Part shown: positions 1-64,000 of the stretch, in pieces
How positions within the stretch are numbered: position 1 is the first letter of the stretch
Layout of the letters: the number at the start of each line of letters is the position of its first letter
NCBI GenBank assembly: GCA_963752285.1
Contig: CAVVXN010000004.1
Location: 78,918 to 142,917 of the forward strand
DNA: 64,000 bases
DNA from: an uncultured Planctomycetota bacterium
GTDB lineage: Bacteria; Planctomycetota; PLA2; JAEUHO01
Direction: 5' to 3'
The notes under the pieces: generated by a model
Told to the model about the DNA's origin: nothing
What the model saw: only the letters and a program-made list of their open reading frames with translations
Databases searched by the model: none
Translations under genes and position numbers: made by a program

Positions 1-37
1 TGGAAGGCGTCTCGTCTGCCCCCCTACGGAGGATGTC

Positions 38-352
38 ATGCCCAAGCTCATTCCGATTCTCTGCTGCGTCGTTGCCGTCGTCGCCTGGACCACCGTGCCC
101 GCGCTCGCGTGCCCGGACCTCCACGTCGGCGCCGGCGTCGCGACGCACCCGTCCCCGACGTACTACGCCCCGCGCAGCACCCGGCCCTATCCGAGCAGCG
201 GGTACGACTACGCCGCGCCGGCCTACTATTCGTATCCACGGACGTACTACGCGCCGGGCTACTACGGCTCGTACGGCGCGTACGGCTACCCGGGCTCCTA
301 CTACGGGCCTCGCGCCGGCGTGGGCCTCGGCATCGGCATCGGCATTCGTTGA
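38..352 (+). CDS. small secreted Tyr/Gly/Pro-rich protein
   Basis: GGAGGA RBS at ~29-34; signal-peptide-like N-terminus ending ALA; low-complexity YYAP/YGxYG body; C-terminal GVGLGIGIGIR. Confidence 0.75.
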   Translation: MPKLIPILCCVVAVVAWTTVPALACPDLHVGAGVATHPSPTYYAPRSTRPYPSSGYDYAAPAYYSYPRTYYAPGYYGSYGAYGYPGSYYGPRAGVGLGIGIGIR

Positions 353-365
353 CTCGCCTGGCCGG

Positions 366-390
366 CCGGGACCCGCTTCGCGGATCCCGG
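366..390. terminator. hairpin between convergent genes
   Basis: ccgggacccgc-ttc-gcggatcccgg between stops at 352 (+) and 454 (-). Confidence 0.45.
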
Positions 391-453
391 TCCCTGCGGG
401 CCGGCTCGCGCGTCGCGGGCCGGCCCGCTCTTCGGTGGGGTCGGCGCTCGCGG

Positions 454-6800
<6,347 letters not shown>

Positions 6801-9334
6801 CGGATTCCCTCCGCAGCGCGCGCCGCAGGTCGTGCGGCGACGCCGGCTTGATCAGGTAGTGATCGAATCCCGCCGCGGATCCCTCGCGGCGGTCCTCCTC
6901 GCGGCCGTATCCCGTGAGCGCCACGAGCCGGGGCGCGTCGTCTCCCAGGAGCTCGTGCACACGGCGGGCGACGGCGAAGCCGTCCATCTCGGGCATCGAG
7001 ATGTCCACGAGGGCCACGTCCGGTCGCTGCTCCTGGATGAGCGCCACGCCCTCCGCGCCGTTCGAGGCGACGCGGACGTCCACGCCCCATTCCTGCAGGA
7101 GGACGGTCGTGGACAGCCGGACGTCGTTCTCGTCCTCGACGAGGACGACGCGCAGGCCCGGCTCCAGGGGAATGTCCGTATCCACGGGGGCGGGCGCGAC
7201 CTCCGCCGCCGCGGGCGCGAGGGGGAGTCGGACGACGAACTCGCTGCCGAGGTCCTCTCCCGGGCTCGCCGCCCGGACGGTCCCGCCATGCAGGGTCACG
7301 AGCTGACGGACGAGCGTGAGGCCGATTCCGAGGCCGCGCCCGTCTCCCCGCTGCTGGACGAAGATGTCGAAGACCCGCTCCAGGAGGTCGGCAGGGATCC
7401 CGCGGCCGTTGTCCGCCACGCGCACGACCGCGTCGGAGGCCTCGCGCTCGAGCACGAGGTGGATCCGGCCGCCATGCGGCGTGTAGCGCACCGCGTTGTT
7501 GAGGAGGTTGCTGACGATCTGGACCAGGCGGACCGCGTCCCCGTCCACGACGAGGGGCTCCGGCGCCACGTCCACCGCGAGCACGTGCCGGCGTTCGTCC
7601 ACGAGGTTTCGCACGCTCTCCACGGCCTGGGTCAGCGTGTTCCGCAGCTCGACCCGCTCCTTGCGGAGCACGATCTTCCCCTGGGAGATGCGCGAGACGT
7701 CGAGCAGGTCGTCCACGAGACGGACGAGGTGGCGCACCTGTCGGTCCATGCAGTCGCACAAATGCCGCTGCGAGTCCGGAGGCAGCGAGCGCCCGCGGAG
7801 GACGGCGACGCCGGTGAGGATAGGGGAGAGGGGGTTCCGCAGCTCGTGCGCGAGGACCGCGAGGAACCGGTCCTTGCGCTGGCTCTCCTCGCGAAGCGCG
7901 TCGGCCTCCCAGCGCTGGCGCTCCTCGGTCATCCTGCGCTCGAGCTCCCGCCGCTCGAGCTCGCGCAGGCGGTTGGCCTGCCGCTGGACCTCGGCGGTGC
8001 GCTCCTGGAGCTGGACGAAGACCGAAACCTTCGCGCGGAGCACCTCCGGCACGATCGGCTTGAACAGAAAGTCCACGGCGCCGAGGCGGTACCCGTGGAG
8101 GATCTCCGCGTCCTCCTGGGGATAGGCCGAGACGAAGATGATGGGAACATGGCGCGATCGGGGTCGCGAGCGGATGAGCCGGGCCGTCTCGAACCCGTCG
8201 AGCCCCGGCATGCGCACGTCGAGGAGGATCAGCGCGAAATCCCGCTGGAGCAGGGCCCGAAGCGCCGCCCGTCCCGAGTCCACGAGCACGAGCTCTCTTC
8301 CGAGGTCTTCGAGCGTCGCCTCGATCGCCGCGAGGTTGGCCGGGTCGTCATCGACGACGAGGATGTCGCCCGATCGAGCATCGGCGCACATCTCCGCGGG
8401 GTCATAGACCCCCGGCGTCTCGCCGGTGGGCTCGGTCAAAGGCGGATCCTCCCCGGTCTGGCTCCGTCGCGGCGCGCGGCCACGACACGCGACCGGCAGC
8501 CGCAATTCTGGTACCGGGCCGAGGGCCCGCACAATCGCGCGGCTCCGGGCCGAAAGCCCGGCAATTCGTGCCGCGTCCACGCGCACGCGGGGCGCACCGC
8601 GTGCACGACGTGCGATCGGGGAGGGGGCGCCGGCGCGGTCCCGCGGGATGTGGTGGGCCCAATGACCCGGCCGTCATCGACCTCCGCCCGGCTCACGGGT
8701 TCCGATCGCTCGGGCCGCCCCGTCCGGAGGCGTGCGTCGCCCGGCGCGGCGCCGCGCGGCCGCCGAGGAAGGTGCGGTCGGGTCCCGGCGGACCCGACCG
8801 CGGCGCAGCATCTTCGAACTCCACACCGACTCACTGACATCGGTCATCGGACATCCATTTCATCTTCGCGTCGTTCACCCCGCGTCCGGTGACGCACAGT
8901 ACGGATCCATCTCCACCCAACGCGCACGAACGACCTCACTTCGGTTGCTGTGGCCGACGCTCGGGGGTCGATCCCAGGTTCGGCCCTTTACCGACGAGAG
9001 CCCCGCCCAAGCAACGTCCGGGCCAATGGCGTCCGCCCCGCCCGCGCCGCGAGCTCACGCGAGGACGCGGGGGGCCCGCGCCCGCCCGGAACCCCCGGGA
9101 GAGCACGATGCGCATCGGCGGCTGCACCCTTCGTGCAGTCGCTGCACGCGCGCTTCAAGTCGCGGAGGCGGGTCGATGGCCCCCGAAGCCGAGAGCGGGG
9201 GCCGGTCTCCGCGCCGTGCGCACGTCGAGGCACGCACCTTGCGGTTGCCGGCCGACCGCATCGGCGCCGAGCGTAGTCGTTGGGCCGGGGAGCGTTCCGA
9301 TGCCGCATCCTCCCGGCGTGCTGGAGCGTGAATC

Positions 9335-10990
9335 ATGAGATGTCGAACTGGATGGATGATCTTCGCCGCGTCGCTGCTCACATGGGCGGCGGTCCCGGCG
9401 TTCGCGGACGACGCGCCCGCGGGACCGAACCCCGCCGCGACGGCAGGGCCGGCTTCGGTCTCGACGACGGTCGATGCGAACGACCAGATCGGTCCGCCCC
9501 CTGCCGTGCCCTCGCAGCCGTTCGAGGACTCGGGGGCGTCGCGGAGCCCCAACCCCGCCGCGGCCGAGGACGAGCCGTCCTCGGAGAACCTGCCCGGCGA
9601 CGACCAGGGCGAGAACCCGAACGAAGGCCGGCTGCCCGAGGGTCAGGAACCCGAAAGGGAGCAGCCCGCGGACCAGACGCCGCAGGGCCAGGCCGGGACG
9701 GGTGAGGTCCCGCTCTGCGGTGGGTGCATGTCCCGGCAGCCCGTGGGGGGATGCGCGTCCGTCACGTGCGCGCCCACGTGCAGCCAGCCGCGCTGCGCCT
9801 ACGTACCCTGTCACTACGAGACCCGGAGCCGCGAGGTGACGTGCCCGGCCGTGACGTGCCAGCGTCGCGTCCCCGAGTACGAGAACGTCGAGGTGCCCGT
9901 CTACCAGAAGGTCTGCACACCCTGCTACCAGAACGTGGAGATCCCCGTGTACGCCACGCGGGAGGTTCCCGTCTACACGACGCGCAAGGTGCCGGAGTAC
10001 GAGAACGTGGAGGTCGCGTGCTACGCGACGCGCCAGGTTCCCGTCTACACCACGCGGAAGGTGCCGGAGTACGAGAACGTGGAGGTCGCGTGCTACGCGA
10101 CGCGCCAGGTTCCCATCTACACCACGCGGAAGGTGCCGGAATTCCAGAACGTGGAGATCCCCGTCTACGCGACGCGTTGCATCCCCGAGTACGAGAACGT
10201 CGAGGTCCCCGTCTACGCGACGCGGTGCGTCCCGACCTACTGCGACGTCGAGGTGCCCGAGTACGACACGCGGCAGGTGCCGATCACCCGCGCCGTCTGC
10301 GATCCCTGCACGGGCCAGACGAGCGAGGTGGCGTGCGGCATGCGGACCGAGACGTACCAGTGCGGCACGCACACCGAGAAGCGGGTGTCCGGTCAGCGCA
10401 CGGAGACCTTTACGTGTTCGACGAGGACGGAGCGTCGCCTCAAGGGGCAGCGCACCGAGACGTACCAGTGCGGCACGCGGACGGAGCGTCGCTGCTCGGG
10501 CTACCGTGACGAGCAGGTCCTTTGCGGATACCGCCCCGAGCGCTACCAGTCCGGCACGCGTACCGAACAGCGCTTCAAGGACTACCGGTCCGAGCAGGTC
10601 CTCTGCGGCTACCGGCCCGAGCAGTACCAGTCGGGCACGCGCACCGAGAAGCGCCTCACGGGCTACCGCTCGGAGCAGGTCCAGTGCGGCACGCGCCGGG
10701 AGTGCTACCAGAACGGAACCCGCACGGAGCAGCGCCAGGTCGGCACCCGGACTGAGGTCGTGTGCACCGGCTCCCGCACCGAACGCCGCCTGTCGGGCTA
10801 CCGGACCGAGGAGGTGACCGTGCGCCCCGCGTCCACGCGGACCGTCCAGGAGCCGGTGATGGTCGCCGGCGGCTGGGTCACGGTCGTCCCCGAGGGACGG
10901 ACCGACGGCGTGAGCCCGCTCCCCGGCACCCGGAAGGTCCTCTCCCAGACCGAGTTCGAGCAGGTGACCCTTAGCGTTCCGGCGCGGTAG
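9335..10990 (+). CDS. secreted Cys/Pro/Tyr/Thr-rich repeat protein (predicted giant beta-hairpin)
   Basis: Signal peptide ending VPAFA, acidic disordered linker, Cys-rich segment, then 8-aa and 9-aa repeat blocks around DPCTG. Confidence 0.85.
   Translation: MRCRTGWMIFAASLLTWAAVPAFADDAPAGPNPAATAGPASVSTTVDANDQIGPPPAVPSQPFEDSGASRSPNPAAAEDEPSSENLPGDDQGENPNEGRLPEGQEPEREQPADQTPQGQAGTGEVPLCGGCMSRQPVGGCASVTCAPTCSQPRCAYVPCHYETRSREVTCPAVTCQRRVPEYENVEVPVYQKVCTPCYQNVEIPVYATREVPVYTTRKVPEYENVEVACYATRQVPVYTTRKVPEYENVEVACYATRQVPIYTTRKVPEFQNVEIPVYATRCIPEYENVEVPVYATRCVPTYCDVEVPEYDTRQVPITRAVCDPCTGQTSEVACGMRTETYQCGTHTEKRVSGQRTETFTCSTRTERRLKGQRTETYQCGTRTERRCSGYRDEQVLCGYRPERYQSGTRTEQRFKDYRSEQVLCGYRPEQYQSGTRTEKRLTGYRSEQVQCGTRRECYQNGTRTEQRQVGTRTEVVCTGSRTERRLSGYRTEEVTVRPASTRTVQEPVMVAGGWVTVVPEGRTDGVSPLPGTRKVLSQTEFEQVTLSVPAR
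9869..10822 (+). repeat. 18x24-bp (VPxYxxxx) block and 18x27-bp (GxRTExxxx) block
   Basis: Units counted from the translation: 9869-10300 and 10337-10822; near-identical 72-bp DNA copies at 9966-10037 and 10038-10109. Confidence 0.9.
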
Positions 10991-11008
10991 GGATGCCTTC
11001 CCGAAGGT

Positions 11009-11047
11009 GAGAGCGGGCCGCGGGCCTGTGGCTCGCGGCCCGCTCTC
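11009..11047 (+). terminator. 18-bp stem hairpin after the repeat-protein gene
   Basis: gagagcgggccgcgggcc-tgt-ggctcgcggcccgctctc; no long U-tract. Confidence 0.6.
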
Positions 11048-11076
11048 CTGCCCGCACCCGCTTTCCGGAGGTTTCC

Positions 11077-11568
11077 ATGCGCATTCTCCAGAGACACTCG
11101 CCCCGAGACCGAAGCGCGGGCGACCGCGCCGCGAGCCGAGACTGGTGCGAGTGCCTCGAGGGCGTCGTGCACGCGAGCCTCGAGATCTCCCAGGCCCGGG
11201 TCCTCCTCGCCGCGGGCGAGTCCGACGAGGACCTCCGCGGCACGACGATGCGCAGGGCGCTCGAGGAGCGAGGCTGGGCCGAGGCGCTCCACCGCGAGGC
11301 GGGGGCGTTCCTCGCGCGCGGACCCCGCGCGGTCCGCCCGCTCGCCGTGCGACCCAGCGCCCGCCGGATGCGACGTGCCCTGCTCGCCGGGGACCCCATC
11401 CTGCTCGAGCGTGCGCTCGCGGTCGACGTGCGACGACTCGCGCACGGCTGCCGCCGATTGCTCCGGAGGCTCGACACCCCGGAGTCCGTCCGGCGTCTCC
11501 TCGCGCAGCGCGTCGCCGACCTCGACGACCTGGAGACCGGCCGACTGCCACCGTCCCGGGCGGGATGA
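11077..11568 (+). CDS. hypothetical protein
   Basis: GGAGG RBS 5 nt upstream; helical-looking composition; no recognised motif. Confidence 0.5.
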   Translation: MRILQRHSPRDRSAGDRAASRDWCECLEGVVHASLEISQARVLLAAGESDEDLRGTTMRRALEERGWAEALHREAGAFLARGPRAVRPLAVRPSARRMRRALLAGDPILLERALAVDVRRLAHGCRRLLRRLDTPESVRRLLAQRVADLDDLETGRLPPSRAG

Positions 11569-11613
11569 CGGGCGCGCGGGCACACGACCCGGCGCCGCCG
11601 AGCGGACGCCTCC

Positions 11614-11880
11614 TCAGAACCGGAAGCGCCCCCAGCGCCAGGATCCCAGGTCGAGGACGACCGCGAGGACCATCACGAGCAGCCAGAAGCTCCCGTGGAC
11701 CCCGCCGGCGGTATTGACGGCCACCGCGTACGCGAGCGTCGTGGTCGGCGCGACGACGAACCCGACGAGCGGGAGGAGCAGGCCCGTGTAGACGCGCGCC
11801 AGGTAGCTCGTGAACAACGCGAGCACGATCAGCACCGCGCGCGGGGCCAGGAGTCCGATGATCGCGAGGAGAATGGGCAT
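11614..11880 (-). CDS. small integral membrane protein
   Basis: 88 aa with about three hydrophobic segments (PR...GF..P.TTLAY pattern); GGAG RBS. Confidence 0.8.
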   Translation of the reverse strand: MPILLAIIGLLAPRAVLIVLALFTSYLARVYTGLLLPLVGFVVAPTTTLAYAVAVNTAGGVHGSFWLLVMVLAVVLDLGSWRWGRFRF

Positions 11881-12223
11881 GTGCGCTCCGGCTGGGGATT
11901 GCCCGACTGCGGCGAGCCGCGTGCCACGTCCGGCCGCGACCGAGGAGCCTGGAGGACAAAGGTCGCGCGGGAGCGCAGGACCCTAGTCCCCCAGCGCCCC
12001 GAGACCCATCCTCCGTTCCCAGGCCCGGAACGCGTTCCCGTTCGGACGGCGCGCTCGGCGGTGGGGAGTCGTCCGGTTCCCGACGGTTCGCGTCCCGGCT
12101 AGGATTCCGGTGCCGGGAGTTCGGTTTGGCACCCGCCTCGCTCGTGGCCGATCGCTCGGGGGCGAGGCAGGACGCCGTAGCGTCCCGGCGAGAAAATGAC
12201 ACCCGCGAACGGAGCGGGTGACG

Positions 12224-14197
12224 ATGTCACCCGAGGAGAGGCCCATCGAACCCGGAGCGTCGCTCCCGCTGGACGCCCACGCGTGGCACGTGGTGGAGGC
12301 GGTCGTCGCTTCGGTGACCGACTACGCGGTGTTCGTGCTCGACCCTCAAGGCCACGTGCTCACGTGGAACGCCGGCGCGGAACGAATGAAGGGATACACG
12401 CGGTCCGAGATCCTCGGGTCCCACTTCTCGCGCTTCTACCCGCCGCCGGAGAAGGCGCGCCGCGTCCCCGACCACGAGCTCGAGGTCGCAGCCCGCGAGG
12501 GCCGGTTCGAGGACGAGGGCTGGCGGCTCCGCAAGGACGGGTCGGCCTTCTGGGCGAGCGTCGTCATCACCGCGATCCGCGACGAACGCGGCGCGCTCGC
12601 GGGGTACCTGAAGATCACTCGGGACCTCACGGCTCGTCGCGCCCAGGAACAGGCCCTCGCGGAGAGCGAGGAGCGGTTCCGGCTCCTCCTCGAGGGCGTG
12701 GCCGACTACGCGATCTACATGATCGACGTGGACGGTCGCGTGATGAGCTGGAACTCCGGGGCGGAGCGCATCAAGGGCTACTCCGCCCACGAGGTCCTCG
12801 GCCGCAACTGGTCGATGTTTCATCCGCCCGAGGCGGTGGAGGCCGGCCAGCCGGAGGACATCGTCGAGCAGGCGCGGGTGGTCGGGCGGGCTGAGGACGA
12901 GGGCTGGCGCATGCGCCGCGACGGCACGCGGTTCTGGGCGAGCTCCATCCTGACGCGACTCCTCGACGGGGGCGGCCGGCTCCGCGGGTTCGCCGAGGTC
13001 ACGCGCGATTTGACCGAGCGGCGGCGGGCGAAGGCCCTCGAGGAATCCGGTCGCCGCACGAACGAGTTCCTCGCCATGCTGTCGCACGAGCTCCGAAACC
13101 CGATGGCGCCCATCCGAAACGCCGTGGCGCTGATGGCCGAGCGGGAGGTCTCCGACCCCATGATCGCGTGGGCGTGCGAGGTGATCGAGCGACAGACGCA
13201 ACTCCTCGGCCGGCTCGTGGACGACCTGCTGGACATCAGCCGCGTGACGCTCGGGAAGATCCGGCTGGAACGCGTCGGGCTCGACCTCGTCGAGGTCGCG
13301 AGGAGCGCGGTGGAGACGGTACGCCCCCTCGTCGAGACGCACCGCCACCGGCTGGAGGTGATCCTGCCCCCCGAACCCCTCTTCGTGCTCGGGGACGGGA
13401 CCCGGCTCGTCCAGGCGGTGGTGAACCTGCTCACGAACGCCGCGAAGTACACGCCCGACGGCGGAGAGGTCCGCCTGACGGTGGCGCAGGAGGGGAGCGA
13501 CGCGGTGCTGCGCGTGCGGGACACGGGTGTCGGGATGTCCCGCGACCAGATCGCGCGCGCGTTCGACCTCTTCGTGCAGGGGGACCGGAGCCTCGACCGG
13601 ACCGACGGCGGCCTCGGGGTCGGCCTCACGCTGTCGCGCCGACTGGTCGAGATGCATGGTGGCACCCTGCTCGCCTCGAGCGACGGGCCCGGCACGGGGA
13701 CGGAGTTCACGATTTGGCTTCCGCTTGCCGAAGTCGAGGCGTCCACGTCCGGCGCTTCGGCGGCCGGCGCCGGGGCGCCGGCCGCCGACAGCCCGGCGGG
13801 TGGTGGTGCGTGCGCGCTCTCCGGGCGTGTGCTCGTCGTGGACGACAACGAGGACGCCGCCGAGAGCACGGCGATGCTGCTCCGCATGTGGGGCCTCGAG
13901 GTCGAGACCGCGCACGACGGGGTCCAGGGACTCCAGCTCGCCGCGAGCTTCAAACCGCGATACGTGATGCTCGACCTGGGCCTGCCGCGTATGGACGGCT
14001 ACGAGGTCGCACGTCGCATTCGGCAGACGCCCGGGCTCGGGGAGAACGTCCTGCTCGTCGCGCTGACGGGCTACGGCCAGCCCGAGGACCTCGAAGGCAC
14101 GCGCCGGGCGGGGTTCGACCACCATCTCACGAAGCCGGTGGACCCGGAGCTTCTCCAGCGGCTGCTGCTCGACGCGGGCGGCGTGCCGACCGCGTGA
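12224..14197 (+). CDS. PAS-PAS hybrid sensor histidine kinase/response regulator
   Basis: Two DYA..WNxGAERxKGY..EDEGWR PAS/PAC units, LSHELRNP, NAAKYT, GGLGVGL, C-terminal REC. Confidence 0.93.
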   Translation: MSPEERPIEPGASLPLDAHAWHVVEAVVASVTDYAVFVLDPQGHVLTWNAGAERMKGYTRSEILGSHFSRFYPPPEKARRVPDHELEVAAREGRFEDEGWRLRKDGSAFWASVVITAIRDERGALAGYLKITRDLTARRAQEQALAESEERFRLLLEGVADYAIYMIDVDGRVMSWNSGAERIKGYSAHEVLGRNWSMFHPPEAVEAGQPEDIVEQARVVGRAEDEGWRMRRDGTRFWASSILTRLLDGGGRLRGFAEVTRDLTERRRAKALEESGRRTNEFLAMLSHELRNPMAPIRNAVALMAEREVSDPMIAWACEVIERQTQLLGRLVDDLLDISRVTLGKIRLERVGLDLVEVARSAVETVRPLVETHRHRLEVILPPEPLFVLGDGTRLVQAVVNLLTNAAKYTPDGGEVRLTVAQEGSDAVLRVRDTGVGMSRDQIARAFDLFVQGDRSLDRTDGGLGVGLTLSRRLVEMHGGTLLASSDGPGTGTEFTIWLPLAEVEASTSGASAAGAGAPAADSPAGGGACALSGRVLVVDDNEDAAESTAMLLRMWGLEVETAHDGVQGLQLAASFKPRYVMLDLGLPRMDGYEVARRIRQTPGLGENVLLVALTGYGQPEDLEGTRRAGFDHHLTKPVDPELLQRLLLDAGGVPTA

Positions 14198-14373
14198 CCC
14201 GTGCGCCGCGGCGTCGCGGATCCGCCCGCTTCACCCGTCGCGCGACGTGCGGAGCCAGCCCACCCCGAGCGCGAGCAACGCGAGCGCGAGGGCCAAGGCG
14301 CCTGAGAACGCGAGGTACACCAGCGCGTTCGGCCGGATGGCGTCGGGGCTCGGGACCGAGAGGAGGTCGCGAC

Positions 14374-15078
14374 GTGGTGCTCGTGGGGACGACGATTGGG
14401 CCCGGCGCGCTCGAGGGTGCGCCCACGCTCTGGTACGAGGCCGACGTCGCGTCGGCGCCCGCGCTCCTGCTCTTCCTCGACGGGGAGCTCTACCGCGACC
14501 GAGTCGGAGCCGAGGCCAGCGTGGACCGCGCGCGCGCCGATCGAACCCTCGGGGCGCACGCCGACGCGCGGTGCGCGTTCGTCGCGCACGGGGGGCCCGA
14601 GGCGAGGCACGCCGACTTCACGTGTCGCTCCGCGTACAACCGGTTCCTCCTCGAGGAGGTCCTGCCGCGGCTCGGGCGCGCGCCCAGGACACGGCGGACG
14701 GTGCTCGTGGGGCTCAGCCTCTCGGGGCTCGCCGCGGCGTACGCCCATCTCTCGCACCCGGACGCGTTCTCGTGCGCCGTCTCGCAGTCGCCCTCCGCGT
14801 GGTGGGACGATGGATGGTTCGCCCGCCACCTCGTGGACCTCGCCCCGTCGCGCGCGCGCCTCTACCTCTCGGTGGAGAGGCAGGAGACGGAGCGCGACGT
14901 GCGCCATCCGCCGACGGCCCTGCACCAGGCGACGGGCCAGCTCGACTCGGTCACGCACCTCGCCGAGGTGCTCCCGTCCGAGGGCGCGAGTGTCTCGTTC
15001 TCGACGTTCGACGGCGGGCACGACCCGGCGTGCTGGGCTGCACAGCTCCCCGCGGCCCTCGCGTGGGCCGGTGCTTGA
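14374..15078 (+). CDS. alpha/beta-hydrolase esterase (Fes/putative esterase-like)
   Basis: LLFLDGE, GLSLSG nucleophile motif, SQSPSAWW, FDGGHD; GAGGAGG RBS before GTG 14374. Confidence 0.8.
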   Translation: MVLVGTTIGPGALEGAPTLWYEADVASAPALLLFLDGELYRDRVGAEASVDRARADRTLGAHADARCAFVAHGGPEARHADFTCRSAYNRFLLEEVLPRLGRAPRTRRTVLVGLSLSGLAAAYAHLSHPDAFSCAVSQSPSAWWDDGWFARHLVDLAPSRARLYLSVERQETERDVRHPPTALHQATGQLDSVTHLAEVLPSEGASVSFSTFDGGHDPACWAAQLPAALAWAGA

Positions 15079-15086
15079 AACACGGT

Positions 15087-15569
15087 TCAGCCGAACCAGC
15101 GCTTCCGCATCTCGCGTCCGATTGGAGCCGCGTTCGCGACGTTCGCCGCCGTCATCCCGTCCGCGCCGCGGGGCGCCGACGCGCCGCCACCCCCCCGCGG
15201 CTCGTCGGCCGCGGGGGGAAGGGGCTCGGGTGAGGGCCGCCCGCGGACGAGGGAGATCACCAAGTGTCCGGTGTAGCCGAGCGCGAGCACGAGGCCGCTC
15301 GTCACGAGCACGCAGAGGGTGGGGCGGTACAGGAAGCCGGCGACCGCCGCGATGATCATCGTCGGGAAGTAGCCTGGCCACGTGCGGCGCCCGGCGAGGA
15401 GCCCCGCGAAGATCGCCGGGAGCGGGGAGAGAAGCAGGTCCGACCCTGCGCGCTCGCGCGGAGGCGCCTCGCGCGGGGGGAGAGAGGGCGCGCCCGGGGT
15501 CCGCGCCGGCGGTGCCCTCGGGGCCGGTCCGCGGCGCGGCGTGAACCTCCGTGCCGGCGCCGGTGCCAC
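15087..15569 (-). CDS. hypothetical membrane protein (start uncertain)
   Basis: Hydrophobic core LLLSPLPAIFAGLL...IIAAVAGFLY...LVLALGY. Confidence 0.4.
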   Translation of the reverse strand: MAPAPARRFTPRRGPAPRAPPARTPGAPSLPPREAPPRERAGSDLLLSPLPAIFAGLLAGRRTWPGYFPTMIIAAVAGFLYRPTLCVLVTSGLVLALGYTGHLVISLVRGRPSPEPLPPAADEPRGGGGASAPRGADGMTAANVANAAPIGREMRKRWFG

Positions 15570-15588
15570 GGTGGGTGACGGAGGGTCG

Positions 15589-16407
15589 ATGCCGACGGAT
15601 CCGGAGCTCCTCTACCGGCTCGCCCCGCGGGACGAGTCCGCCTTCGACGCGCTCGTCGCGCGTCACGCCGGGGCGGCCCGGCGACGCGCGGAGGAGCTGC
15701 GCCTCTCGCTCGCGGGGCACGTCGCGCGCGATCCGTCGGTGCTGACGCGCGTCCTGGCGCACGCCCCGGTCTTCGGTCTCGCGCTCCTGTCGCGGTCCAA
15801 GGCCGGGCGGCAGGAGGTCGAGCGTCTGGCCGAGGGACGGGTGGACGCGCCCGACGGGTTCGTCACGAAGGCGGGCCTCGGCCGTGCGCTCTTGGCCCTC
15901 GCCCAGCGGGCCGGCGCGCGCGCGGCGCTGGACGCCGCGGACCGGCTGCTCGCGCCGGGCCTCGAGGTCGCGCGGGGCTCCGGGGCGTCGATCTCGCCCT
16001 TCGCCGACGCGTGGCTCGACGCGCCGGAGGACGAGGGCGAGGCGTCACTCCTGGAACGGATCGAGTCCTCGCGCGCGTTCGAGGACGACCTACTCGGTCC
16101 CCAGCTCCTGGCGGTCCTGAGCGGCGCGCGAGGGACCCCCGGGTGGCTGCTCGGGTTCCTCCGGCCGCCCGTGGACCGGCTCCTCGCCGCGGGTTCGATG
16201 CGCGCGGCCTTGGCCGAGGTCGCGTGGGAGCTCGCCGAGCGCACCTACGAGGCGAAGCGCGCCGCGCTCCCGACGAGCTACGGAGTGCGGTCGCGAGCCG
16301 CGCGCTCGAGGCGACCCGGCGTCGTGTTCGCGCAGGCGGCCTCGTCCGGCGAGTCCGACCCGCTCCGGGACCCCTGGACCCGGCTCTTCGTCGGGCTCCC
16401 CGAGTGA
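15589..16407 (+). CDS. hypothetical protein with ECF-sigma-like N-terminal segment
   Basis: GGAGG RBS; MPTDPELL..DESAFDALVARH resembles ECF sigma N-termini; remainder not recognised. Confidence 0.55.
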   Translation: MPTDPELLYRLAPRDESAFDALVARHAGAARRRAEELRLSLAGHVARDPSVLTRVLAHAPVFGLALLSRSKAGRQEVERLAEGRVDAPDGFVTKAGLGRALLALAQRAGARAALDAADRLLAPGLEVARGSGASISPFADAWLDAPEDEGEASLLERIESSRAFEDDLLGPQLLAVLSGARGTPGWLLGFLRPPVDRLLAAGSMRAALAEVAWELAERTYEAKRAALPTSYGVRSRAARSRRPGVVFAQAASSGESDPLRDPWTRLFVGLPE

Positions 16408-16412
16408 GCGGT

Positions 16413-17831
16413 ATGGTCCATGCCGTGGGAAGGAAGTCGAATCGCCGGCTCGCCGTGATCGTCCTCGCGCTGATCGGCGTGGGCTTGATCGCCCTGGACC
16501 CGTTCGGCCTCCGGTCCGGGCCCGCCGTCCGCGGCGCCGACCCGGCGCGCCAGGCCCGGGCGGGGACCCGGGACCCCTCGCTCGTCGGGCAGGGCGAGAC
16601 GGTCGTGCGTCCCGGCCCCGAAACGCCGCACGCGCCCTCGGCTCCCTCCAGAGCCGCCGACCCGACTCCGCACGCGGCCGACGCGCCGCCGCTCGCGGAT
16701 CGGCGCAACGCGCCCGGCGCCGACGCGACGACGCCGCCCGACGTGCTCGAAGGGACGCTCTTCGACGGGGACGCGCCGATCGGCGAGGGGACGGGGCTCC
16801 TCTGGCGCGGCCAAAACGCGACCACCGCCGGGAGCATCCCGGTGGGCGACGAGCCCCAAGAGCGCGCGCTCGTCACGCGGGACGGGCTCATCCGGTTCGC
16901 CGGCCTCGAGGCCGGGCCCTGGTACCTCGGCGTGGACCTCGGCGACGGCGTCCAGCGGCTCGCCTACCTCCAGCGAACGACCGGGGTGACCGACAACCCG
17001 CGGATCCTCCTCGGCCTCGGGCACGCGGCGGTCGCCGGCACGGTGTGGGGCGAGGACGGCGCGCCCGTCGTTGGCGCGGTCGTCCGGGTCGGTCCCGCCG
17101 TCGCGTCCGTCCGCGGCGTGCTCCTCGCCCAGACGAAGACGGACCGCGACGGGGTGTACGAGATCCGCCGGCTCTCCGCGGGCCCCGCCTGGGTCACCTT
17201 CGCGCTGACGGGCGACCTCGACGACGAGACGACGACCCACCACCGCCGCGTCGCGCTGGAGGAGGGACGCGTCACGACGCTCGACTTCGGGACGGCCCGA
17301 GGTCTCGTGGCGTTCCAGGGGACGGTCCGGTGCGAGGACGGGACCGCCGTGACGGGCGGGGGGCAGATCATCCTCTCGACGAAGCAGCCGAGCGGGTTCC
17401 TGATCGTCCGCTTCGACGCGGAGGGCCACTACGTGCAGCGGGTCGCCGAGGGGGTCTACGACGTGTCGATCTGGCCGCCTGGCGCCTCCGGCCTCGAGGC
17501 CTACCGTCGCGAGACGCCGCTCTCCCTCTCGGGCACGCAGGTGAACGAGGACCTCGTGCTGCCCGGCGCCCGGATCGTCGGAGCCCTCGACCCCGTGCCC
17601 GCCGGTCCGGCCACGACGTACCTCCGGGTCCAGCGGAAGGCCGACGCCGCGGGAGCGGTCCGGCCGGGGTCGGGTCGCTCGGTGGCCGTGGGCGAGGACG
17701 GCCGCTACGCCGTGTTCGGCCTCGCGCCCGGGACGTACGTGGTCGAGACCGGTCCGCGCCGCGCCGAGCCCGCGAACGTCGAGATCGTGGAGGGGCAGGC
17801 GGAGGCGCGGGTGGACCTCCGACTCGAATAG
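16413..17831 (+). CDS. membrane-anchored carboxypeptidase-regulatory-like (prealbumin-fold) repeat protein
   Basis: N-terminal TM helix, Pro-rich linker, repeated GTV..EDG.PV.GA.V / TD.DG.Y / GL.PG.Y motifs. Confidence 0.8.
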   Translation: MVHAVGRKSNRRLAVIVLALIGVGLIALDPFGLRSGPAVRGADPARQARAGTRDPSLVGQGETVVRPGPETPHAPSAPSRAADPTPHAADAPPLADRRNAPGADATTPPDVLEGTLFDGDAPIGEGTGLLWRGQNATTAGSIPVGDEPQERALVTRDGLIRFAGLEAGPWYLGVDLGDGVQRLAYLQRTTGVTDNPRILLGLGHAAVAGTVWGEDGAPVVGAVVRVGPAVASVRGVLLAQTKTDRDGVYEIRRLSAGPAWVTFALTGDLDDETTTHHRRVALEEGRVTTLDFGTARGLVAFQGTVRCEDGTAVTGGGQIILSTKQPSGFLIVRFDAEGHYVQRVAEGVYDVSIWPPGASGLEAYRRETPLSLSGTQVNEDLVLPGARIVGALDPVPAGPATTYLRVQRKADAAGAVRPGSGRSVAVGEDGRYAVFGLAPGTYVVETGPRRAEPANVEIVEGQAEARVDLRLE

Positions 17832-17944
17832 GCGCCGCGCGGTCCACGATAGGCTCGGTGGTCGCCCCGGAGAAGCGCCATGGCTCGTGCGGCGTCTCCA
17901 GGGAGCGCGGGGCCGGCACGTCCGGTAGGAGATAGAGTCGCGGG

Positions 17945-19681
17945 GTGAGCTCGACGGGAGGGCGGATGCGGCGTCGGCGGGCCTGGGGACGGCCTCTCTT
18001 CCTCGTCCTCGGCGTCGGCGTGGCCCTCGCATCGACGAGCGGGCGGACGGCGTGCGCCGAGGACTCCGTGGACGCGGCCTACCGGGCGCTGCTCGACGCC
18101 TGGAAGCAGAAGCGATACGGCGAGGTCGCCCGGGACGCGCACCGCTTCCTCGAAGCGCATCCCGACTTCCGGTACGCGGCCGCCGTCGAGTACCTGGGGG
18201 GGAACGCGGCCCTCGAGGTCCAGTCGTGGGAGGTCGCCGAGCGGTTCTACCGCCGGCTGGTCCGGGAACATCCCGACGACAAGAGGGCCGGCGAGGCGCG
18301 GAACGAGCTCGTGACGGTCTTCGATCGCACGGGCCGGTACGAGGCGTGCCTCGCGCAGTGTCGGGAGAACCTGGCTCTCTACCCAGGCTCGCCACGCACG
18401 CGGCGCTGGCGGTTCGAGGCGGGCCGGTCGCTGTTCCGGCTCTGGCGATTCGACGAGGCGAAGCGTGAGATCGAGGCGCTCCTCGCGGAGCATCCCGGTA
18501 GACCCTGGGAAGAGCGGGCCCGAGCGCTCCTCGACCGCATCGAGCCCGTGCTCGACGCCGACGACAGCGGGGCCGTGGGCGGGTACGACGGCAAGTACGT
18601 GGAAGACGTGCGGTTCCAGAGAGAGGCCGCGCGCCTGCCCGATCTCGTGGACGAGGCCTGGAAGCGACTCGACGTGGCGCTCGGGCTCCGGCCGGGCGTT
18701 CGACCTCGCGTGCTCTTCACCTTCGAGGACGCGCGTCCAGGCGCGGGCGGCGGGGTCGAGGGACGAACCGACACCGTGGCGATCGAGGGCAAGCCGGCGG
18801 TGCGGATCCACCTCGTCACGGAGTACGTGGTGCTCTCGCCCGAGGACTACGAGACCCGTGTGTGCCACGAGATGACGCATGCCGCGCTGCGGGCCGCGAT
18901 GGGACGCTCGTACGACGCCCTGCCCGCCTGGGTGCGCGAAGGACTCGCGGTCTACGCCGCCGGGCAGATGGACGACCGCGTCGCGGCGATCGTGAGCAAC
19001 CAGGTCTTCACGGGGAAGCCCCTCGCCGGACTCGTGAACGGCCTGGAGACGCGGCGGCACGACTTCGTCGACTACCTGGAGGACGTCCTCGCGTTCGACT
19101 GGCTGGAGGGCCGAAGGCGGGGCGCCGTCCGCGACTTCACCGCGCGGCTGCTCGGCGGCGAGGACCACCAGGCGGCGTTCTCGGCCGCGTCGGACCTGCC
19201 CTTCGACGAGGCGGTGCGTGCGGCGGAACAGCACGCCCGCGAACGGGTGAACGAGGTGGTTGGAGACGACGGCCGCGCGTACGAGAGGATCCGCGCCCGC
19301 CTGTTCGCCGCCGCGAAGGCGGGGCGCCTCGTGGCCTGGCTCCAGGGCCCCGACGCCGTGTGGCTCCGCTCGTTCGTCGTGGCCCGGCCGCGCCACGCGC
19401 TCGCGCCGAACGCGCGGTACCGCCTCGGTCGCGCCCTCGTGGAGACGGGACACGGCGCCGAGGGGCGGCCCATGCTCCAGCACGTCGTGGACGTGGACCT
19501 CGCGCGAACCTCGATCGCGGACGACGCGGCCTACTGGATCGCCCGGTCGTACGAGAAGGACGGCGACGCGACGAAGGCGCGCGAGGCCTGGTCCGTGTTC
19601 CTTCGCGATTTCGCGTGGGCGCGCCAGACCAAGGAGGCGCCGCCCGACGTGAAGCCCGCCGGCCCGCTCCGCGCGCCCTGA
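17945..19681 (+). CDS. secreted TPR-containing HExxH metallopeptidase (gluzincin, peptidase MA-like)
   Basis: Signal peptide, TPR-like helices, CHEMTH and LPAWVREGLAVY motifs. Confidence 0.8.
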   Translation: MSSTGGRMRRRRAWGRPLFLVLGVGVALASTSGRTACAEDSVDAAYRALLDAWKQKRYGEVARDAHRFLEAHPDFRYAAAVEYLGGNAALEVQSWEVAERFYRRLVREHPDDKRAGEARNELVTVFDRTGRYEACLAQCRENLALYPGSPRTRRWRFEAGRSLFRLWRFDEAKREIEALLAEHPGRPWEERARALLDRIEPVLDADDSGAVGGYDGKYVEDVRFQREAARLPDLVDEAWKRLDVALGLRPGVRPRVLFTFEDARPGAGGGVEGRTDTVAIEGKPAVRIHLVTEYVVLSPEDYETRVCHEMTHAALRAAMGRSYDALPAWVREGLAVYAAGQMDDRVAAIVSNQVFTGKPLAGLVNGLETRRHDFVDYLEDVLAFDWLEGRRRGAVRDFTARLLGGEDHQAAFSAASDLPFDEAVRAAEQHARERVNEVVGDDGRAYERIRARLFAAAKAGRLVAWLQGPDAVWLRSFVVARPRHALAPNARYRLGRALVETGHGAEGRPMLQHVVDVDLARTSIADDAAYWIARSYEKDGDATKAREAWSVFLRDFAWARQTKEAPPDVKPAGPLRAP

Positions 19682-19856
19682 GGCCGACCGGGCGGCGAAG
19701 CCGGCGCGGTCGCACACCTCGCCTCGGCCTCCCGGGTCCGCGAGAGGGCCGCGCCGAGCGAACCGACGTCTCCCGGACGGCGCCCGGACCGCCGACACGT
19801 CGCCAACGCGTACGCCCCCGGGCGGTACGATGGGCGGGTCGATCCCGGGGGAGGAG

Positions 19857-20846
19857 ATGGACCGCGGCGCCGCGCGCTCGAATCGTCGGGGATGGCCGCC
19901 CGCCGTGGGGGGCGCTCTCCTGCTGGCGCTCGTAGTCGTCGGCGGCCGGGCGGTCGCGCACCAGGACGCCGTCGAGGCGCCTCGCGTTCGGGGATGGCGC
20001 ACGCCGGCCCCCCCCGAGCACGCGGTGGACGTCGTGTTCGTGGGCGACGGATACCAGAAGAAGCATCTGTCGCCGAGCGGGAAGTACTGGACCGACGTCA
20101 ATCGCTACGCGAAGCGGTTCCTCGAGGAGCCGCCGATGTCCTGGTACCGCGACTCCATCAACGTGTGGGCGGTGTTCCTGGAGTCGAAGGACGCCGGCGT
20201 GGACGGCGACACGGCGCTCGGGTGTCACTTCATCGACGACCGTCGCGTCGTGTTCCGGAACGAGAAGGCGGTCCGCGCGGCCGTGTCCCTCGTCCCGAGC
20301 GCCGACATCGCCCTCGTCATGGTCAACGTCGAGCGCTCGGGCGGCTGCGGCACCGTCCTCTCGCCCCTCGATCGCGGCGACCCGTACTTTCCCGCGCCGA
20401 CCTTCTCCGCGCAGGACACGTCGTCGTTCGACATCGCGCTCCACGAGCTCGGCCACAGCTTCGCGGGGCTGGCCGACGAGTACGCCGACTCGACCGTCGC
20501 GGACGAGTTCCCGCTACCGAAGGACGGGAAGGATCTCGACTTCCCGAACGTGACCCTGGCGTCCGTCCTCGACGCGACCAGCCCCGAGACGATCCGCAAG
20601 ACCGCGAAGTGGGCCCGCTTCCTCGACTGGAAGGGTGCCGACCACTGGACGTGGGCGTACGAGGGGGGGTACTTCCGCGAGCACGGGGTGTACCGGCCGT
20701 TCCCACGCTGCAAGATGCGGGACCGTGGCGAGCCGTTCTGCCCCCTCTGTTGCGCAACGTTCGCGCAGGCCATCTGCAAGACCGCCGGCATCGACTTCGA
20801 CGAGGCGGGGTACGCGCGGAAGCACCCGCTGCAGCTCTGGCGATAG
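19857..20846 (+). CDS. M64-family (IgA peptidase-like) metallopeptidase
   Basis: VDVVFVGDGY, HELGHSFAGLADEY, YEGG, CKM...FCPLC; GAGGAG RBS. Confidence 0.85.
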   Translation: MDRGAARSNRRGWPPAVGGALLLALVVVGGRAVAHQDAVEAPRVRGWRTPAPPEHAVDVVFVGDGYQKKHLSPSGKYWTDVNRYAKRFLEEPPMSWYRDSINVWAVFLESKDAGVDGDTALGCHFIDDRRVVFRNEKAVRAAVSLVPSADIALVMVNVERSGGCGTVLSPLDRGDPYFPAPTFSAQDTSSFDIALHELGHSFAGLADEYADSTVADEFPLPKDGKDLDFPNVTLASVLDATSPETIRKTAKWARFLDWKGADHWTWAYEGGYFREHGVYRPFPRCKMRDRGEPFCPLCCATFAQAICKTAGIDFDEAGYARKHPLQLWR

Positions 20847-20939
20847 CGAGACCCCACAAGCGGGGCCGTCCCACGGCCGTGCGTTCGTGAGGACCCTCGG
20901 CAGGCACCGCCCCGGAACGGGCGGCGGACCGTTCGCCGG

Positions 20940-21390
20940 GCGCGACCGTCGCGCCGCTGCGACGACTGCCGGCCCGAGCGGACGGCGGCGAGCTGGTACT
21001 GGGGATGGGGCTATCGCGGGATGGGGGGCGTCGTCACCACCGCTACGGATCTCCTCCGATGGGACCGCGCGGCGCATCGCGGGCGAGCTCGACCGGGCCG
21101 CGGCGGCACACGAGACAGACGTTGGGCCCGGGAGCGGCGCGGAGGGCGCAGCCGCCTTCCAAGGCGGCCTGTACCTGCTCGCGTACGGCGCCGACACGCG
21201 CCTCCACCTCTCGGTCCCCGTCCAGGCCGAGTCCCGCGGCATCGACGAGAAGTGCCTGGCGCTCGAGGACCCCCGCACGCTCCTCCTCCTCGAAGACGGA
21301 CCACGAGGCATGTGGCCGATGCTGGTCAAGATGAACGTCCCCGCTGCCCGCGGACTGGCCGAGGCCTTCGGGAAGTCGTCCGCGCGCTGA
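20940..21390 (+). pseudogene. probable remnant of a beta-lactamase-like serine hydrolase gene
   Basis: One frame reads WYWGWGYRGMGGVVTTATDLLRWDRA, like the GGxxxTxxDLxRW motif; protein-like sequence continues in another frame to 21390; no clear start. Confidence 0.35.
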
Positions 21391-21542
21391 CGCAGGACGG
21401 GCGAGGCGGGGCTTGGCCGCCGCGCGCTCGGGCATCCGCCCCGTCCGCCCCGGCGCCACCGGCTCGCGGCCGATGCGGTGACCCGCACGCAGCGTGCGGG
21501 ACCGGCCCCCCGCCGCCGCGGCGGCGCTCACCGCCGCGCGCC

Positions 21543-22493
21543 TCAGGTGAGCCGGCGCAGGACCAGACGCGCGACGCCGAGGAGCACGAGCGCGTTCGCC
21601 GCGATCCGGAGCGGGGGGATCTCGGGCCGCGGGAACGACAGGCGTACCCAGTCGGCCTGACGGTGCCAGACGCCGAGCCGCAGTCTCGCCTCGTGGCGGA
21701 GGAGGACGAGGTCGCCGTCCTCGGGCTCCCGCTCGGGATCGATCCCCACCAGGTCGCCCGCCTCGACGCGGGGATGGCCGTCGTCGCACGTCGCGCGCCA
21801 GAGCCAACGCGCGCCGTCCAGGACTGCGCGGTCCACGTGGACCACCTCGCCCGCGCCCGACCGGTCGGGATCGTCCACGACGGGGAGCGCGACGTCGGCG
21901 CGCGCGACCGGAGCCGGGGCTCCGTCGTGGGCCGTCGCCGGCGCTGGCGAGGGCGCGTGCGCGAGCACGCTCGGCAGCACGCGGACGAGCGCGTTTCGCT
22001 CGGCGGGCGTCGTGCCTTCGAGGAGCGTCTCCGAGCGCGCCTCCGCCTCGTCCACGTTCTTGACGCCGCCCAGCCGGCCGAGGAGTCGCGCGACCAGGGC
22101 CTGCTGGCCGGGACCGAGGTCGAGGAAGTGGCTCAGCGGCTCGACGACGCGCGGGCCGCGGGCGAGGTGGAACAGGGTGGTGGCGAGGATCCGGTCGCGG
22201 CTCCTCTGGACCTGCCCGCTCTCGCGCTGCATCCGTTCGAGGTGCCGGCGGACGGGGGCGGGGGAGCGCTCGAGGGCGGCCGCCTCCTGGAGGGGGCCGT
22301 CCTCGATCCCGAGCGCCCGGCAGAGCGCCCGGATCACGCGCGGGCTCGGCGGGCGCCGGCGCCGGGACTCGAGGACGCTGATGTAGGAGCCCGTGAGACC
22401 GGCCCGCCGGGCGAGCGCGGACTGGGAGAGCCCGGAGAGGCGGCGGGCCTCCTTCAGCTTCTCGGCGAAGGTCTTCTCGGTCACGGTCGTCAT
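21543..22493 (-). CDS. XRE-family HTH regulator with degenerate S24/LexA-like C-terminal domain
   Basis: FAEKLKEARRLSGLSQSALARRAGLTGSYISVLES HTH; C-terminal PRVEAGDLVGIDP..PEDGDLV. Confidence 0.85.
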   Translation of the reverse strand: MTTVTEKTFAEKLKEARRLSGLSQSALARRAGLTGSYISVLESRRRRPPSPRVIRALCRALGIEDGPLQEAAALERSPAPVRRHLERMQRESGQVQRSRDRILATTLFHLARGPRVVEPLSHFLDLGPGQQALVARLLGRLGGVKNVDEAEARSETLLEGTTPAERNALVRVLPSVLAHAPSPAPATAHDGAPAPVARADVALPVVDDPDRSGAGEVVHVDRAVLDGARWLWRATCDDGHPRVEAGDLVGIDPEREPEDGDLVLLRHEARLRLGVWHRQADWVRLSFPRPEIPPLRIAANALVLLGVARLVLRRLT

Positions 22494-22521
22494 CCTACGG
22501 GTCCGGGGCCCTGTCCATGCC

Positions 22522-22561
22522 TGACAAGTCATCGAGGGAATGTCGTTGACTAACCAGTTAG
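22522..22561. promoter_or_regulatory. two related palindromes, candidate XRE operators
   Basis: TGAC-aa-GTCA (22522-22531) and CTAAC-ca-GTTAG (22550-22561), shared CTrACmAGTyA. Confidence 0.5.
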
Positions 22562-22573
22562 AGATGGTAGCCT
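22546..22573 (+). promoter_or_regulatory. sigma70-like promoter
   Basis: TTGACT-16 nt-TAGCCT with extended TGn, in an AT-rich patch of a GC-rich genome. Confidence 0.6.
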
Positions 22574-22577
22574 CCCC

Positions 22578-22785
22578 CTGTCGGTGGCGGCCCGGGTGGT
22601 CCGGGCCGGGCCGACCGGAAAGGGTTCGGTGGGTCCCGAGACAACGCACGGTCGACGGACGCGAGCGAGGCGGGGGCTGAGGCCGAACACAAGGAACGGG
22701 TCGGACGGGCTCGAAATCCCCAAGTCGCGCCGGACGCCTTTCACGGGGCGCCCGCTCCTACGGGGGCGGGCGCCCCCCTTCGTTT
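22578..22785 (+). ncRNA. candidate ~200-nt small RNA
   Basis: Bounded by the promoter and a terminator-like hairpin; 5' stem-loop at ~22580-22614; no convincing ORF. Confidence 0.4.
22745..22785 (+). terminator. intrinsic-terminator-like hairpin with C(UACG)G tetraloop
   Basis: GGGGCGCCCGCTCC-TACG-GGGGCGGGCGCCCC followed by ccttcgttt. Confidence 0.7.
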
Positions 22786-23032
22786 CGGGGGCGCAGCGGC
22801 GAGGAACGCCCGGCGCGAAGCGGCGCGCGGCCGAATCTGGCCAATTCGCCACCGCCTCGTGCGCGCCCTTCTCGACTCCTTCACGTGGTGCAGGCGGACG
22901 CGCCCGCGAACGGCGCGGATTCGGCAAAAGATTCGCGACTCCTATGCCGATCGAAACCCTGCACGGGGGAGGGCCGGCACGGCGTTTGGTCGAAGCATCG
23001 ATCGAGGGACCGCGTCGGAGGTCGGGATCGTC

Positions 23033-23533
23033 ATGATGCGAGCGAACGTCCGCCGAACCGAGGGGGCAGTCATCGCGAGAGGAGGGGCCCCGCGCTTCGC
23101 GCCGCGTCCGGTTGGACCGTACGCCGCGCATCCGACGCGACACGTGCTCCCGAGGCTCGGCGCCTTCCTCGCGCTGGCCGTTCTCGCGTCCAGCGCATGG
23201 GCAGCCATCGGCGAGTATCGCTGCACGGACCCGGCGCGTGTCTATCACGGCAACCCGCGCCTCATCCGCAAGCCCGCGGTCATCTCCGCCGACCGCGTGT
23301 ACGAGAGGATCCCCGAGTACAAGCAGATCGTGGACGAGGGTCTCTCGGACAAGGACGTCCGCTACCACTTCCTCATGAAGAAGGCGTCCGAGCGCTTCGC
23401 GAAGGCGGTGAAGTCGATGGCCGGCGCGCTCGGCTACGACTTCGTGGCCGAGATCGGGACGATCAAGAGGGAGAAGCAGGATGCCGACGCCCCGCCCGAT
23501 CGCACGGACGACGTGATCGAGCGTCTCGGCTGA
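23033..23533 (+). CDS. exported protein resembling a truncated OmpH/Skp
   Basis: Signal peptide; PAVISADRVYERIPEYK...AVKSMA..GYDFV...DRTDDVIERL pattern; start uncertain. Confidence 0.6.
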   Translation: MMRANVRRTEGAVIARGGAPRFAPRPVGPYAAHPTRHVLPRLGAFLALAVLASSAWAAIGEYRCTDPARVYHGNPRLIRKPAVISADRVYERIPEYKQIVDEGLSDKDVRYHFLMKKASERFAKAVKSMAGALGYDFVAEIGTIKREKQDADAPPDRTDDVIERLG

Positions 23534-23535
23534 CC

Positions 23536-24711
23536 GTGCGCCGCGCCTGGCTCGGCGCGCTCCTCGTCGTCGCTTCGCTTTCCCGTGCCCGGGCCGAGGA
23601 CGAGCCGCGAAGGAGCCCCTTCCTCGGGCCCGGCGGCGAGGTGCGGACGATCTTCCGTCCGGAGTTCCGGGACGCGCCGGGCCTCCTCGATGACCTCGCC
23701 CGGTTCGGCGTCGAGGGCCTCCAGGCGTCCGTCGTCGGTCCCGAGGTCGCCGTGCCCGGGCCCAACAAGCCGCCCGTGGGCGCGCGTCTCCTGCTCCGGG
23801 GCGACGCCGAGGTGGTGGCGCGCGCGCGCGAGGTGCTGGTCTACCTCGACGTGCCGCGCCCGAGCGTCGTCGTGTCGCTGCTCGTGTGCGAGGTGCGCGC
23901 GACGGGACGGTCGGAGCGCGGCGGGCACGTGTTCCTGGATCGCGTCCAGCCGAGCGGGGCGCCCGACTCGATCGTTCGGGGCGCGTTCGCCGACTTCGAG
24001 CCCGAGTCCTACCTGCGGTCGGCCTTGACCGGCGTCGCCCCGTTCCAGGGGACGAGTCTCACGTTCGGTACCTCGCCCAGCGACGTGGCGGAGAACGGGG
24101 CGTTCGAGTACGTCCTCCGCCTCCTGGCCGAGGAGGGCGAGGCCGAGTTCCTCGCGTGGCCCACGGTCGTGGTCTCGGAGGGGTCACCGGGCGTCATCGA
24201 GAGCCACACGCGTCTGCCCGACGTCGTCCTCTCCGGGGCGGGGCCGAACGCCGTGGCCCTCGGCCGCGCGATCGAGACCGGCCTGGTCCTGACCGTCACG
24301 CCCCAGCGCGTCTCGCGCGACGCCGCGGTGCTCGGACTCGTCGTGGACCTCGCGTACGCCGAACCCGAGTCGCCTTCGGCCGGCAGCGCCTCGCCGTGGA
24401 TCCTGCGCAAGCGGCGCGTCCAGACCCTGGTGAGCGTTCGCGACCAGGAGCCCGTGCTCCTCGGCGGCCTCTACCTGAGGCGCCACATTCGAAACCGATA
24501 CGGCGTGCCCTGGATCTCCAGCACGCCGGGCCTGGAGGAGGTGGGCTCCGCCGAGTCGCTCGACTGCGTCACGACGGAACTCCTGCTCTCGATCCGGGCC
24601 CGGGTGCGTGTGGCGGCATCCGACTCGGGGCGCTTCGTGGCGCCGGGCGTGGCGCGACGGATGGAGCGCCGGTCCCGCGCGGCGGACCCCGGCGCCCCTC
24701 GTCCTCGCTGA
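23536..24711 (+). CDS. secretin-family (type II/III secretion, GspD-like) outer-membrane protein
   Basis: LDVPRPSVVV, LAWPTVVV, ETGLVLTVTP, KRRVQTLVSVRDQEPVLLGGL, GVPWISSTPGL, TELLL. Confidence 0.8.
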   Translation: MRRAWLGALLVVASLSRARAEDEPRRSPFLGPGGEVRTIFRPEFRDAPGLLDDLARFGVEGLQASVVGPEVAVPGPNKPPVGARLLLRGDAEVVARAREVLVYLDVPRPSVVVSLLVCEVRATGRSERGGHVFLDRVQPSGAPDSIVRGAFADFEPESYLRSALTGVAPFQGTSLTFGTSPSDVAENGAFEYVLRLLAEEGEAEFLAWPTVVVSEGSPGVIESHTRLPDVVLSGAGPNAVALGRAIETGLVLTVTPQRVSRDAAVLGLVVDLAYAEPESPSAGSASPWILRKRRVQTLVSVRDQEPVLLGGLYLRRHIRNRYGVPWISSTPGLEEVGSAESLDCVTTELLLSIRARVRVAASDSGRFVAPGVARRMERRSRAADPGAPRPR

Positions 24712-24720
24712 CCGGCGCGC

Positions 24721-26973
24721 TCAGTGCCGGCGGCGACGGCGGTCGCCGCCGCCTCCGCTGCCGCCCCGGCCGCCGCGGTCGCCGCGGTCGCCGCGGTCGC
24801 CCCGGTCGCCCTGCTCTCCGCGGGGCGGCGGGGGGCCGCTGCCCTCGGGGGCCTGGGCCTCCTCCGCGCGACCGAGCTCGTGCAGCGCCTGGCGGCGCGA
24901 GAGCTTCACGCGACCGGAGTCGTCGATCAGGATGACCTTCACCGGCGTGATGTCGCCCAGCGAGAGCACGTCGGTCACGCGGCCGACGTAGCCGTCGGCG
25001 AGCTCGCTCACGTGGCAGAGTCCCTCGACGCCCGGGATGATCTCGAGGAACGCGCCGAAGTCCTTCACGGACGTGACCTTGCCCTCGTAGATCTTGCCGA
25101 GGGTCGCTTCCTCGGACATCGCCTCGATGTGGTGCCGCGCCGCGATCGCGCCGTCGGCCTTCGTGCAGAAGATCTTGACGAGCCCGGTGTCGTCGACTTC
25201 GATCGTGGTCCCGGTCTCCTCCTGGAGACGCCGGATGTTCTTTCCGCCGGGGCCGATCAGGGCGCCGATCTTGTCGGGCGGGATCTGCACCGTCTCCACG
25301 CGCGGCGCGTAACGGTTGTACTCCTCGCGCGGACGCGGCAGGGCCTGGAGCATCCGCTTGAGGATGTGGATCCGGCCCTCCTTCGCCTGCTCGAGGGCGC
25401 GGCGGAGGATCTCGGTCGAGATCCCCTTCATCTTGATGTCCATCTGGAGCGCGGTGATGCCCCGCTGGGAGCCCGCGACCTTGAAGTCCATGTCTCCGGC
25501 GTGGTCCTCGTCGCCGAGGATGTCGGAGAGCACGACCACGTCGTCGCCCTCCTTCACGAGCCCCATCGCGATGCCGGCGACCGGCCGGGCGATTTGAATG
25601 CCCGCGTCCATCATGGCGAGCGTCGTGCCGCAGACGGACGCCATGCTCGACGAGCCGTTCGACATGAGGATGTCGGAGACCACGCGGATCGTGTAGGGGA
25701 ACGTGTCCATCGGAGGCAGCACCGGCAGGAGCGAGCGCTCCGCCAGCGCGCCGTGCCCGATCTCGCGCCGGGAGGGGCCCCGGATGGGCCGCGTCTCGCC
25801 GACGCAGAGCGGGGGGAAGTTGTAGTGCAGGTAGTACTTGCGCGTGAAGGACTGCGCTTGCAGTCCGTCCACGAGCTTCTCGTCGAGCCCCGTGCCGAGC
25901 GTCGCGGTGACCAGAGCCTGGGTCTCGCCGCGCGTGAAGAGCGCGGAGCCGTGGGCGCGGGGGAGCAAGCCGATCTCGATGTCGATCGGACGGACCTCGT
26001 CGGTCGCGCGGCCGTCGATGCGGCGCCCGGACAGGGCCGCGGCGCGCAAGATCTTCTTCTCGATGGCCCCCGTGGCCGCATCGACCTCGGCGGGGGTGAA
26101 CCGGCCCTCGGCCGGGACCTCGTTCTGCGTGTCGGCGAGCTCCTCCCGGATCTCGGCCCGGAGCGCGGTGAGGGACGCGATCCGCTCGAGCTTCGAGGTC
26201 TTGTGCATCGCCGTGCGGATCGCGTCCTCGAACTTCTCGCGCACCGCGGTGACGGCCGTGTCGGACACCGGGGCGGGGACGAACGCCGGAGCCTCCCAGC
26301 CCACCTTGCGGCGGAGCTCCTCCATCGCCTCGCAGATCTGGCGGATGATCTCGTGGCCGAACTCGATGGCGCCGAGGACGACGTCCTCGGGCAGCTCGTT
26401 CGCGCCGCCCTCGACCATCGTGACCGCGTCGCGCGTGCCCGCGACCACCAGGTCGAGGGGAGAGCTCTGCAGCACCTGCGCGTCGGGGAACGCGACGTAG
26501 TCGTCGCCGGACATGCCGACCCGCACGCCGCCGATCGGCCCGAGGAACGGTACGGCGGCGATCGCCAGGGCGCCGCCGGCGCCGATGATCGAGAGCACGT
26601 CCGGGTCGTTCAGCTGGTCGTACGAGATGACGAAGCTCTGGACCTGCGTGTCCATCTTGTAGCCCTTCGGCCAGAGGGGCCGAATCGGGCGATCCGTCAT
26701 CCGCATCGTGAGGATCTCCTTCGGCGAAGGCGGACCCTCTCTCTTCAGGAACCCTCCGGGGATCTTCCCGGCGCTGTAGTTCTTCTCGCGGTAGTCGATC
26801 GTGAGCGGGAAGAAGTCGAGATGGGGGCGAGGCGGGGAGACGCTCGCGGCGCTGAGCACCATCGTCTCGCCGTATCTCACCATCACGCTGCCCGCGGCCA
26901 GGCGGGCCATGCGACCGGTCTCGATCGTCAGGGGCTTCCCCCCGACGTCGATCGTCACGCTGTGAATGGGCAA
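24721..26973 (-). CDS. pnp: polyribonucleotide nucleotidyltransferase
   Basis: DFFPLTIDYRE, HGSALFTRGETQ, SNGSSSMASVCG, GDMDFKVAG, KH and S1 domains; TTG start with AGGAG RBS. Confidence 0.98.
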   Translation of the reverse strand: MPIHSVTIDVGGKPLTIETGRMARLAAGSVMVRYGETMVLSAASVSPPRPHLDFFPLTIDYREKNYSAGKIPGGFLKREGPPSPKEILTMRMTDRPIRPLWPKGYKMDTQVQSFVISYDQLNDPDVLSIIGAGGALAIAAVPFLGPIGGVRVGMSGDDYVAFPDAQVLQSSPLDLVVAGTRDAVTMVEGGANELPEDVVLGAIEFGHEIIRQICEAMEELRRKVGWEAPAFVPAPVSDTAVTAVREKFEDAIRTAMHKTSKLERIASLTALRAEIREELADTQNEVPAEGRFTPAEVDAATGAIEKKILRAAALSGRRIDGRATDEVRPIDIEIGLLPRAHGSALFTRGETQALVTATLGTGLDEKLVDGLQAQSFTRKYYLHYNFPPLCVGETRPIRGPSRREIGHGALAERSLLPVLPPMDTFPYTIRVVSDILMSNGSSSMASVCGTTLAMMDAGIQIARPVAGIAMGLVKEGDDVVVLSDILGDEDHAGDMDFKVAGSQRGITALQMDIKMKGISTEILRRALEQAKEGRIHILKRMLQALPRPREEYNRYAPRVETVQIPPDKIGALIGPGGKNIRRLQEETGTTIEVDDTGLVKIFCTKADGAIAARHHIEAMSEEATLGKIYEGKVTSVKDFGAFLEIIPGVEGLCHVSELADGYVGRVTDVLSLGDITPVKVILIDDSGRVKLSRRQALHELGRAEEAQAPEGSGPPPPRGEQGDRGDRGDRGDRGGRGGSGGGGDRRRRRH

Positions 26974-26981
26974 TTCTGCTC

Positions 26982-27251
26982 CTACCGACGGAGCCCCAGT
27001 CGCCCGATCAGGTCCTGGTAGCCGGTGGGGTCGGTCCGCGCGAAGTAGCGCAGCAGAGCCGTCCGCCTACCGACCATCCGAAGCAGGCCGCGCCGCGTGG
27101 CGTGGTCCTTCGGGAACTTCTTGAGGTGCTCCGTCAGGTGGCGGATCCGGCCGGTAAGGATGGCGACCTGCACCGGGGTGGAGCCGCTGTCCTTCTCGTG
27201 CCGCCGATACGCTTCGATGCGTCCGGTCTTCTCGGGATCCTTGACGGCCAT
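26982..27251 (-). CDS. rpsO: 30S ribosomal protein S15
   Basis: DSGSTPVQVAILT..HLK..PKDHATRRGLL; 89 aa; directly upstream of pnp. Confidence 0.97.
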   Translation of the reverse strand: MAVKDPEKTGRIEAYRRHEKDSGSTPVQVAILTGRIRHLTEHLKKFPKDHATRRGLLRMVGRRTALLRYFARTDPTGYQDLIGRLGLRR

Positions 27252-27466
27252 CTCGACCTCCGTCACCGCCGACCAGGTCGGCCGGGGGCGCCTCGGCGTC
27301 CCGGCCCCGGGTCGGGGTCCAGTCGGGGAGTCCTGGGGACTCTCGTGCTTCCTGTTGCTTGTTTGTTCTCTTGGGTAAGCCGAACAAGGTACCGGGCCCG
27401 ACGGGGAGGGCCAGGATTCCCCCGGCCCCGCGTCCCGGTCGCGGACTGGCTGCGCGCCGGCTCGTC

Positions 27467-27934
27467 CTACCCCGCGAGGTAGGAGCGGAGGAGGGCGACC
27501 GCGGCGCGCCGGTCCACGTCGCCCTCCCGGCGGGCGCGGCCGAGCGAGCGCCCCGCGGCCTTCACGTCCTCCTCGGCGGCCCACGAGGTGAGACCCTCGT
27601 CGTGGTAGACGACGGGGACGCCGAGCGCGTGCGCGAGGGCCCCGCCGAACCGGCGGGCCTCGCGGCTCATGTCGCTCTCCTCCCCGCTCATGTGGAGCGG
27701 GAGGCCGACCACGACCCGCGCCGGGGCCTCGTCGCGGAGCCGTTCCGCCACGAGCGTCGCGGCGCGGTCGGGATCCGGCGGGCCCGATCGGGTCGGCTCG
27801 AGGCGGATCGTGTCGAGGCCGCGCACCGTGATCCGGAGCGCGTCGGAGAGGGCGATCCCGATCCGCCGGCGGCCGTAGTCCACCGCCGCGACGCGGCCGG
27901 GCGGGTCGGGGGGCGAGCGGGAGGCCTCGCTCAC
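27467..27934 (-). CDS. ruvX: Holliday junction resolvase-like RuvX/YqgF
   Basis: AVDYGRRRIGIALSD, VVGLPL, DEGLTS, VDRRAA. Confidence 0.93.
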   Translation of the reverse strand: MSEASRSPPDPPGRVAAVDYGRRRIGIALSDALRITVRGLDTIRLEPTRSGPPDPDRAATLVAERLRDEAPARVVVGLPLHMSGEESDMSREARRFGGALAHALGVPVVYHDEGLTSWAAEEDVKAAGRSLGRARREGDVDRRAAVALLRSYLAG

Positions 27935-30900
27935 CTACCGGAACCAGCGGGGGAGGCGGCGCGCGGGCGGGTCGGGGAGCGCGATGCCGCCGGCCGGCTC
28001 CTCGCGCCGGATCCCGAGGCCCGGCAGCGGGACGAGCTTCGGCTCCGCGGTCTCCAGATCACCCTGGACCCGGACCACGTAGAGCACCCGCTCGGGAAGG
28101 AGGGCGCCGAGCGCGCGGCCCACCCCGGGGAGCTGGAGCGCCCCGGGGAGGAGCAGGCTCTTCAGGAAGTCGGGCGTGAACTCGAGGTCGGCCGTGCCCG
28201 ACAGGTCCACCGTCCCGTGGCCGGGCATGTCGAAGAGCGGGCCCGCGAGATCGAGGTGGGAGAACGTGAGGCGGCGGTCGCGCAGCGAGAACACGGCGTG
28301 GGCGCGCTCGAACCGCGGCGGGTTCGGCGCCGCGAGGAGCTGGTGCGCCAGCGCCTCCAGGTTCGCGACGCCCGGCAGCTTCCCGAGGTCGCCCTGTCGC
28401 ACGTTCAGCTCGCCCTCGGCGAGGAGGTCCTCGGCGCGGCCGCCGCGGTTCTCGAACCGCACCCAGAGGGTGCCGAGGCCCGTGTACGGCGGACCGGTGG
28501 GGGCGAGGTCCTCCCGCACGCGTCCGACCTGGAAGTCGTCGAGCGCGAGGCGTCCCTCGTACGCGCGCGGCTCGATCGTGTGCGCGACCATCTCGCCGCC
28601 GAGCCGGCCTTCCGCGAGAGCGCCGCGGATCGGACCGGCGCGCAGGATGCCCGCGTGCCAGCGCAGTGGTACGACGAGGTCGCGCCCGCCGATGCCGAGG
28701 AGCTGCATGCCGCGGGCGCGCAGCGTGACCACGCCCTCGGTCGTGTCGCCGAGCACGAGCCGTTCGATCTGCGCCTCGCCGTCGAGGTGCGAGACGGGCG
28801 CCTCGTCGCCGAGGTCCAGACCCTCGAGACGGACGAGCCCGCTCAGGACCGAGGCGTTCGTCTCGGCGTCCGGCCGGACGAGGAGCGGCGCGAGGTCGAG
28901 CCGGCCGCGCGGCGTGGTCCCGATCGGCCCGCCCTTCGGCGCCATCACGACGAGGTCGCCCTCGATCCGCACGCTTCCGTCGGGCGCCGCCTGCACGCGG
29001 AGGCCCTGGCTCGAGAGCGCACGGCCCTGGAGGACCTTCGCGAGCACGTCCCGCGCGGCTTCGGGGGCGAGCACGAGCAGGTCCTCTGGCGCCTCGAACG
29101 CGTCGAGGTGGAGGAGGAAGCCCCCTTCCAAGCGGCCGTCGCCGACGGTGACGCGTCGCACGTCGATCGCCACCCCGCGCGCCTCGCCCCGCAGGTCCTC
29201 GAGCGTCACGTGGCGGTTCTCGACGGCGAGCCGCCGCCCGCGCACCGCGAGCACGCTGCCGCCCGGCAGTCGGAGGCGCGCGTCCACCTCGTGCGTGTCC
29301 ACCGAGGCTTCCAGATGCCCGTCGGGACCGGGCGCGCGGACGAGGTGGAGGGTGAAGGCGACGTGCCCGCCGGGCTCGATCGAGAGGCCCCCGGGGAGCA
29401 GGGTGGACTCGCCCTCGTAGTAGGGGAGGGCGGAGAGCAGGTCCTCGTCGAGACGGAGCCGGTCCGTGTCCACCACGAGGTCCCACCGGCCTTCGGGCCC
29501 GCCCTCGATGCGGCCGTCTACGCGCACCGGGGTCTCGCCGAGCCGGCCGGCCACCTTCTCGATGGTCGCGACGTCGCCGTCCACGCGGAGCCGGCCCGTC
29601 AGGTCTTCGAACGCGAGCGGGTGCGGCGCGTGCTCGGCGTCGAGGCGGATCGAGGCGCCGTGGAGCGTGACGTCGAACCGGAGCGGCGCCGGGTCGTCGG
29701 CGAGCGGGAGGTCCGCCACGACGTCCGCGCGTCCTCGCGGCGCGAGGTAGCGCCACACGGTGGAGAGGCCGCCGTGCGTGACGGGCGCCGAGAGGACCGT
29801 GTCGGCGACCGCGCCGTCCAACGCCACGCCCTGACCGTGCACCGCGATGCGGCCGTGCTTCGCGGCGAGGTCGGCGTGCACCTCGATCGAGACGGGCGCC
29901 TGCTCGAGGTGCCCCGTGACCCTCACGGCGAGGGTGCGCCCGCGACTGCCGTCGGGCTGGAGCGGGCGGCGGAGCTGCGCCTCGCCCGACACGCCCTCGA
30001 GCGGGAGGGGGAAGTCGGCGTACTGGAACTTCTCGTCCTCGAAGCGCACGCGGACCTCGGTCTGCGCGCGTTCGTCCACGCCGGGGATGGAGATCACGTC
30101 CACGTCGATCTCCTCGATCGTCCCATCGACGTGGAAACGGTCGAGGAAGCCGCGGAGCTCGCCGGCCTCGATCGCGCGGGCCAGGGTCTCGTCCACCGGC
30201 ACGTCGGTCGCCTGGATGGTCAGACGGATGTCGGCGCCCTTGTCGGTCAGGAGGATCCGCCCGGTCTCGCCGCCGGTCCACGCGCGCCGGTGGTCGCCGA
30301 GGATGCGGACCGTCGCGCTGCCGTTGAACCCGACGATGTCGTCGAATCGGACCTCGCCGGGCGCGAAGTGGATGCGGCCGGTGGCCTGCTCCATCGCGTA
30401 GGGGAAGCCCACCGGCTCGCCGTCGGGCGAGGGCGTCCCCTTGTAGCGGAACGACGCGTCCTCGAGCGTGACGTCCGCCTCCCATGTCGGCTCGGAGCCG
30501 GGCTCCTTCAGGAAACGGAGGTCGGCCGAGATCTCGCCGGTGGGTTCGAACTGGTCGAACACGGCGCGTCCCTCGGGCCCGAGCGCCTGGCGCAGCGCGG
30601 GATCCTCGAAGCGCACGCCGCGGACCTCGACGAGCAGGCGTACCTCCTGTCCGTCCTCCGAGATGAACCCGCGTGCCTTCACGCGCCCCTGCCCGATCGA
30701 CGACACGAGGCGCCGGACGTCGATGCCGCGCGCGCTCACGCCCACGTCGAGCTCGGCGCGCCGGAACAGGGCCTCGAGCTGCTCGCGCGTCCGCGCGTCG
30801 ATCATCTCGCCGCCGGGCACCGACTCGAGCGACATCTGGACCGCGCCCTCCCAGAGCGCGTCCACTTCCAGCGTCCCCTTCCGGACGTGCGGGTCGCGGT

Positions 30901-31669
30901 GGAGCGATACGGTCAGACGTCCGGCCTCGAACCCGCGGTTCGCGAGCTTCTCGGCGAGGTCCGGCGCCAGGATCTGCAGGAGGGGCTTCTCCAGACGGAG
31001 CGGGTTCCAGGCGGCTCCGAGGTCCAGGCGGTCGGCGTCGGGGTCGGCCCAGCCGCTGATGCGGACGCGCACGTCGTCGTGGCCGAGGTCCTTCGGGGTG
31101 AAGCTGCCCTCCACGCGCAGCCGTCCGTCCGCGTGGGGTACGACGGCCAGATCGATGTCGGCGAGCCGGATCACGGCGTTCGCGCGGAGCCGCGTGGAGC
31201 CGGGGCGCGCGCGGCAGAGCAGCTCGGCGCCGTCCACGCGGATCTCGGGGATGCGCCCGCCCGACCCCTTGGTGTCGAGGTGGAAGGGGAAGTCGAGCTC
31301 CACGCCGTCCACGGTCTCGTGCATGATCCACCGTGCGCCCCGGATGTCGAGACGCACGGGTACGTACGAGCCCGAAGCGAGCGACACGAGGTCGTGCTGG
31401 ACGGACACGAAGTCCGCGACGAGCGTCGGCTGCTGGGTCGCGGTCGTCCGCACCTCGAGACCGTGAATGGTCACGCCGTGCACGAGGTCGATGTCCACGC
31501 GCTCGTACGTCACGCCGTCGCCGAAGATCGCCTTGAGGCGCTGGTCGGCGTACCGCGCGAGGAGCGTGCGATCGGGGCGCACGACGCGCCCGTAACCCCA
31601 GACCCCGAGCCCCACGACTACGGCGAGGACCGCGGCCTGCGTCAGTCGCTGTCGGGTCCCGGGCGTCAC
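27935..31669 (-). CDS. large AsmA/YhdP-like beta-taco envelope protein
   Basis: N-terminal TM, ~1240 aa beta-rich, AsmA-like C-terminus (G.GTVDL.G..DLEF); GTG overlaps alr stop. Confidence 0.75.
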   Translation of the reverse strand: MTPGTRQRLTQAAVLAVVVGLGVWGYGRVVRPDRTLLARYADQRLKAIFGDGVTYERVDIDLVHGVTIHGLEVRTTATQQPTLVADFVSVQHDLVSLASGSYVPVRLDIRGARWIMHETVDGVELDFPFHLDTKGSGGRIPEIRVDGAELLCRARPGSTRLRANAVIRLADIDLAVVPHADGRLRVEGSFTPKDLGHDDVRVRISGWADPDADRLDLGAAWNPLRLEKPLLQILAPDLAEKLANRGFEAGRLTVSLHRDPHVRKGTLEVDALWEGAVQMSLESVPGGEMIDARTREQLEALFRRAELDVGVSARGIDVRRLVSSIGQGRVKARGFISEDGQEVRLLVEVRGVRFEDPALRQALGPEGRAVFDQFEPTGEISADLRFLKEPGSEPTWEADVTLEDASFRYKGTPSPDGEPVGFPYAMEQATGRIHFAPGEVRFDDIVGFNGSATVRILGDHRRAWTGGETGRILLTDKGADIRLTIQATDVPVDETLARAIEAGELRGFLDRFHVDGTIEEIDVDVISIPGVDERAQTEVRVRFEDEKFQYADFPLPLEGVSGEAQLRRPLQPDGSRGRTLAVRVTGHLEQAPVSIEVHADLAAKHGRIAVHGQGVALDGAVADTVLSAPVTHGGLSTVWRYLAPRGRADVVADLPLADDPAPLRFDVTLHGASIRLDAEHAPHPLAFEDLTGRLRVDGDVATIEKVAGRLGETPVRVDGRIEGGPEGRWDLVVDTDRLRLDEDLLSALPYYEGESTLLPGGLSIEPGGHVAFTLHLVRAPGPDGHLEASVDTHEVDARLRLPGGSVLAVRGRRLAVENRHVTLEDLRGEARGVAIDVRRVTVGDGRLEGGFLLHLDAFEAPEDLLVLAPEAARDVLAKVLQGRALSSQGLRVQAAPDGSVRIEGDLVVMAPKGGPIGTTPRGRLDLAPLLVRPDAETNASVLSGLVRLEGLDLGDEAPVSHLDGEAQIERLVLGDTTEGVVTLRARGMQLLGIGGRDLVVPLRWHAGILRAGPIRGALAEGRLGGEMVAHTIEPRAYEGRLALDDFQVGRVREDLAPTGPPYTGLGTLWVRFENRGGRAEDLLAEGELNVRQGDLGKLPGVANLEALAHQLLAAPNPPRFERAHAVFSLRDRRLTFSHLDLAGPLFDMPGHGTVDLSGTADLEFTPDFLKSLLLPGALQLPGVGRALGALLPERVLYVVRVQGDLETAEPKLVPLPGLGIRREEPAGGIALPDPPARRLPRWFR

Positions 31670-32826
31670 GCGGTCCCGTCCGCCGCGGCCGGCGCGGGCG
31701 CGCCGTTCGCGCCCACGTAGCACCGCTTGACGCGCCGGCCGATCCCGCAGAACACCTCGTAGGGGATCGTGTCCGCCCAACGGGCGAGCTCGAGGACGCC
31801 GATTCGCTCGTCGCCGTCCCGGCCGAGCAGTGTCACGGGGTCGCCCACGGAGGCGCCCGGCACCTTCGTAACGTCCACGCAGACGTAGTCCATCGACACC
31901 CGTCCCACCACCGGACACCTCTTGCCCCGGACGAGAACGTGCGCCCGGTTGGAGAACGCGAAACGATATCCGTCGTCGTAGCCCACCGGGAGCGTGGCGA
32001 TGCGGCTGCGCCGCGGCGCCCGCCAGGTCCCGTGGTATCCGATCGGCGAGCCGCGGCGGTGGTCCTTCAGGAACACGATCTGCGTCCGCCACGCGAGGAC
32101 CGGCTCGAGGTCGAGCCCGTCTCGGCCGTGCGGATCGATCCCGTAGAGCGCCATGCCGGGCCGGATCAGGTTGAACAGCCGCGGGAGGCGCGACAGCACC
32201 GCGCCGCTCGCGTATGCATGGCGCCAGCGCGGCGCGAAGCCTTCCTTCTCGAGCGTCTCGAGCACGCGGCAGAACCGTCGGACCTGTTTCTCGGCGTCGG
32301 CGCCGCCGTCCGGCGTCGCCTGCGCGAGGTGCGTGGCGACGCCCTCGAGGAGGAGGCCCCGCGAGCGCGCGATCTCGCGTGCGATGCCGACGGCGCGTTC
32401 GGGCCGACAGCCGAGCCGGCCCATCCCGGTGTCCACCTTCAGGTGGAGGCGCACGCCGCCGGCCCCGTTGTGATTCACGACGCGTCGGAGCGTCCGTACG
32501 CGGTCGCCGGCGTGGACCGTGACCGCGATGCGTCCGCGAATCACGTCCTCCATCTCGCCCTCGACGACCGCGCCGAGCACGAGGATCGGCGTCGTGACGC
32601 CGGCGTCGCGGAGCTCCAGCGCCTCGGTCGAGTCGCCGACGCCGAGGTACGCGACGTCGCCCGAGCGCGTGAGGTGCCACGCGACGGGGACGGCGCCGTG
32701 GCCGTACGCGTCCGCCTTGAGGACGACCATCACGCCGACGTCGGGGCCGGCGTGCCGGCGCACGCGGTCCAGATTGCGCCCCAGGGCGCCGAGGTCGATC
32801 TCCGCCCAGGTCCGAAGATGGAGCAT
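31666..32826 (-). CDS. alr: alanine racemase
   Basis: WAEIDLGAL, VLKADAYGHG, HLKVDTGMGRLG, IRPGMALYG, GYDDGY, GRVSMD, TIPYE. Confidence 0.97.
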   Translation of the reverse strand: MLHLRTWAEIDLGALGRNLDRVRRHAGPDVGVMVVLKADAYGHGAVPVAWHLTRSGDVAYLGVGDSTEALELRDAGVTTPILVLGAVVEGEMEDVIRGRIAVTVHAGDRVRTLRRVVNHNGAGGVRLHLKVDTGMGRLGCRPERAVGIAREIARSRGLLLEGVATHLAQATPDGGADAEKQVRRFCRVLETLEKEGFAPRWRHAYASGAVLSRLPRLFNLIRPGMALYGIDPHGRDGLDLEPVLAWRTQIVFLKDHRRGSPIGYHGTWRAPRRSRIATLPVGYDDGYRFAFSNRAHVLVRGKRCPVVGRVSMDYVCVDVTKVPGASVGDPVTLLGRDGDERIGVLELARWADTIPYEVFCGIGRRVKRCYVGANGAPAPAAADGTA

Positions 32827-32857
32827 CACGCAGCCGACGAAGAGGTCCGGGGCATGG

Positions 32858-33604
32858 TCACGCGCCCTCCTCCACGGAGGTTCGGTCGCCCGGCGCCCCG
32901 TCCGAAGCGTGGCGACGGGGCGCGCGCGACGCGTCGCCGCCCTCGCCGGCCCGTTGGCGCTCGGGAGCCGACGCCTGGAGATAGAGGGGGACCAGCGCGT
33001 GGGGCGGGACGACGTCTCCCGCCCGAAGCCGCGCCTCGCCCACGCGGAGGAACGCCCGTGCGTCGGCGACCACCTCGAGCGCCACCGATTCGGGCGCGAA
33101 GCCGCGGGCCAGGGCCGGCGCGTCCTCCCCGACCACGACGGCGCCCGAGGCGAGGTCGTGCGCCTCGGCGGGGCCCAGTCGGAGGGGCCCCCGGACGAGC
33201 CGGGGCGGGTCTCCCCGCGACCGCGCGTACCGCGCGAGGTAGAGGGTGCCCCGGCCCGCGTCCCGGACCGCGAGGACGTCGCCCGTGTCCCCGGGAGCCC
33301 CCGCCGCGAGCGCTTCGAGGCTCGAGACGCGCGCGAGCGGCGTCCCGAGGGAGAAGGCGATCGTCTTCGCGGCCGTGACTCCGACCCGGACCCCCGTGAA
33401 GGAGCCGGGGCCGACGTCCGCCACGATGCCGGAGAGGTCGGTCGGGGTGAGCCCGGCCGCGCGGACGAGGTCGCGTACGGCGGGCAGGAGGCCCCGGCCC
33501 CGCGCGGCCCCGGATCCGAGGGGCACGACCCGGAGGTCCGAGCCGTGCGCGGCCACGCCGACCTCGGCGCGGGGACCGCTCGTCGCGAGCACGAGGATCG
33601 ACAT
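32858..33604 (-). CDS. tsaB: tRNA threonylcarbamoyladenosine biosynthesis protein TsaB
   Basis: GPGSFTGVRVG, SSLEALA, DAGRG.LY, LVPLYL. Confidence 0.93.
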   Translation of the reverse strand: MSILVLATSGPRAEVGVAAHGSDLRVVPLGSGAARGRGLLPAVRDLVRAAGLTPTDLSGIVADVGPGSFTGVRVGVTAAKTIAFSLGTPLARVSSLEALAAGAPGDTGDVLAVRDAGRGTLYLARYARSRGDPPRLVRGPLRLGPAEAHDLASGAVVVGEDAPALARGFAPESVALEVVADARAFLRVGEARLRAGDVVPPHALVPLYLQASAPERQRAGEGGDASRAPRRHASDGAPGDRTSVEEGA

Positions 33605-33711
33605 GGGGCTCCGCGATGGACCGTCGCGCGAAACGTTCGCGCGGGGTCCGAAGGTACGGCCGACCGCCCCCCCGGGGGGCAGAATGCCCCGCACTGGACC
33701 GTGGAGGGCGG

Positions 33712-35097
33712 ATGCGGCGCTTCGGGACCGACGGGATCCGCGACGTGGCGGGGCAAGGGCGCCTCGCCCCGGGCGAGGTGGCCCGGGTGGGGCGCGCGCT
33801 CGCCCGCTTCGCGGTCCAGCTCGCGTCGCCGGGCGCGCGGGTCCGGGTCGCCGTCGGCCGGGACCCGCGGCCGAGCGGCCGCGATCTCTCGGACCGTCTC
33901 GGCGCGGCCCTCCTCGCCGGCGGGGTCGAGGTCCTGGACCTCGGGATGGTCCCGACCCCGGTCGTGGCGTGGACCGTCGCGAGCCGCGGGCTGTCGTTCG
34001 GCGTCGCGGTCAGCGCGAGCCACAACCCGCCGGCGTTCAACGGTCTGAAGCCGTTCGCGCCCGGTGGCCGCAAGCTCGACCCCGACGAGGAGGACCTCCT
34101 CGAGACGTGGATCGACGAGGCGGACCCGAGCCCGCTCCCGGTGCGTCCGCTCCCCAAGGACCCCGCGCTCGGCCGGTACGTGGACGAGACCACGCGCTGG
34201 CTCTCGCACGAGGGCGGGCTCTCGGGGGAGCGCCTCGTCGTGGACCTCGCGGCCGGCGCCGCGAGCGCGACCGCCGTCCAGGTCCTGTCGCGGCTGGGCG
34301 CGGAGGTGATCCCGCTCCACGAGGCCGGGACCCGGCCGATCAACGAGGGCTGCGGGACGGAGCACCCCGAGGCCTGGCTCCGCGCGGTCCGCGAGGCGGG
34401 GGGCGCGATCGGGATGGCGTTCGACGGCGACGCCGACCGCGTGCTCCTCGCGGACCGGGAAGGCGAGGTCCTCGACGGCGACGACGCGCTCGCGATCCTC
34501 GCCGAGGACGCGCTCCGCGCGGGGCCCGACGGCCTGCCCGCGCGGCGCGTCGTGGGCACGGTCATGACGAATCTCGGCCTGGAGGAGCGGCTCCGGGAGC
34601 TCGGCGCGGCGCTCGACCGGACGGCGGTGGGGGACCGCAACGTCGCCCGCCGGATGCGCGAGACGGGCGCGGCCTTCGGCGGCGAGCCGTCGGGTCACGT
34701 CGTGCTCGCGCGGGACGGAGCGCTGATCGGCGACGGGCTCGTGGCCGGCGTGCGGATCCTCCAGGCCGCACGGCGGCTCGGTCGTCCGCTCGCCGAGGCG
34801 CGACGGAGGACGCCCCGGTACCCGCAGGTCCTCCTGAACGTCCGGGTCGGAGACCGCCGCGCGCTCGAGGACGACCCCGTCCTCGCCGAGGCGCTCCGGG
34901 CGGCCGAGGCGCGCCTCGACGGGAGCGGTCGGCTCGTCGTCCGGTACAGCGGGACGGAGCCGGTGCTCCGCGTGATGGCCGAGGGCCACGACCGGAGCGT
35001 CGTCGAGGAGGTCGCCGGGAGCCTCGCGGCGCTCGCCGCGCGCCAAAACCCCGCCCCGTCCCCGGAGCGCGGGGGGGCGCCTACTCCTTCACCTTGA
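33712..35097 (+). CDS. glmM: phosphoglucosamine mutase
   Basis: FGTDGIR, SASHNP, FDGDADR, GGEPSGH, RYSGTEP. Confidence 0.95.
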   Translation: MRRFGTDGIRDVAGQGRLAPGEVARVGRALARFAVQLASPGARVRVAVGRDPRPSGRDLSDRLGAALLAGGVEVLDLGMVPTPVVAWTVASRGLSFGVAVSASHNPPAFNGLKPFAPGGRKLDPDEEDLLETWIDEADPSPLPVRPLPKDPALGRYVDETTRWLSHEGGLSGERLVVDLAAGAASATAVQVLSRLGAEVIPLHEAGTRPINEGCGTEHPEAWLRAVREAGGAIGMAFDGDADRVLLADREGEVLDGDDALAILAEDALRAGPDGLPARRVVGTVMTNLGLEERLRELGAALDRTAVGDRNVARRMRETGAAFGGEPSGHVVLARDGALIGDGLVAGVRILQAARRLGRPLAEARRRTPRYPQVLLNVRVGDRRALEDDPVLAEALRAAEARLDGSGRLVVRYSGTEPVLRVMAEGHDRSVVEEVAGSLAALAARQNPAPSPERGGAPTPSP

Positions 35098-36154
35098 GGG
35101 TCACGGTGAGGATCGGGGAGCCGAGGGGGCGCACGTGGAGCGGTCGCTCCCGCCACACCATCACGAACTCGACGGGAACGTTCAGCGGGACCGGCGCGTC
35201 CCCGGTGGGGAGCTTCCCGGGCGGGATCCGGACCACGAACCACCAGGACTTGTCCTGCAGCTTCAGCTCGTCGAGGTCCTGCTTCCAACCCTCGAACCTC
35301 TGCTTCCAGCGACCTTCCTCCACTTCGGGGTTCTCGTTGGAGACCGAGACGTCGTAGCCCTCCGCTCCCTCGTAGACGAGGCGACCCGTGAGGTCGTCCT
35401 GGGCGACCACGTGGAACGTGAGGGTCGCCTGGACCACGGGGAGCTCCACGCGGCGGCGCAGCTCGGCGTACGGGGCCTCGTTGCGCCACGTTTCGAAGGT
35501 GATCCTCACCGTCTGGGGCGGCGGCACGAGATCCGCGGCGCCGCGGGGGAAGAAGCCGTCCACGTTCACGGGATCGGGGCGGATCGTGGCCCCGACGATT
35601 CCCTTGGGGCACCGGACCGTGGCCGTCAGGGGCGTCACGGCGATCTCGGCCTCGACGCCCTCGGGAAGGCCCCGCGCGGCGCCCTCGACCTTCAGGATCC
35701 CCGGCTCGAGGAAGCTCACCTGTTCCTCGGTCAGTCGGTACTCGTGCGCGTAGCCCGCCTTGAGCTCCCGTTCCAGCCGCTTGGGGAACGGGAACGCGGC
35801 CATCTCGTCCGTGATCGGGAAGTCGTGGTTCGACTCCGTCGGCAGGAGGTCGGGGACCGCGACGACGAGCGTCGGCGGCGCGCCGAGCGCCTCGCGCGCG
35901 GACTCGACCTCGCCTTGCGGACCCGCGAGCTCGAGGGTGGCGGGGCCGTCGGCGTACACCGCGAACGCCTTGGAGCAACGGAGGTCGAGACGCACCTCGA
36001 CCTTCACGATGGGGCCCCAGATGCTCCGCCAGACGACCACCCAGGCAAGGACGGCCAAGATCAGCGCCAGGGCGAGCAGGCCGCCCTCGGACGCGAGCCG
36101 GCCGCCGCGACGCGACGGGGACGCGCTCGCGGAGAACGAGGGGCGGGCGCTCAC
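35081..36154 (-). CDS. YbbR/CdaR-like membrane-anchored protein
   Basis: N-terminal TM (LALALILAVLAWVVVW), beta-rich body, GTG overlaps cdaA stop. Confidence 0.65.
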   Translation of the reverse strand: MSARPSFSASASPSRRGGRLASEGGLLALALILAVLAWVVVWRSIWGPIVKVEVRLDLRCSKAFAVYADGPATLELAGPQGEVESAREALGAPPTLVVAVPDLLPTESNHDFPITDEMAAFPFPKRLERELKAGYAHEYRLTEEQVSFLEPGILKVEGAARGLPEGVEAEIAVTPLTATVRCPKGIVGATIRPDPVNVDGFFPRGAADLVPPPQTVRITFETWRNEAPYAELRRRVELPVVQATLTFHVVAQDDLTGRLVYEGAEGYDVSVSNENPEVEEGRWKQRFEGWKQDLDELKLQDKSWWFVVRIPPGKLPTGDAPVPLNVPVEFVMVWRERPLHVRPLGSPILTVTLKVKE

Positions 36155-36999
36155 GAGGTCGCCTCCACGGACCCGACGTCCTCCTCGGGGGGCATGAGGC
36201 CCTGCTGCTCCGCGAAGATCACGTTCAGGTACGCCGCGAGCCACTCCGGGTCCTTGTAGGGCTGGAGCTCTCCGCGCTCGGCGATCGCGATCTGTCCGGT
36301 CTCCTCCGAGACGACGATCACCGTCGCGTCCGACTGCTCGGACAGGCCGATGGCCGCGCGGTGCCGCGTCCCGTACCGGCGTGCGAGCTGGGGACGCTCC
36401 GTCAGCGGGAGCAGACAGCCCGCGGCCGCGACGCGCCCCCGACGGAGGATCACCGCGCCGTCGTGGAGCACCGTCTCGGTGCTGAAGATCGTGTCGAGCG
36501 TCTCCGCGCGGATCTGCGCATCGAGCGGCACGCCCGTGTCGATGTAGGGCGTGAGGTCGATGTTGCGCTCGATCGCGACGAGGGCGCCGACCTTGCGTTC
36601 GGCGAAAGCCGTCACGGCGCGCACGACCTCGTCCACCGCACGGATCTCCACGGCGCGGCGCCCGTTCTTGCCGAGGATGCCGTGGAACAGCCGGCTGTGG
36701 CCGAGACGTGCGAGACCGTGGCGCAGCTCGGGCTGGAAGAGCACGACCAACGACAGGACGAAGACCGGGAACGCGCTGGCCAGGATGGCGCTCAGCACCT
36801 CCAGGTGGAGGGCCGGCAGGATCAGGAAGAACGCGAGCAGCACGACCCACGAGAGCGTCGCGGGACCCTGGAACATGCGTCCCGCGATCGTGCGACGGAG
36901 GAAACGAAGGAACAGGTAGAGGACGACCCAGAGGAGCGCGATCTCCACGAGGTCTCGCATCTCCAGCCGGGGAATGAGCGCGGCGATCCTCGGGTTCAT
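36151..36999 (-). CDS. cdaA: diadenylate cyclase CdaA/DacA
   Basis: Three TMs, FQPELR, LHDGAV and GTRHRAA motifs, VSEETG. Confidence 0.95.
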   Translation of the reverse strand: MNPRIAALIPRLEMRDLVEIALLWVVLYLFLRFLRRTIAGRMFQGPATLSWVVLLAFFLILPALHLEVLSAILASAFPVFVLSLVVLFQPELRHGLARLGHSRLFHGILGKNGRRAVEIRAVDEVVRAVTAFAERKVGALVAIERNIDLTPYIDTGVPLDAQIRAETLDTIFSTETVLHDGAVILRRGRVAAAGCLLPLTERPQLARRYGTRHRAAIGLSEQSDATVIVVSEETGQIAIAERGELQPYKDPEWLAAYLNVIFAEQQGLMPPEEDVGSVEATS

Positions 37000-37071
37000 C
37001 CGCGGACATCCTACCGGCGGGGTCCGCCGCCGCATCGCACCGTGCGCGGCCTCGGCCCGCTCTCCCGACGG

Positions 37072-37893
37072 TCACGCGCGCGACGTTCGCGTGGCGCCGC
37101 GTATCCTCCCGAGGACGTCCAGGAGGTCCCGCGTCGGCCCGACGTCGTGGACGCGGACCGCGCCGACGCCCGCCTCGAACGCCCGGGCGACGCAGGCGAG
37201 GCTCCCGCCCAGCCGGCCCCCGGGCCCGCGCCCGGTGATCCTCCCGAGGAACGACTTCCGGGACGCGCCGAGCATCACGGGTACGCCGTCTTGGACCAAC
37301 GTCTCGAGCCGCTGGAGGATCTGCAGGTTGTGCTCGGCGGTCTTCCCGAAGCCGAGGCCCGGGTCCACCAGGATCCGGTCGGACGCGATGCCCGACGCGC
37401 GGGCCGCCTCGACCCGGCTCGCGAGCCACGCCCGGACCTCCGCGACGACGTCGTCGTAGTGCGGGTCGGCCTGCATCGTCCGGGGGCGCCCGCGCATGTG
37501 CATGAGCACGATCCCGGCGCCGCGCTCCGCGACGAGCGGCAGCATCGCGTCGTCGTCCCGCCCGGCGCTGACGTCGTTCACGTACGACGCGCCGAGGTCC
37601 AGGGCCCGGGCCGCGAGCCCCGCGCGGCGCGTGTCCACGCTCACGGGAAGGCCGGGGTGCCGGCGTCGGATCGCCTCGACCACGGGGAGGACGCGGCGCG
37701 CCTCCTCCTCGGGCGGGACCTCCTCGGCGCCGGGCCGCGTGCTCTCGCCCCCGACGTCGAGGACGTCCGCCCCCTCCTCGACGAGGCGCGTGGCGTGGGC
37801 GAGGGCCGCGTCGAGGTCGTGGAAGCGGCCGCCGTCGCTGAACGAGTCGGGCGTGACGTTCAGGATGCCCCAGACGGCGGGCGCGCGGTCCAT
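37072..37893 (-). CDS. folP: dihydropteroate synthase
   Basis: GILNVTPDSFSDGG, GGESTRPG, DPGLGFGK, SRKSF, RVHDV. Confidence 0.97.
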   Translation of the reverse strand: MDRAPAVWGILNVTPDSFSDGGRFHDLDAALAHATRLVEEGADVLDVGGESTRPGAEEVPPEEEARRVLPVVEAIRRRHPGLPVSVDTRRAGLAARALDLGASYVNDVSAGRDDDAMLPLVAERGAGIVLMHMRGRPRTMQADPHYDDVVAEVRAWLASRVEAARASGIASDRILVDPGLGFGKTAEHNLQILQRLETLVQDGVPVMLGASRKSFLGRITGRGPGGRLGGSLACVARAFEAGVGAVRVHDVGPTRDLLDVLGRIRGATRTSRA

Positions 37894-37903
37894 CAGGGCG
37901 CGG

Positions 37904-39942
37904 TCAGTACGCGAAGCCCTCGAGCGGCTTCTTCCCCTCGTGACCGGGGCCCTCGTCGGGCGAGAGGGAGGCGCCCTTCGGAGGCGTCACCTCGATCGCG
38001 CGGCCGCGGGGGGACTCGCCGTCCGAGGACGACCGGAGGTGGTGGATGTCCTCGCCGCGGAGGATCGCGCCGACCTCCTCGCCGGAGAGCGTCTCGAATT
38101 TGAGGAGCGCGTCCGCGATCTTCTCGAGATCGTCGCGGCGCTCCTTCAGGAGCTGTCGGGTGCTCGCCAGGGCCTCCGAGATCAGACGCTTGATCTCGCT
38201 GTCGATGACGACCGCTGTGGCCTCGCTGTGATCGACGCGCCGCGCGACCTCTCGGCCGAGGAAGAGGTGCTCCTCGCCCTCCACGAGCGAGATCGGTCCG
38301 ACCTCCTCGCTCATGCCCCAGCGCGTGACCATGAGCCGGGCGACCTCGGTCGCCTGCTCGATGTCGTTCTGCGCGCCGCTGGAGATGTCGTCGCAGGCCA
38401 GCTCCTCGGCGACCCGTCCGCCGAAGCAGACACGGAGCCGCGAGAGGAGCTCGTTTCGCGTGGCGCCGTAGCGGTCCCGCTCGGGCAGCGACATGGTCGC
38501 GCCGAGGGCCATGCCCCGCGGGATGATCGTGACCTTGTGCAGCGGGTCGGCGTGCGGGGAGAGGACCGTCACGATGGCGTGGCCCGCCTCGTGGTACGCC
38601 GTCCGGCGGCGTTCCTGGTCGGTCATGTACATGCTGCGGCGGGAGCGTCCGAACCGGATCTTGTCGCGGGCCTCCTCGAGGTCCTGGGGCTCCACGCGCT
38701 CCCGGTCGGCGGTGACCGCCATCAGCGCGGCCTCGTTGACGAGCGCCTCGAGGTCGGCGCCGCTGAACCCCGGGGTCGCGCGCGCGACGCGCTCGAGGTC
38801 CACCCGCGGCGAGAGCTTCACCTTGCGGCCGTGGATGCGGAGGATCTGCTCGCGGCCCTTGAGGTCCGGCAGGTTGATCACGATCTGACGGTCGAATCGG
38901 CCGGGCCGGAGGAGGGCGGGGTCGAGGACGTCCGGGCGGTTCGTGGCCGCCAGGAGGATGATCCCCTGGTCGGTGTCGAAGCCGTCCATCTCGACCAGGA
39001 TCTGGTTGAGCGTCTGCTCGCGCTCGTCGTGCCCGCCCCCGAGTCCGGTGCCGCGACGGCGGCCCACGGCGTCGATCTCGTCGAGAAAGACGATGCACGG
39101 AGCGTTCTCGCGCGCCTGCTTGAACAGGTCGCGGACGCGGCTGGCGCCGACCCCGACGAACATCTCGACGAAGTCCGATCCGGAGACGGAGAAGAACGGG
39201 ACGCCCGCCTCGCCGGCGATCGCCTTCGCGAGGAGCGTCTTGCCGCACCCGGGGGGACCCACCAGGAGCACGCCGCGCGGGATGCGAGCGCCGATCCGTC
39301 GGAACCGCTGCGGCGAACGTAGGAACGCCACGATCTCGCCGACCTCGTCCTTGGCCTCCTCGATGCCGGCGACGTCCTCGAACGTCACCTGTGTGCGCTC
39401 CTTGAAGTGCAGCCGCGCGCGGGAGCGGCCGAACTGCATCACGCCGGAGCCGCCGACGGCCCGCATCTGGCGCAAGATCAGCAGCCAGACGAGGACGAAG
39501 AGGATCAGCCACGGCAGGAACGAGACCATCTGCTTCCAGAACCCGCCGCTGCTCTCCTTCATCTCGAGCCGCCCGCCCGTCTTCGCGAGCTCCTGCTGCC
39601 ACACGACCTGCATGTCGGCCGTGAGCGGGTTGTTGGGCGCCCCGATGGGGCCGGTGTACGGGACCTCGAACTTGAGGTTGGTGTAGCCGTGGTCGGCCTT
39701 CGGGTCGTACGCCCCCTCGATGTGGTTCCCGTCGTAGATCGTGACGTCCTTGACGTACCCCTTCTGGATGTCGCTGCCGAGCTCCTCGAGGGTCGTCTCG
39801 CGGCGGTTCTCCCGCTGCTGGGTCACGAGCAGGATCACGATCGTGATCAGCCCGAGCATGAGCAGGAGGAGAGGCGCGTTCCGGCGCGAGGCGGGGGGAC
39901 GCGGGCCGCTGGAGGGCGGCGTGGGGGGGGGCGTTCGTCCAT
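37904..39942 (-). CDS. ftsH: ATP-dependent zinc metalloprotease FtsH (continuous ORF from 39859; likely start 39942 lies across a G9 run)
   Basis: [28 protein letters not shown]; two TMs. Confidence 0.95.
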
Positions 39943-40057
39943 CGGGAGCGAGTCTACCGGGGGGGGTCGGGGCGCCTCCGACCGGGACCGCCCCCGGGAC
40001 CCGCCGTCGCCCCGGGACGGGACCCGGGGTCGTGGACCCCAGCCCCGTGCGGCCACA

Positions 40058-40570
40058 TCAGAGGTCCGCCTCGAGCCCCTGGACGACCCGCACGGCCACG
40101 CGACGGGTCCACTCGTCGTACCCGAAGCCCTCGAGGGTCTCCCCGAATCGATCCGGCACGTAGTCCGTCGTGTCGTCGGCCCGGTACGTCTTCAGCACGC
40201 GGCCGGACCGGCGATCGCGGACGCGGACGCGGACCCCGCCTTGCACGCGCTTCTCGACCGCGCGCCGCTCGGCGTTCTCGAGGGTGACGGCCTCGGACAC
40301 GTCCATCGTCCCGTCGAGGAGCAGGTCGGCGGTCTCGGGCGACGCGAAGCCATACGAGGTGCGCGCGCGGATCTCGCGCACCACCGCCTGCATGAGCCTC
40401 AGGTCCACGTCGCGGCGGTATCCCGGATACGTGAACGGCAGGACCGCGACCGTGCGCGCGCTCGGGAACTGGTCGAGCGGCCGGGTCGTGTACCCGCACG
40501 CCCCGAGGGCGAGGAGCGCGAGCGCCGCCGCCCCTCCGAGACGGACCGCCGGGAGACCCGCACGCGTCAC
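40058..40570 (-). CDS. lptE: LptE-like lipoprotein
   Basis: Lipobox LGAC-GYT, TVAV..F, ADLLLDG; downstream of bamD-like gene. Confidence 0.75.
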   Translation of the reverse strand: MTRAGLPAVRLGGAAALALLALGACGYTTRPLDQFPSARTVAVLPFTYPGYRRDVDLRLMQAVVREIRARTSYGFASPETADLLLDGTMDVSEAVTLENAERRAVEKRVQGGVRVRVRDRRSGRVLKTYRADDTTDYVPDRFGETLEGFGYDEWTRRVAVRVVQGLEADL

Positions 40571-41936
40571 GGGAGCGTGCGCACCCGGGGGGCGGAAGGG
40601 GCTCGCCCGGCGGCGGTGGAGGCGCCGGCCCCGGCGGGGGCGTCGCGGCGGACGGCGCGGTTCCCGCGGGACCCGACGGCGCGGCGACGGGCGACGGCGG
40701 CGCGAGCGGGGGCGGCGGAGGGGACGGGGCGGGGACCGCGGTCGAAGGCGCGGGGCCGGGGACGACCCGCGCGCCGGCGGGCGGCGCCGGGACGACGCGC
40801 GGACCCGACGCGGCGACCTGGACCGACCGCGCCTCGATGCGTCGCAGCGCCTCGCGGCCTGCGGTCGTGGACGGCCAGGAGGCGGCGGTCCGCTCGAACA
40901 CCTCGGCGCTCGCCAGATCTCCGGTCCGCCGGTACCAGTCGGCGCGCGCGAGGGCCTTCGCGGCGAGTCGGCTTCGCGCCTCCTCGGCGCGGGCGGTCGC
41001 GTACTGGATCTCGCGCCGGTACTCGACCGCACGGCCCGGGTCCTGTCGCATGCGCGCGAGGAACGCCTCGTACTGCTCGAGTGCGAGGGCCACGGCGCTG
41101 TCCACCGGACCGGCCATGATCGCCGCGTCGCCCTCGACCGGCTCGCGTGGGTCCACGCGCACGAAACCGGCCTCGTACGGCGCGCCCTGGTCGCGGGCCA
41201 TGTACGTGTCGGCGAGCTCGATCCGCGCGCGGAAGCTCCATTCGCTGTCGGGGTAGCGCGTCAGGAGCTCGCGGTAGTGCAGCGCGGCGGACGCGTAGTC
41301 GCGATCCTTGGCGTAGTACTGCCCGAGGCGGAGCAGCGCGTCGTCGGGGTACGAGCCGGCCGGGAACGTCTCGGCGACGAACTTGAGCCCGTCGATCGCC
41401 GCGTCGTCGGTCCTGAGGAAACCGAGGAGGCCCGACCCCCCGTCCAGCGCGTGCACGGACGACTCGTAGATCTCCTCCTCGACCTCGGCGAGGTGCGGGT
41501 TCACGGGCGCGATCTGCATGTAGCCCTTGAGTGCGCGGATCGCGTCGCGATACGCCCGCGCGCGGTACAGGGCGTGGCCCTGACGGAATCTCGCCTCCGC
41601 GGCGTACTCGTACTCGGGATAGTGCTCGACCACCGACTGGAAGAGCGGCGCCGCGGCCGCCGGGTTCGTCGCGTCGAGCCGGACCGCCTGCTCCCAACGC
41701 GCGCGCGCCTCGGCGAGCCGGCGGCTGGCCACCTGCCGGAGCGCTTCGGGGTCGGCCGCCGCCTTCTTCGGCGAGGATCCCGCCACGCCGCGCGCGCGGT
41801 TGTCGCCCGCGACGGCGTTCGGGATGAAGACGGCGGTCGCGGACGACGAGCCCTTGTGGGGGAGCTCGTCGAACGGGGTCTTGGTGCCCGCGCATCCGGC
41901 GACGAGGAGGCAGCCGACGAGGACGGCGTTCCGCAT
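40567..41936 (-). CDS. BamD-like TPR lipoprotein (probable frameshift near 40590; as assembled the ORF runs on to 39954)
   Basis: Lipobox VAGC, TPR helices, AALHYRELLTRYPDSEW, Pro-rich tail. Confidence 0.75.
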
Positions 41937-42017
41937 CGCCCCAAGATATCCGCGCGTACGGAGGCGGGGCAAAATCCACCGCGGCACGCGGGCGCGTGGT
42001 CGCTCTCGTGCCCCGGG

Positions 42018-42842
42018 TCACCGTGGGAGCGCGGCCAGCGACGCGGGACGACGCTCCAAGAGGTGGGGCAGCAGGAGGTCGTGGAGCCGGCGGAGCGCGC
42101 GCACCTCGGCGGACGCCAGCGGTTCTCGCGCGAGCTCGTCGATGCGCGCGGTGTAGAGCCGCACGAGGGCCTGGCGGAGCGCGGGCGAGAGCGACGCGCG
42201 GGGTCCGTCTGGCGCGCACCGCGCGTGCACGAGACCGCCCGCCGCCGGCGAGAACGCCGCGCCTCCGCCCACCGCGCGCTCGCACACCGCGCAGGCGTCC
42301 AGCCGCGGACGCAGCCCGACCGCCGCCACGGCGCGCGCCTCGAACCAGCACACCCACGCCGCGCGCGCCACCGTCTCGGCGAGGCCGAGCGCGCCGAGCG
42401 CGGTGCGCGCGGCGCCGTAGAGGGCGGGGTTCGGCAGCGCGGGTCGGAGCCACGCGCGCAGGATCTCGACCACGTAGGAGGCGGCCAGGTACGCGCCGAG
42501 GTCGCGGCCGAGCCCGGGGAAGGCGCGACCGTGTCGGAAGCGCAGGAGAAGCTCGAGTTCCGCGCCGGCTCGCCGCGAGAGCTCCGCCTCGCCCCGTTCG
42601 AGGAGCGACAGTCCGCCCTCGAACGCCGCCCCGGGCCGGCGTGCGCCTTTCGCGAGCGCGGCGACGAGACCCTGTTCTGGCGTCGCGAGGTGCACGACCT
42701 GGCTCGTCTCGGCGAATGGGATCTGCCGGATCACGATCGCTTCGGTCGTGTACCGCGCACCCCCTCGCCGTCCGGGGCGCGGCACCCCCCCGGCCGTGGA
42801 CCGCGCGGACGTCTGGCGGGCCGACCGCGCCACGAGGCTCAC
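42018..42842 (-). CDS. recO: DNA repair protein RecO (start 42842 or 42785)
   Basis: TEAIVIR.IPFAETSQVV..AKGARR; CAVC...GGLVHARC Zn motif. Confidence 0.9.
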   Translation of the reverse strand: MSLVARSARQTSARSTAGGVPRPGRRGGARYTTEAIVIRQIPFAETSQVVHLATPEQGLVAALAKGARRPGAAFEGGLSLLERGEAELSRRAGAELELLLRFRHGRAFPGLGRDLGAYLAASYVVEILRAWLRPALPNPALYGAARTALGALGLAETVARAAWVCWFEARAVAAVGLRPRLDACAVCERAVGGGAAFSPAAGGLVHARCAPDGPRASLSPALRQALVRLYTARIDELAREPLASAEVRALRRLHDLLLPHLLERRPASLAALPR

Positions 42843-44146
42843 GCGCCGTGGGGCGTGGAGAGGACCTCGACCCGCACGCGTTTCACGGTTCGTTCGTCCG
42901 CGTCGGTCACGGTGAGCGCGACGTTCTCGACGGTCACGCGGTCGCCCGCGCGCGGCACCTTGCCCATACGGTGGAAGACGAGCCCGCCCACGGTCTCGTA
43001 GTCCTGATCGACCGGCAGTGAGAGGGAGAGCATCTCGTTCAGCTCCTCGAGCGACGTGCGTCCCTCGACGAGCAGCGTGCCGTCCTTCCCCGGCGTCGGC
43101 GGCGGCTCCTCCGCCAGGTCGTGCTCGTCCTCGATCTCGCCGACGATCTCCTCGAGCACGTCCGCGATGGTCACGAGTCCCGCGACGCCGCCGTACTCGT
43201 TCATCACGATCGCCATGCTCACGCGGCGGTCGCGCATCTCGTTCAGGAGGTCGTTCAGCGGCTTTCCCTCGGGCACGAAGTACGGGGGGCGCATGATCTC
43301 GCGGACCCGCGCGCGCGGGCGTGCCTGCGAGAGCTCTCTCAGGATGTCGAACGCGTGGATCACCCCGACCACGTCGTCGCGGTCGCGCCCGTACACGGGG
43401 AGGCGGCGGTGGCCGTGTTCGAGCACGTAGCGGACGGCGTCGTGGAGCGTCGCGTCCGCCCGGATGGTCGCGACCTCCCCGCGCGGCGTGAGCACGTCGT
43501 CCACGGTGAGCTCGCCGAGATCGATGATCGACTCGATCATGTCGGCCTCGTGCGCGCTGAGGCTGCCCTCGCGCTCGCCCTCTTCGACGCTCTCGAGCAC
43601 CTCCTCGCGCGCGCTCGGCGCCGGCTCCTCGAGGCGCACGCGCAGGATCCAGCGGAAGAGCCGCGCGAGGGGCCACCGGATCGGTGCGGTCACGACCGTG
43701 AGCGCCGAGAGCCACGGGAGCGCGCGCAGGAGGAAGCGGTTGGGTCGGCGCGAGGCCAGGTGGCGGACCAGGAGGTCGTTCACGAGGAAGCTCACGAGGA
43801 AGGTGATCGCCAGCGTCAGGCCGAGAGGCCCCCAGGGGAACGCCGCGCTCGACCCGCTCGCGCCGAGCTTGTCGTGGAGGGTCAGGAGCGCGATGCCGGC
43901 GACGAGCAGCGCGCTCCCGACGAACCTCGCGATGCGCACCGAGAGCTGGTACACGCCGGAGCGGTCGAGCCGGGCCTCGACGCGCGGTCGGGCGGCGGGC
44001 GGCGTGAGCTCGAGGAGTCGCGAGCGGCTGTAGAGGTCGAGGGCGACCTGGGACCAGGTGCTGAACACCACCAGCATCTCGGCGAAGAGGAAGCAGGCGG
44101 CGAACGTCAGGTCCGACGCGAGGGAGGCGAGCATCACCGATCCCAT
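42839..44146 (-). CDS. hemolysin/CNNM-family CBS-CorC domain membrane protein
   Basis: TM region, V.DVLTPR, RLPVY..D..VG, FVPE.K, EYGG..GLVT..DVLEEIVGEIEDEHD, CorC domain. Confidence 0.92.
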   Translation of the reverse strand: MGSVMLASLASDLTFAACFLFAEMLVVFSTWSQVALDLYSRSRLLELTPPAARPRVEARLDRSGVYQLSVRIARFVGSALLVAGIALLTLHDKLGASGSSAAFPWGPLGLTLAITFLVSFLVNDLLVRHLASRRPNRFLLRALPWLSALTVVTAPIRWPLARLFRWILRVRLEEPAPSAREEVLESVEEGEREGSLSAHEADMIESIIDLGELTVDDVLTPRGEVATIRADATLHDAVRYVLEHGHRRLPVYGRDRDDVVGVIHAFDILRELSQARPRARVREIMRPPYFVPEGKPLNDLLNEMRDRRVSMAIVMNEYGGVAGLVTIADVLEEIVGEIEDEHDLAEEPPPTPGKDGTLLVEGRTSLEELNEMLSLSLPVDQDYETVGGLVFHRMGKVPRAGDRVTVENVALTVTDADERTVKRVRVEVLSTPHGA

Positions 44147-44229
44147 GCGGGCGACGTCGCCTGGTGGAAAGAAGGGCAAGGGCTGGGCTCCGAGGGCGAG
44201 GCGATCGGGGGGACCCGACCGGGCGTAGG

Positions 44230-44826
44230 TTACGGGCGCCGGGCGAGGCTGTCCCTGGGTTTCGTCCTCACGGCCCGCTCGGCCCTGCGGATCGCCTCCC
44301 GGATCCGCGCGGACGGCCCGTCCACGCCGCGGCCCGCGTCGCCTCGGCCGAGGAGGTGGCAGATCGCCAGCGCGAGGGCGTCGGAGGCGTCCAGCGCCTC
44401 GGGCGCGGTCCGAAGTCCCAGGAGACGCACCACCATGGCCTGCACCTGCTCCTTCGTCGCGCGACCCGCGCCGGCGACCGCTCGCTTGACGACGTTGTTC
44501 GCGTAGCCCGTGGCCTCGACGCCCGCTTCGGCGACGACGACGAGCGCCGCGCCGCGCGCCTCCCCGAGCTTCAACGCCGCGCGGGCGTCGCGGCCGTGGA
44601 ACGCCTCCTCGATGGCCGCCTCCGTCGGCGCGTATTCCCGGACGACCTCGCGCAGGCCGGCGGCGATCCGGGCGAGTCGCGTCGCGAGCGGCGCCTTCGC
44701 GTGCGGCGCGAGGACGCCGTGCCCGAGCGCGACGAAGGCGCGACCCCGCCGCTCGACGACGCCCCACCCGAGGAAGCGCGTACCGGGATCGATGCCGAGG
44801 ACGCGTACGATCTCCGATCGCGCCAT
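44230..44826 (-). CDS. ruvC: crossover junction endodeoxyribonuclease RuvC
   Basis: LGIDPG, AIEEAF, LGEARG, G.A.KEQVQ.MV, DASDALALAICH. Confidence 0.96.
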   Translation of the reverse strand: MARSEIVRVLGIDPGTRFLGWGVVERRGRAFVALGHGVLAPHAKAPLATRLARIAAGLREVVREYAPTEAAIEEAFHGRDARAALKLGEARGAALVVVAEAGVEATGYANNVVKRAVAGAGRATKEQVQAMVVRLLGLRTAPEALDASDALALAICHLLGRGDAGRGVDGPSARIREAIRRAERAVRTKPRDSLARRP

Positions 44827-44844
44827 ACCACCATGCTAGTCCGC

Positions 44845-45063
44845 GTACGGAGCCAGAGCAATTCGTCCGAATCACGCTCCGCGGAACCGGTGTACGGAGC
44901 CAGAGCAATTTGTCCGAATCAGGCTCCGCGGAACGGCCGCTGTCTCGCGAGGGATCCGGTCGGGTCCCGACGAATGGCTCTCGCGGCCCGCCCGGCCGGC
45001 CAGCCGCTGCCCTTCTCGTGCCTGCGGGAGCCGTGGCGAGTCGGACAAATTGCTCTGGCTCCG
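44845..45063. mobile_element. MITE-like element with terminal inverted repeats and a duplicated left end
   Basis: 43-bp direct repeats at 44845-44887 and 44892-44934 (2 mismatches); the 23-bp CGGAGCCAGAGCAATTTGTCCGA is inverted at 45041-45063. Confidence 0.6.
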
Positions 45064-45081
45064 CATGTACTGGCTGGGGGA

Positions 45082-45774
45082 TTACTCTTGTTGGAAGAGG
45101 CCCTCCGCGAGGCGTAGGTCGTCCGGCTCTGCGATTCGGAGGTTTGTGATCTCGCCGCGTACCGCGGTCACGGGGATGCCCGCCTGGAGCAGGAGCTCCG
45201 CCTCGTCGTCGAGGTCGGGACTCGGGCCGAAGAGTCCCGGCTCGCGTCGCCGGGCGAGTGCGCGGCGGAGCAGGTCGAGGCGCGCGGCCTGCGGCGACTG
45301 CGCGAGGCCCAGACGGGACCGGTCGAGGCTGCCCTCGAGACGGCTCGGGTGCGCGTCGTCGGCCGGGCTCACGGGGTGGACCGCGTCGCGGACGGGCGCG
45401 ACCGGCGCGGCGGCGCCGTCGCGTCGTGCCGTGGCGAGCACGCGACGTACGAGGTCGGCGGTCGCGAGCGGGCGCGACGCGTCGTGCACGAGTACCACCT
45501 CGATGGTGTCGGGCAGCTGGGCGAGGCCGCGCTCCAGGCTCTCCACCCGCGTCGCGCCGCCCTCGACCTGGCGCGCGTGCGGCAGCAGCCGCTGGACCGC
45601 GCGCTGGTCCTCCTTCCGCGTCACGACGACCAGGGCGAGGCTCCGGACCGCGACCAGGAAGGGCGCGAGCGCGCGCACGATCACGGGCTTGCCCGCGAGC
45701 GGCCGGAGCACCTTCGAGACCGGGCCTCCGAACCGGGCCGAAGGGCCGGCGGCGAGGAGCACGAGACCGTCCAC
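45082..45774 (-). CDS. ispD: IspD-like cytidylyltransferase (divergent)
   Basis: LAAG..RF...K, GGATR..S, VHDASRP, QSPQ. Confidence 0.85.
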   Translation of the reverse strand: MDGLVLLAAGPSARFGGPVSKVLRPLAGKPVIVRALAPFLVAVRSLALVVVTRKEDQRAVQRLLPHARQVEGGATRVESLERGLAQLPDTIEVVLVHDASRPLATADLVRRVLATARRDGAAAPVAPVRDAVHPVSPADDAHPSRLEGSLDRSRLGLAQSPQAARLDLLRRALARRREPGLFGPSPDLDDEAELLLQAGIPVTAVRGEITNLRIAEPDDLRLAEGLFQQE

Positions 45775-45841
45775 GCCGGGATGGTACCGGAGGCGGCCCG
45801 CGGCGGCCGCATCCGAGGTGGCCGGACCGTACAATCCGCCG
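45775..45841. promoter_or_regulatory. back-to-back -10 elements for leaderless-type ispD and ispF transcripts
   Basis: TACCAT (-, 45781-45786) and TACAAT (+, 45830-45835), each 6 nt from a GTG start. Confidence 0.6.
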
Positions 45842-46345
45842 GTGCGCGTCGGGATCGGCTCCTACCTGCGTCCTCTCGAGCCCGGGCGCGTGCTCGTCCT
45901 GGGCGGCGTGAAGATCGAAGGCGCCTGGGGTTGTCGCGGACCGGGCGACGGCGACGTCCTCCTGCTCGCCGTCACCGACGCGCTCCTCGGCGCCGCGGGC
46001 CTCGGCGACCTCGAGGACCACCTCCCCGAGGAGGCGCGCGAGGTCCCGAGGCCGGGCGTACCCTCCGTCGCGACGCCGAGCGCCGTCCGGCTCGCGGAGG
46101 CGGGCGTCAAGGCGCGTGCCCGAGGGCTCGTCCCGGCGAACGTGGACGCCACCGTGGTCCTCGACCGGCCCGACGTCCGCCCCCACCGCCCGCGCATGGC
46201 TGCGCGGATCGCAGAGGTGCTCGGCGTGGACCCGAGCGCCGTGAACGTGAAGGCGGTCGCGCCGGGCGGCATCGGCGTGCCGGGGCGAGGCGAGGGGATC
46301 CTGGCCCACGCGGTGGTCCTCCTCGAGGACGTGGGGGGCCGGTGA
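45842..46345 (+). CDS. ispF: IspF-like protein lacking catalytic residues
   Basis: LVLGGV.I, DGDV...A.TDALLGAAGLGD, NVDATV, VNVKA, GRGEGI. Confidence 0.85.
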   Translation: MRVGIGSYLRPLEPGRVLVLGGVKIEGAWGCRGPGDGDVLLLAVTDALLGAAGLGDLEDHLPEEAREVPRPGVPSVATPSAVRLAEAGVKARARGLVPANVDATVVLDRPDVRPHRPRMAARIAEVLGVDPSAVNVKAVAPGGIGVPGRGEGILAHAVVLLEDVGGR

Positions 46346-46911
46346 GGGGCGTTCGACGCGCCGCCGTCCTCCTCCTCGCGCCGCTCCTCGGCGCGTGTAC
46401 GACGAACCCCTCGGAGCCGAGCAGCGCCTCGTCCAAGGCCGACACCGTTCGTTCAATGGCCGTGAACGTGCTCACGCTCCGGCAGGGCACGGTGAGCGAC
46501 CTCCGAGACCTCCGCGGGACGGGGCCGTTCCGCCGCTACGACGTGTCACCGGACCACCTGCTTCACGTCGTCGAGACCGCGGCGCACGAGGCGCGCGGCG
46601 CCGGCGGCCACCGCGTCGAGGGGGTCTGGGCCTCCGAGCGGCGCCTGGAGGTCATCGCGAAGGAGCGCGCCCCCGAGGACCAGGCGCGGACGTCCTACGA
46701 CCTGCCCTGGCGCTCCGCGATGGTCGCGACGATCCACCGGGTCCCCGGCGAGCCGGGCGCGAGCCTCCTCGAGGTCCACGCGAAGGACCGCGGGCCGTTC
46801 GACCAGGGCGTGGTGCGGTGGGAGCGGGACCTCCCGCGCTGGATCGACGAGGTCCTCGACCGCGGGCGCCGCGGGGACGACGGCGAGAACGGGGTGCGGC
46901 CGCTGCGGTAG
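46342..46911 (+). CDS. hypothetical lipoprotein
   Basis: Lipobox LLGAC; GTG overlaps ispF stop. Confidence 0.75.
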   Translation: MRGVRRAAVLLLAPLLGACTTNPSEPSSASSKADTVRSMAVNVLTLRQGTVSDLRDLRGTGPFRRYDVSPDHLLHVVETAAHEARGAGGHRVEGVWASERRLEVIAKERAPEDQARTSYDLPWRSAMVATIHRVPGEPGASLLEVHAKDRGPFDQGVVRWERDLPRWIDEVLDRGRRGDDGENGVRPLR

Positions 46912-46930
46912 CGGTGGACCGCGCGGGGCC

Positions 46931-48124
46931 CTACCGCTCGGCGTGGTCGGCGGCCGCCTGCTCGAGGCGCGCGGCGCGCTGCTCCATCAGGCGCTTCTCG
47001 TTCTCCTTCCACCACCGGTGCCACGCGCCGACGTCCTTTCCGAAGTCCTCTCCCGAGAGCTTCGCCATGGCGTTCGCGTACGCCGGGACCTCCAGCGCGT
47101 AGAAGGTCTGCTCGGTCGCGACCACCTTGACGGCCTGGACCGCGCCCTCCTGGAGGGTCCCGACGATCGGGTCGGCGATGAACGAGGTCTGCGCCACCTC
47201 CACGTCGAAGTCCTGGATGTACGAGATCTGCCGGATCGACGCGAAATAGGCCCGCGGGAAGTCGCCGCTCCGCTTCTCCCACTTGACCAGGACGTACCCC
47301 ATGCCGAGCTCGTCGCCGAGGGTCGCGATGGCTTCCGCCGCGTGCGCGCGGACCTCGGCGTATCGACTGTCGAGCGCGCGCCCCAGGGGGTAGATCGTAG
47401 ACGGCGCGCCGATCTCGCGCAGCGCGAGCGCGCACTCGTGGCGCACGTCCGCGTCGGGGTCCTCCACCGCGCGCTTCAGGAGCGCGGGGACGGCCAGCGG
47501 GTCCGCGAGTCGAGCGAGCGTGCGCGCGGCGAACACCCGGAGCGACGCGGGCTTGCACCGGAGGGCCTTGGCGAGGGGCGCGAGTAGGAACCGCGCGTCC
47601 TCGAGGCCGATCTGCCGGGCCGCCTCGCGCACGCGCTCCGGCCGCTCGGACGAGATCATCCCGAGGAGACCCATCACGTGCTCCTCGCCGGCGCGCTGCG
47701 CCGCGGCCTCGCGTTCGGGACGTGTGGCGGCCGCGAACTCCTCGGCCGTCAGCCACCGGCCCGCATGGTGCACGAAGCCCTTCGCGCGCCAGAGGTCGTC
47801 GCCCTCCAGCCACCGCCCGTCCACCTGCTCGAAGCCCAGCGCGCGCCGCGCGGCGGGGTGGTCGGGGTCGGCCTCGATCACCCGGGCGAACGCCTTCTTG
47901 GCGAGATCGTCGAGACCCGCGGCCTGCGCCTCGAGCGCCAGCCGGTACGCGGAAGGCGCGACCTCGGCGTCCGCGACGTCGTCCAGGGCCTGGAGACGCT
48001 GCTCGATCGACGCGCGCGCGGCGGTCGGCGTGTCGGTCGGGGGCGTCGCGTCGCCCGCCAAGGCGACGACGGGGAGGAGGAGGAGGAGCAGGAGCGAGGC
48101 GAGGAGGCAGGCGCGGCGGACCAT
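46931..48124 (-). CDS. exported HEAT-repeat protein
   Basis: Signal peptide, DPDH.AAR.ALG motif, AVPALL...DPDADVR HEAT repeats; GGAGG RBS. Confidence 0.85.
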   Translation of the reverse strand: MVRRACLLASLLLLLLLPVVALAGDATPPTDTPTAARASIEQRLQALDDVADAEVAPSAYRLALEAQAAGLDDLAKKAFARVIEADPDHPAARRALGFEQVDGRWLEGDDLWRAKGFVHHAGRWLTAEEFAAATRPEREAAAQRAGEEHVMGLLGMISSERPERVREAARQIGLEDARFLLAPLAKALRCKPASLRVFAARTLARLADPLAVPALLKRAVEDPDADVRHECALALREIGAPSTIYPLGRALDSRYAEVRAHAAEAIATLGDELGMGYVLVKWEKRSGDFPRAYFASIRQISYIQDFDVEVAQTSFIADPIVGTLQEGAVQAVKVVATEQTFYALEVPAYANAMAKLSGEDFGKDVGAWHRWWKENEKRLMEQRAARLEQAAADHAER

Positions 48125-48225
48125 CTCGAACCTCCGGCGGGGCATCTTCGCCCCGAGGTGAGAACGCGTGCGCGGCGGGGTCGGAATCCGCGCGGACCGT
48201 CCCCCGCCGGGCGGGGCGCGCCGGG

Positions 48226-49056
48226 TCAGTCCTTGAGCGAGAAGTCGCGGCGCGCGGTCCGCCAGGCGCCGAGCGAGAGGGCCACGGCCGCGATCACGAG
48301 CAGCGTCACCACGGACTCGCCGGGGCTGGACGCGGTGACCCCGATCGGCACGAGTTCCACCGACGCCTGGGGGCCGTGCACCACCGGGAGGACGCCCGCC
48401 GTCAGATGGTCGTGGACCGCGCGGACGTGGAACATCACGGAGTACTTCTGCATCGCCCCCGGAACGCTGGAGAGGAGCGTCTCGATCACGAAGGTGTACA
48501 CGAGCCCCGCGATCAACCCGTGCTTGAAGAGCGCGCCGAGCGCGTAGTAGATCGAGCCGAGCGCGAGGCTCGCGAGGACGGCCGTGACGGGGATCGACCA
48601 CGCCGCAGTGCCCGTCGGCGCGACGCCGCTCGCGAGCCACAGGACGAGGAGCACGGCCACCGACACCACCGCGGCGGGGATCCAGCCGGCCAGGAACCGC
48701 ACGACGAAGAACGTCGCCCGGCGGACGGGCCGCGCGAGGACGTAGACCAGCGTCCGCCCGTGGACCTCCATCGCGTACCCCTCGCTCGCCAGGAAGAGCG
48801 CGACGAGGGGGAGCCCGAACGTGAGGATCGCCCGGTCGAGCACGCGGGCGAGCTCGCGGGCCGGGTGGTGCGCGCGCGCGACCTGGCCGCCGAGCAGGAG
48901 CGCGAGCCCGCAGGCGACGCCTCCGAAGATCAGGACGCGGCGCCAGCGCACTACGCGCACCAGGCCCCAGCCGAAGGCCGGCGCGAAGCCCGCGAGCGGA
49001 CCGAAGCGCCGACGACGTTCGGGCAGGAGGTCGGGATGGGCCGGGGCGTCGTTCAT
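48226..49056 (-). CDS. ABC-2 type transporter permease
   Basis: Multiple TMs, TLVYVLARPVRR, C-terminal RRDF. Confidence 0.85.
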   Translation of the reverse strand: MNDAPAHPDLLPERRRRFGPLAGFAPAFGWGLVRVVRWRRVLIFGGVACGLALLLGGQVARAHHPARELARVLDRAILTFGLPLVALFLASEGYAMEVHGRTLVYVLARPVRRATFFVVRFLAGWIPAAVVSVAVLLVLWLASGVAPTGTAAWSIPVTAVLASLALGSIYYALGALFKHGLIAGLVYTFVIETLLSSVPGAMQKYSVMFHVRAVHDHLTAGVLPVVHGPQASVELVPIGVTASSPGESVVTLLVIAAVALSLGAWRTARRDFSLKD

Positions 49057-49973
49057 CGGGTGAGGTAGCGGAAGACCGCCTCCAGGTCCTCGTCCACCGG
49101 CTCGACCGAGGCGAGGGCGAGCCCGCCGTCCTTCGCGGCCTGTGCGAGTCGGTCGAAGAGCCGGTCGGGCTGGGTCGTGCGGCACTCGACCTGGTCGACG
49201 CGGATCTCGATGTGGCGCACACCGTCCGTCTCCGCGAGGAGCGCGGCGAGGCGCCGCGGGGCGCCCGTGCCGACGCGCACCGTGAGCGGCTGGTCGTCGA
49301 GGCCCGCGCGGATCTCGGCGACCGTCCCCTCCGCGAGCACGCGGCCCGCGTGGAGCAGGAGTACGCGGCGCGCGAGGCCTTCGACCTCCGGGAGGATGTG
49401 GCTCGAGACGAGTACGACCTTGCCCTCTCGTCCGAGCTCCGAGATCAGCGAGCCCATGTCGCGTCGGCCGGGCGGATCGAGTCCGTTCAGCGGCTCGTCG
49501 AGGACCAGGACGTCCGGGTCGTGCGCGAGGGCCTGTGCGAGCTTCGCGCGCTGGCGCATGCCCTTCGAGAAGCCGGCCGCGCTCCGGTCGAGCACGTGCC
49601 CCAGCCCGACGCGCTCCAACGCGCGGGTGGCGCGCGCCGCGGCCTCGCGACGCGTGAAGCCCTGCAGGCGCGTCAGATACGTGACGACCGCGAGGATCGG
49701 CACCCCCGCGTAGACCGCATCCTGCTCGGGGCAGAGCCCGAGGCGGCGGAGCACCTCGGGGTTGTCGAAGGGGTCCTCGCCGGCCACGCGAACGCGCCCG
49801 AGGCTGGGCCGGAGCATGCCGGTCACGAGCTTCATGAGCGTGCTCTTGCCCGCCCCGTTGGGCCCGAGGAGCCCGTGCACGCCCGGCTCGAAGGTGGCCG
49901 TCACCTCGTTCAGGCCGAGGACCTCCCCGTACCACTTGCTCGCGGCCTCGAGGCGGATCTCGGGGGCGCTCAC
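49053..49973 (-). CDS. ABC transporter ATP-binding protein
   Basis: GPNGAGKST, FSKGMRQR, LDEPLNGLDP, SSHIL. Confidence 0.95.
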   Translation of the reverse strand: MSAPEIRLEAASKWYGEVLGLNEVTATFEPGVHGLLGPNGAGKSTLMKLVTGMLRPSLGRVRVAGEDPFDNPEVLRRLGLCPEQDAVYAGVPILAVVTYLTRLQGFTRREAAARATRALERVGLGHVLDRSAAGFSKGMRQRAKLAQALAHDPDVLVLDEPLNGLDPPGRRDMGSLISELGREGKVVLVSSHILPEVEGLARRVLLLHAGRVLAEGTVAEIRAGLDDQPLTVRVGTGAPRRLAALLAETDGVRHIEIRVDQVECRTTQPDRLFDRLAQAAKDGGLALASVEPVDEDLEAVFRYLTR

Positions 49974-50896
49974 GAGACGACCTCCACCGAGCGCACGCGG
50001 CTCCAGGCGGTCCAGATCCCGAAGAGGAGGAGGCCGAACGCGGCCACCAGGACCTCGGTTCGTCCGAGGAGCGGCTGCCACAGGAAGGGCGCCGTGTGCT
50101 CGCGCGCGTGCCAGAGGAAGGTCGTGAGCGTGTCGCGCGGGAGGTCGAGGAAGAGGAACACGTCCGCGAGGCCGCCGTGCACGGACCCGCCGGCGGCCAG
50201 CTCGCCGAGCATCACGCCGAGGATCAGAACGGCCGCCGCGGAGATCGTCACCGCGGCGCGACGCGTGCTCCGGGACGAGAGCACCAGGATCAGGCCCGTG
50301 TAGACGGCCGAGGCGACCGCGTAGTGCTCGAAGATGCGGTACAGGACGTCGAGGTGGCCGCCGAGGAAGGGGAGCGTCTCGCCGGGCGGACGCCAGAGGC
50401 CCGTCAGGAGGAAGAGGAACGCCCCGGGGACGAGGATCGCGACCGCGAGGATGCCCGGTACGACGAGCGCCTTCCCCATCACGTAGCCGATCGCGGAGAT
50501 CGGCCGCACGAGGTAGAGCGCGAGCGCGCCGGTCCCGAGGTCGTCGGACACCAGGCCGGATCCGACGAAGACGGCCAGCAGGGCCGTCAACACGGCGACC
50601 CCGGTGAAGAACATCTCGAGCGTGCGGTCCAGGTGCAGCAACGCGACCGCGTCGTCCGTGGGCGCGCTGGAACCCCGCAGGCCGAAGAGCCCACGCTGCA
50701 TCATGCCCGGCGTGGCGACGCTGAGGTACAGCGTCACGCACGCGACGAAGAGCCAGCCGAGATAGAGCACGCCGAGTCGCCGGAACGCGCGACGACGCAG
50801 GGCGATGCCGAGACCCTGGGACGCGATCACGCCCGTCGTCCACGGGCGGCCGAGCGTGCCGCCGAAGCGCCGGTATCCGCGGGCGTGGACCGTCAC
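49970..50896 (-). CDS. ABC-2 type transporter permease
   Basis: Multiple TMs, DDL..GAL.LYLVRPI...YV.GK. Confidence 0.85.
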   Translation of the reverse strand: MTVHARGYRRFGGTLGRPWTTGVIASQGLGIALRRRAFRRLGVLYLGWLFVACVTLYLSVATPGMMQRGLFGLRGSSAPTDDAVALLHLDRTLEMFFTGVAVLTALLAVFVGSGLVSDDLGTGALALYLVRPISAIGYVMGKALVVPGILAVAILVPGAFLFLLTGLWRPPGETLPFLGGHLDVLYRIFEHYAVASAVYTGLILVLSSRSTRRAAVTISAAAVLILGVMLGELAAGGSVHGGLADVFLFLDLPRDTLTTFLWHAREHTAPFLWQPLLGRTEVLVAAFGLLLFGIWTAWSRVRSVEVVS

Positions 50897-51852
50897 GACC
50901 TCCCCTCCGGCCCGGGGGGCGCGAGGAGCTCGTGGAACGCGTGCTCGAGGCTCGCCGCGCTCGGGACCAGGCGGCGCACCCGCGCGTCGGTCTCCGTCGA
51001 GAGACGGAGCACGTCGGCCGGCTGGAGGTCGGGCGGGAGCACGACCTCGACGATCGCGTGCTCGAGGGTGCCCCGAGGGGCGTCGTCCCTCGGCGCCGCG
51101 CGTTCGATGCCGGCGGCGGAGAGACGCCGGAAGAACGCGTCCCGGTCGCCGTCCACCTCGACGAGGCAGCGACCGCGCGCCCGCTCGAGGTCCGCGAGGC
51201 GCAGCGTGCCGCGCGAGCGCCCCTGGTGCAGCACCACCACCTGGTCGGCCACCTTCTGCACCTCGGGCAGGATGTGCGAGGACCACACGACGTGCTTCGC
51301 GTGGTCGTGGGCGAGCGTGGTGACCAGCAGGAGGAGCTCGTCCCGGCCCTGCGGGTCGAGGCCCCCGAGGGGCTCGTCGAGGAAGAGCACCTCGGGATCG
51401 TGCACGATCGCCTGCGCGAGCTTGAACCGCTGCCGCATGCCCGCCGAGTACTCGCGGATCTCGCGGTAGACCGCCTCGCCGAGACCCACGTGCCAGAGGA
51501 CCTCGTGGGCGCGGCGGAGCGACTCCGCGCGCGACAGCCCCGAGAGTCGGCCCAGGTGGCGGACCGCGCGGATCGCGGTCATGTCGGCGATCCACGCGTC
51601 GGCCTCGGGCACGAACCCGACGCGCCGCCGCACCTCGCGCGCGTCGGCGCGCGCGTCGATGCCCAGCACGCGGACCTCGCCGGTGAAGCCCCGCAGGAGT
51701 CCGAGGACACAGAGGAGGAGCGTGGACTTGCCCGCGCCGTTCGGTCCGAGCAGCCCCGTGACGCCCGGGCCCACGTCGAGCGAGACGTCGGAGAGCGCGA
51801 GCACGTGGCCGTACCGCTTGGTGAGGTGTCGGACCTCCACGACGTTCGTCAC
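50893..51852 (-). CDS. ABC transporter ATP-binding protein
   Basis: GPNGAGKST, YSAGMRQR, LDEPLGGLDP, SSHIL. Confidence 0.95.
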   Translation of the reverse strand: MTNVVEVRHLTKRYGHVLALSDVSLDVGPGVTGLLGPNGAGKSTLLLCVLGLLRGFTGEVRVLGIDARADAREVRRRVGFVPEADAWIADMTAIRAVRHLGRLSGLSRAESLRRAHEVLWHVGLGEAVYREIREYSAGMRQRFKLAQAIVHDPEVLFLDEPLGGLDPQGRDELLLLVTTLAHDHAKHVVWSSHILPEVQKVADQVVVLHQGRSRGTLRLADLERARGRCLVEVDGDRDAFFRRLSAAGIERAAPRDDAPRGTLEHAIVEVVLPPDLQPADVLRLSTETDARVRRLVPSAASLEHAFHELLAPPGPEGRS

Positions 51853-52709
51853 GCGCCGTCCCCCGTCGGGGACGCACCCGGCGTCGCCGGCACGCCGAAT
51901 CGCTCCCGGTACGTCTGGAGGATGGCCGCCGCGGTCTCCTCGACCGCGCGGTCGGTGGTGTCGAACACCGTCCACTCGGGGTGGTCGCGGAAGATGCGGC
52001 GCGCCCACGCCAGCTCCTCGCGCACCGCGCGCGGGTCGGCGTACGGGTCGTTGTCGCGCACGCCCAGCGCCTCGACGCGGCGCCGGCGGATGTTGGCCAG
52101 GGTCGCGGGGTCCACGACGAGCGCGAAGACGCGCCGGGGATCGACCTCGTCCAGCTCGTGGGGGGGCGGGATGTCCTTGACGAGGGGGACGTTCGCGACA
52201 CGGTAGCCACGGTGCGCGATGTAGTTCGAGAGCGGCGTCTTGCTGGTCCGGCTCACGCCGACGAGGACGAGGTCGGCCTTGGAGAGGTTCCGCGGCAGGC
52301 GCCCGTCGTCGTTGTGTACGGCGAACTCCACGGCTTCGATCCGGCGGAAGTACGCCTCGTCCGTCTCGTGCCCGAGGCCGGGCACGGCGAGGGGCTTCCG
52401 GTGGAAGTGCCGGGAGAGCTCGAGGATCAGGCCCGAGAGCAGGTCCACCGCGATCACGCCCTGCTTCGGCGCGAGGTCCTTGAGGAGCGCGCGCTGCTTG
52501 GGGTCCACGAGCGTGTAGACGACGATCGCTTCCTCCACCTTCGCCCGGCGCAGGACCGCGCGGAGCGACGCCTCGTCACGGACCCGCCCGAACACGAGCG
52601 TCCGCACGTCGTCGCGGGCGCCGAACTGTGCGAGCGCCGCCCGGATCGCCTGCTCGGCGGTCTCGCCCGTGGAGTCGCTCAAGGCGAAGACGACGCCCGG
52701 CTCGCTCAT
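51849..52709 (-). CDS. ppsR: PPDK/PEP synthase regulatory kinase-pyrophosphorylase (DUF299)
   Basis: LSDSTGETAE, YFRRIEAVEFAV..DDG, GVSRTSKTP, AVEETA. Confidence 0.93.
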   Translation of the reverse strand: MSEPGVVFALSDSTGETAEQAIRAALAQFGARDDVRTLVFGRVRDEASLRAVLRRAKVEEAIVVYTLVDPKQRALLKDLAPKQGVIAVDLLSGLILELSRHFHRKPLAVPGLGHETDEAYFRRIEAVEFAVHNDDGRLPRNLSKADLVLVGVSRTSKTPLSNYIAHRGYRVANVPLVKDIPPPHELDEVDPRRVFALVVDPATLANIRRRRVEALGVRDNDPYADPRAVREELAWARRIFRDHPEWTVFDTTDRAVEETAAAILQTYRERFGVPATPGASPTGDGA

Positions 52710-53140
52710 CCGGCGGGCCTCCCCTGCGGGTCCGCGGGGGTCCCCACCCAGACCGCGCCGTCCTCGAAGTGCTCCTTCTTCCAGATCGGCACGTCCTGCT
52801 TCAGGCGCGCGACGAACTCGTCCACCGCCCGCAGCGCGGCGTGACGGTGCGGCGCGGACGTCGCGACCACGACCGCGGTCTCGCCGAGAGCGAGAGGTCC
52901 GGTCCGATGGACGCACGCGATGGCCGTGAGCCCGTGCCCGCGGGCGACCTCCTCGCCGATCGAGGCGAGGAGGGCCTCCGCCATGGGCGTGTACGCCTCG
53001 TACTCGAGGTGCGTCACCCGCCGGCCCTCCGTCGCGTCCCGGACCGTGCCGTGGAAGACCACGACGGCGCCCGCGCCGGTCGTGGCGACGGCGCGGCGAA
53101 CCTCGTCCGCGTCGATGGGGCCCGGCGTCACCCGGAACAC
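52706..53140 (-). CDS. moaE: molybdopterin synthase catalytic subunit
   Basis: GAVVVF.GTVR, LEYEAY, HR.G.L..GE, PIWKKE. Confidence 0.95.
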   Translation of the reverse strand: MFRVTPGPIDADEVRRAVATTGAGAVVVFHGTVRDATEGRRVTHLEYEAYTPMAEALLASIGEEVARGHGLTAIACVHRTGPLALGETAVVVATSAPHRHAALRAVDEFVARLKQDVPIWKKEHFEDGAVWVGTPADPQGRPAG

Positions 53141-53141
53141 G

Positions 53142-53381
53142 TCAACCTCCGCTCACGGGCGGGATGACGGCCACGACGTCCCCGTCGGCGACCCGCTGCT
53201 CGGGGGGCGCGAAGCGCTCGCCGAGGGCGAGTCGGAGCGAGAGGCCCCCGAGGCCGGGGTGTCGCGACGCGAGCGCCGCGCGGACGTCGGACAGACGCGC
53301 ACCCTCCGGGACCTCGACGGGCTCGGAGGCGCGCCCGGCGATCTCCCGGGCGGCGGCGAAGTAGCGGATCGTGAGGTGCAT
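53142..53381 (-). CDS. moaD: molybdopterin synthase sulfur carrier
   Basis: IRYFAAARE...VAVIPPVSGG C-terminal Gly-Gly. Confidence 0.93.
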   Translation of the reverse strand: MHLTIRYFAAAREIAGRASEPVEVPEGARLSDVRAALASRHPGLGGLSLRLALGERFAPPEQRVADGDVVAVIPPVSGG

Positions 53382-53440
53382 GGGCGTGGGGAGCGTCGTT
53401 CCGATCGGGTCGGGCTCCCGGGAAGACTACCATCGGCGGG

Positions 53441-54442
53441 GTGTCTCCGACCTTCGATCAAGCGATCCGCGAGGTGCGGCAGGAGATCCGCGAGGCGATC
53501 CCCGCGAACGAGCTCCGCCGGCTCCACGGCCGCTCCGGGTTCCGGCACGCGCTCGTCTCCGGCGCCACCTTCGCGGCGCTCCTCGGCTCGGCCGCCCTCG
53601 CCTGGCGGTACGGCGACCGACCGGTCGTGTGGGTACCCGCGAGCGTGGTCCTCGGCTTCGCGGTCTTCGGGATGACCACGCTCCTGCACGAGGTCGTGCA
53701 CGGGCTCGTGACCGACCGGCGGCGCCCGCGACTCGACGCCCTGCTCGCCTGGCTCTACGCCGTGCCGAGCGGTCTCGCGCCGACGCAGTTCCGGCACTGG
53801 CACCTCGACCACCACCACTGGCTCGGTACGTCCGACCTCGACCCGAAGCGGGCGTGGCTCAGCCCGAAGAAGAACCGTCGCTGGCTGAAGCTCCTCTACG
53901 TGACCCCCGCCCTCTTCCCGATCTACTTCCGGGCGGCGGCGCGCGCCGCGGAGGGCTACGCCGACGACGTGCGCCGCCGGATCCGCCGCGAGCGTCGCGT
54001 CACGGTGGGGTTCCACCTCGCCGTGCTCCTCTCGATCGCGCTCGTCGGCGGCCTCGGCGTGGCGTTCCGCGTCTACGTACTCCCGGTCTTCGTCGTGTTC
54101 CCCGTCGCGTTCACCGTGAACCGCCTCGGACAGCACTACGACGTGGACGCGCGTGACCCCGCGCGCTGGGGGACGCTCCTTCGACCGAGCCCGTTCTTCT
54201 GGGACGTCGTCTACCTCTGGTCGGGCTACCACCTCGAGCACCACTACTTCCCGGGCGTCCCCTGCTACCGCCTGCCCGCGCTCCGACGCGCGCTCCGCCC
54301 GTTCCTCGAGGCCCGCCACGTCCCGGCGCGGTCCTACGCGGGTCTCCTCTTCGACTGGTTCGTCCGGAACCGACCGCCGCACGCCGACTGGCGCCCCGTG
54401 GACCGGGGGACGGGCCCCGCCACGGAAGGCGCGCGCGCCTAG
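53441..54442 (+). CDS. membrane fatty acid desaturase-family protein
   Basis: His boxes HEVVH, HLDHH, YHLEHH with TM segments. Confidence 0.92.
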   Translation: MSPTFDQAIREVRQEIREAIPANELRRLHGRSGFRHALVSGATFAALLGSAALAWRYGDRPVVWVPASVVLGFAVFGMTTLLHEVVHGLVTDRRRPRLDALLAWLYAVPSGLAPTQFRHWHLDHHHWLGTSDLDPKRAWLSPKKNRRWLKLLYVTPALFPIYFRAAARAAEGYADDVRRRIRRERRVTVGFHLAVLLSIALVGGLGVAFRVYVLPVFVVFPVAFTVNRLGQHYDVDARDPARWGTLLRPSPFFWDVVYLWSGYHLEHHYFPGVPCYRLPALRRALRPFLEARHVPARSYAGLLFDWFVRNRPPHADWRPVDRGTGPATEGARA

Positions 54443-54486
54443 CCCGGGGGCCGGTGCGGCCCGCGGCGGGCCGCACGCCGGTACCG

Positions 54487-56133
54487 CTAGGGGGCGGTCT
54501 CGGGCTCGGACTTGGGGGGCGGCGTCTTGCGCGTCCGCGCGCTCCCTCCGGTCGGGGTCGTGCTGGGCGCCCCGTCGCGGGGTGGCGCGCCGGCGCCGTC
54601 CAGCGTGCCGAGGTAGCCGGGCAGCTCGATCCCAGCCTGGCGGGCGAGCTCGTGCATCGCCGGGAGCGACGCGATGAGGCTCCTCAGGAAGCCGGCCGTG
54701 GAGCCGGTACCGTCGGCGCCGCCCTGCCCCGGGTCCCACACCGTGATCTTGTCGATCTTGAGGTTCTGGATCGCCTTCACCTGCTCGCGCACGAGGTCGG
54801 GCAGCTTCTCGACGACCAGGAGCGTGGGGGCGAGGCGTGCGTCGGCGCCGCACGACCGGATCAGCTCGGCGTAGCCGCGCGCCTTCGCCTCGAGGATCGC
54901 CTGCTGGCCCTCGGCCTCCGCGCGGTACCGGGCGAGGATCGCGTCCGCGTCGCCCCTCGCGATGCGCCGGCGCTTCTCGGCCTCCGCCTCCGCGTCGATC
55001 TCGACCTTCTTCCGCTCGATCACCTGCTGGACGACCTGTTCCTTCTCGAGCCGCGCCTGCTCGCGCTCCTGCTCGGCGATCAAGACGTCGCGGTCGGCCT
55101 GCGCGAGGGCCACCTCGCCGCGCCGCTTCGCCTCGGCGCGCCGCTCGGTCAGCGTGGCCTCGTAGTCGGCGATCTGCGCCTTCGCCGTGTTCTCGCCCTG
55201 GACCGCGGTCGCCTCGTACTCGGCCACCTTCACGCGCTGGTCGCGCTCGGCCTGCTTCTGGCCCTCGACCTTGCGCGCGCTCTGCTCGGCGACGGAGATG
55301 GCCTGCTCGCTCTGCGCGGTCGCCTCGCCCTTCACGCCATCGGCCTCGAGCTTGGCGACGGCGACGCGCTGGTCGCGCTCCGCCTGCTTGCGGCCCGCGG
55401 TGGACGCGGCGGCCTGCTTGGCCACCTCGATCTCTCGGTCACGCTGGGCCGAGGCCTCGCCGATCGCGCCGTCCTTGTTGGCCAGGGCGACCTCGACCTT
55501 GGCCTGGTTCACGGCCTCCGAGGCCGCCTTCTTGCCGATCGCCTCGATGTAGCCGGACTCGTCCGTGATGTCCCGGATGTTGACGTTGATGACCGAGAGG
55601 CCGATCTTGTTGAGCTCGTAGCCGACGTTCTTCGTGATCAGCTCGAGGAACTTCTCGCGGTCCTGGTTGATCTCCTCGATCGAGAGGGTCGCGATCACGA
55701 GGCGCAGCTGCCCGAGGATGATGTCGCTCGCCGTGCCCGAGATGTCGCGGTCGGCCAGCCCCAGCAGGCGCTCGGCCGCGTTCTGCATGATGTCGGGCTG
55801 CGTCGAGATGCCGATCGTGAACGTCGAGGGCACGTTCACGCGGATGTTCTGGCGCGACAGCGCCTGCCGCAGGTCGATCTCGATCGTCATGGGCTCGAGA
55901 GAGAGGAAGGCGTAGTCCTGGATGACGGGCCAGACCATCACGCCGCCGCCGTGCACGCACTTCGCGGTGCGCTCGTCGCCCACCTTGCCGTACACGACGA
56001 GCACGCGGTTCGAGGGGCAGCGCTTGTAGCGCTTCACCAGGAACACCATCATCGAGAAGACGATGAGGACCGGCAGCCCGACGAAGATGAACGGCTGGTA
56101 CGGCAGGTCCATCAGGAAGGGGGGAAAGGGCAC
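54487..56133 (-). CDS. flotillin/SPFH domain protein
   Basis: N-terminal TM, YKRCP..VLVVYG, ALSRQNIRV, long Ala/Glu coiled coil, IDKITVWD. Confidence 0.93.
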   Translation of the reverse strand: MPFPPFLMDLPYQPFIFVGLPVLIVFSMMVFLVKRYKRCPSNRVLVVYGKVGDERTAKCVHGGGVMVWPVIQDYAFLSLEPMTIEIDLRQALSRQNIRVNVPSTFTIGISTQPDIMQNAAERLLGLADRDISGTASDIILGQLRLVIATLSIEEINQDREKFLELITKNVGYELNKIGLSVINVNIRDITDESGYIEAIGKKAASEAVNQAKVEVALANKDGAIGEASAQRDREIEVAKQAAASTAGRKQAERDQRVAVAKLEADGVKGEATAQSEQAISVAEQSARKVEGQKQAERDQRVKVAEYEATAVQGENTAKAQIADYEATLTERRAEAKRRGEVALAQADRDVLIAEQEREQARLEKEQVVQQVIERKKVEIDAEAEAEKRRRIARGDADAILARYRAEAEGQQAILEAKARGYAELIRSCGADARLAPTLLVVEKLPDLVREQVKAIQNLKIDKITVWDPGQGGADGTGSTAGFLRSLIASLPAMHELARQAGIELPGYLGTLDGAGAPPRDGAPSTTPTGGSARTRKTPPPKSEPETAP

Positions 56134-56151
56134 GTGGCCTCCTTTTCTCCG

Positions 56152-56742
56152 TCAGGCGCGGTCCACCACGAGCGCGCCGTCGTCCTGCACCGAGAGGACC
56201 TTCACGGACACGAACGACTCGATCGGCTCCCCGGGCGTCACCGCCTCGATGACCCGGCGCGTGCCGTCCACGCTGATCTCGACCTGTCCCCGTCCGTGGC
56301 CGTGCGCGGGGATCCGCATGTAGACGGTCCCGATGTGCCCCACGGCGTGCTGCACGTCCCACCGGCCCGGCTTGCTCAGCTTGCGCATCTGCCAGAGGCA
56401 GAACGACGAGAGCGACATCAGGCCGAAGCCGAAGATCGAGGCGTAGATGGCCGTGAGGAGCGCGCCGAGGTGCCAGTCGAGCCGGGCGGCGAGGCCGAGC
56501 CAACCCGTGCCCATCATGAACGAGAGCACCGAGATCATGCTGAACAGCGAGAAGTCCCCGCCGTGGCCCTCGAGCCCCGCGTCGGCGTGGAGGTCGTGGT
56601 CGCTGATCCCGTCCGCGCCGCCGAAGAGCATCAGCCCGAGGCGGACCGAGAAGAGCAGCGAGCCGACCGCGGCCATCATGAAGTAGAAGGTCGCGTCGGA
56701 GAAGGTGGAGAAGAGGTCCTCGATCCACCCGGCGAGGTACAT
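56152..56742 (-). CDS. short NfeD-like membrane protein (flotillin partner)
   Basis: TMs plus OB-fold C-terminus (G.VY.RIP...GQV). Confidence 0.85.
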   Translation of the reverse strand: MYLAGWIEDLFSTFSDATFYFMMAAVGSLLFSVRLGLMLFGGADGISDHDLHADAGLEGHGGDFSLFSMISVLSFMMGTGWLGLAARLDWHLGALLTAIYASIFGFGLMSLSSFCLWQMRKLSKPGRWDVQHAVGHIGTVYMRIPAHGHGRGQVEISVDGTRRVIEAVTPGEPIESFVSVKVLSVQDDGALVVDRA

Positions 56743-56957
56743 CCGACGGTCCCACCCACGCGCCGCCCGTCGGCGCGGGGGGTAACGTACGCGCCGGTCG
56801 GCGTCGTGGGTAGGGCATTCTGCCCCGCCCGGAACCTCGGCGCCGCTCGGGAGGACGGCCGCCGCCGCGGCGGAGGGGCCCGACTCTCGCGCGCAGGGTT
56901 CCGACGCGCGCCGCGCGCGGCACAATCCGACGCCGAGGACGCTCTCGGAGGACGCTC

Positions 56958-58484
56958 ATGTCGACGCGACCCGTGCTGGAGGCGCTGGGCATCGAACCCG
57001 TGAACCCCGGCGCCTGCTGGGGACCCGACGGCTGGATCCGGTCCGAGGGCGTCGCCCCGGTGCCGTCCATCGACCCCGCGAGCGGGGAGGTCCTCGCGAA
57101 GGTCGTCCCCGCCACCCCGGCCGCGTACGAGACCGTCGCCGCGCGCGCCCACGAGGCCTTCTCGACCTGGCGCCTGGTCCCCGCGCCGAAGCGAGGACAG
57201 GTGGTGCGCGACCTCGGGCAGGCGCTCCGCGAGAAGAAGGAGCCGCTCGGGGACCTCGTGACCCTCGAGATGGGCAAGATCCGGGTCGAGGGCCACGGCG
57301 AGGTCCAGGAGATGATCGACGTCTGCGACTTCGCGGTCGGTCTGTCGCGTCAGCTCTACGGCCTCGCGATGCACTCGGAGCGTCCCGGCCACCGCATGGC
57401 CGAGCAGTGGCACCCGCTCGGCGCGATCGGCGTGATCTCGGCCTTCAACTTCCCGGTGGCCGTGTGGTCGTGGAACGCGGCGATCGCCGCCGTCTGCGGC
57501 GACCCGGTGGTGTGGAAACCCGCCTCTCCGGTGTTCCTCTCCGCGATCGCCGTGCAGCGGATCTGCAACGAGGTGATGGCCGACCACCACCTGGCCGGGC
57601 TCTTCACGCTCGTCGCGGGTCCCGGCGGATCCGTCGGCTCGAAGATCCTCTCGGACCGCCGGCTCCCGCTCGTGTCGTTCACCGGGTCCACGTCGATGGG
57701 CAAGCGCGTCGCCGCCGACGTGACCGCGCGCTTCGGGCGGACGATCCTCGAGCTCGGAGGCAACAACGCCGTCGTCGTGACGGCGCACGCCGACCTCGCC
57801 CTCGCCATCCCGGCCGTCGTGTTCGGCGCGGTCGGGACGGCCGGCCAGCGCTGCACGAGCACGCGCCGGCTGATCGTCCACCAAAGCGTCGCGGACCGCA
57901 CGGTGGACGCCCTCGTGAAGGCGTACGCCCAGGTGCGCATCGGCGCCCCGATCGAGCCGGGGACGCTGATGGGCCCCCTCGTCGAGGACGCGGCCGTGAA
58001 GGACATGATGGCCGCGCTCGCGCGCGCCCAGGCCGACGGCGGGACCATCGTCGCGGGCGGGAAGGCGCTCCCCGAGAAGGGCCCGCGCTTCGTCGAGCCG
58101 ACGATCGTGCGCATGCCCGCGCAGACCGAGGTCGTGAAGGAGGAGACCTTCGCGCCGATCCTCTACGTGCTCGAGTACGACGACTTGGAAGACGCCATCC
58201 GCCTCCACAACGACGTGCCGCAGGGGCTCTCGAGCTCGATCTTCACGCGGGACCTCCGGGAGGCCGAGATGTTCGTCTCGGCCGCCGGGAGCGACTGCGG
58301 CATCGCGAACGTGAACGTGGGGACGTCCGGCGCCGAGATCGGCGGCGCGTTCGGTGGCGAGAAGGAGACGGGCGGCGGGCGCGAGTCCGGCTCGGACTCC
58401 TGGAAGGCGTACATGCGCCGCCAGACGAACACGGTCAACGGGTCGGACGAGCTCCCGCTCGCGCAGGGGATCCGCTTCGCGTGA
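56958..58484 (+). CDS. aldehyde dehydrogenase, ALDH7/piperideine-6-carboxylate dehydrogenase-like
   Basis: GEVQEMID.CD, SAFNFPVAVW, LELGGNN, GQRCT, ETFAP, GAEIGGAFGG. Confidence 0.95.
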   Translation: MSTRPVLEALGIEPVNPGACWGPDGWIRSEGVAPVPSIDPASGEVLAKVVPATPAAYETVAARAHEAFSTWRLVPAPKRGQVVRDLGQALREKKEPLGDLVTLEMGKIRVEGHGEVQEMIDVCDFAVGLSRQLYGLAMHSERPGHRMAEQWHPLGAIGVISAFNFPVAVWSWNAAIAAVCGDPVVWKPASPVFLSAIAVQRICNEVMADHHLAGLFTLVAGPGGSVGSKILSDRRLPLVSFTGSTSMGKRVAADVTARFGRTILELGGNNAVVVTAHADLALAIPAVVFGAVGTAGQRCTSTRRLIVHQSVADRTVDALVKAYAQVRIGAPIEPGTLMGPLVEDAAVKDMMAALARAQADGGTIVAGGKALPEKGPRFVEPTIVRMPAQTEVVKEETFAPILYVLEYDDLEDAIRLHNDVPQGLSSSIFTRDLREAEMFVSAAGSDCGIANVNVGTSGAEIGGAFGGEKETGGGRESGSDSWKAYMRRQTNTVNGSDELPLAQGIRFA

Positions 58485-58796
58485 CGCCCGCGCCCGACGG
58501 GACCGGTCCTCGGAGGAGCGAGGTCGGCCCGGGGTCCCGGACGGGGGCGGCGCACGCGGACGAGCCGGGCCGCGGGGGCCGTCCCTGCGCCGGGACCCGC
58601 CGCCGTGGCGCGCAGGATTCCCGAGCCCTTGCCGATCGAGTCGAACGCGCGGTCCCGCTCCCTCTCGTTGGCCCAAGCGCCGGCGACGTCCTCGGCGGCG
58701 TCGCGCACGAGGCTCCAGCACGTTGGGGGGCGGGTTCGCCCGGAGGAGGATCGACGCGAGCCAGGCGAGACGCCGGAGAGTACGCGGCCGGCTCGA

Positions 58797-59408
58797 TCAG
58801 TCGGTGTGGCCCCCGATCCGCGCGCCCGCGGCGCCGGCGGCGGGGGCGCCGGGGCGCTCCGAGCGCGGGACGTAGGACCGAAGGTAGTCCGACTTGTCCT
58901 GGCCCTCGTAGAACGACCCGCCCACCGCGTAGTCCTGCGCCTCCTGGATCGCGCGCTCGGCGTCCCAGCCGTCGTACTCCATCCGGAAGAGCGCGCAGAG
59001 CAGCCCCGTCCGGCCCACGCCGTGCATGCAGTGCACGAGGACGGGGCGGTTCGCCGGGTCGTCCATGATCGCGAGGAAGCGGCCGATCGTCTCGTCGTCG
59101 GGCACCTGGCCCGACGGGAGCTCCACGTAGCGCGCGCCGTGACGTTCGGCGACCGCGCGGTCCGCCGGCACGTCCGTGTGCCGCATGTTCACGACGGTCT
59201 TGATGCCCTTCTCCGTCACCAGCTGATCGAGGCGGTCCTCCGGCAGGGTCGCCGACCGGTAGAGCACGCCCTCGCGTACGGTGCCGATGCGCCAGAGCAC
59301 GCGGTCGCGCGCGACGAACGCCACGGTGCCGAGCACGAGGAGGGGAAGGGCGACGGCGACGACGAGACGCAGGGGGGGGCGCCTCGCGCTGGGGGGCGGC
59401 GTGGACAT
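58797..59408 (-). CDS. membrane-anchored Cys-dependent (tyrosine/dual-specificity) phosphatase
   Basis: LYRSA, GIKTVVN, PVLVHCMHGVGRTG (CX5R). Confidence 0.9.
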   Translation of the reverse strand: MSTPPPSARRPPLRLVVAVALPLLVLGTVAFVARDRVLWRIGTVREGVLYRSATLPEDRLDQLVTEKGIKTVVNMRHTDVPADRAVAERHGARYVELPSGQVPDDETIGRFLAIMDDPANRPVLVHCMHGVGRTGLLCALFRMEYDGWDAERAIQEAQDYAVGGSFYEGQDKSDYLRSYVPRSERPGAPAAGAAGARIGGHTD

Positions 59409-59488
59409 GGCCCGAGCATAGCGCCCGGCGGGCGGCGGGGGCGCGGATCCCGCCGGCGCCGTGGCCCCGGCGGGTCCCGCCGGCCTCG

Positions 59489-62188
59489 TCAGCGTGCCGC
59501 CACCCCGGCGGTCGCGGGCGCGACCGGCTCGAATCGTCCCTGGAAGAACCGGAGCTTCTTCGGCTCGTACGTGAACCGGAGTCCCCGGATCTCGGCGCGG
59601 CGCTCGTACACGCGGATGATGCCCTCGGCGACCGCGCGCATGTGGTCGTTCGTGTAGACGCGACGCGGGATGGTCAGGCGCACGAGCTCGAGCTGCGGTC
59701 GGTAGTTCTCGCCCGTCGAGGGATCGCGGCCCTTCGACACGTTGCCCCGCTCCATCGCGCGCACGCCCGTCTCGACGTAGATCTCCGCCGCCAGCCGCTG
59801 CGCCGGGTACTCGTCCTGGTCCACGTGCGGCAGGAACCGGCGCGCGTCGAGGAAGATCGCGTGCGAGCCCGAGGGCCTGACGATCGGCACGCCGGCCTCC
59901 TCGAGGAGCTGGCCGAGGAACGCCGTCTGGCGGATCCGCGCGCGGATGTAGCGGTCGTCGAGCATCTCCCGCACGCCCTGGGCGATCGCCGCGAGGTCGG
60001 CCGCGGGCAGCCCGCCGTCGGTGACGTTTCCCTCGTACACGCGGAGCATCTCCTCGGCCTTCGCGGCGAGGGCCGCGTCGTCGCGGAAGGCGAGGATCCC
60101 GCCCATGTTGATGAGGAAGTCCTTCTTGCCCGAGACCGTGCATCCGTCGCCGTAGAGCATCATCTCGCCGAGGATGTCCTTCACCGGAACGTTCGCGTAC
60201 CGCGGGTCGTGGAGCTGGATCATGCACGCGTTCTCGGCGACGCGGGTCGAGTCGAAGTAGACCCGGATCCCGTGGCGCTGACAGAGCGCGTGGACCTCGC
60301 GCATGTTGTCCATGCTGACCGGCTGGCCGCCGGCCATGTTCACGGAGTGCTCGAAGGAGACGTACGCGACGTCGTCCGCGCCGTGTTCCGCGATCACCCT
60401 CTCGAGCTTCTCGAGGTCGATGTCGCCCTTCCACCGGTACGAGCTCTCCGGGTCGTGCGCCTGATCCACGATCACGTCGGCGAACACGCCGCCGGCGAGC
60501 TCCTGGTGGAGCTTCGTCGTCGTGAAGTACATGTTGCCGGGGACCACCTGGCCCGGCCGGATCGCGATCTGGCTCAGGATGTGCTCGGCCGCGCGCCCCT
60601 GGTGGGTGGGGAGGATGTGCTGGTAGCCGAACACGTCGCGGAGGACCTCGACCAGGTTCCAGTACTCCTCGGTGGCGGAGGAGGCCGGGCGCGCGCGTTC
60701 GTAGGCGGCCCACTGCTCGGTGCTCATCGCCGCGGTGCCCGAGTCGGTCAGGAGGTCGATCGTCACGTCCGCGCTGCGCAGCAGGAACGTGTTGTAGCCG
60801 GCCTTCTCGATCGCGCGGCGCCGCTCGTCGCGCGTGAGGTGGCCGACGTACTCGATGGTGTGGATCAGGAACGGCGAGCAGTCGAACGTCCACGTGTCGA
60901 GGTTCGGGATGATCCACCGGTATCGCATCTGGTCGCGCCAGCGGCACTCGCCGCCGGGCTCGAGCGGGGGGATCCGGTCGCGCTGGCGGTACAGGTCGAT
61001 GATCGCGTCGGCGACCTGGTCGAGCTGCGCGTTCGTCATCGCCAGTCGCGGGATCTGCACCGGGAGGATCGCGTCCCGGTCGAGCATGCCCTGCGCGACC
61101 GCGCGCACGCCCGACGTGAGGTAGAGCGCGCAGGAGATCGTGTCCTTCCGGTGCTTCTTCACGTGGGGGAGGAACTGGTCGGCGAGCAGGTACGCGCCGT
61201 CGCAGCCGCGGTCCAGGGGCACGCGGCCGGCGCGCAGGCGCTCCGTGAACCGCTCCGCCTGGTGCATGACCCAGTGCGCCTCGGCCTCGTTCGTCATCTC
61301 CCGGAGGCCGCGGGCGAGCACCTCCATGGTCCGGCCGGCCATCCCGCCGTACGTGTGCAGGCCCTCGTACACCACCACCTCGTTCATGAATCGCTCGAAC
61401 GTCGCCTCGTCGTTCGTGGCCAGGAGCGCGCCGACGTTGCTCCGCGCGCACTGCGCGCCGTCTACCTGGAGGACGTCCGCGAGCGAGGCCATCTCCTTCA
61501 CGATCTCGGCGACGGTCTGGCCCTGCTGGCCCGCCTCGTGACGTTGCACGTACCAGGCGTTCTCGACGATGCGCGAGCCGTCGAGGACGAGGGGGAGGCC
61601 GTAGCGCCGGGCGAGGGCGCGGGTGGCGCGCAGGTTCTCGATCGAGATCGGGTGGTGCGCATCCGCGAACGTCTCGACGTACACGAGCGCGTCCTTGCCG
61701 TCCTGGACCTCGTCTTCGAGGCGTAGGAGGTCGATGTTGCCCGTGAACACGGGCTCCCTGCGGTCGCGGATGTCGGGGACGCTCAGGCCCCGGGGCGTCA
61801 AGACGTCCCGGATCACGAGGGCGTTGCTGGGGAACGAGCTCCCCTCGGGCACCATGGTGGCGACCACCAGCTTGATGCAGCCGAGGAGGTTGTGGGTCGG
61901 ACAGACGTGCTGGTGGCCGAGCACGTCCGCGACCGCGCTCTCGAGCGCCTCGAAGTTGCGCGCGCCCGCGTACGCCTCGTCGCCGACGAGGAGCCCCGCG
62001 AGCTGCTCCTGGCTCACTGCGCTGCTGCCCCACGACACCATGTCGAAGGTCGTCTGGCGCGGCACCAGGTTCAGCACGTTGAACCGGGCGGCGATCAGGT
62101 TCTTCTTGCGCTGCTCGACGGACGGGAAGTCCGTGCGGAGGACGGTCTTGATCTTGTGGGGCTCGTGGACCGGCTTCGTGGGGGCCAT
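59489..62188 (-). CDS. tpl: tandem two-domain tyrosine phenol-lyase-like PLP enzyme
   Basis: C-half has DLLTDSG, THQGR, NMYFTTT, SGKKD, MERG, RLTIPRR, LRFF; N-half is a degenerate second copy. Confidence 0.9.
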   Translation of the reverse strand: MAPTKPVHEPHKIKTVLRTDFPSVEQRKKNLIAARFNVLNLVPRQTTFDMVSWGSSAVSQEQLAGLLVGDEAYAGARNFEALESAVADVLGHQHVCPTHNLLGCIKLVVATMVPEGSSFPSNALVIRDVLTPRGLSVPDIRDRREPVFTGNIDLLRLEDEVQDGKDALVYVETFADAHHPISIENLRATRALARRYGLPLVLDGSRIVENAWYVQRHEAGQQGQTVAEIVKEMASLADVLQVDGAQCARSNVGALLATNDEATFERFMNEVVVYEGLHTYGGMAGRTMEVLARGLREMTNEAEAHWVMHQAERFTERLRAGRVPLDRGCDGAYLLADQFLPHVKKHRKDTISCALYLTSGVRAVAQGMLDRDAILPVQIPRLAMTNAQLDQVADAIIDLYRQRDRIPPLEPGGECRWRDQMRYRWIIPNLDTWTFDCSPFLIHTIEYVGHLTRDERRRAIEKAGYNTFLLRSADVTIDLLTDSGTAAMSTEQWAAYERARPASSATEEYWNLVEVLRDVFGYQHILPTHQGRAAEHILSQIAIRPGQVVPGNMYFTTTKLHQELAGGVFADVIVDQAHDPESSYRWKGDIDLEKLERVIAEHGADDVAYVSFEHSVNMAGGQPVSMDNMREVHALCQRHGIRVYFDSTRVAENACMIQLHDPRYANVPVKDILGEMMLYGDGCTVSGKKDFLINMGGILAFRDDAALAAKAEEMLRVYEGNVTDGGLPAADLAAIAQGVREMLDDRYIRARIRQTAFLGQLLEEAGVPIVRPSGSHAIFLDARRFLPHVDQDEYPAQRLAAEIYVETGVRAMERGNVSKGRDPSTGENYRPQLELVRLTIPRRVYTNDHMRAVAEGIIRVYERRAEIRGLRFTYEPKKLRFFQGRFEPVAPATAGVAAR

Positions 62189-62297
62189 CGTTCACCTCGG
62201 CGCGGGAGGAATCGCTACCGAGGCCGAGTGTACGGCTGGCGCGCCCGGCGTCTCCGCGGTGTCGGAGAGGGTCCGGCGCGCGCCTCCAAAGACGCGT

Positions 62298-62846
62298 CTA
62301 CCGGTCCCCGCCCTCCTTCTGGAGCCGCTCGATCTGCTTCGCGAGGGCCGCGCCGTGGTGGATCACGTCCACCTGCTCGTCCACGTAACGCACGACGCCG
62401 TCGGGGTCCACGACGAACGTCACGCGCTTCGCGTATCGGCCTCCGGGGGCCAGCACGCCGTACTTCGTCGCGACGCTCCCGTCGGCGTCCGAGAGCACGG
62501 GATACGCCAGGTGCTGCTCGTCGGCGAACTTCTTCTGGGCGGCGACGTCGTCGAGGCTCACGGCCAGGACCGTCGCGTCGAGCTTGGTGAGATCGTCCGC
62601 TGCGTCCCGCAGCGCGCAGACCTCGCGCGTTCACCCCGGTGTCGAGGCCTTCGGGAAGAACGCGACGATCGTCCACTTCCCGTGCCCCGCCTCGGAGCGG
62701 CGGACGGCGTGGCCCGACGGGTCGTTGAGACGGAAGTCCGGCGCCTGCTGACCCACCTCCGGACCGGTCGCGGCGTCGTCCCCCGACGCGAGCGCGACCC
62801 CCGCGGCGACGACGGCCGCGGCGATGCCCAGTGCCCATCCTCTCAT
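62298..62846 (-). CDS. exported BCP/PrxQ-type peroxiredoxin with in-frame TGA (probable selenocysteine)
   Basis: FFPKASTPG-TGA-TREVC, in frame with the downstream VSLD..AKRVTFVVDPDG; GAGGAGG RBS. Confidence 0.85.
62598..62614 (-). promoter_or_regulatory. candidate bacterial SECIS hairpin
   Basis: CGCTGCG-GGA-CGCAGCG begins 17 nt after the UGA, with G in the apical loop. Confidence 0.55.
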
Positions 62847-62904
62847 CGAGAACCCTCCTCGGAGTGGCGAACGGGCCGTATCGTAGCCGCCGCGGAGGGA
62901 CCTC

Positions 62905-63744
62905 ATGGCACGCGCGACGACCTCGGTGGGGCTCCTGGTCCTCGGCCTCCTCGCGTCGGCCGCCTCGGCGCGCGCGGACGACGCGGCGCTCGGGGCGCCG
63001 CCGTTCCCCCACGTGCGCGCGGAGGGCTACGTGCGCGTCGGTGCGACCTCGGGTTTCCTCCAGACCCCGAAGGGCGGCCAGCCCGGAACGACCACCGAGC
63101 GCCGCCCGGCGCTCGACGAGATCGGCGCGGACCTCGGCGAGGAGATCGGCGTCCGAGCGGAGACGGCCTGGCGGCGTCACGAGGTGCACCTGGACCTCGC
63201 CCTGCTCCTCCTCGGCGGATCCGACAAGCTCCGCGACGGGTTCGTGTCGCAGGGCGCCACCTTTGGCGCGGGCACGTCGATCGACTCGTCGTCCTGGATC
63301 GGACGCTACCGCCTCGGCTACGCGTACCGGTTCGACCTCCCGCTCGGCCGGGCGGGCTGTCTCGTCGTGCGCCCCGGCGCGAGCCTCGAGGGCCTCCACG
63401 TGCACGACCGGCTGACGGGCGAGGGCGGCGCGAGCGTGAGGCGCACGTATCTCCACGTCGCCCCCGCGCTCGACCTTCGCGTCGGATGGCGACCGGCGGC
63501 CGTGCCGCGCGTCTTCCTCGAGGCCGGCGCGTCCCAGACGCTGTCGTTCCTCTACTCGGACGCGAGCCGGATGAACACGTTCGAGTCCACGCTCCGCGTC
63601 GGCTGCGACCTCTCGTCGCGTACGAGCCTGTACGTCGAGACGGGGTTTCGCCGGAGCGACTGGCGCGACGCGCAGACGGTACCGAACCACGTCCACGTGA
63701 CCTTCGGCCCCTGGTTCGGGGTGGGGTTCACGTACCGATTCTGA
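62905..63744 (+). CDS. outer-membrane beta-barrel protein
   Basis: Signal peptide, amphipathic strands, C-terminal GVGFTYRF. Confidence 0.8.
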   Translation: MARATTSVGLLVLGLLASAASARADDAALGAPPFPHVRAEGYVRVGATSGFLQTPKGGQPGTTTERRPALDEIGADLGEEIGVRAETAWRRHEVHLDLALLLLGGSDKLRDGFVSQGATFGAGTSIDSSSWIGRYRLGYAYRFDLPLGRAGCLVVRPGASLEGLHVHDRLTGEGGASVRRTYLHVAPALDLRVGWRPAAVPRVFLEAGASQTLSFLYSDASRMNTFESTLRVGCDLSSRTSLYVETGFRRSDWRDAQTVPNHVHVTFGPWFGVGFTYRF

Positions 63745-63825
63745 GCCGGGCGTGGTCACCCGCCGTCGCGCACGGGGTGCGCCCGCAGCCTGGCCCGTCC
63801 GGCCCGCCCGCGGTACCCTTCCCTC

Positions 63826-64000
63826 GTGACACGGGTGCTGGGGCTCCTCTTCGCTGCGACCCTGCTCGCCGGGTGCGGTGCCACCAGCCTGCACCCGCTG
63901 AGCGACGCCACCACGACGAAGCGCGACGACGGCCTCGTCGGGCGCTGGGTCCTCGAGATGCGCGAACGAGGGAAGCCGCCGGCCGCGGTCTCGCTCGTCG
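63826..64000 (+). CDS. lipoprotein (partial, runs off the window)
   Basis: VTRVLGLLFAATLLAGC lipobox; SLHPL...LVGRW. Confidence 0.65.
   Translation, partial: MTRVLGLLFAATLLAGCGATSLHPLSDATTTKRDDGLVGRWVLEMRERGKPPAAVSLV

What the first reader, a model, noticed from the sequence alone, without database searches (positions are those of the whole stretch)
9335..10990. Mirror-repeat protein predicted to fold into one giant beta-hairpin
Seen: 18 consecutive 8-aa units (VPxYxxxx, 9869-10300), a CDPCTG turn, then 18 9-aa units (GxRTExxxx, 10337-10822). Reading outward from the turn, outgoing unit i faces returning unit 18-i and the types match. ENVE/QNVE/CDVE units face TE-x-R units, TTRK units face [DS]EQV units, and ATRx/DTRQ units face E-x-[YF] units. 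A charge swap also matches (ATRE faces RREC). The flanks continue the symmetry (YETRSREVTCPA with PASTRTVQEPV). Inference: the 8-versus-9 period means one Gly beta-bulge per unit opposite Pro, giving a twisted two-stranded ribbon roughly 45-50 nm long (144 residues at ~0.33 nm). The many Cys could cross-link neighbouring molecules. This may be an envelope scaffold, fibre or molecular ruler. It recalls the Cys/Pro-rich YTV envelope proteins of Rhodopirellula, but homology is not shown.
Basis: partly seen in the sequence, partly recalled or inferred. Interest (0 to 1): 0.82.

Follow-up and report, generated by a model that had tools for sequence, protein, structure and literature searches.

The report
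Giant two-armed beta-hairpin rod protein
A secreted planctomycete protein is built from two different short-repeat arrays that always come in equal numbers and most likely zip together into a single very long, thin beta-hairpin rod, a kind of protein for which no name or solved structure was found.

Summary
ORF 9335-10990 (+), 551 aa, is a real gene (GC3 0.92). It has a signal-peptide-like start, an acidic disordered stretch and a Cys-rich segment. Then come 18 units of 8 aa (VPxY type), a CDPCTG turn, 18 units of 9 aa (GxRTE type) and a conserved 55-aa tail.

Pfam and NCBIfam give nothing, and it is not a YTV-family member. Arm lengths fit the 8:9 rule exactly in 15 of 19 measurable proteins and within one residue in 18 of 19. 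Three paralogs in this genome have 18/18, 13/13 and about 7/7 units. Unit losses between relatives sit at mirrored distances from the turn.

AlphaFold2 models an 11/11 homolog (pLDDT 81) as one strand of 94 residues, a 6-residue turn and one strand of 106 residues. No solved structure resembles it (best Z 3.1).

The mirror match of unit types is not decisive on its own, because a parallel register fits nearly as well. Function is inferred: a length-tunable envelope rod. Oligomeric state, disulfides and location are untested.

The parts
9335..10990 (+). Whole gene (551 codons plus stop), protein P0001
   Evidence: ORF; translation; GC3 0.92; homologs down to E 6e-76
9335..9406 (+). Signal-peptide-like N-terminus (residues 1-24: basic start, hydrophobic core, A-F-A before D-D)
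   Evidence: Read; no predictor was run. Homologs in alignment A1 have the same kind of start ending in A-x-A. AF2 models the equivalent part of P0002 as a helix, residues 2-17.
9407..9709 (+). Acidic, Pro/Gly/Gln-rich low-complexity stretch (residues 25-125), probably disordered
   Evidence: Sequence. It is absent or much shorter in most homologs. I did not fold it.
9710..9868 (+). Cys-rich base segment (residues 126-178) ending in the conserved PA-V-T anchor; its last ~25 residues are modelled as strand
   Evidence: anchor. AF2 strands at model residues 24-28 and 31-41 correspond to protein residues 153-170.
9869..10300 (+). Arm A: 18 units of 8 aa (V-P-x-Y-x-x-x-x), net charge -6
   Evidence: AF2 strand
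10301..10336 (+). Turn region (residues 323-334, D-P-C-T-G then 7 residues ending in a conserved Cys)
   Evidence: C, D, T and G are nearly invariant in alignments A1/A2. In the P0002 model only six residues (177-182) are non-strand.
10337..10822 (+). Arm B: 18 units of 9 aa (G-x-R-T-E-x-x-x-x), net charge +12
   Evidence: AF2 strand
10823..10987 (+). Conserved C-terminal tail (residues 497-551): R-P-A anchor, two more strands that pair with the base segment, then a short helix
   Evidence: Consensus. AF2 elements E371-381, E384-389 and H409-417 in model numbering; the same elements appear in P0002.

Best explanation
The gene encodes a secreted structural protein of a planctomycete. After export, arm A (18 Pro-containing octads, acidic) and arm B (18 Gly-containing nonads, basic) zip together antiparallel from the CDPCTG turn. 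They form one continuous two-stranded beta-ribbon of about 170 residues per strand (roughly 50-55 nm). The ninth residue of each arm-B unit is taken up as one bulge per unit. Both chain ends lie at the same end of the rod (the base): the disordered acidic N-terminal region with the Cys-rich segment, and the small C-terminal domain. The far tip is just the turn. Rod length is set by the unit number, and evolution changes it only by mirrored gain or loss of units in both arms. This genome therefore carries rods of three lengths (18, 13 and about 7 units). What is shown: the repeat anatomy, the equal counts, the mirrored indels and the AF2 hairpin. What is inferred: the exact residue register, the regular Pro in arm A and regular bulge in arm B acting as edge protection against sideways aggregation, an envelope or surface location, and a role as a strut, spacer or fibre possibly locked by disulfides.
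For: - **Real, exported-looking protein:** GC3 is 0.92. The N-terminus looks like a signal peptide, and this is shared by homologs.
- **Equal unit counts:** Anchor-to-turn and turn-to-anchor distances obey LB = 9(LA-7)/8 + 8 exactly in 15 of the 19 proteins where both anchors could be measured, and within one residue in 18 of 19. These cover 5, 6, 8, 9, 11, 13 and 18 units. Further cases come from segmentation: 5/5, 11/11 three times, and 12/12 read by eye.
- **Paralogs in this genome:** 18/18, 13/13 and about 7/7 units.
- **Mirrored indels:** Unit-level alignments made separately for each arm place indels at mirrored ranks from the turn. P0010 vs P0046 gives A ranks 10-11 and B ranks 9-10. 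P0046 vs P0072 gives A 6-8 and B 5-7. P0003 vs P0047 gives A 6-8 and B 5-7. These are exactly what the register a(i)-b(n-i) expects.
- **Matching duplications:** The most recent block duplication in arm A (a6-8 vs a9-11, 1 difference in 72 nt) has as mirror partners the most similar blocks of arm B (b7-9 vs b10-12, 15 in 81 nt).
- **Covariation:** Over 19 family members, total unit-to-unit mutual information is highest for the mirror register (23.4 nats, z 25, 174 pairs). The parallel registers with the same number of pairs give 18.6-18.8, and the best parallel register gives z 14.
- **AF2 on the 11/11 homolog P0002 (22-row alignment):** mean pLDDT 81.1. Strand 83-176 (94 residues), loop 177-182, strand 183-288 (106 residues), a ratio of 1.13 against 9/8 = 1.125. 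The flanks continue the pairing.
- **AF2 on the window protein:** the base half has the same long strands at pLDDT 80-92.
- **Linker length:** only 6-12 residues join the arms, so pairing within one chain can only be antiparallel.
- **Charge:** arm A is -6 and arm B is +12. Arm A is more negative than arm B in 14 of 19 members.
Against: - **No coordinates:** The tools return no coordinates or contact map, so arm-to-arm contacts in the models are inferred from secondary structure and geometry only.
- **Weak points of the AF2 models:** pTM is low (0.27 and 0.31). The central 7+7 units of the window protein, which the alignment does not cover, came out at pLDDT below 50. AF2 is documented to give confident but unrealistic models for repeat sequences (PMC11795689, abstract read).
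- **Tests that do not discriminate:** The unit-type pattern fits a parallel register almost as well (14/15 against 16/17). So does the duplication-age profile (rho 0.79 against 0.82).
- **No residue-level signal:** Covariation gave no clean anti-diagonal, and Cys-Cys co-occurrence was weak once the invariant turn pair is set aside.
- **Divergent relatives:** In 14 relatives with a long middle section, my crude unit counter found no correlation between arms (rho -0.09).
- **Non-independence:** The family members are kin, so the z-scores overstate.
- **No precedent:** A free two-stranded ribbon this long has no solved precedent.
- **Function:** Nothing here bears directly on location or function. 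The neighbouring genes are signalling proteins, and the downstream ORFs are not conserved next to homologs.
Confidence: 0.6

Rival explanations
1. The hairpin is only a building block. Several chains assemble side by side into a larger beta structure. This could be a trimeric intertwined beta-helix like phage tail spikes, or a long soluble beta-barrel tube like the stems of pore-forming toxins. The free ribbon would then not be the functional form.
For: Arrays of x-P-x-Y octads without an arm B occur in giant phage-fibre-like proteins found by the same search. P0051 carries Peptidase_S74 and Laminin_G_3, and P0064 matches Gp5_trimer_C. The only local structural analogues found are hairpins of multimeric channels: the anthrax protective-antigen channel (Z 3.1, 68 residues aligned), the phi29 tail, and the lysenin and aerolysin pores. 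Many cysteines have no partner inside the hairpin in any register I tried.
Against: Both faces of the ribbon are highly charged, with no consistently hydrophobic face. Pro every 8 residues in one arm and an extra residue every 9 in the other are classical ways to block edge-to-edge strand pairing (recalled from Richardson and Richardson 2002, not from a call). The window protein itself has no Pfam match to the gp5 or fibre families. All structural matches are weak (E above 0.001, Z at most 3.1).
Confidence: 0.2
2. Arm A pairs with arm B of another molecule rather than with its own arm B. This would give domain-swapped dimers or head-to-tail polymers, and so a network or fibre instead of single rods.
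For: Equal counts and A/B complementarity would be required in this case too. The type pattern and the duplication-age profile also fit a parallel shifted register. In the relatives from uncultured Bacilli the two arms are separated by about 90 residues and come in the reverse order, so the tight turn is not essential to the module.
Against: The CDPCTG turn is nearly invariant in the planctomycete family. Indels are mirrored about the turn, which argues against any parallel arrangement. AF2 closes the hairpin within one chain.
Confidence: 0.1
3. The repeats have no fixed structure. The protein would be a charged, disordered, low-complexity linker or hydrogel-like envelope protein, and the AF2 hairpin would be an artefact.
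For: AF2 over-predicts confident beta structures for repeats (PMC11795689, abstract). pTM is 0.27-0.31. About 30% of arm residues are charged. The alignments are shallow (19 and 22 rows).
Against: Disorder does not explain three findings: the two different arrays keep equal unit numbers from 5 to 18 units, indels are mirrored, and the turn is conserved. The composition is rich in V, Y, T and R, which favour strands.
Confidence: 0.06
4. Each arm folds on its own into a triangular beta-solenoid. Three units would make one coil (24 or 27 residues), with Pro or Gly at the corners, and the two solenoids would stack end to end.
For: Both arms have a three-unit super-period of 72 nt and 81 nt. The three unit types could be the three faces.
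Against: Unit numbers of 5, 7, 8, 11 and 13 are not multiples of three, and part of the window protein has a two-unit period. Independent solenoids give no reason for equal counts. There is no consistently hydrophobic inward position. AF2 shows unbroken strands of 94 and 106 residues rather than 6-residue rungs.
Confidence: 0.04

Closest known systems
YTV-domain proteins (Pfam PF07639), cysteine-rich cell-wall proteins of Planctomycetia
   Same: Both are secreted, Cys-rich, short-repeat proteins of the same phylum. Papers report YTV proteins in cell-wall preparations, and the YTV-domain protein appears among the essential genes of Planctopirus limnophila (passages read in PMC12673574, PMC8567305 and PMC10632474). 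The YTV proteins I fetched also have two repeat arms of about equal span on either side of a Cys-rich middle: 9 + 9 clear 16-aa repeats by eye in L028. A language-model search lists YTV clusters as the nearest look-alikes, at 0.85, which is a lead only. The two families occur in different lineages among the genomes sampled. This family is in 8/10 genomes of the window's family and 0/15 of family f5. YTV is in 8/8 of f5 and 0/4 of the window's family.
   Different: There is no sequence homology. The window protein has no PF07639 hit at E up to 1, and its genome has none either. BLASTP gives E 0.14. The profile-profile comparison aligns only 9 signal-peptide columns. YTV arms both have a 16-aa period and are far richer in Cys. 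They are joined by an ~80-aa knob, not a 6-residue turn.
Streptococcal antigen I/II adhesins (A-region and P-region fold-back stalk)
   Same: The design principle is the same (recalled from Larson et al. 2010, not from a call). Two different repeat arrays in one chain, present in matching numbers, fold back on each other to give a stalk tens of nanometres long. The relatives from uncultured Bacilli, with a membrane anchor and a ~90-aa tip between the arms, look most like this layout.
   Different: In AgI/II the stalk is an alpha-helix wound with a polyproline-II helix, and the repeats are 82 and 39 residues long. Here both arms are predicted to be beta strands with 8- and 9-residue units. No sequence relation was tested or is expected.
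SasG/Aap G5-E rods and the OspA single-layer beta-sheet
   Same: These are elongated, highly charged beta structures without a hydrophobic core that nevertheless form stiff rods (recalled, not from a call).
   Different: They are chains of small three-stranded domains or a short sheet between globular ends, not one continuous hairpin. They did not appear in the structure searches.
Beta-hairpin stems of pore-forming toxins and phage tail channels (anthrax protective-antigen channel, lysenin, aerolysin, phi29 tail)
   Same: These hold the longest beta-hairpins among solved structures, and they were the only, weak, structural matches: Foldseek best E 0.0036, VIA Z 3.1 over 68 residues.
   Different: Those hairpins have about 30-50 residues per strand, and they exist only inside multimeric barrels. 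There is no repeat structure and no sequence similarity.
Octapeptide-repeat triple beta-helices of phage spikes and fibres (T4 gp5 C-terminal domain type)
   Same: They have an 8-residue period. Distant search hits with x-P-x-Y octads carry fibre domains.
   Different: Those proteins have one array only and are trimers of parallel chains. The window protein has no Pfam match to them, and it pairs its octads with a second, 9-residue array.

Membership tests
YTV domain proteins (PF07639) | Match to the Pfam YTV model above its cut-off (21 bits) | tested here: not met
   The window protein has no PF07639 hit at E up to 1, and P0002 has none at E up to 0.01. The window's whole genome has no match at E up to 0.01, with completeness 89%. 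The same model does find 11 of 201 genomes of the phylum.
YTV domain proteins (PF07639) | Profile-level sequence relationship to YTV proteins | tested here: not met
   hhalign of the family alignment A2 against four YTV proteins (A3) aligns only 9 columns, in the signal peptide. BLASTP gives E 0.14. The language-model similarity of 0.85 is below the tool's own level of trust.
YTV domain proteins (PF07639) | Secreted, Cys-rich repeat protein found in planctomycete cell-wall fractions | not testable with these tools
   The signal-peptide-like start and the many Cys are seen. Location needs proteomics, and no RNA or protein data were found.
Fold-back two-arm stalk (working class, AgI/II-like) | Two different repeat arrays in one chain present in equal numbers | tested here: met
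   15/19 exact and 18/19 within one residue of the 8:9 rule. A crude count over all hits gives 55 of 79 within one unit.
Fold-back two-arm stalk (working class, AgI/II-like) | The arms run antiparallel and contact each other along their length | tested here: inconclusive
   In favour: the AF2 secondary structure and 9:8 strand lengths, mirrored indels and the best mutual information in the mirror register. Against a firm answer: no coordinates, no residue-level covariation signal and no experiment.
T4 gp5-type octapeptide triple beta-helix (PF22178) | Match to the family model; a single array of V-x-G octads in a trimer | tested here: not met
   The window protein has no Pfam hit. Only a distant search hit, P0064, matches PF22178. 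Trimer formation was not tested.
Beta-pore-forming toxin stems | Global fold similarity to a pore-forming toxin protomer | tested here: inconclusive
   There are only weak local matches to the stem hairpins (Foldseek E at least 0.0036; VIA Z at most 3.1). No head domain is present.

The most novel reading that the evidence does not exclude
This is one member of an unrecognised, widespread class of bacterial fold-back beta-ribbon rods. The class would be built from two co-evolving complementary repeat arrays (Pro-type octads and Gly-type nonads), with length adjusted in steps of about 2.7 nm by mirrored unit gain and loss. In planctomycetes lacking YTV proteins these rods would be the counterpart of the YTV wall proteins, which themselves show two equal arms. 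They would act as struts or molecular rulers that set envelope spacing. Uncultured Bacilli would use the same module in reverse order as a membrane-anchored stalk that displays a tip domain.
Probability: 0.25. Interest if true: 0.88.

Novelty: new variant of a known kind. Interest (0 to 1): 0.72.

Why it matters
If the model is right, this is the longest single beta-hairpin known, and it shows how nature keeps a core-less two-stranded ribbon soluble and in register. It would also be an unusually clear natural case of two repeat arrays forced to co-evolve in number, readable directly from genomes. The rod would be a protein whose length can be dialled in fixed steps, which interests protein design and nanomaterials. 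For planctomycete biology it offers a structural idea for the poorly understood proteinaceous envelope. It gives a hypothesis for lineages that lack YTV proteins, and it suggests that YTV proteins themselves may be two-armed rods.

Tried and rejected
- **Family libraries:** Pfam and NCBIfam scans of the protein gave only sub-threshold chance hits or nothing. A sequence search of PDB chains gave one chance hit at E 0.021.
- **Structure searches:** Foldseek on the window model found nothing. Foldseek and VIA-wide on the P0002 model found only weak rows, so no known fold was assigned.
- **Dimer prediction:** Complex prediction with two copies of P0002 residues 57-344 returned 'no answer' (score 0.00, controls not run). 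It counts neither for nor against self-association.
- **Expression data:** The look-up of sequencing runs listed four soil-metagenome DNA runs of one study, with at most 0.26 of the sampled words and no RNA holder. I did not lay reads.
- **Locus search with the alignment:** I used the genome search instead.
- **Promoters and terminators:** the consensus scan found none in 8500-11700, which is uninformative in this organism.
- **Operon partners:** the two small ORFs downstream (11077-11568 +, 11614-11880 -) have no Pfam family. They are not found next to homologs within the ~1.5 kb flanks held.
- **Residue-level covariation:** the mutual-information matrices are dominated by unit-type effects and show no anti-diagonal. 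Cys-Cys co-occurrence is driven mostly by the invariant turn pair.
- **Mirror versus parallel tests that did not separate the two:** unit types and the duplication-age profile.
- **Literature:** I looked for a prior description with four searches: YTV/cell wall terms; beta-hairpin/tandem repeat/Planctomycetes; long beta-hairpin/AlphaFold/repeat protein; YTV/AlphaFold/hairpin. None described this family or a hairpin model of YTV proteins. The paper I recalled as the main YTV bioinformatics source (Mahajan et al. 2020) is not held, and supplements were closed, so a description there cannot be excluded.
- **Considered and rejected:** a solenoid per arm, and an outer layer wrapping an inner prism. 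One extra residue per side is far too little for a second layer.
Full report
**1. What is in the sequence**

The window is about 72% GC. The ORF 9335-10990 on the + strand gives a 551-aa protein, P0001. Its third-codon-position GC is 0.92 and its second-position GC is 0.54. That is the signature of true genes in this window, and the overlapping ORFs on other frames lack it.

The protein reads, in order:
- A signal-peptide-like start, residues 1-24. This was judged by eye; no predictor was available.
- An acidic Pro/Gly/Gln-rich stretch, residues 25-125.
- A Cys-rich segment, residues 126-178.
- 18 units of 8 residues, residues 179-322.
- A 12-residue linker that begins D-P-C-T-G.
- 18 units of 9 residues, residues 335-496.
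- A 55-residue tail.

The periodicity is very regular. In arm A, Pro is at position 2 in 16/18 units and Tyr at position 4 in 16/18. In arm B, Gly is at position 1 in 16/18, Arg at position 3 in 17/18 and Glu at position 5 in 18/18. At DNA level each arm also has a three-unit super-period, of 72 nt and 81 nt.

**2. The mirror pattern of unit types**

A parallel register shifted by three units gives 14 of 15.

Both arms have a two-unit period at one end, a three-unit period in the middle and a two-unit period at the other end. That pattern is nearly its own mirror image. The type symmetry is therefore real but does not decide the orientation. The same holds for the profile of how similar each unit is to the unit three places on: rho is 0.82 for the mirror register and 0.79 for the best parallel one.

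**3. Relatives**

Pfam and NCBIfam give no family, and no PDB chain is related by sequence. A word-indexed search found 42 relatives. A full HMMER scan of 1.84 billion representatives found 340 at E up to 0.001, and 13 at E up to 1e-30. The only source name seen is 'hypothetical protein', from a Planctomycetota MAG.

The close relatives share the whole architecture: signal peptide, P-A-V-T anchor, arm A, a nearly invariant C-D-P-C-T-G turn, arm B, an R-P-A anchor and the C-terminal tail.

The window's own assembly is 4.64 Mb and 89% complete. It holds two clear paralogs, on contigs C2 and C1, and a weak fourth match on C5.

I searched 301 genomes of the phylum with the C-terminal half of the protein at E up to 1e-5. 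Matches occur in 8 of 10 other genomes of the window's family, in 0 of 5 genomes of the sister family of the order, and in none of the rest. There are often 2-4 matches per genome, some in tandem.

**4. The decisive test: are the arms equal in homologs?**

I measured LA, the distance from the conserved N-side P-A anchor to the turn, and LB, the distance from the turn to the C-side P-A anchor. Both anchors could be read in 19 proteins.
- 15 obey LB = 9(LA-7)/8 + 8 exactly. These are the window protein (151/170, 18 units), the C2 paralog (111/125, 13 units), ten 11-unit proteins (95/107), two 8-unit proteins (71/80) and one 5-unit protein (47/53).
- Three more are within one residue: P0046 (9 units), P0072 (6 units) and L012, which has a turn two residues longer.
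- One, P0075, is off by five residues. Its arm B looks garbled in the alignment.

Segmentation of ORFs from genomes of the same family adds 11/11 three times and 5/5. It also adds a 12/12 case, where five units were detected and seven more were read by eye, and one protein with 18 arm-A units against 14 detected plus about four degenerate arm-B units. The C1 paralog has about 7/7 with a larger turn.

A crude automatic counter run over all 184 proteins then in hand found both arms in 79.
- Counts agree within one unit in 55 of the 79. None of 2000 permutations reached that number.
- The 21 reverse-order proteins agree within one unit in 17.
- The 14 divergent proteins with a long middle section show no correlation (rho -0.09). 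The counter probably misses degenerate units there.

The proteins are kin, so these are not independent trials. Even so, unit number has changed many times, from 5 to 18, and both arms changed together each time.

**5. Orientation**

Three lines of evidence go beyond the type pattern.

First, only 6-12 residues join the arms. Pairing within one chain can therefore only be antiparallel.

Second, I aligned units between pairs of relatives, separately for each arm. The unmatched units lie at mirrored ranks from the turn. The register a(i)-b(n-i) predicts that rank r in arm A corresponds to rank r-1 in arm B.
- P0010 vs P0046: A ranks 10-11, B ranks 9-10. That is the N-terminal end of arm A and the C-terminal end of arm B.
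- P0008 vs P0046: A ranks 9-10, B ranks 9-10.
- P0046 vs P0072: A ranks 6-8, B ranks 5-7.
- P0003 vs P0047: A ranks 6-8, B ranks 5-7.

The first, third and fourth of these match the prediction exactly. Comparisons that involve the periodic middle are ambiguous by one super-period, for example the window protein against 11-unit relatives. Only the off-centre cases (P0046, P0072) discriminate, and they reflect perhaps two events.

Third, I summed mutual information between facing units over 19 family members. It is highest for the mirror register, at 23.4 nats over 174 pairs (z 25 against within-protein shuffles). The parallel registers with the same number of pairs give 18.6-18.8, and the best parallel register reaches z 14.

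Residue-level matrices show no clean anti-diagonal, and the Cys-Cys signal is weak. The exact register therefore remains open.

**6. Structure prediction**

AlphaFold2 was run on the 11-unit homolog P0002 with a 22-row alignment. Mean pLDDT is 81.1, with blocks of 80-92 along the arms. The model has a strand at 83-176, a loop at 177-182 and a strand at 183-288. Further paired strands come from the flanks (62-80 with 291-310), followed by a C-terminal helix. The strand lengths of 94 and 106 residues stand in a ratio of 1.13, against 9/8 = 1.125. In the model the two arms therefore cover the same distance, and arm B must absorb about one extra residue per unit.

For the window protein (residues 130-551, 19-row alignment) the base half is modelled the same way at pLDDT 80-92. 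The central 7+7 units have no counterpart in the alignment and fall below pLDDT 50.

Caveats:
- pTM is 0.27-0.31, which is expected for a rod but uninformative.
- No coordinates are returned, so I could not check contacts or whether Gly faces Pro.
- AF2 is known to produce confident but unrealistic models for repeat sequences (PMC11795689, abstract read).

Structure searches found nothing convincing. The best rows are the hairpin stems of multimeric channels: Foldseek E 0.0036 for the phi29 tail, and VIA Z 3.1 over 68 residues for the anthrax protective-antigen channel.

**7. How it most likely works**

I take the protein to be exported and to fold back at the turn into one two-stranded ribbon. 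About 170 residues per strand are modelled as strand (153-322 and 329-518). At 0.33 nm per residue that is about 55 nm, of which 47 nm is repeats.

Both termini sit at the base and the tip is only the turn. Arm A carries net charge -6 and arm B +12. Arm A is the more negative arm in 14 of 19 members, which would favour zipping.

The regular Pro in arm A has an even period, so it always lies on the same edge. Together with the regular extra residue in arm B, it is what one would place on the outer edges of a ribbon to stop sideways aggregation. This is my inference from recalled design rules, not from a call.

Length changes by duplication or loss of blocks in both arms. In the window gene the youngest arm-A duplication differs at 1 of 72 nt. 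Its mirror partners are the most similar blocks of arm B, differing at 15 of 81 nt. The unequal divergence is unexplained; gene conversion in arm A is one possibility.

Function is inferred only. The signal peptide, the many Cys, a lipobox-like start that I read in one homolog (P0047) and the analogy with YTV proteins all point to the envelope. Three rod lengths in one genome suggest a spacer, strut or fibre.

The genomic context gives no help. The neighbours are a hybrid histidine kinase, a HAMP-array protein and a PAS kinase. The small downstream ORFs are not conserved beside homologs.

**8. Comparison with what is known**

Papers describe YTV proteins as Cys-rich proteins found in planctomycete cell-wall preparations and restricted to Planctomycetia. 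The YTV-domain protein appears among the essential genes of Planctopirus limnophila (passages read in PMC12673574, PMC8567305 and PMC10632474).

Membership of that family was tested and is not met. The YTV proteins I fetched nevertheless also show two arms of 16-aa repeats of about equal span around a Cys-rich middle. The two families occupy different lineages among the genomes sampled. A language-model search also ranks YTV clusters nearest, at 0.85, which is only a lead.

The module also occurs in reverse order, with a membrane anchor and a ~90-aa tip domain, in MAGs labelled uncultured Bacilli. That layout recalls the fold-back stalk of streptococcal antigen I/II (recalled, not from a call).

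Octad arrays without an arm B occur in phage-fibre-like giants. This keeps an oligomeric rival alive.

**9. Verdict**

Function, oligomeric state and disulfide chemistry are open.

I found no description of this family, or of a hairpin model for YTV proteins, in four literature searches.

Noticed in passing
L028 (about 1141-2676 +) and L029 (about 1096-2454 +), loci from other planctomycete genomes: Bona fide YTV-domain proteins also have a two-arm layout. A first array of 16-aa repeats is followed by an ~80-aa Cys-rich middle with a P-G-P-V-V motif and then a second, different array of 16-aa repeats of about the same span (9 + 9 clear repeats by eye in L028). This suggests that YTV wall proteins may be fold-back rods too. 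I found no paper saying so.
   Followed up: partly
P0012, P0014, P0016, P0026; loci L036-L046: Proteins from MAGs labelled uncultured Bacilli carry the same two repeat types in reverse order (9-aa G-type first, 8-aa P-type second). The arms are separated by a ~90-aa Cys-containing segment and preceded by an N-terminal membrane anchor and a globular part. Arm counts agree within one unit in 17 of 21 by a crude count.
   Followed up: partly
Genomes G233 (contig C220), G167 (C3), G025 (C6) and G201 (C3): Family members often lie in tandem. Three are within about 6 kb in one genome and two are adjacent in others, so paralogs of different length arise by local duplication.
   Followed up: no
P0051 (residues ~1040-1330), P0052 (~3030-3300), P0064 (~880-1140): Giant proteins have long arrays of x-P-x-Y-G-N-x-x or V-E-V-P-R-x-Q-T octads and no arm B. 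Some carry phage-fibre domains (Peptidase_S74, Laminin_G_3, Gp5_trimer_C). They are probably trimeric beta-helical fibres that share only the octad period with arm A.
   Followed up: partly
window 9926-10176 versus 10451-10735: The repeated blocks of arm A are far more alike (90% matches; one pair differs at 1 of 72 nt) than their presumed partner blocks in arm B (76%; 15 of 81 nt). If the two arms duplicated together, something such as gene conversion has kept arm A more uniform. This is unexplained.
   Followed up: partly
window 4143-6800 (-) and 3243-3857 (-): A protein of 885 aa consists largely of a chain of HAMP domains (8 stretches matching HAMP_2). A second HAMP protein follows it, and both lie next to a hybrid histidine kinase/response regulator (6661-8586, -). 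This is an unusual poly-HAMP signalling array.
   Followed up: no
window 8587-9334: About 750 bp lie between the divergently oriented kinase gene and the start of the rod gene. The consensus scan found no sigma-70-like promoter there.
   Followed up: no
P0044 (883 aa): A high-scoring hit (E 5.5e-44) is a eukaryote-looking protein with about 35 near-identical 9-aa repeats of the A-G-T-R-H-D-M-V-Q type. It matches arm B by periodicity and composition only and is best treated as a repeat artefact of the search.
   Followed up: no

Follow-up and report, generated by a model that had tools for sequence, protein, structure and literature searches.

A double-length tyrosine phenol-lyase-like protein of a Planctomycetota bacterium with active-site residues divided between its two fused halves

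Fold-type-I PLP enzymes are textbook symmetric homodimers. Ordinary tyrosine phenol-lyase (TPL) and tryptophanase have a catalytic dimer of two identical subunits, and each of its two active sites is completed by residues of the partner. One gene in a 64,000-nt stretch of DNA from an uncultured Planctomycetota bacterium (hereafter the window) carries two TPL-like copies in one frame, which raises the question of whether the fusion is real and, if so, whether the two copies have divided the parts of a single active site between them. An initial annotation of the locus had proposed that a single chain forms a pseudo-dimer in which one active site is composite, while a second, freed pocket might be allosteric or change specificity.

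The open reading frame starts with ATG on the minus strand, encodes 899 amino acids and ends with a stop codon at 59489-59491, with no internal stop upon translation. Its GC3 of 0.97 in a window of 72.7% GC is typical of a real gene. The beta-eliminating lyase model PF01212 matched the protein in two stretches (333.9 bits; gathering threshold 27), and a genome scan with the same model matched the two halves separately (241 and 99.2 bits). The halves are homologous to each other (27% identity over 434 columns, E 2e-41), residues 9-407 aligning to residues 6-435 of the TPL chain 1c7g and residues 435-887 aligning, with one gap, to residues 3-454. The boundary falls at residues 434/435, that is, bases 60886/60887, in agreement with the join near 60890 proposed initially. 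The main parts of the gene are:

59489..62188, minus strand: whole gene, encoding the fused double TPL-like protein (P0001); open frame, PF01212 in two stretches, GC3 0.97
60887..62188, minus strand: N-half, residues 1-434, TPL-fold pseudoenzyme copy; E 3.1e-56 to 1c7g 6-435, residue tallies, 231 bits with TIGR02618
59492..60886, minus strand: C-half, residues 435-899, putative catalytic copy; E 2.7e-166 to 1c7g 3-454, key residues conserved in 117-120 of 120 homologs, TM 0.98
60869..60976, minus strand: junction, residues 405-440, with a conserved WRD..R.RW segment; pLDDT, conservation, interface contacts

These data confirm that the two-copy TPL-like architecture is real and far beyond chance. 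Some relatives that lie on long contigs are themselves broken at arbitrary positions, as might be expected if such genes were mis-assembled tandem duplicates or pseudogenes with one copy rotting. However, nothing interrupts the frame in the window or in the 120 listed fused homologs of 782-920 aa, the same architecture occurs across many phyla, and purifying selection on the N-half is clear, its median identity being 61% and its donated loops invariant. Because at least 120 other proteins have the same fusion, also without interruption, it is not an assembly artefact; the intact frames and the conservation in the 120 listed homologs effectively refute both an artefact and a decaying gene, to which we attach practically no weight.

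We take Gln98, Gly99, Arg100, Phe123, Asn185, Asp214, Arg217 and Ser254 of TPL to be cofactor-binding residues. Glu69, Gly52 and Asn262 presumably make up its cation site and Met288 belongs to its substrate pocket, an assumption for which we also draw on contacts in the complex model described below. The roles of TPL Lys257, Tyr71, Arg381, Thr124 and Phe448/449 follow a published description (PMC10170061), and in E. coli tryptophanase Tyr74 and Tyr307 are described as reaching into the adjacent subunit, where they hydrogen-bond its PLP phosphate (PMC2770544). When both halves were placed on this numbering, the following motifs stood out, listed in the direction of translation:

61964..61984, minus strand: first loop of the N-half that would be donated across the interface, GDEAYAG, residues 69-75 (Glu71 = TPL Glu69, Tyr73 = TPL Tyr71); conservation and interface contacts
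61880..61897, minus strand: degenerate phosphate loop THNLLG of the N-half, replacing THQGRG; alignment, Asn100 and Leu102 in 120 of 120 homologs listed
61448..61462, minus strand: dead cofactor motif DGAQC of the N-half, replacing SGKKD (Gln246 at the PLP-lysine position, Asp243 at Ser254); alignment, homolog tally
61331..61378, minus strand: second putatively donated loop of the N-half, VVVYEGLHTYGGMAGR, residues 271-286 (Leu277 = TPL Met288, Tyr280 = TPL Tyr291); conservation and interface contacts
60674..60694, minus strand: degenerate loop ARPASSA of the C-half, replacing GDEAYAG (Pro501 at Glu69, Ser503 at Tyr71); alignment, homolog tally
60521..60526, minus strand: Phe555-Thr556 of the C-half (TPL Phe123, Thr124); 120 of 120 homologs listed
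60119..60133, minus strand: PLP-lysine motif SGKKD of the C-half (Lys689 = TPL Lys257); alignment, S, K and K in 120 of 120 homologs listed
60011..60037, minus strand: degenerate loop YEGNVTDGG of the C-half (Asn721 at Met288, Asp724 at Tyr291); alignment, N in 112 and D in 118 of 120 homologs listed
59744..59755, minus strand: MERG of the C-half (Met812 = TPL Met379, Arg814 = TPL Arg381); M in 117 and R in 119 of 120 homologs listed
59660..59683, minus strand: VRLTIPRR of the C-half (Arg837 = TPL Arg404); 119 of 120 homologs listed
59543..59554, minus strand: LRFF of the C-half (Phe881 and Phe882 = TPL Phe448 and Phe449); each in 119 of 120 homologs listed

Translation of both halves verified every motif that had been quoted for their complementary losses, and TDSG and THQGR are also present in the C-half. 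The C-half lost the four TPL residues that act across the interface (Glu69, Tyr71, Met288 and Tyr291) and kept all of the same-subunit ones, while the N-half did the reverse. The PLP lysine and the cofactor-binding set are thus complete in the C-half and not in the N-half: T49, D50, S51, G52, Q98, G99, R100, F123, T124, N185, D214, R217, S254, K256, K257 and N262 (TPL numbering) occur in all 120 C-halves listed, and M379, R381, R404, F448 and F449 in 117-119 of them. Among these are the TPL specificity residues Thr124 (Thr556, 120/120), Arg381 (Arg814, 119/120) and Phe448/Phe449 (Phe881/882, 119/120). At the lost positions, ARPASSA falls exactly on TPL 67-73 (GDEAYAG) and NVTD on TPL 288-291 (MPSY) in the alignment to 1c7g, conservation at the Tyr71 position is only 0.42, and no C-half of the 120 homologs listed has Glu at 69 or Tyr at 71 or 291.

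In the N-half, neither the PLP lysine nor the carboxylate arginine is left, but the cross-subunit donor residues are retained. In the same 120 homologs listed, E69, Y71 and Y291 are present in every N-half and a lysine at 257 in none (Q in 118, E in 1, H in 1). The G, D, E, Y and A of the first loop are each found in 120 of 120 listed, this loop being invariant in a 48-sequence alignment as well, and so are Leu277 and Tyr280 of the second; all 13 of the 13 positions counted in the two loops are conserved at 98% or above, compared with 122 of 434 columns for the N-half as a whole. Conservation of the N-half tyrosine among fused homologs had been singled out beforehand as a check on the composite site, and Tyr73 proved to be present in 120 of 120 listed and invariant in the 48-sequence alignment, whose members include proteins only 36-52% identical. 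Given that the general-acid set (Tyr71, Glu69 and Tyr291) exists only on the N-half, the C-half having Pro501, Ser503 and Asp724 instead, the two sites cannot both be complete.

All 15 fused loci for which both halves could be read repeat this split; they come from MAGs of Planctomycetota, Pseudomonadota, Bacteroidota, Nitrospirota, Chloroflexota and Myxococcota. For E69 and Y71 the count is 14 loci, as the range of L051 starts inside the N-half. The split is not universal among double-length relatives, since a small sister family (P0128, P0131, P0134 and P0136) has Lys257 and Arg404 in both halves, the N-half lysine of P0134 being an uncertain reading; two C-halves of this family retain Tyr71.

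As each copy kept only the active-site parts that the other lost, the chain should form a pair within itself, and only one of its sites should work. Selection on the two halves is asymmetric as well, conservation being lower in the N-half than in the C-half in 118 of 119 comparisons (medians of 0.614 and 0.749). The likely product of the gene, in our view, is a TPL-type PLP-dependent beta-eliminating lyase that forms a single-chain pseudo-heterodimer with one composite site, and we consider the architecture as such, a single-chain pair with divided active-site parts, probable. The two partners of a catalytic dimer would have been fused head to tail and their labour divided. The C-half would carry PLP at Lys689 and hold the substrate with Thr556, Arg814, Arg837 and Phe881/882; the N-half, in which Gln246 would make covalent PLP binding impossible, would lend four residues across the interface, namely Glu71 to the monovalent-cation site, the general acid Tyr73, Leu277 and Tyr280. 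Each 899-residue chain would then have one composite active site, one PLP and a second, dead site, and the likeliest reaction would be the conversion of L-tyrosine to phenol, pyruvate and ammonium. That the site is active and formed by a single chain, with this PLP stoichiometry and this substrate, is inferred.

Structure prediction is consistent with this arrangement. The AF2 single-chain model had a pLDDT of 91.3 and a pTM of 0.91, and both halves adopt the TPL fold (TM 0.98 to 6dvx_B and 1c7g_A, rmsd 1.3-1.7 Å), the C-half being 52-54% identical to TPL chains by Foldseek. When the C-half, PLP and the N-half were modelled as a complex, the ipSAE was 0.92 in three out of three runs and 0.00 in the best of three controls; the mark applied to such models is one that 58 of 80 solved complexes attain, as do 2 of 110 mismatched pairs, in a calibration from which our runs differed in that we supplied our own alignment and PLP rode along as a ligand. 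The runs share at least 92% of their contacts, with a partner pLDDT of at least 91. In the model, loop 70-77 of the N-half is set against cofactor-side residues of the C-half, Glu71 contacts Gly484, Thr485 and Asn694 (TPL Gly52, Thr53 and Asn262) with an expected error of 1.0-1.1 Å, and residues 272-277 and 282-287 lie within the interface. The predictions thus support a packing of the halves like that of the TPL catalytic dimer, through the same loops and including the cation-site contacts, although the high complex score may be the model's memory of solved TPL homodimers. Together with the conservation of Tyr73, the placement of loop 70-77 supports the composite site that the initial annotation had proposed. 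In the ESM Atlas, we found no model of the 899-aa fused protein, the clusters shown being all of 457-470 aa.

Since the halves were folded as separate chains, the complex model is blind to whether they pair within one chain or between chains, and it is equally compatible with a domain swap in which the N-half of one chain completes the C-half of another, giving dimers or filaments with the same chemistry; nothing specific speaks for such a swap. The single-chain model argues against it, as the end of the N-half passes straight into the N-terminal strand of the C-half without a flexible or disordered linker, in an ordered junction (pLDDT block means of 91-96 for residues 411-440 and 87 for 441-450). 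Residues W417, R418 and D419 of the junction have a conservation of 0.99-1.00, and 417 and 419 contact the C-half in the complex model, which fits a fixed intramolecular arrangement. We therefore regard inter-chain pairing as very unlikely and retain the single-chain composite site as the preferred reading.

The fold common to both halves is that of canonical TPL (EC 4.1.99.2; Citrobacter freundii and Erwinia herbicola; PDB 2ez1, 1c7g and 6dvx), all of whose same-subunit catalytic and specificity residues are also found in the C-half. The activity of canonical TPL depends on K+/NH4+, and its subunits are of about 51 kDa. Four identical subunits of about 456 aa and four PLP are described for its homotetramer (PMC10170061), whereas the fused protein is an 899-aa chain of non-identical halves, one with the only PLP lysine and the other with the general-acid tyrosine. 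In architecture, its nearest precedent is the glycine decarboxylase P-protein (GLDC/GcvP), a fold-type-I enzyme described in PMC7259800 as one long chain of homologous halves with the active-site lysine only in the C-half and Gln at the corresponding position of the N-half; PDB 4lhc is named there as a P-protein structure, and GLDC is called an unusual exception among fold-type-I enzymes. The fused TPL-like protein has the same order of halves, the same logic and the same K-to-Q replacement, with two homologous fold-type-I halves and the lysine only in the second. The likeness is one of analogy, not homology: the P-protein belongs to another family with another reaction (decarboxylation with lipoyl-H-protein), and the fused protein matched only PF01212 and no GDC-P Pfam model. 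The duplication in the fused TPL-like family is independent of that in the P-protein. A wide VIA-align search gave no P-protein among its best 50 matches, all of which were single-domain matches to residues 450-867. The P-protein also exists naturally as split alpha and beta subunits, whereas no split two-gene form ending at the junction was found among the 23 examined of the 120 listed N-half matches, which were contig-end fragments or breaks at arbitrary positions. In serine palmitoyltransferase (SPT), the LCB1/LCB2 pair is likewise of fold type I, with one partner that has no PLP lysine and yet completes the site of the other, but these are two separate gene products, eukaryotic alpha-oxoamine synthases. 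At the level of the fold, the fused protein also matched SPT chains.

If the N-half no longer binds PLP covalently, its pocket might have been put to another use, binding an effector or non-covalent PLP and so regulating the live site; the protein would then be an asymmetric allosteric beta-eliminating lyase with a shifted substrate range, and the two-lysine sister family might preserve an intermediate step. In GLDC, the analogous N-terminal fold has been suggested to bind PLP in a non-covalent role (PMC7259800), the equivalents of Asp214 and Arg217 are retained in the N-half, and several replacements in the pocket are fixed among the 120 homologs listed (Asn100, Leu102, Asp176 and Asp243 in 120, Gln246 in 118 and Pro376 in 116), with 8 of 18 pocket positions conserved at 98% or above against a background of 28%. 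However, the former substrate-contact positions are among the most variable of the N-half (conservation of 0.70 for F123, 0.72 for T124, 0.42 for M379 and 0.38 for R381), and both the extent of decay and the replacing residues differ across deeper lineages, where K257 has become Q, E or D and R404 has become P, A, G or F, and where THQGRG is retained in some and absent from others. Asp at Ser254 and Leu at Arg100 would also be expected to disfavour a phosphate. To judge from the sequences, this lineage-dependent decay looks like relaxed constraint. The freed, allosteric or specificity-changing pocket of the initial annotation is thus not supported by these data, and we judge a re-used pocket improbable beside a dead one.

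The assignment to TPL rather than tryptophanase, also proposed at the outset, held in part. TPL is the best-scoring model for the C-half (631 bits versus 434 for tryptophanase), and both tryptophanase models stayed below their cut-offs (TIGR02617, cut-off 825.8: whole protein 611.4, C-half 433.7; NF053783, cut-off 750: whole protein 665.3, C-half 452.3). In the tree, 23 of 27 C-halves formed one clade (SH-aLRT 98) that grouped with 19 single-domain TPLs (98), separate from nine tryptophanase-type rows (99); the tree was unrooted, a quick-mode build in which the N-half branches were long and composition warnings arose, and it does not fix the position of the C-halves inside the TPL group. The subtrees of the N- and C-halves were congruent, which suggests long co-evolution as one gene. 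Tryptophanase (TnaA, EC 4.1.99.1) is a sister family with the same fold and the same catalytic-dimer logic, and tryptophanase-type genes adjacent to fused ones have Asp, Ile and His at TPL 124, 381 and 448, where the fused protein has Thr, Arg and Phe. The genome of the window has a separate single-domain copy of the tryptophanase type (L002).

The part that did not hold concerns the TPL equivalog model TIGR02618 (cut-off 720.7), with which the C-half alone scored 631.2 and the N-half alone 231.3 bits, both below the cut-off; the whole protein exceeded it with 856.8 bits only because the two half-scores add up. All 16 single-domain proteins of the TPL clade that were scored lay above it (742-943 bits), so none of these ordinary TPLs is as diverged as the catalytic half, which may act on another substrate. 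The same architecture could thus serve beta-elimination or beta-replacement on a tyrosine analogue, a halotyrosine, DOPA or another amino acid; that the fused C-halves are a clade of their own, and that no conserved neighbourhood links the gene to tyrosine catabolism, would agree with this. Nevertheless, all mappable TPL-specific residues (Thr124, Arg381, Met379, Phe448 and Phe449) are kept in 117-120 of the 120 homologs listed, positions 288 (Leu or Met) and 291 (Tyr), filled from the N-half, look as they do in canonical TPLs, TPL is still the top model for the C-half, and the two replaced loops must account for part of the score deficit. Another substrate or chemistry is accordingly unlikely in our view, though it deserves to be taken seriously. 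With the C-half below a cut-off that all 16 ordinary TPLs passed, tyrosine is a substrate we can do no more than infer; on the residues it keeps, we lean towards it.

Gene order gave no operon-level functional clue across 80 related loci, in which none of the seven window neighbours recurs, with the exception of two in L009, the closest relative (the peroxiredoxin and a hypothetical gene), and a single hypothetical gene in L032. In a listing of sequencing data sets that share words with the sequence, none was of RNA, and those of DNA had small shares.

In full-text searches, which covered main texts mostly from outside the subscription journals, we found no description of a fused or tandem TPL or tryptophanase. 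If the single-chain composite site is real, the family would be a second, independent exception after the P-protein, with an unusually clean signature in that each half is missing exactly what the other retains. It would offer a natural experiment on which residues truly act across the TPL/tryptophanase interface, on whether one active site per catalytic dimer suffices, and on the origin of a pseudoenzyme half after duplication and fusion, a process that the sister family may have preserved half-way. Industry uses TPL as a catalyst for L-DOPA and tyrosine analogues, and a covalently stabilised one-site catalytic dimer could be a useful scaffold. The fused proteins are annotated in databases simply as 'tryptophanase' or 'tyrosine phenol-lyase', labels that hide their two-half architecture.

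The tyrosine phenol-lyase (TPL)-like gene was a single ORF with an ATG start and 899 codons plus a stop, and its GC3 of 0.97 was in line with real genes of this 72.7% GC window. A Pfam search of the protein returned only Beta_elim_lyase (PF01212), as two stretches. C-half residues 435–887 aligned with residues 3–454 of the solved TPL 1c7g over the whole length with one gap (HMMER, E = 2.7e-166), N-half residues 9–407 aligned with residues 6–435 of the same chain (E = 3.1e-56), and the halves were 27% identical to each other (E = 2e-41). The initial annotation had described two TPL copies joined near 60890; this was borne out by alignment and translation, and all the motifs it quoted were found, with their window coordinates confirmed by translation.

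59489–62188, minus strand: fused TPL-like gene
60886/60887: junction of the halves (residues 434/435)

In TPL the cation site is Gly52/Asn262/Glu69*, with Glu69 from the partner subunit, and other positions in the list are cofactor contacts. The residues of the two halves were complementary, as listed here.

Residues at TPL positions (HMMER alignment to 1c7g; query = TPL + 432 through residue 276, + 433 beyond)
C-half, kept: Thr49-Asp50-Ser51-Gly52, Gln98-Gly99-Arg100, Phe123-Thr124, Asn185, Asp214, Arg217, Ser254, Lys256-Lys257, Asn262, Met379, Arg381, Arg404, Phe448-Phe449
C-half, changed: Glu69 to Pro, Tyr71 to Ser, Met288 to Asn, Tyr291 to Asp
N-half, kept: Glu69, Tyr71, Tyr291; Leu at 288 (also in many canonical TPLs)
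N-half, changed: Lys257 to Gln, Ser254 to Asp, Gln98 to Asn, Arg100 to Leu, Asn185 to Asp, Arg404 to Pro, Arg381 to Gln

A TPL review assigns Lys257 to PLP, Tyr71 as general acid and Arg381 as base, and also treats the roles of Thr124 and Phe448/449 (PMC10170061); in E. coli tryptophanase, Tyr74 and Tyr307 hydrogen-bond the PLP phosphate of the neighbouring subunit (PMC2770544).

Homologues were sought among proteins of 494–1574 aa, with 8000 candidates scored and 1457 matches at E ≤ 0.001. The best 120 of these matches were all 782–920 aa long and 67–82% identical to the fused protein; the few source names among them, given to proteins from MAGs of Gemmatimonadota, Acidobacteriota and Planctomycetota, read just 'tryptophanase' or 'tyrosine phenol-lyase'. 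The C-half cis-acting residues were present in 117–120 of the 120, and C-half Glu69, Tyr71 and Tyr291 in none; N-half Glu69, Tyr71 and Tyr291 were kept in all 120, and N-half Lys257 in none (Gln in 118, Glu in one, His in one). The complementary loss of catalytic residues proposed earlier therefore stands, including conservation of the N-half Tyr71 equivalent in all 120 of these homologues. All 13 positions of the two N-half loops that carry donated residues were at least 98% conserved, versus 122 of 434 N-half columns overall, and the C-half Tyr71 position was almost unconstrained (conservation 0.42). The N-half is the faster-evolving half, with the lower identity in 118 of 119 comparisons. 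We consider an architecture with a single composite site to be likely.

The AF2 model of the fused chain, built on a 48-sequence alignment, had a pLDDT of 91.3 and a pTM of 0.91, with an ordered junction (pLDDT block means 87–96). Foldseek matched it to TPL chains with a TM of 0.98 when normalised to the target and 0.50 when normalised to the model, and the PDB matches listed were single-domain-sized chains throughout. When the C-half plus PLP was predicted with the N-half as partner chain, ipSAE was 0.92 in three of three runs (best of three controls, 0.00), a mark that 58 of 80 solved complexes and 2 of 110 mismatched pairs attained, although our own alignment and the riding ligand depart from the calibration of the tool. 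The runs shared at least 92% of contacts, with partner pLDDT of at least 91. The predicted interface joined N-half residues 70–77, 99–103, 272–277 and 282–287 to C-half residues 483–486, 529–533, 694–695 and 716–731, and Glu71 of the N-half with Gly484, Thr485 and Asn694 was among the lowest-error contact pairs. This prediction supports binding between the halves; because TPL homodimers are solved, it is a sign of resemblance to these and may reflect model memory.

The initial annotation had also suggested that a freed second pocket could be allosteric or alter specificity. Across the 120 close homologues some replaced N-half pocket residues were fixed and the substrate-side positions were variable, and the stage of decay differed among deeper lineages, THQGRG and Ser254 being still present in P0129 and L041. 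The variable substrate side and differing decay stages point to relaxed constraint more than to a new, conserved site for a ligand, so that this suggestion lost ground.

An exhaustive N-half search gave deeper double-length clusters besides the close homologues, most of which repeated the split (P0124, P0125, P0127, P0129, P0133, P0135, P0139). Four double-length lyases of 864–909 aa (P0128, P0131, P0134, P0136) had Lys257 and Arg404 in both halves (in P0134 the reading for the N-half is uncertain). The C-half of all four had lost Tyr291 and that of just two had lost Tyr71; the proteins were without the TPL specificity residues Arg381 and Phe448, and they fell outside both the TPL and the tryptophanase clades. 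The complementary split is not universal among double-length relatives. This sister family may stand for a stage that came earlier or ran in parallel; its members could have two working sites or be intermediates toward the complementary form.

On the TPL equivalog TIGR02618 (cut-off 720.7), the whole protein scored 856.8, the C-half 631.2 and the N-half 231.3; the cut-off is cleared only because two half-scores sum, and all 16 single-domain TPL-clade proteins tested scored 742–943. The substrate call is therefore weaker than it appears, and this result and the four exceptions qualify the fused-TPL account. The earlier assignment as TPL rather than tryptophanase held in part: the C-half keeps all mapped specificity residues, has TPL as its best-matching model and lies on the TPL side of the tree, but alone it falls below the cut-off. 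On balance, we lean towards tyrosine cleavage as the predicted activity.

A quick, unrooted IQ-TREE of 82 rows (27 fused proteins split into halves, and 28 single-domain proteins) placed all 27 N-halves to one side of one branch (SH-aLRT 99), with long N-half branches and a tool warning on long-branch and composition effects. A clade of 23 C-halves (SH-aLRT 98) grouped with 19 single TPLs (SH-aLRT 98), separate from tryptophanases. The N- and C-subtrees were mirrored (P0127 with L035, L029 with L046, P0135 with L048, P0139 with L049, P0129 with L041). This topology fits one old duplication and fusion, which would have been followed by co-evolution of the halves. No natural split two-gene form was found in the 23 examined among 120 listed N-half matches.

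In architecture the nearest precedent is the P-protein of glycine decarboxylase, described as the unusual fold-type-I enzyme; it exists as a single chain exceeding 1000 aa or as an alpha-beta pair, with homologous halves, the lysine in the C-half only and Gln at that N-half position (PMC7259800). The fused TPL-like chain shares the homologous halves, the C-half-only lysine and the Gln. The literature searched held no account of a TPL or tryptophanase fusion, and no family among Pfam and the curated equivalog models sets the two-half form apart.

Scanning a single genome for each species gave at least 80 loci, 43 with tandem TPL-like domains, of which 30 were read at residue level; in the other 13 (L011–14, L017–22, L025, L028, L031) the first domain was always N-half-type, with gaps of at most 13 nt. 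Nineteen of the 30 were single open frames, and the split was present in all 15 with both halves read (Glu69 and Tyr71 in 14, since the L051 range starts inside the N-half). Fused loci came from MAGs of Planctomycetota, Pseudomonadota, Bacteroidota, Nitrospirota, Chloroflexota and Myxococcota. At L023 a tryptophanase-type gene lay directly upstream of the fused gene. Broken copies on contigs of 40 kb to 3 Mb (P0300, P0310, P0322, P0315, P0335, P0336, P0330) were cut at arbitrary positions, the majority starting mid-protein or continuing into unrelated tails; the breaks are due to frameshifts, errors of assembly or decay of the gene in some lineages.

The remaining 11 tandem loci were ordinary adjacent gene pairs without fusion. 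Both genes were readable and intact in nine, and each of these pairs combined a gene of tryptophanase type (Asp124/Ile381/His448) with a canonical TPL (Thr124/Arg381/Phe448). These nine were L038, L039, L040, L042, L043, L059, L080, L081 and L084 (L047 and L075 were part-read); the two types occurred in either order, under MAG labels including Bacteroidota, Symbiobacterium, Woeseiaceae, Steroidobacteraceae and Actinomycetota.

The N-half type (at least 57% identity) occurred in 6 of 41 searched genomes of relatives, the window's own included, a patchy, accessory distribution. The window genome (G000) also carries a normal single-domain tryptophanase-type gene with GDESYAG, SAKKD, HFDTT and LRHF (L002, C5:246021-247145) and a threonine aldolase (L001, C5:706897-707748), which makes the fused gene one more paralog.

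Two genes flank the fused gene.

58797–59408, minus strand: dual-specificity/tyrosine-phosphatase-like protein, 203 aa, with an HCxxGxxRT motif and an N-terminal hydrophobic segment
62298–62906, minus strand: AhpC/TSA peroxiredoxin with a signal-like N-terminus, just upstream

The phosphatase-like gene begins 80 nt downstream on the same strand, a neighbourhood not conserved among at least 80 related loci compared. The AhpC/TSA gene is probably a selenocysteine peroxiredoxin: its in-frame TGA (62631–62633) falls exactly on the peroxidatic-cysteine position (FFPKASTPG-U-TREVC) and has a GC-rich hairpin 3′ of it, the genome has SelB and SelA over their cut-offs and one tRNA-Sec, and the ortholog at L009 has an in-frame stop at the same place.
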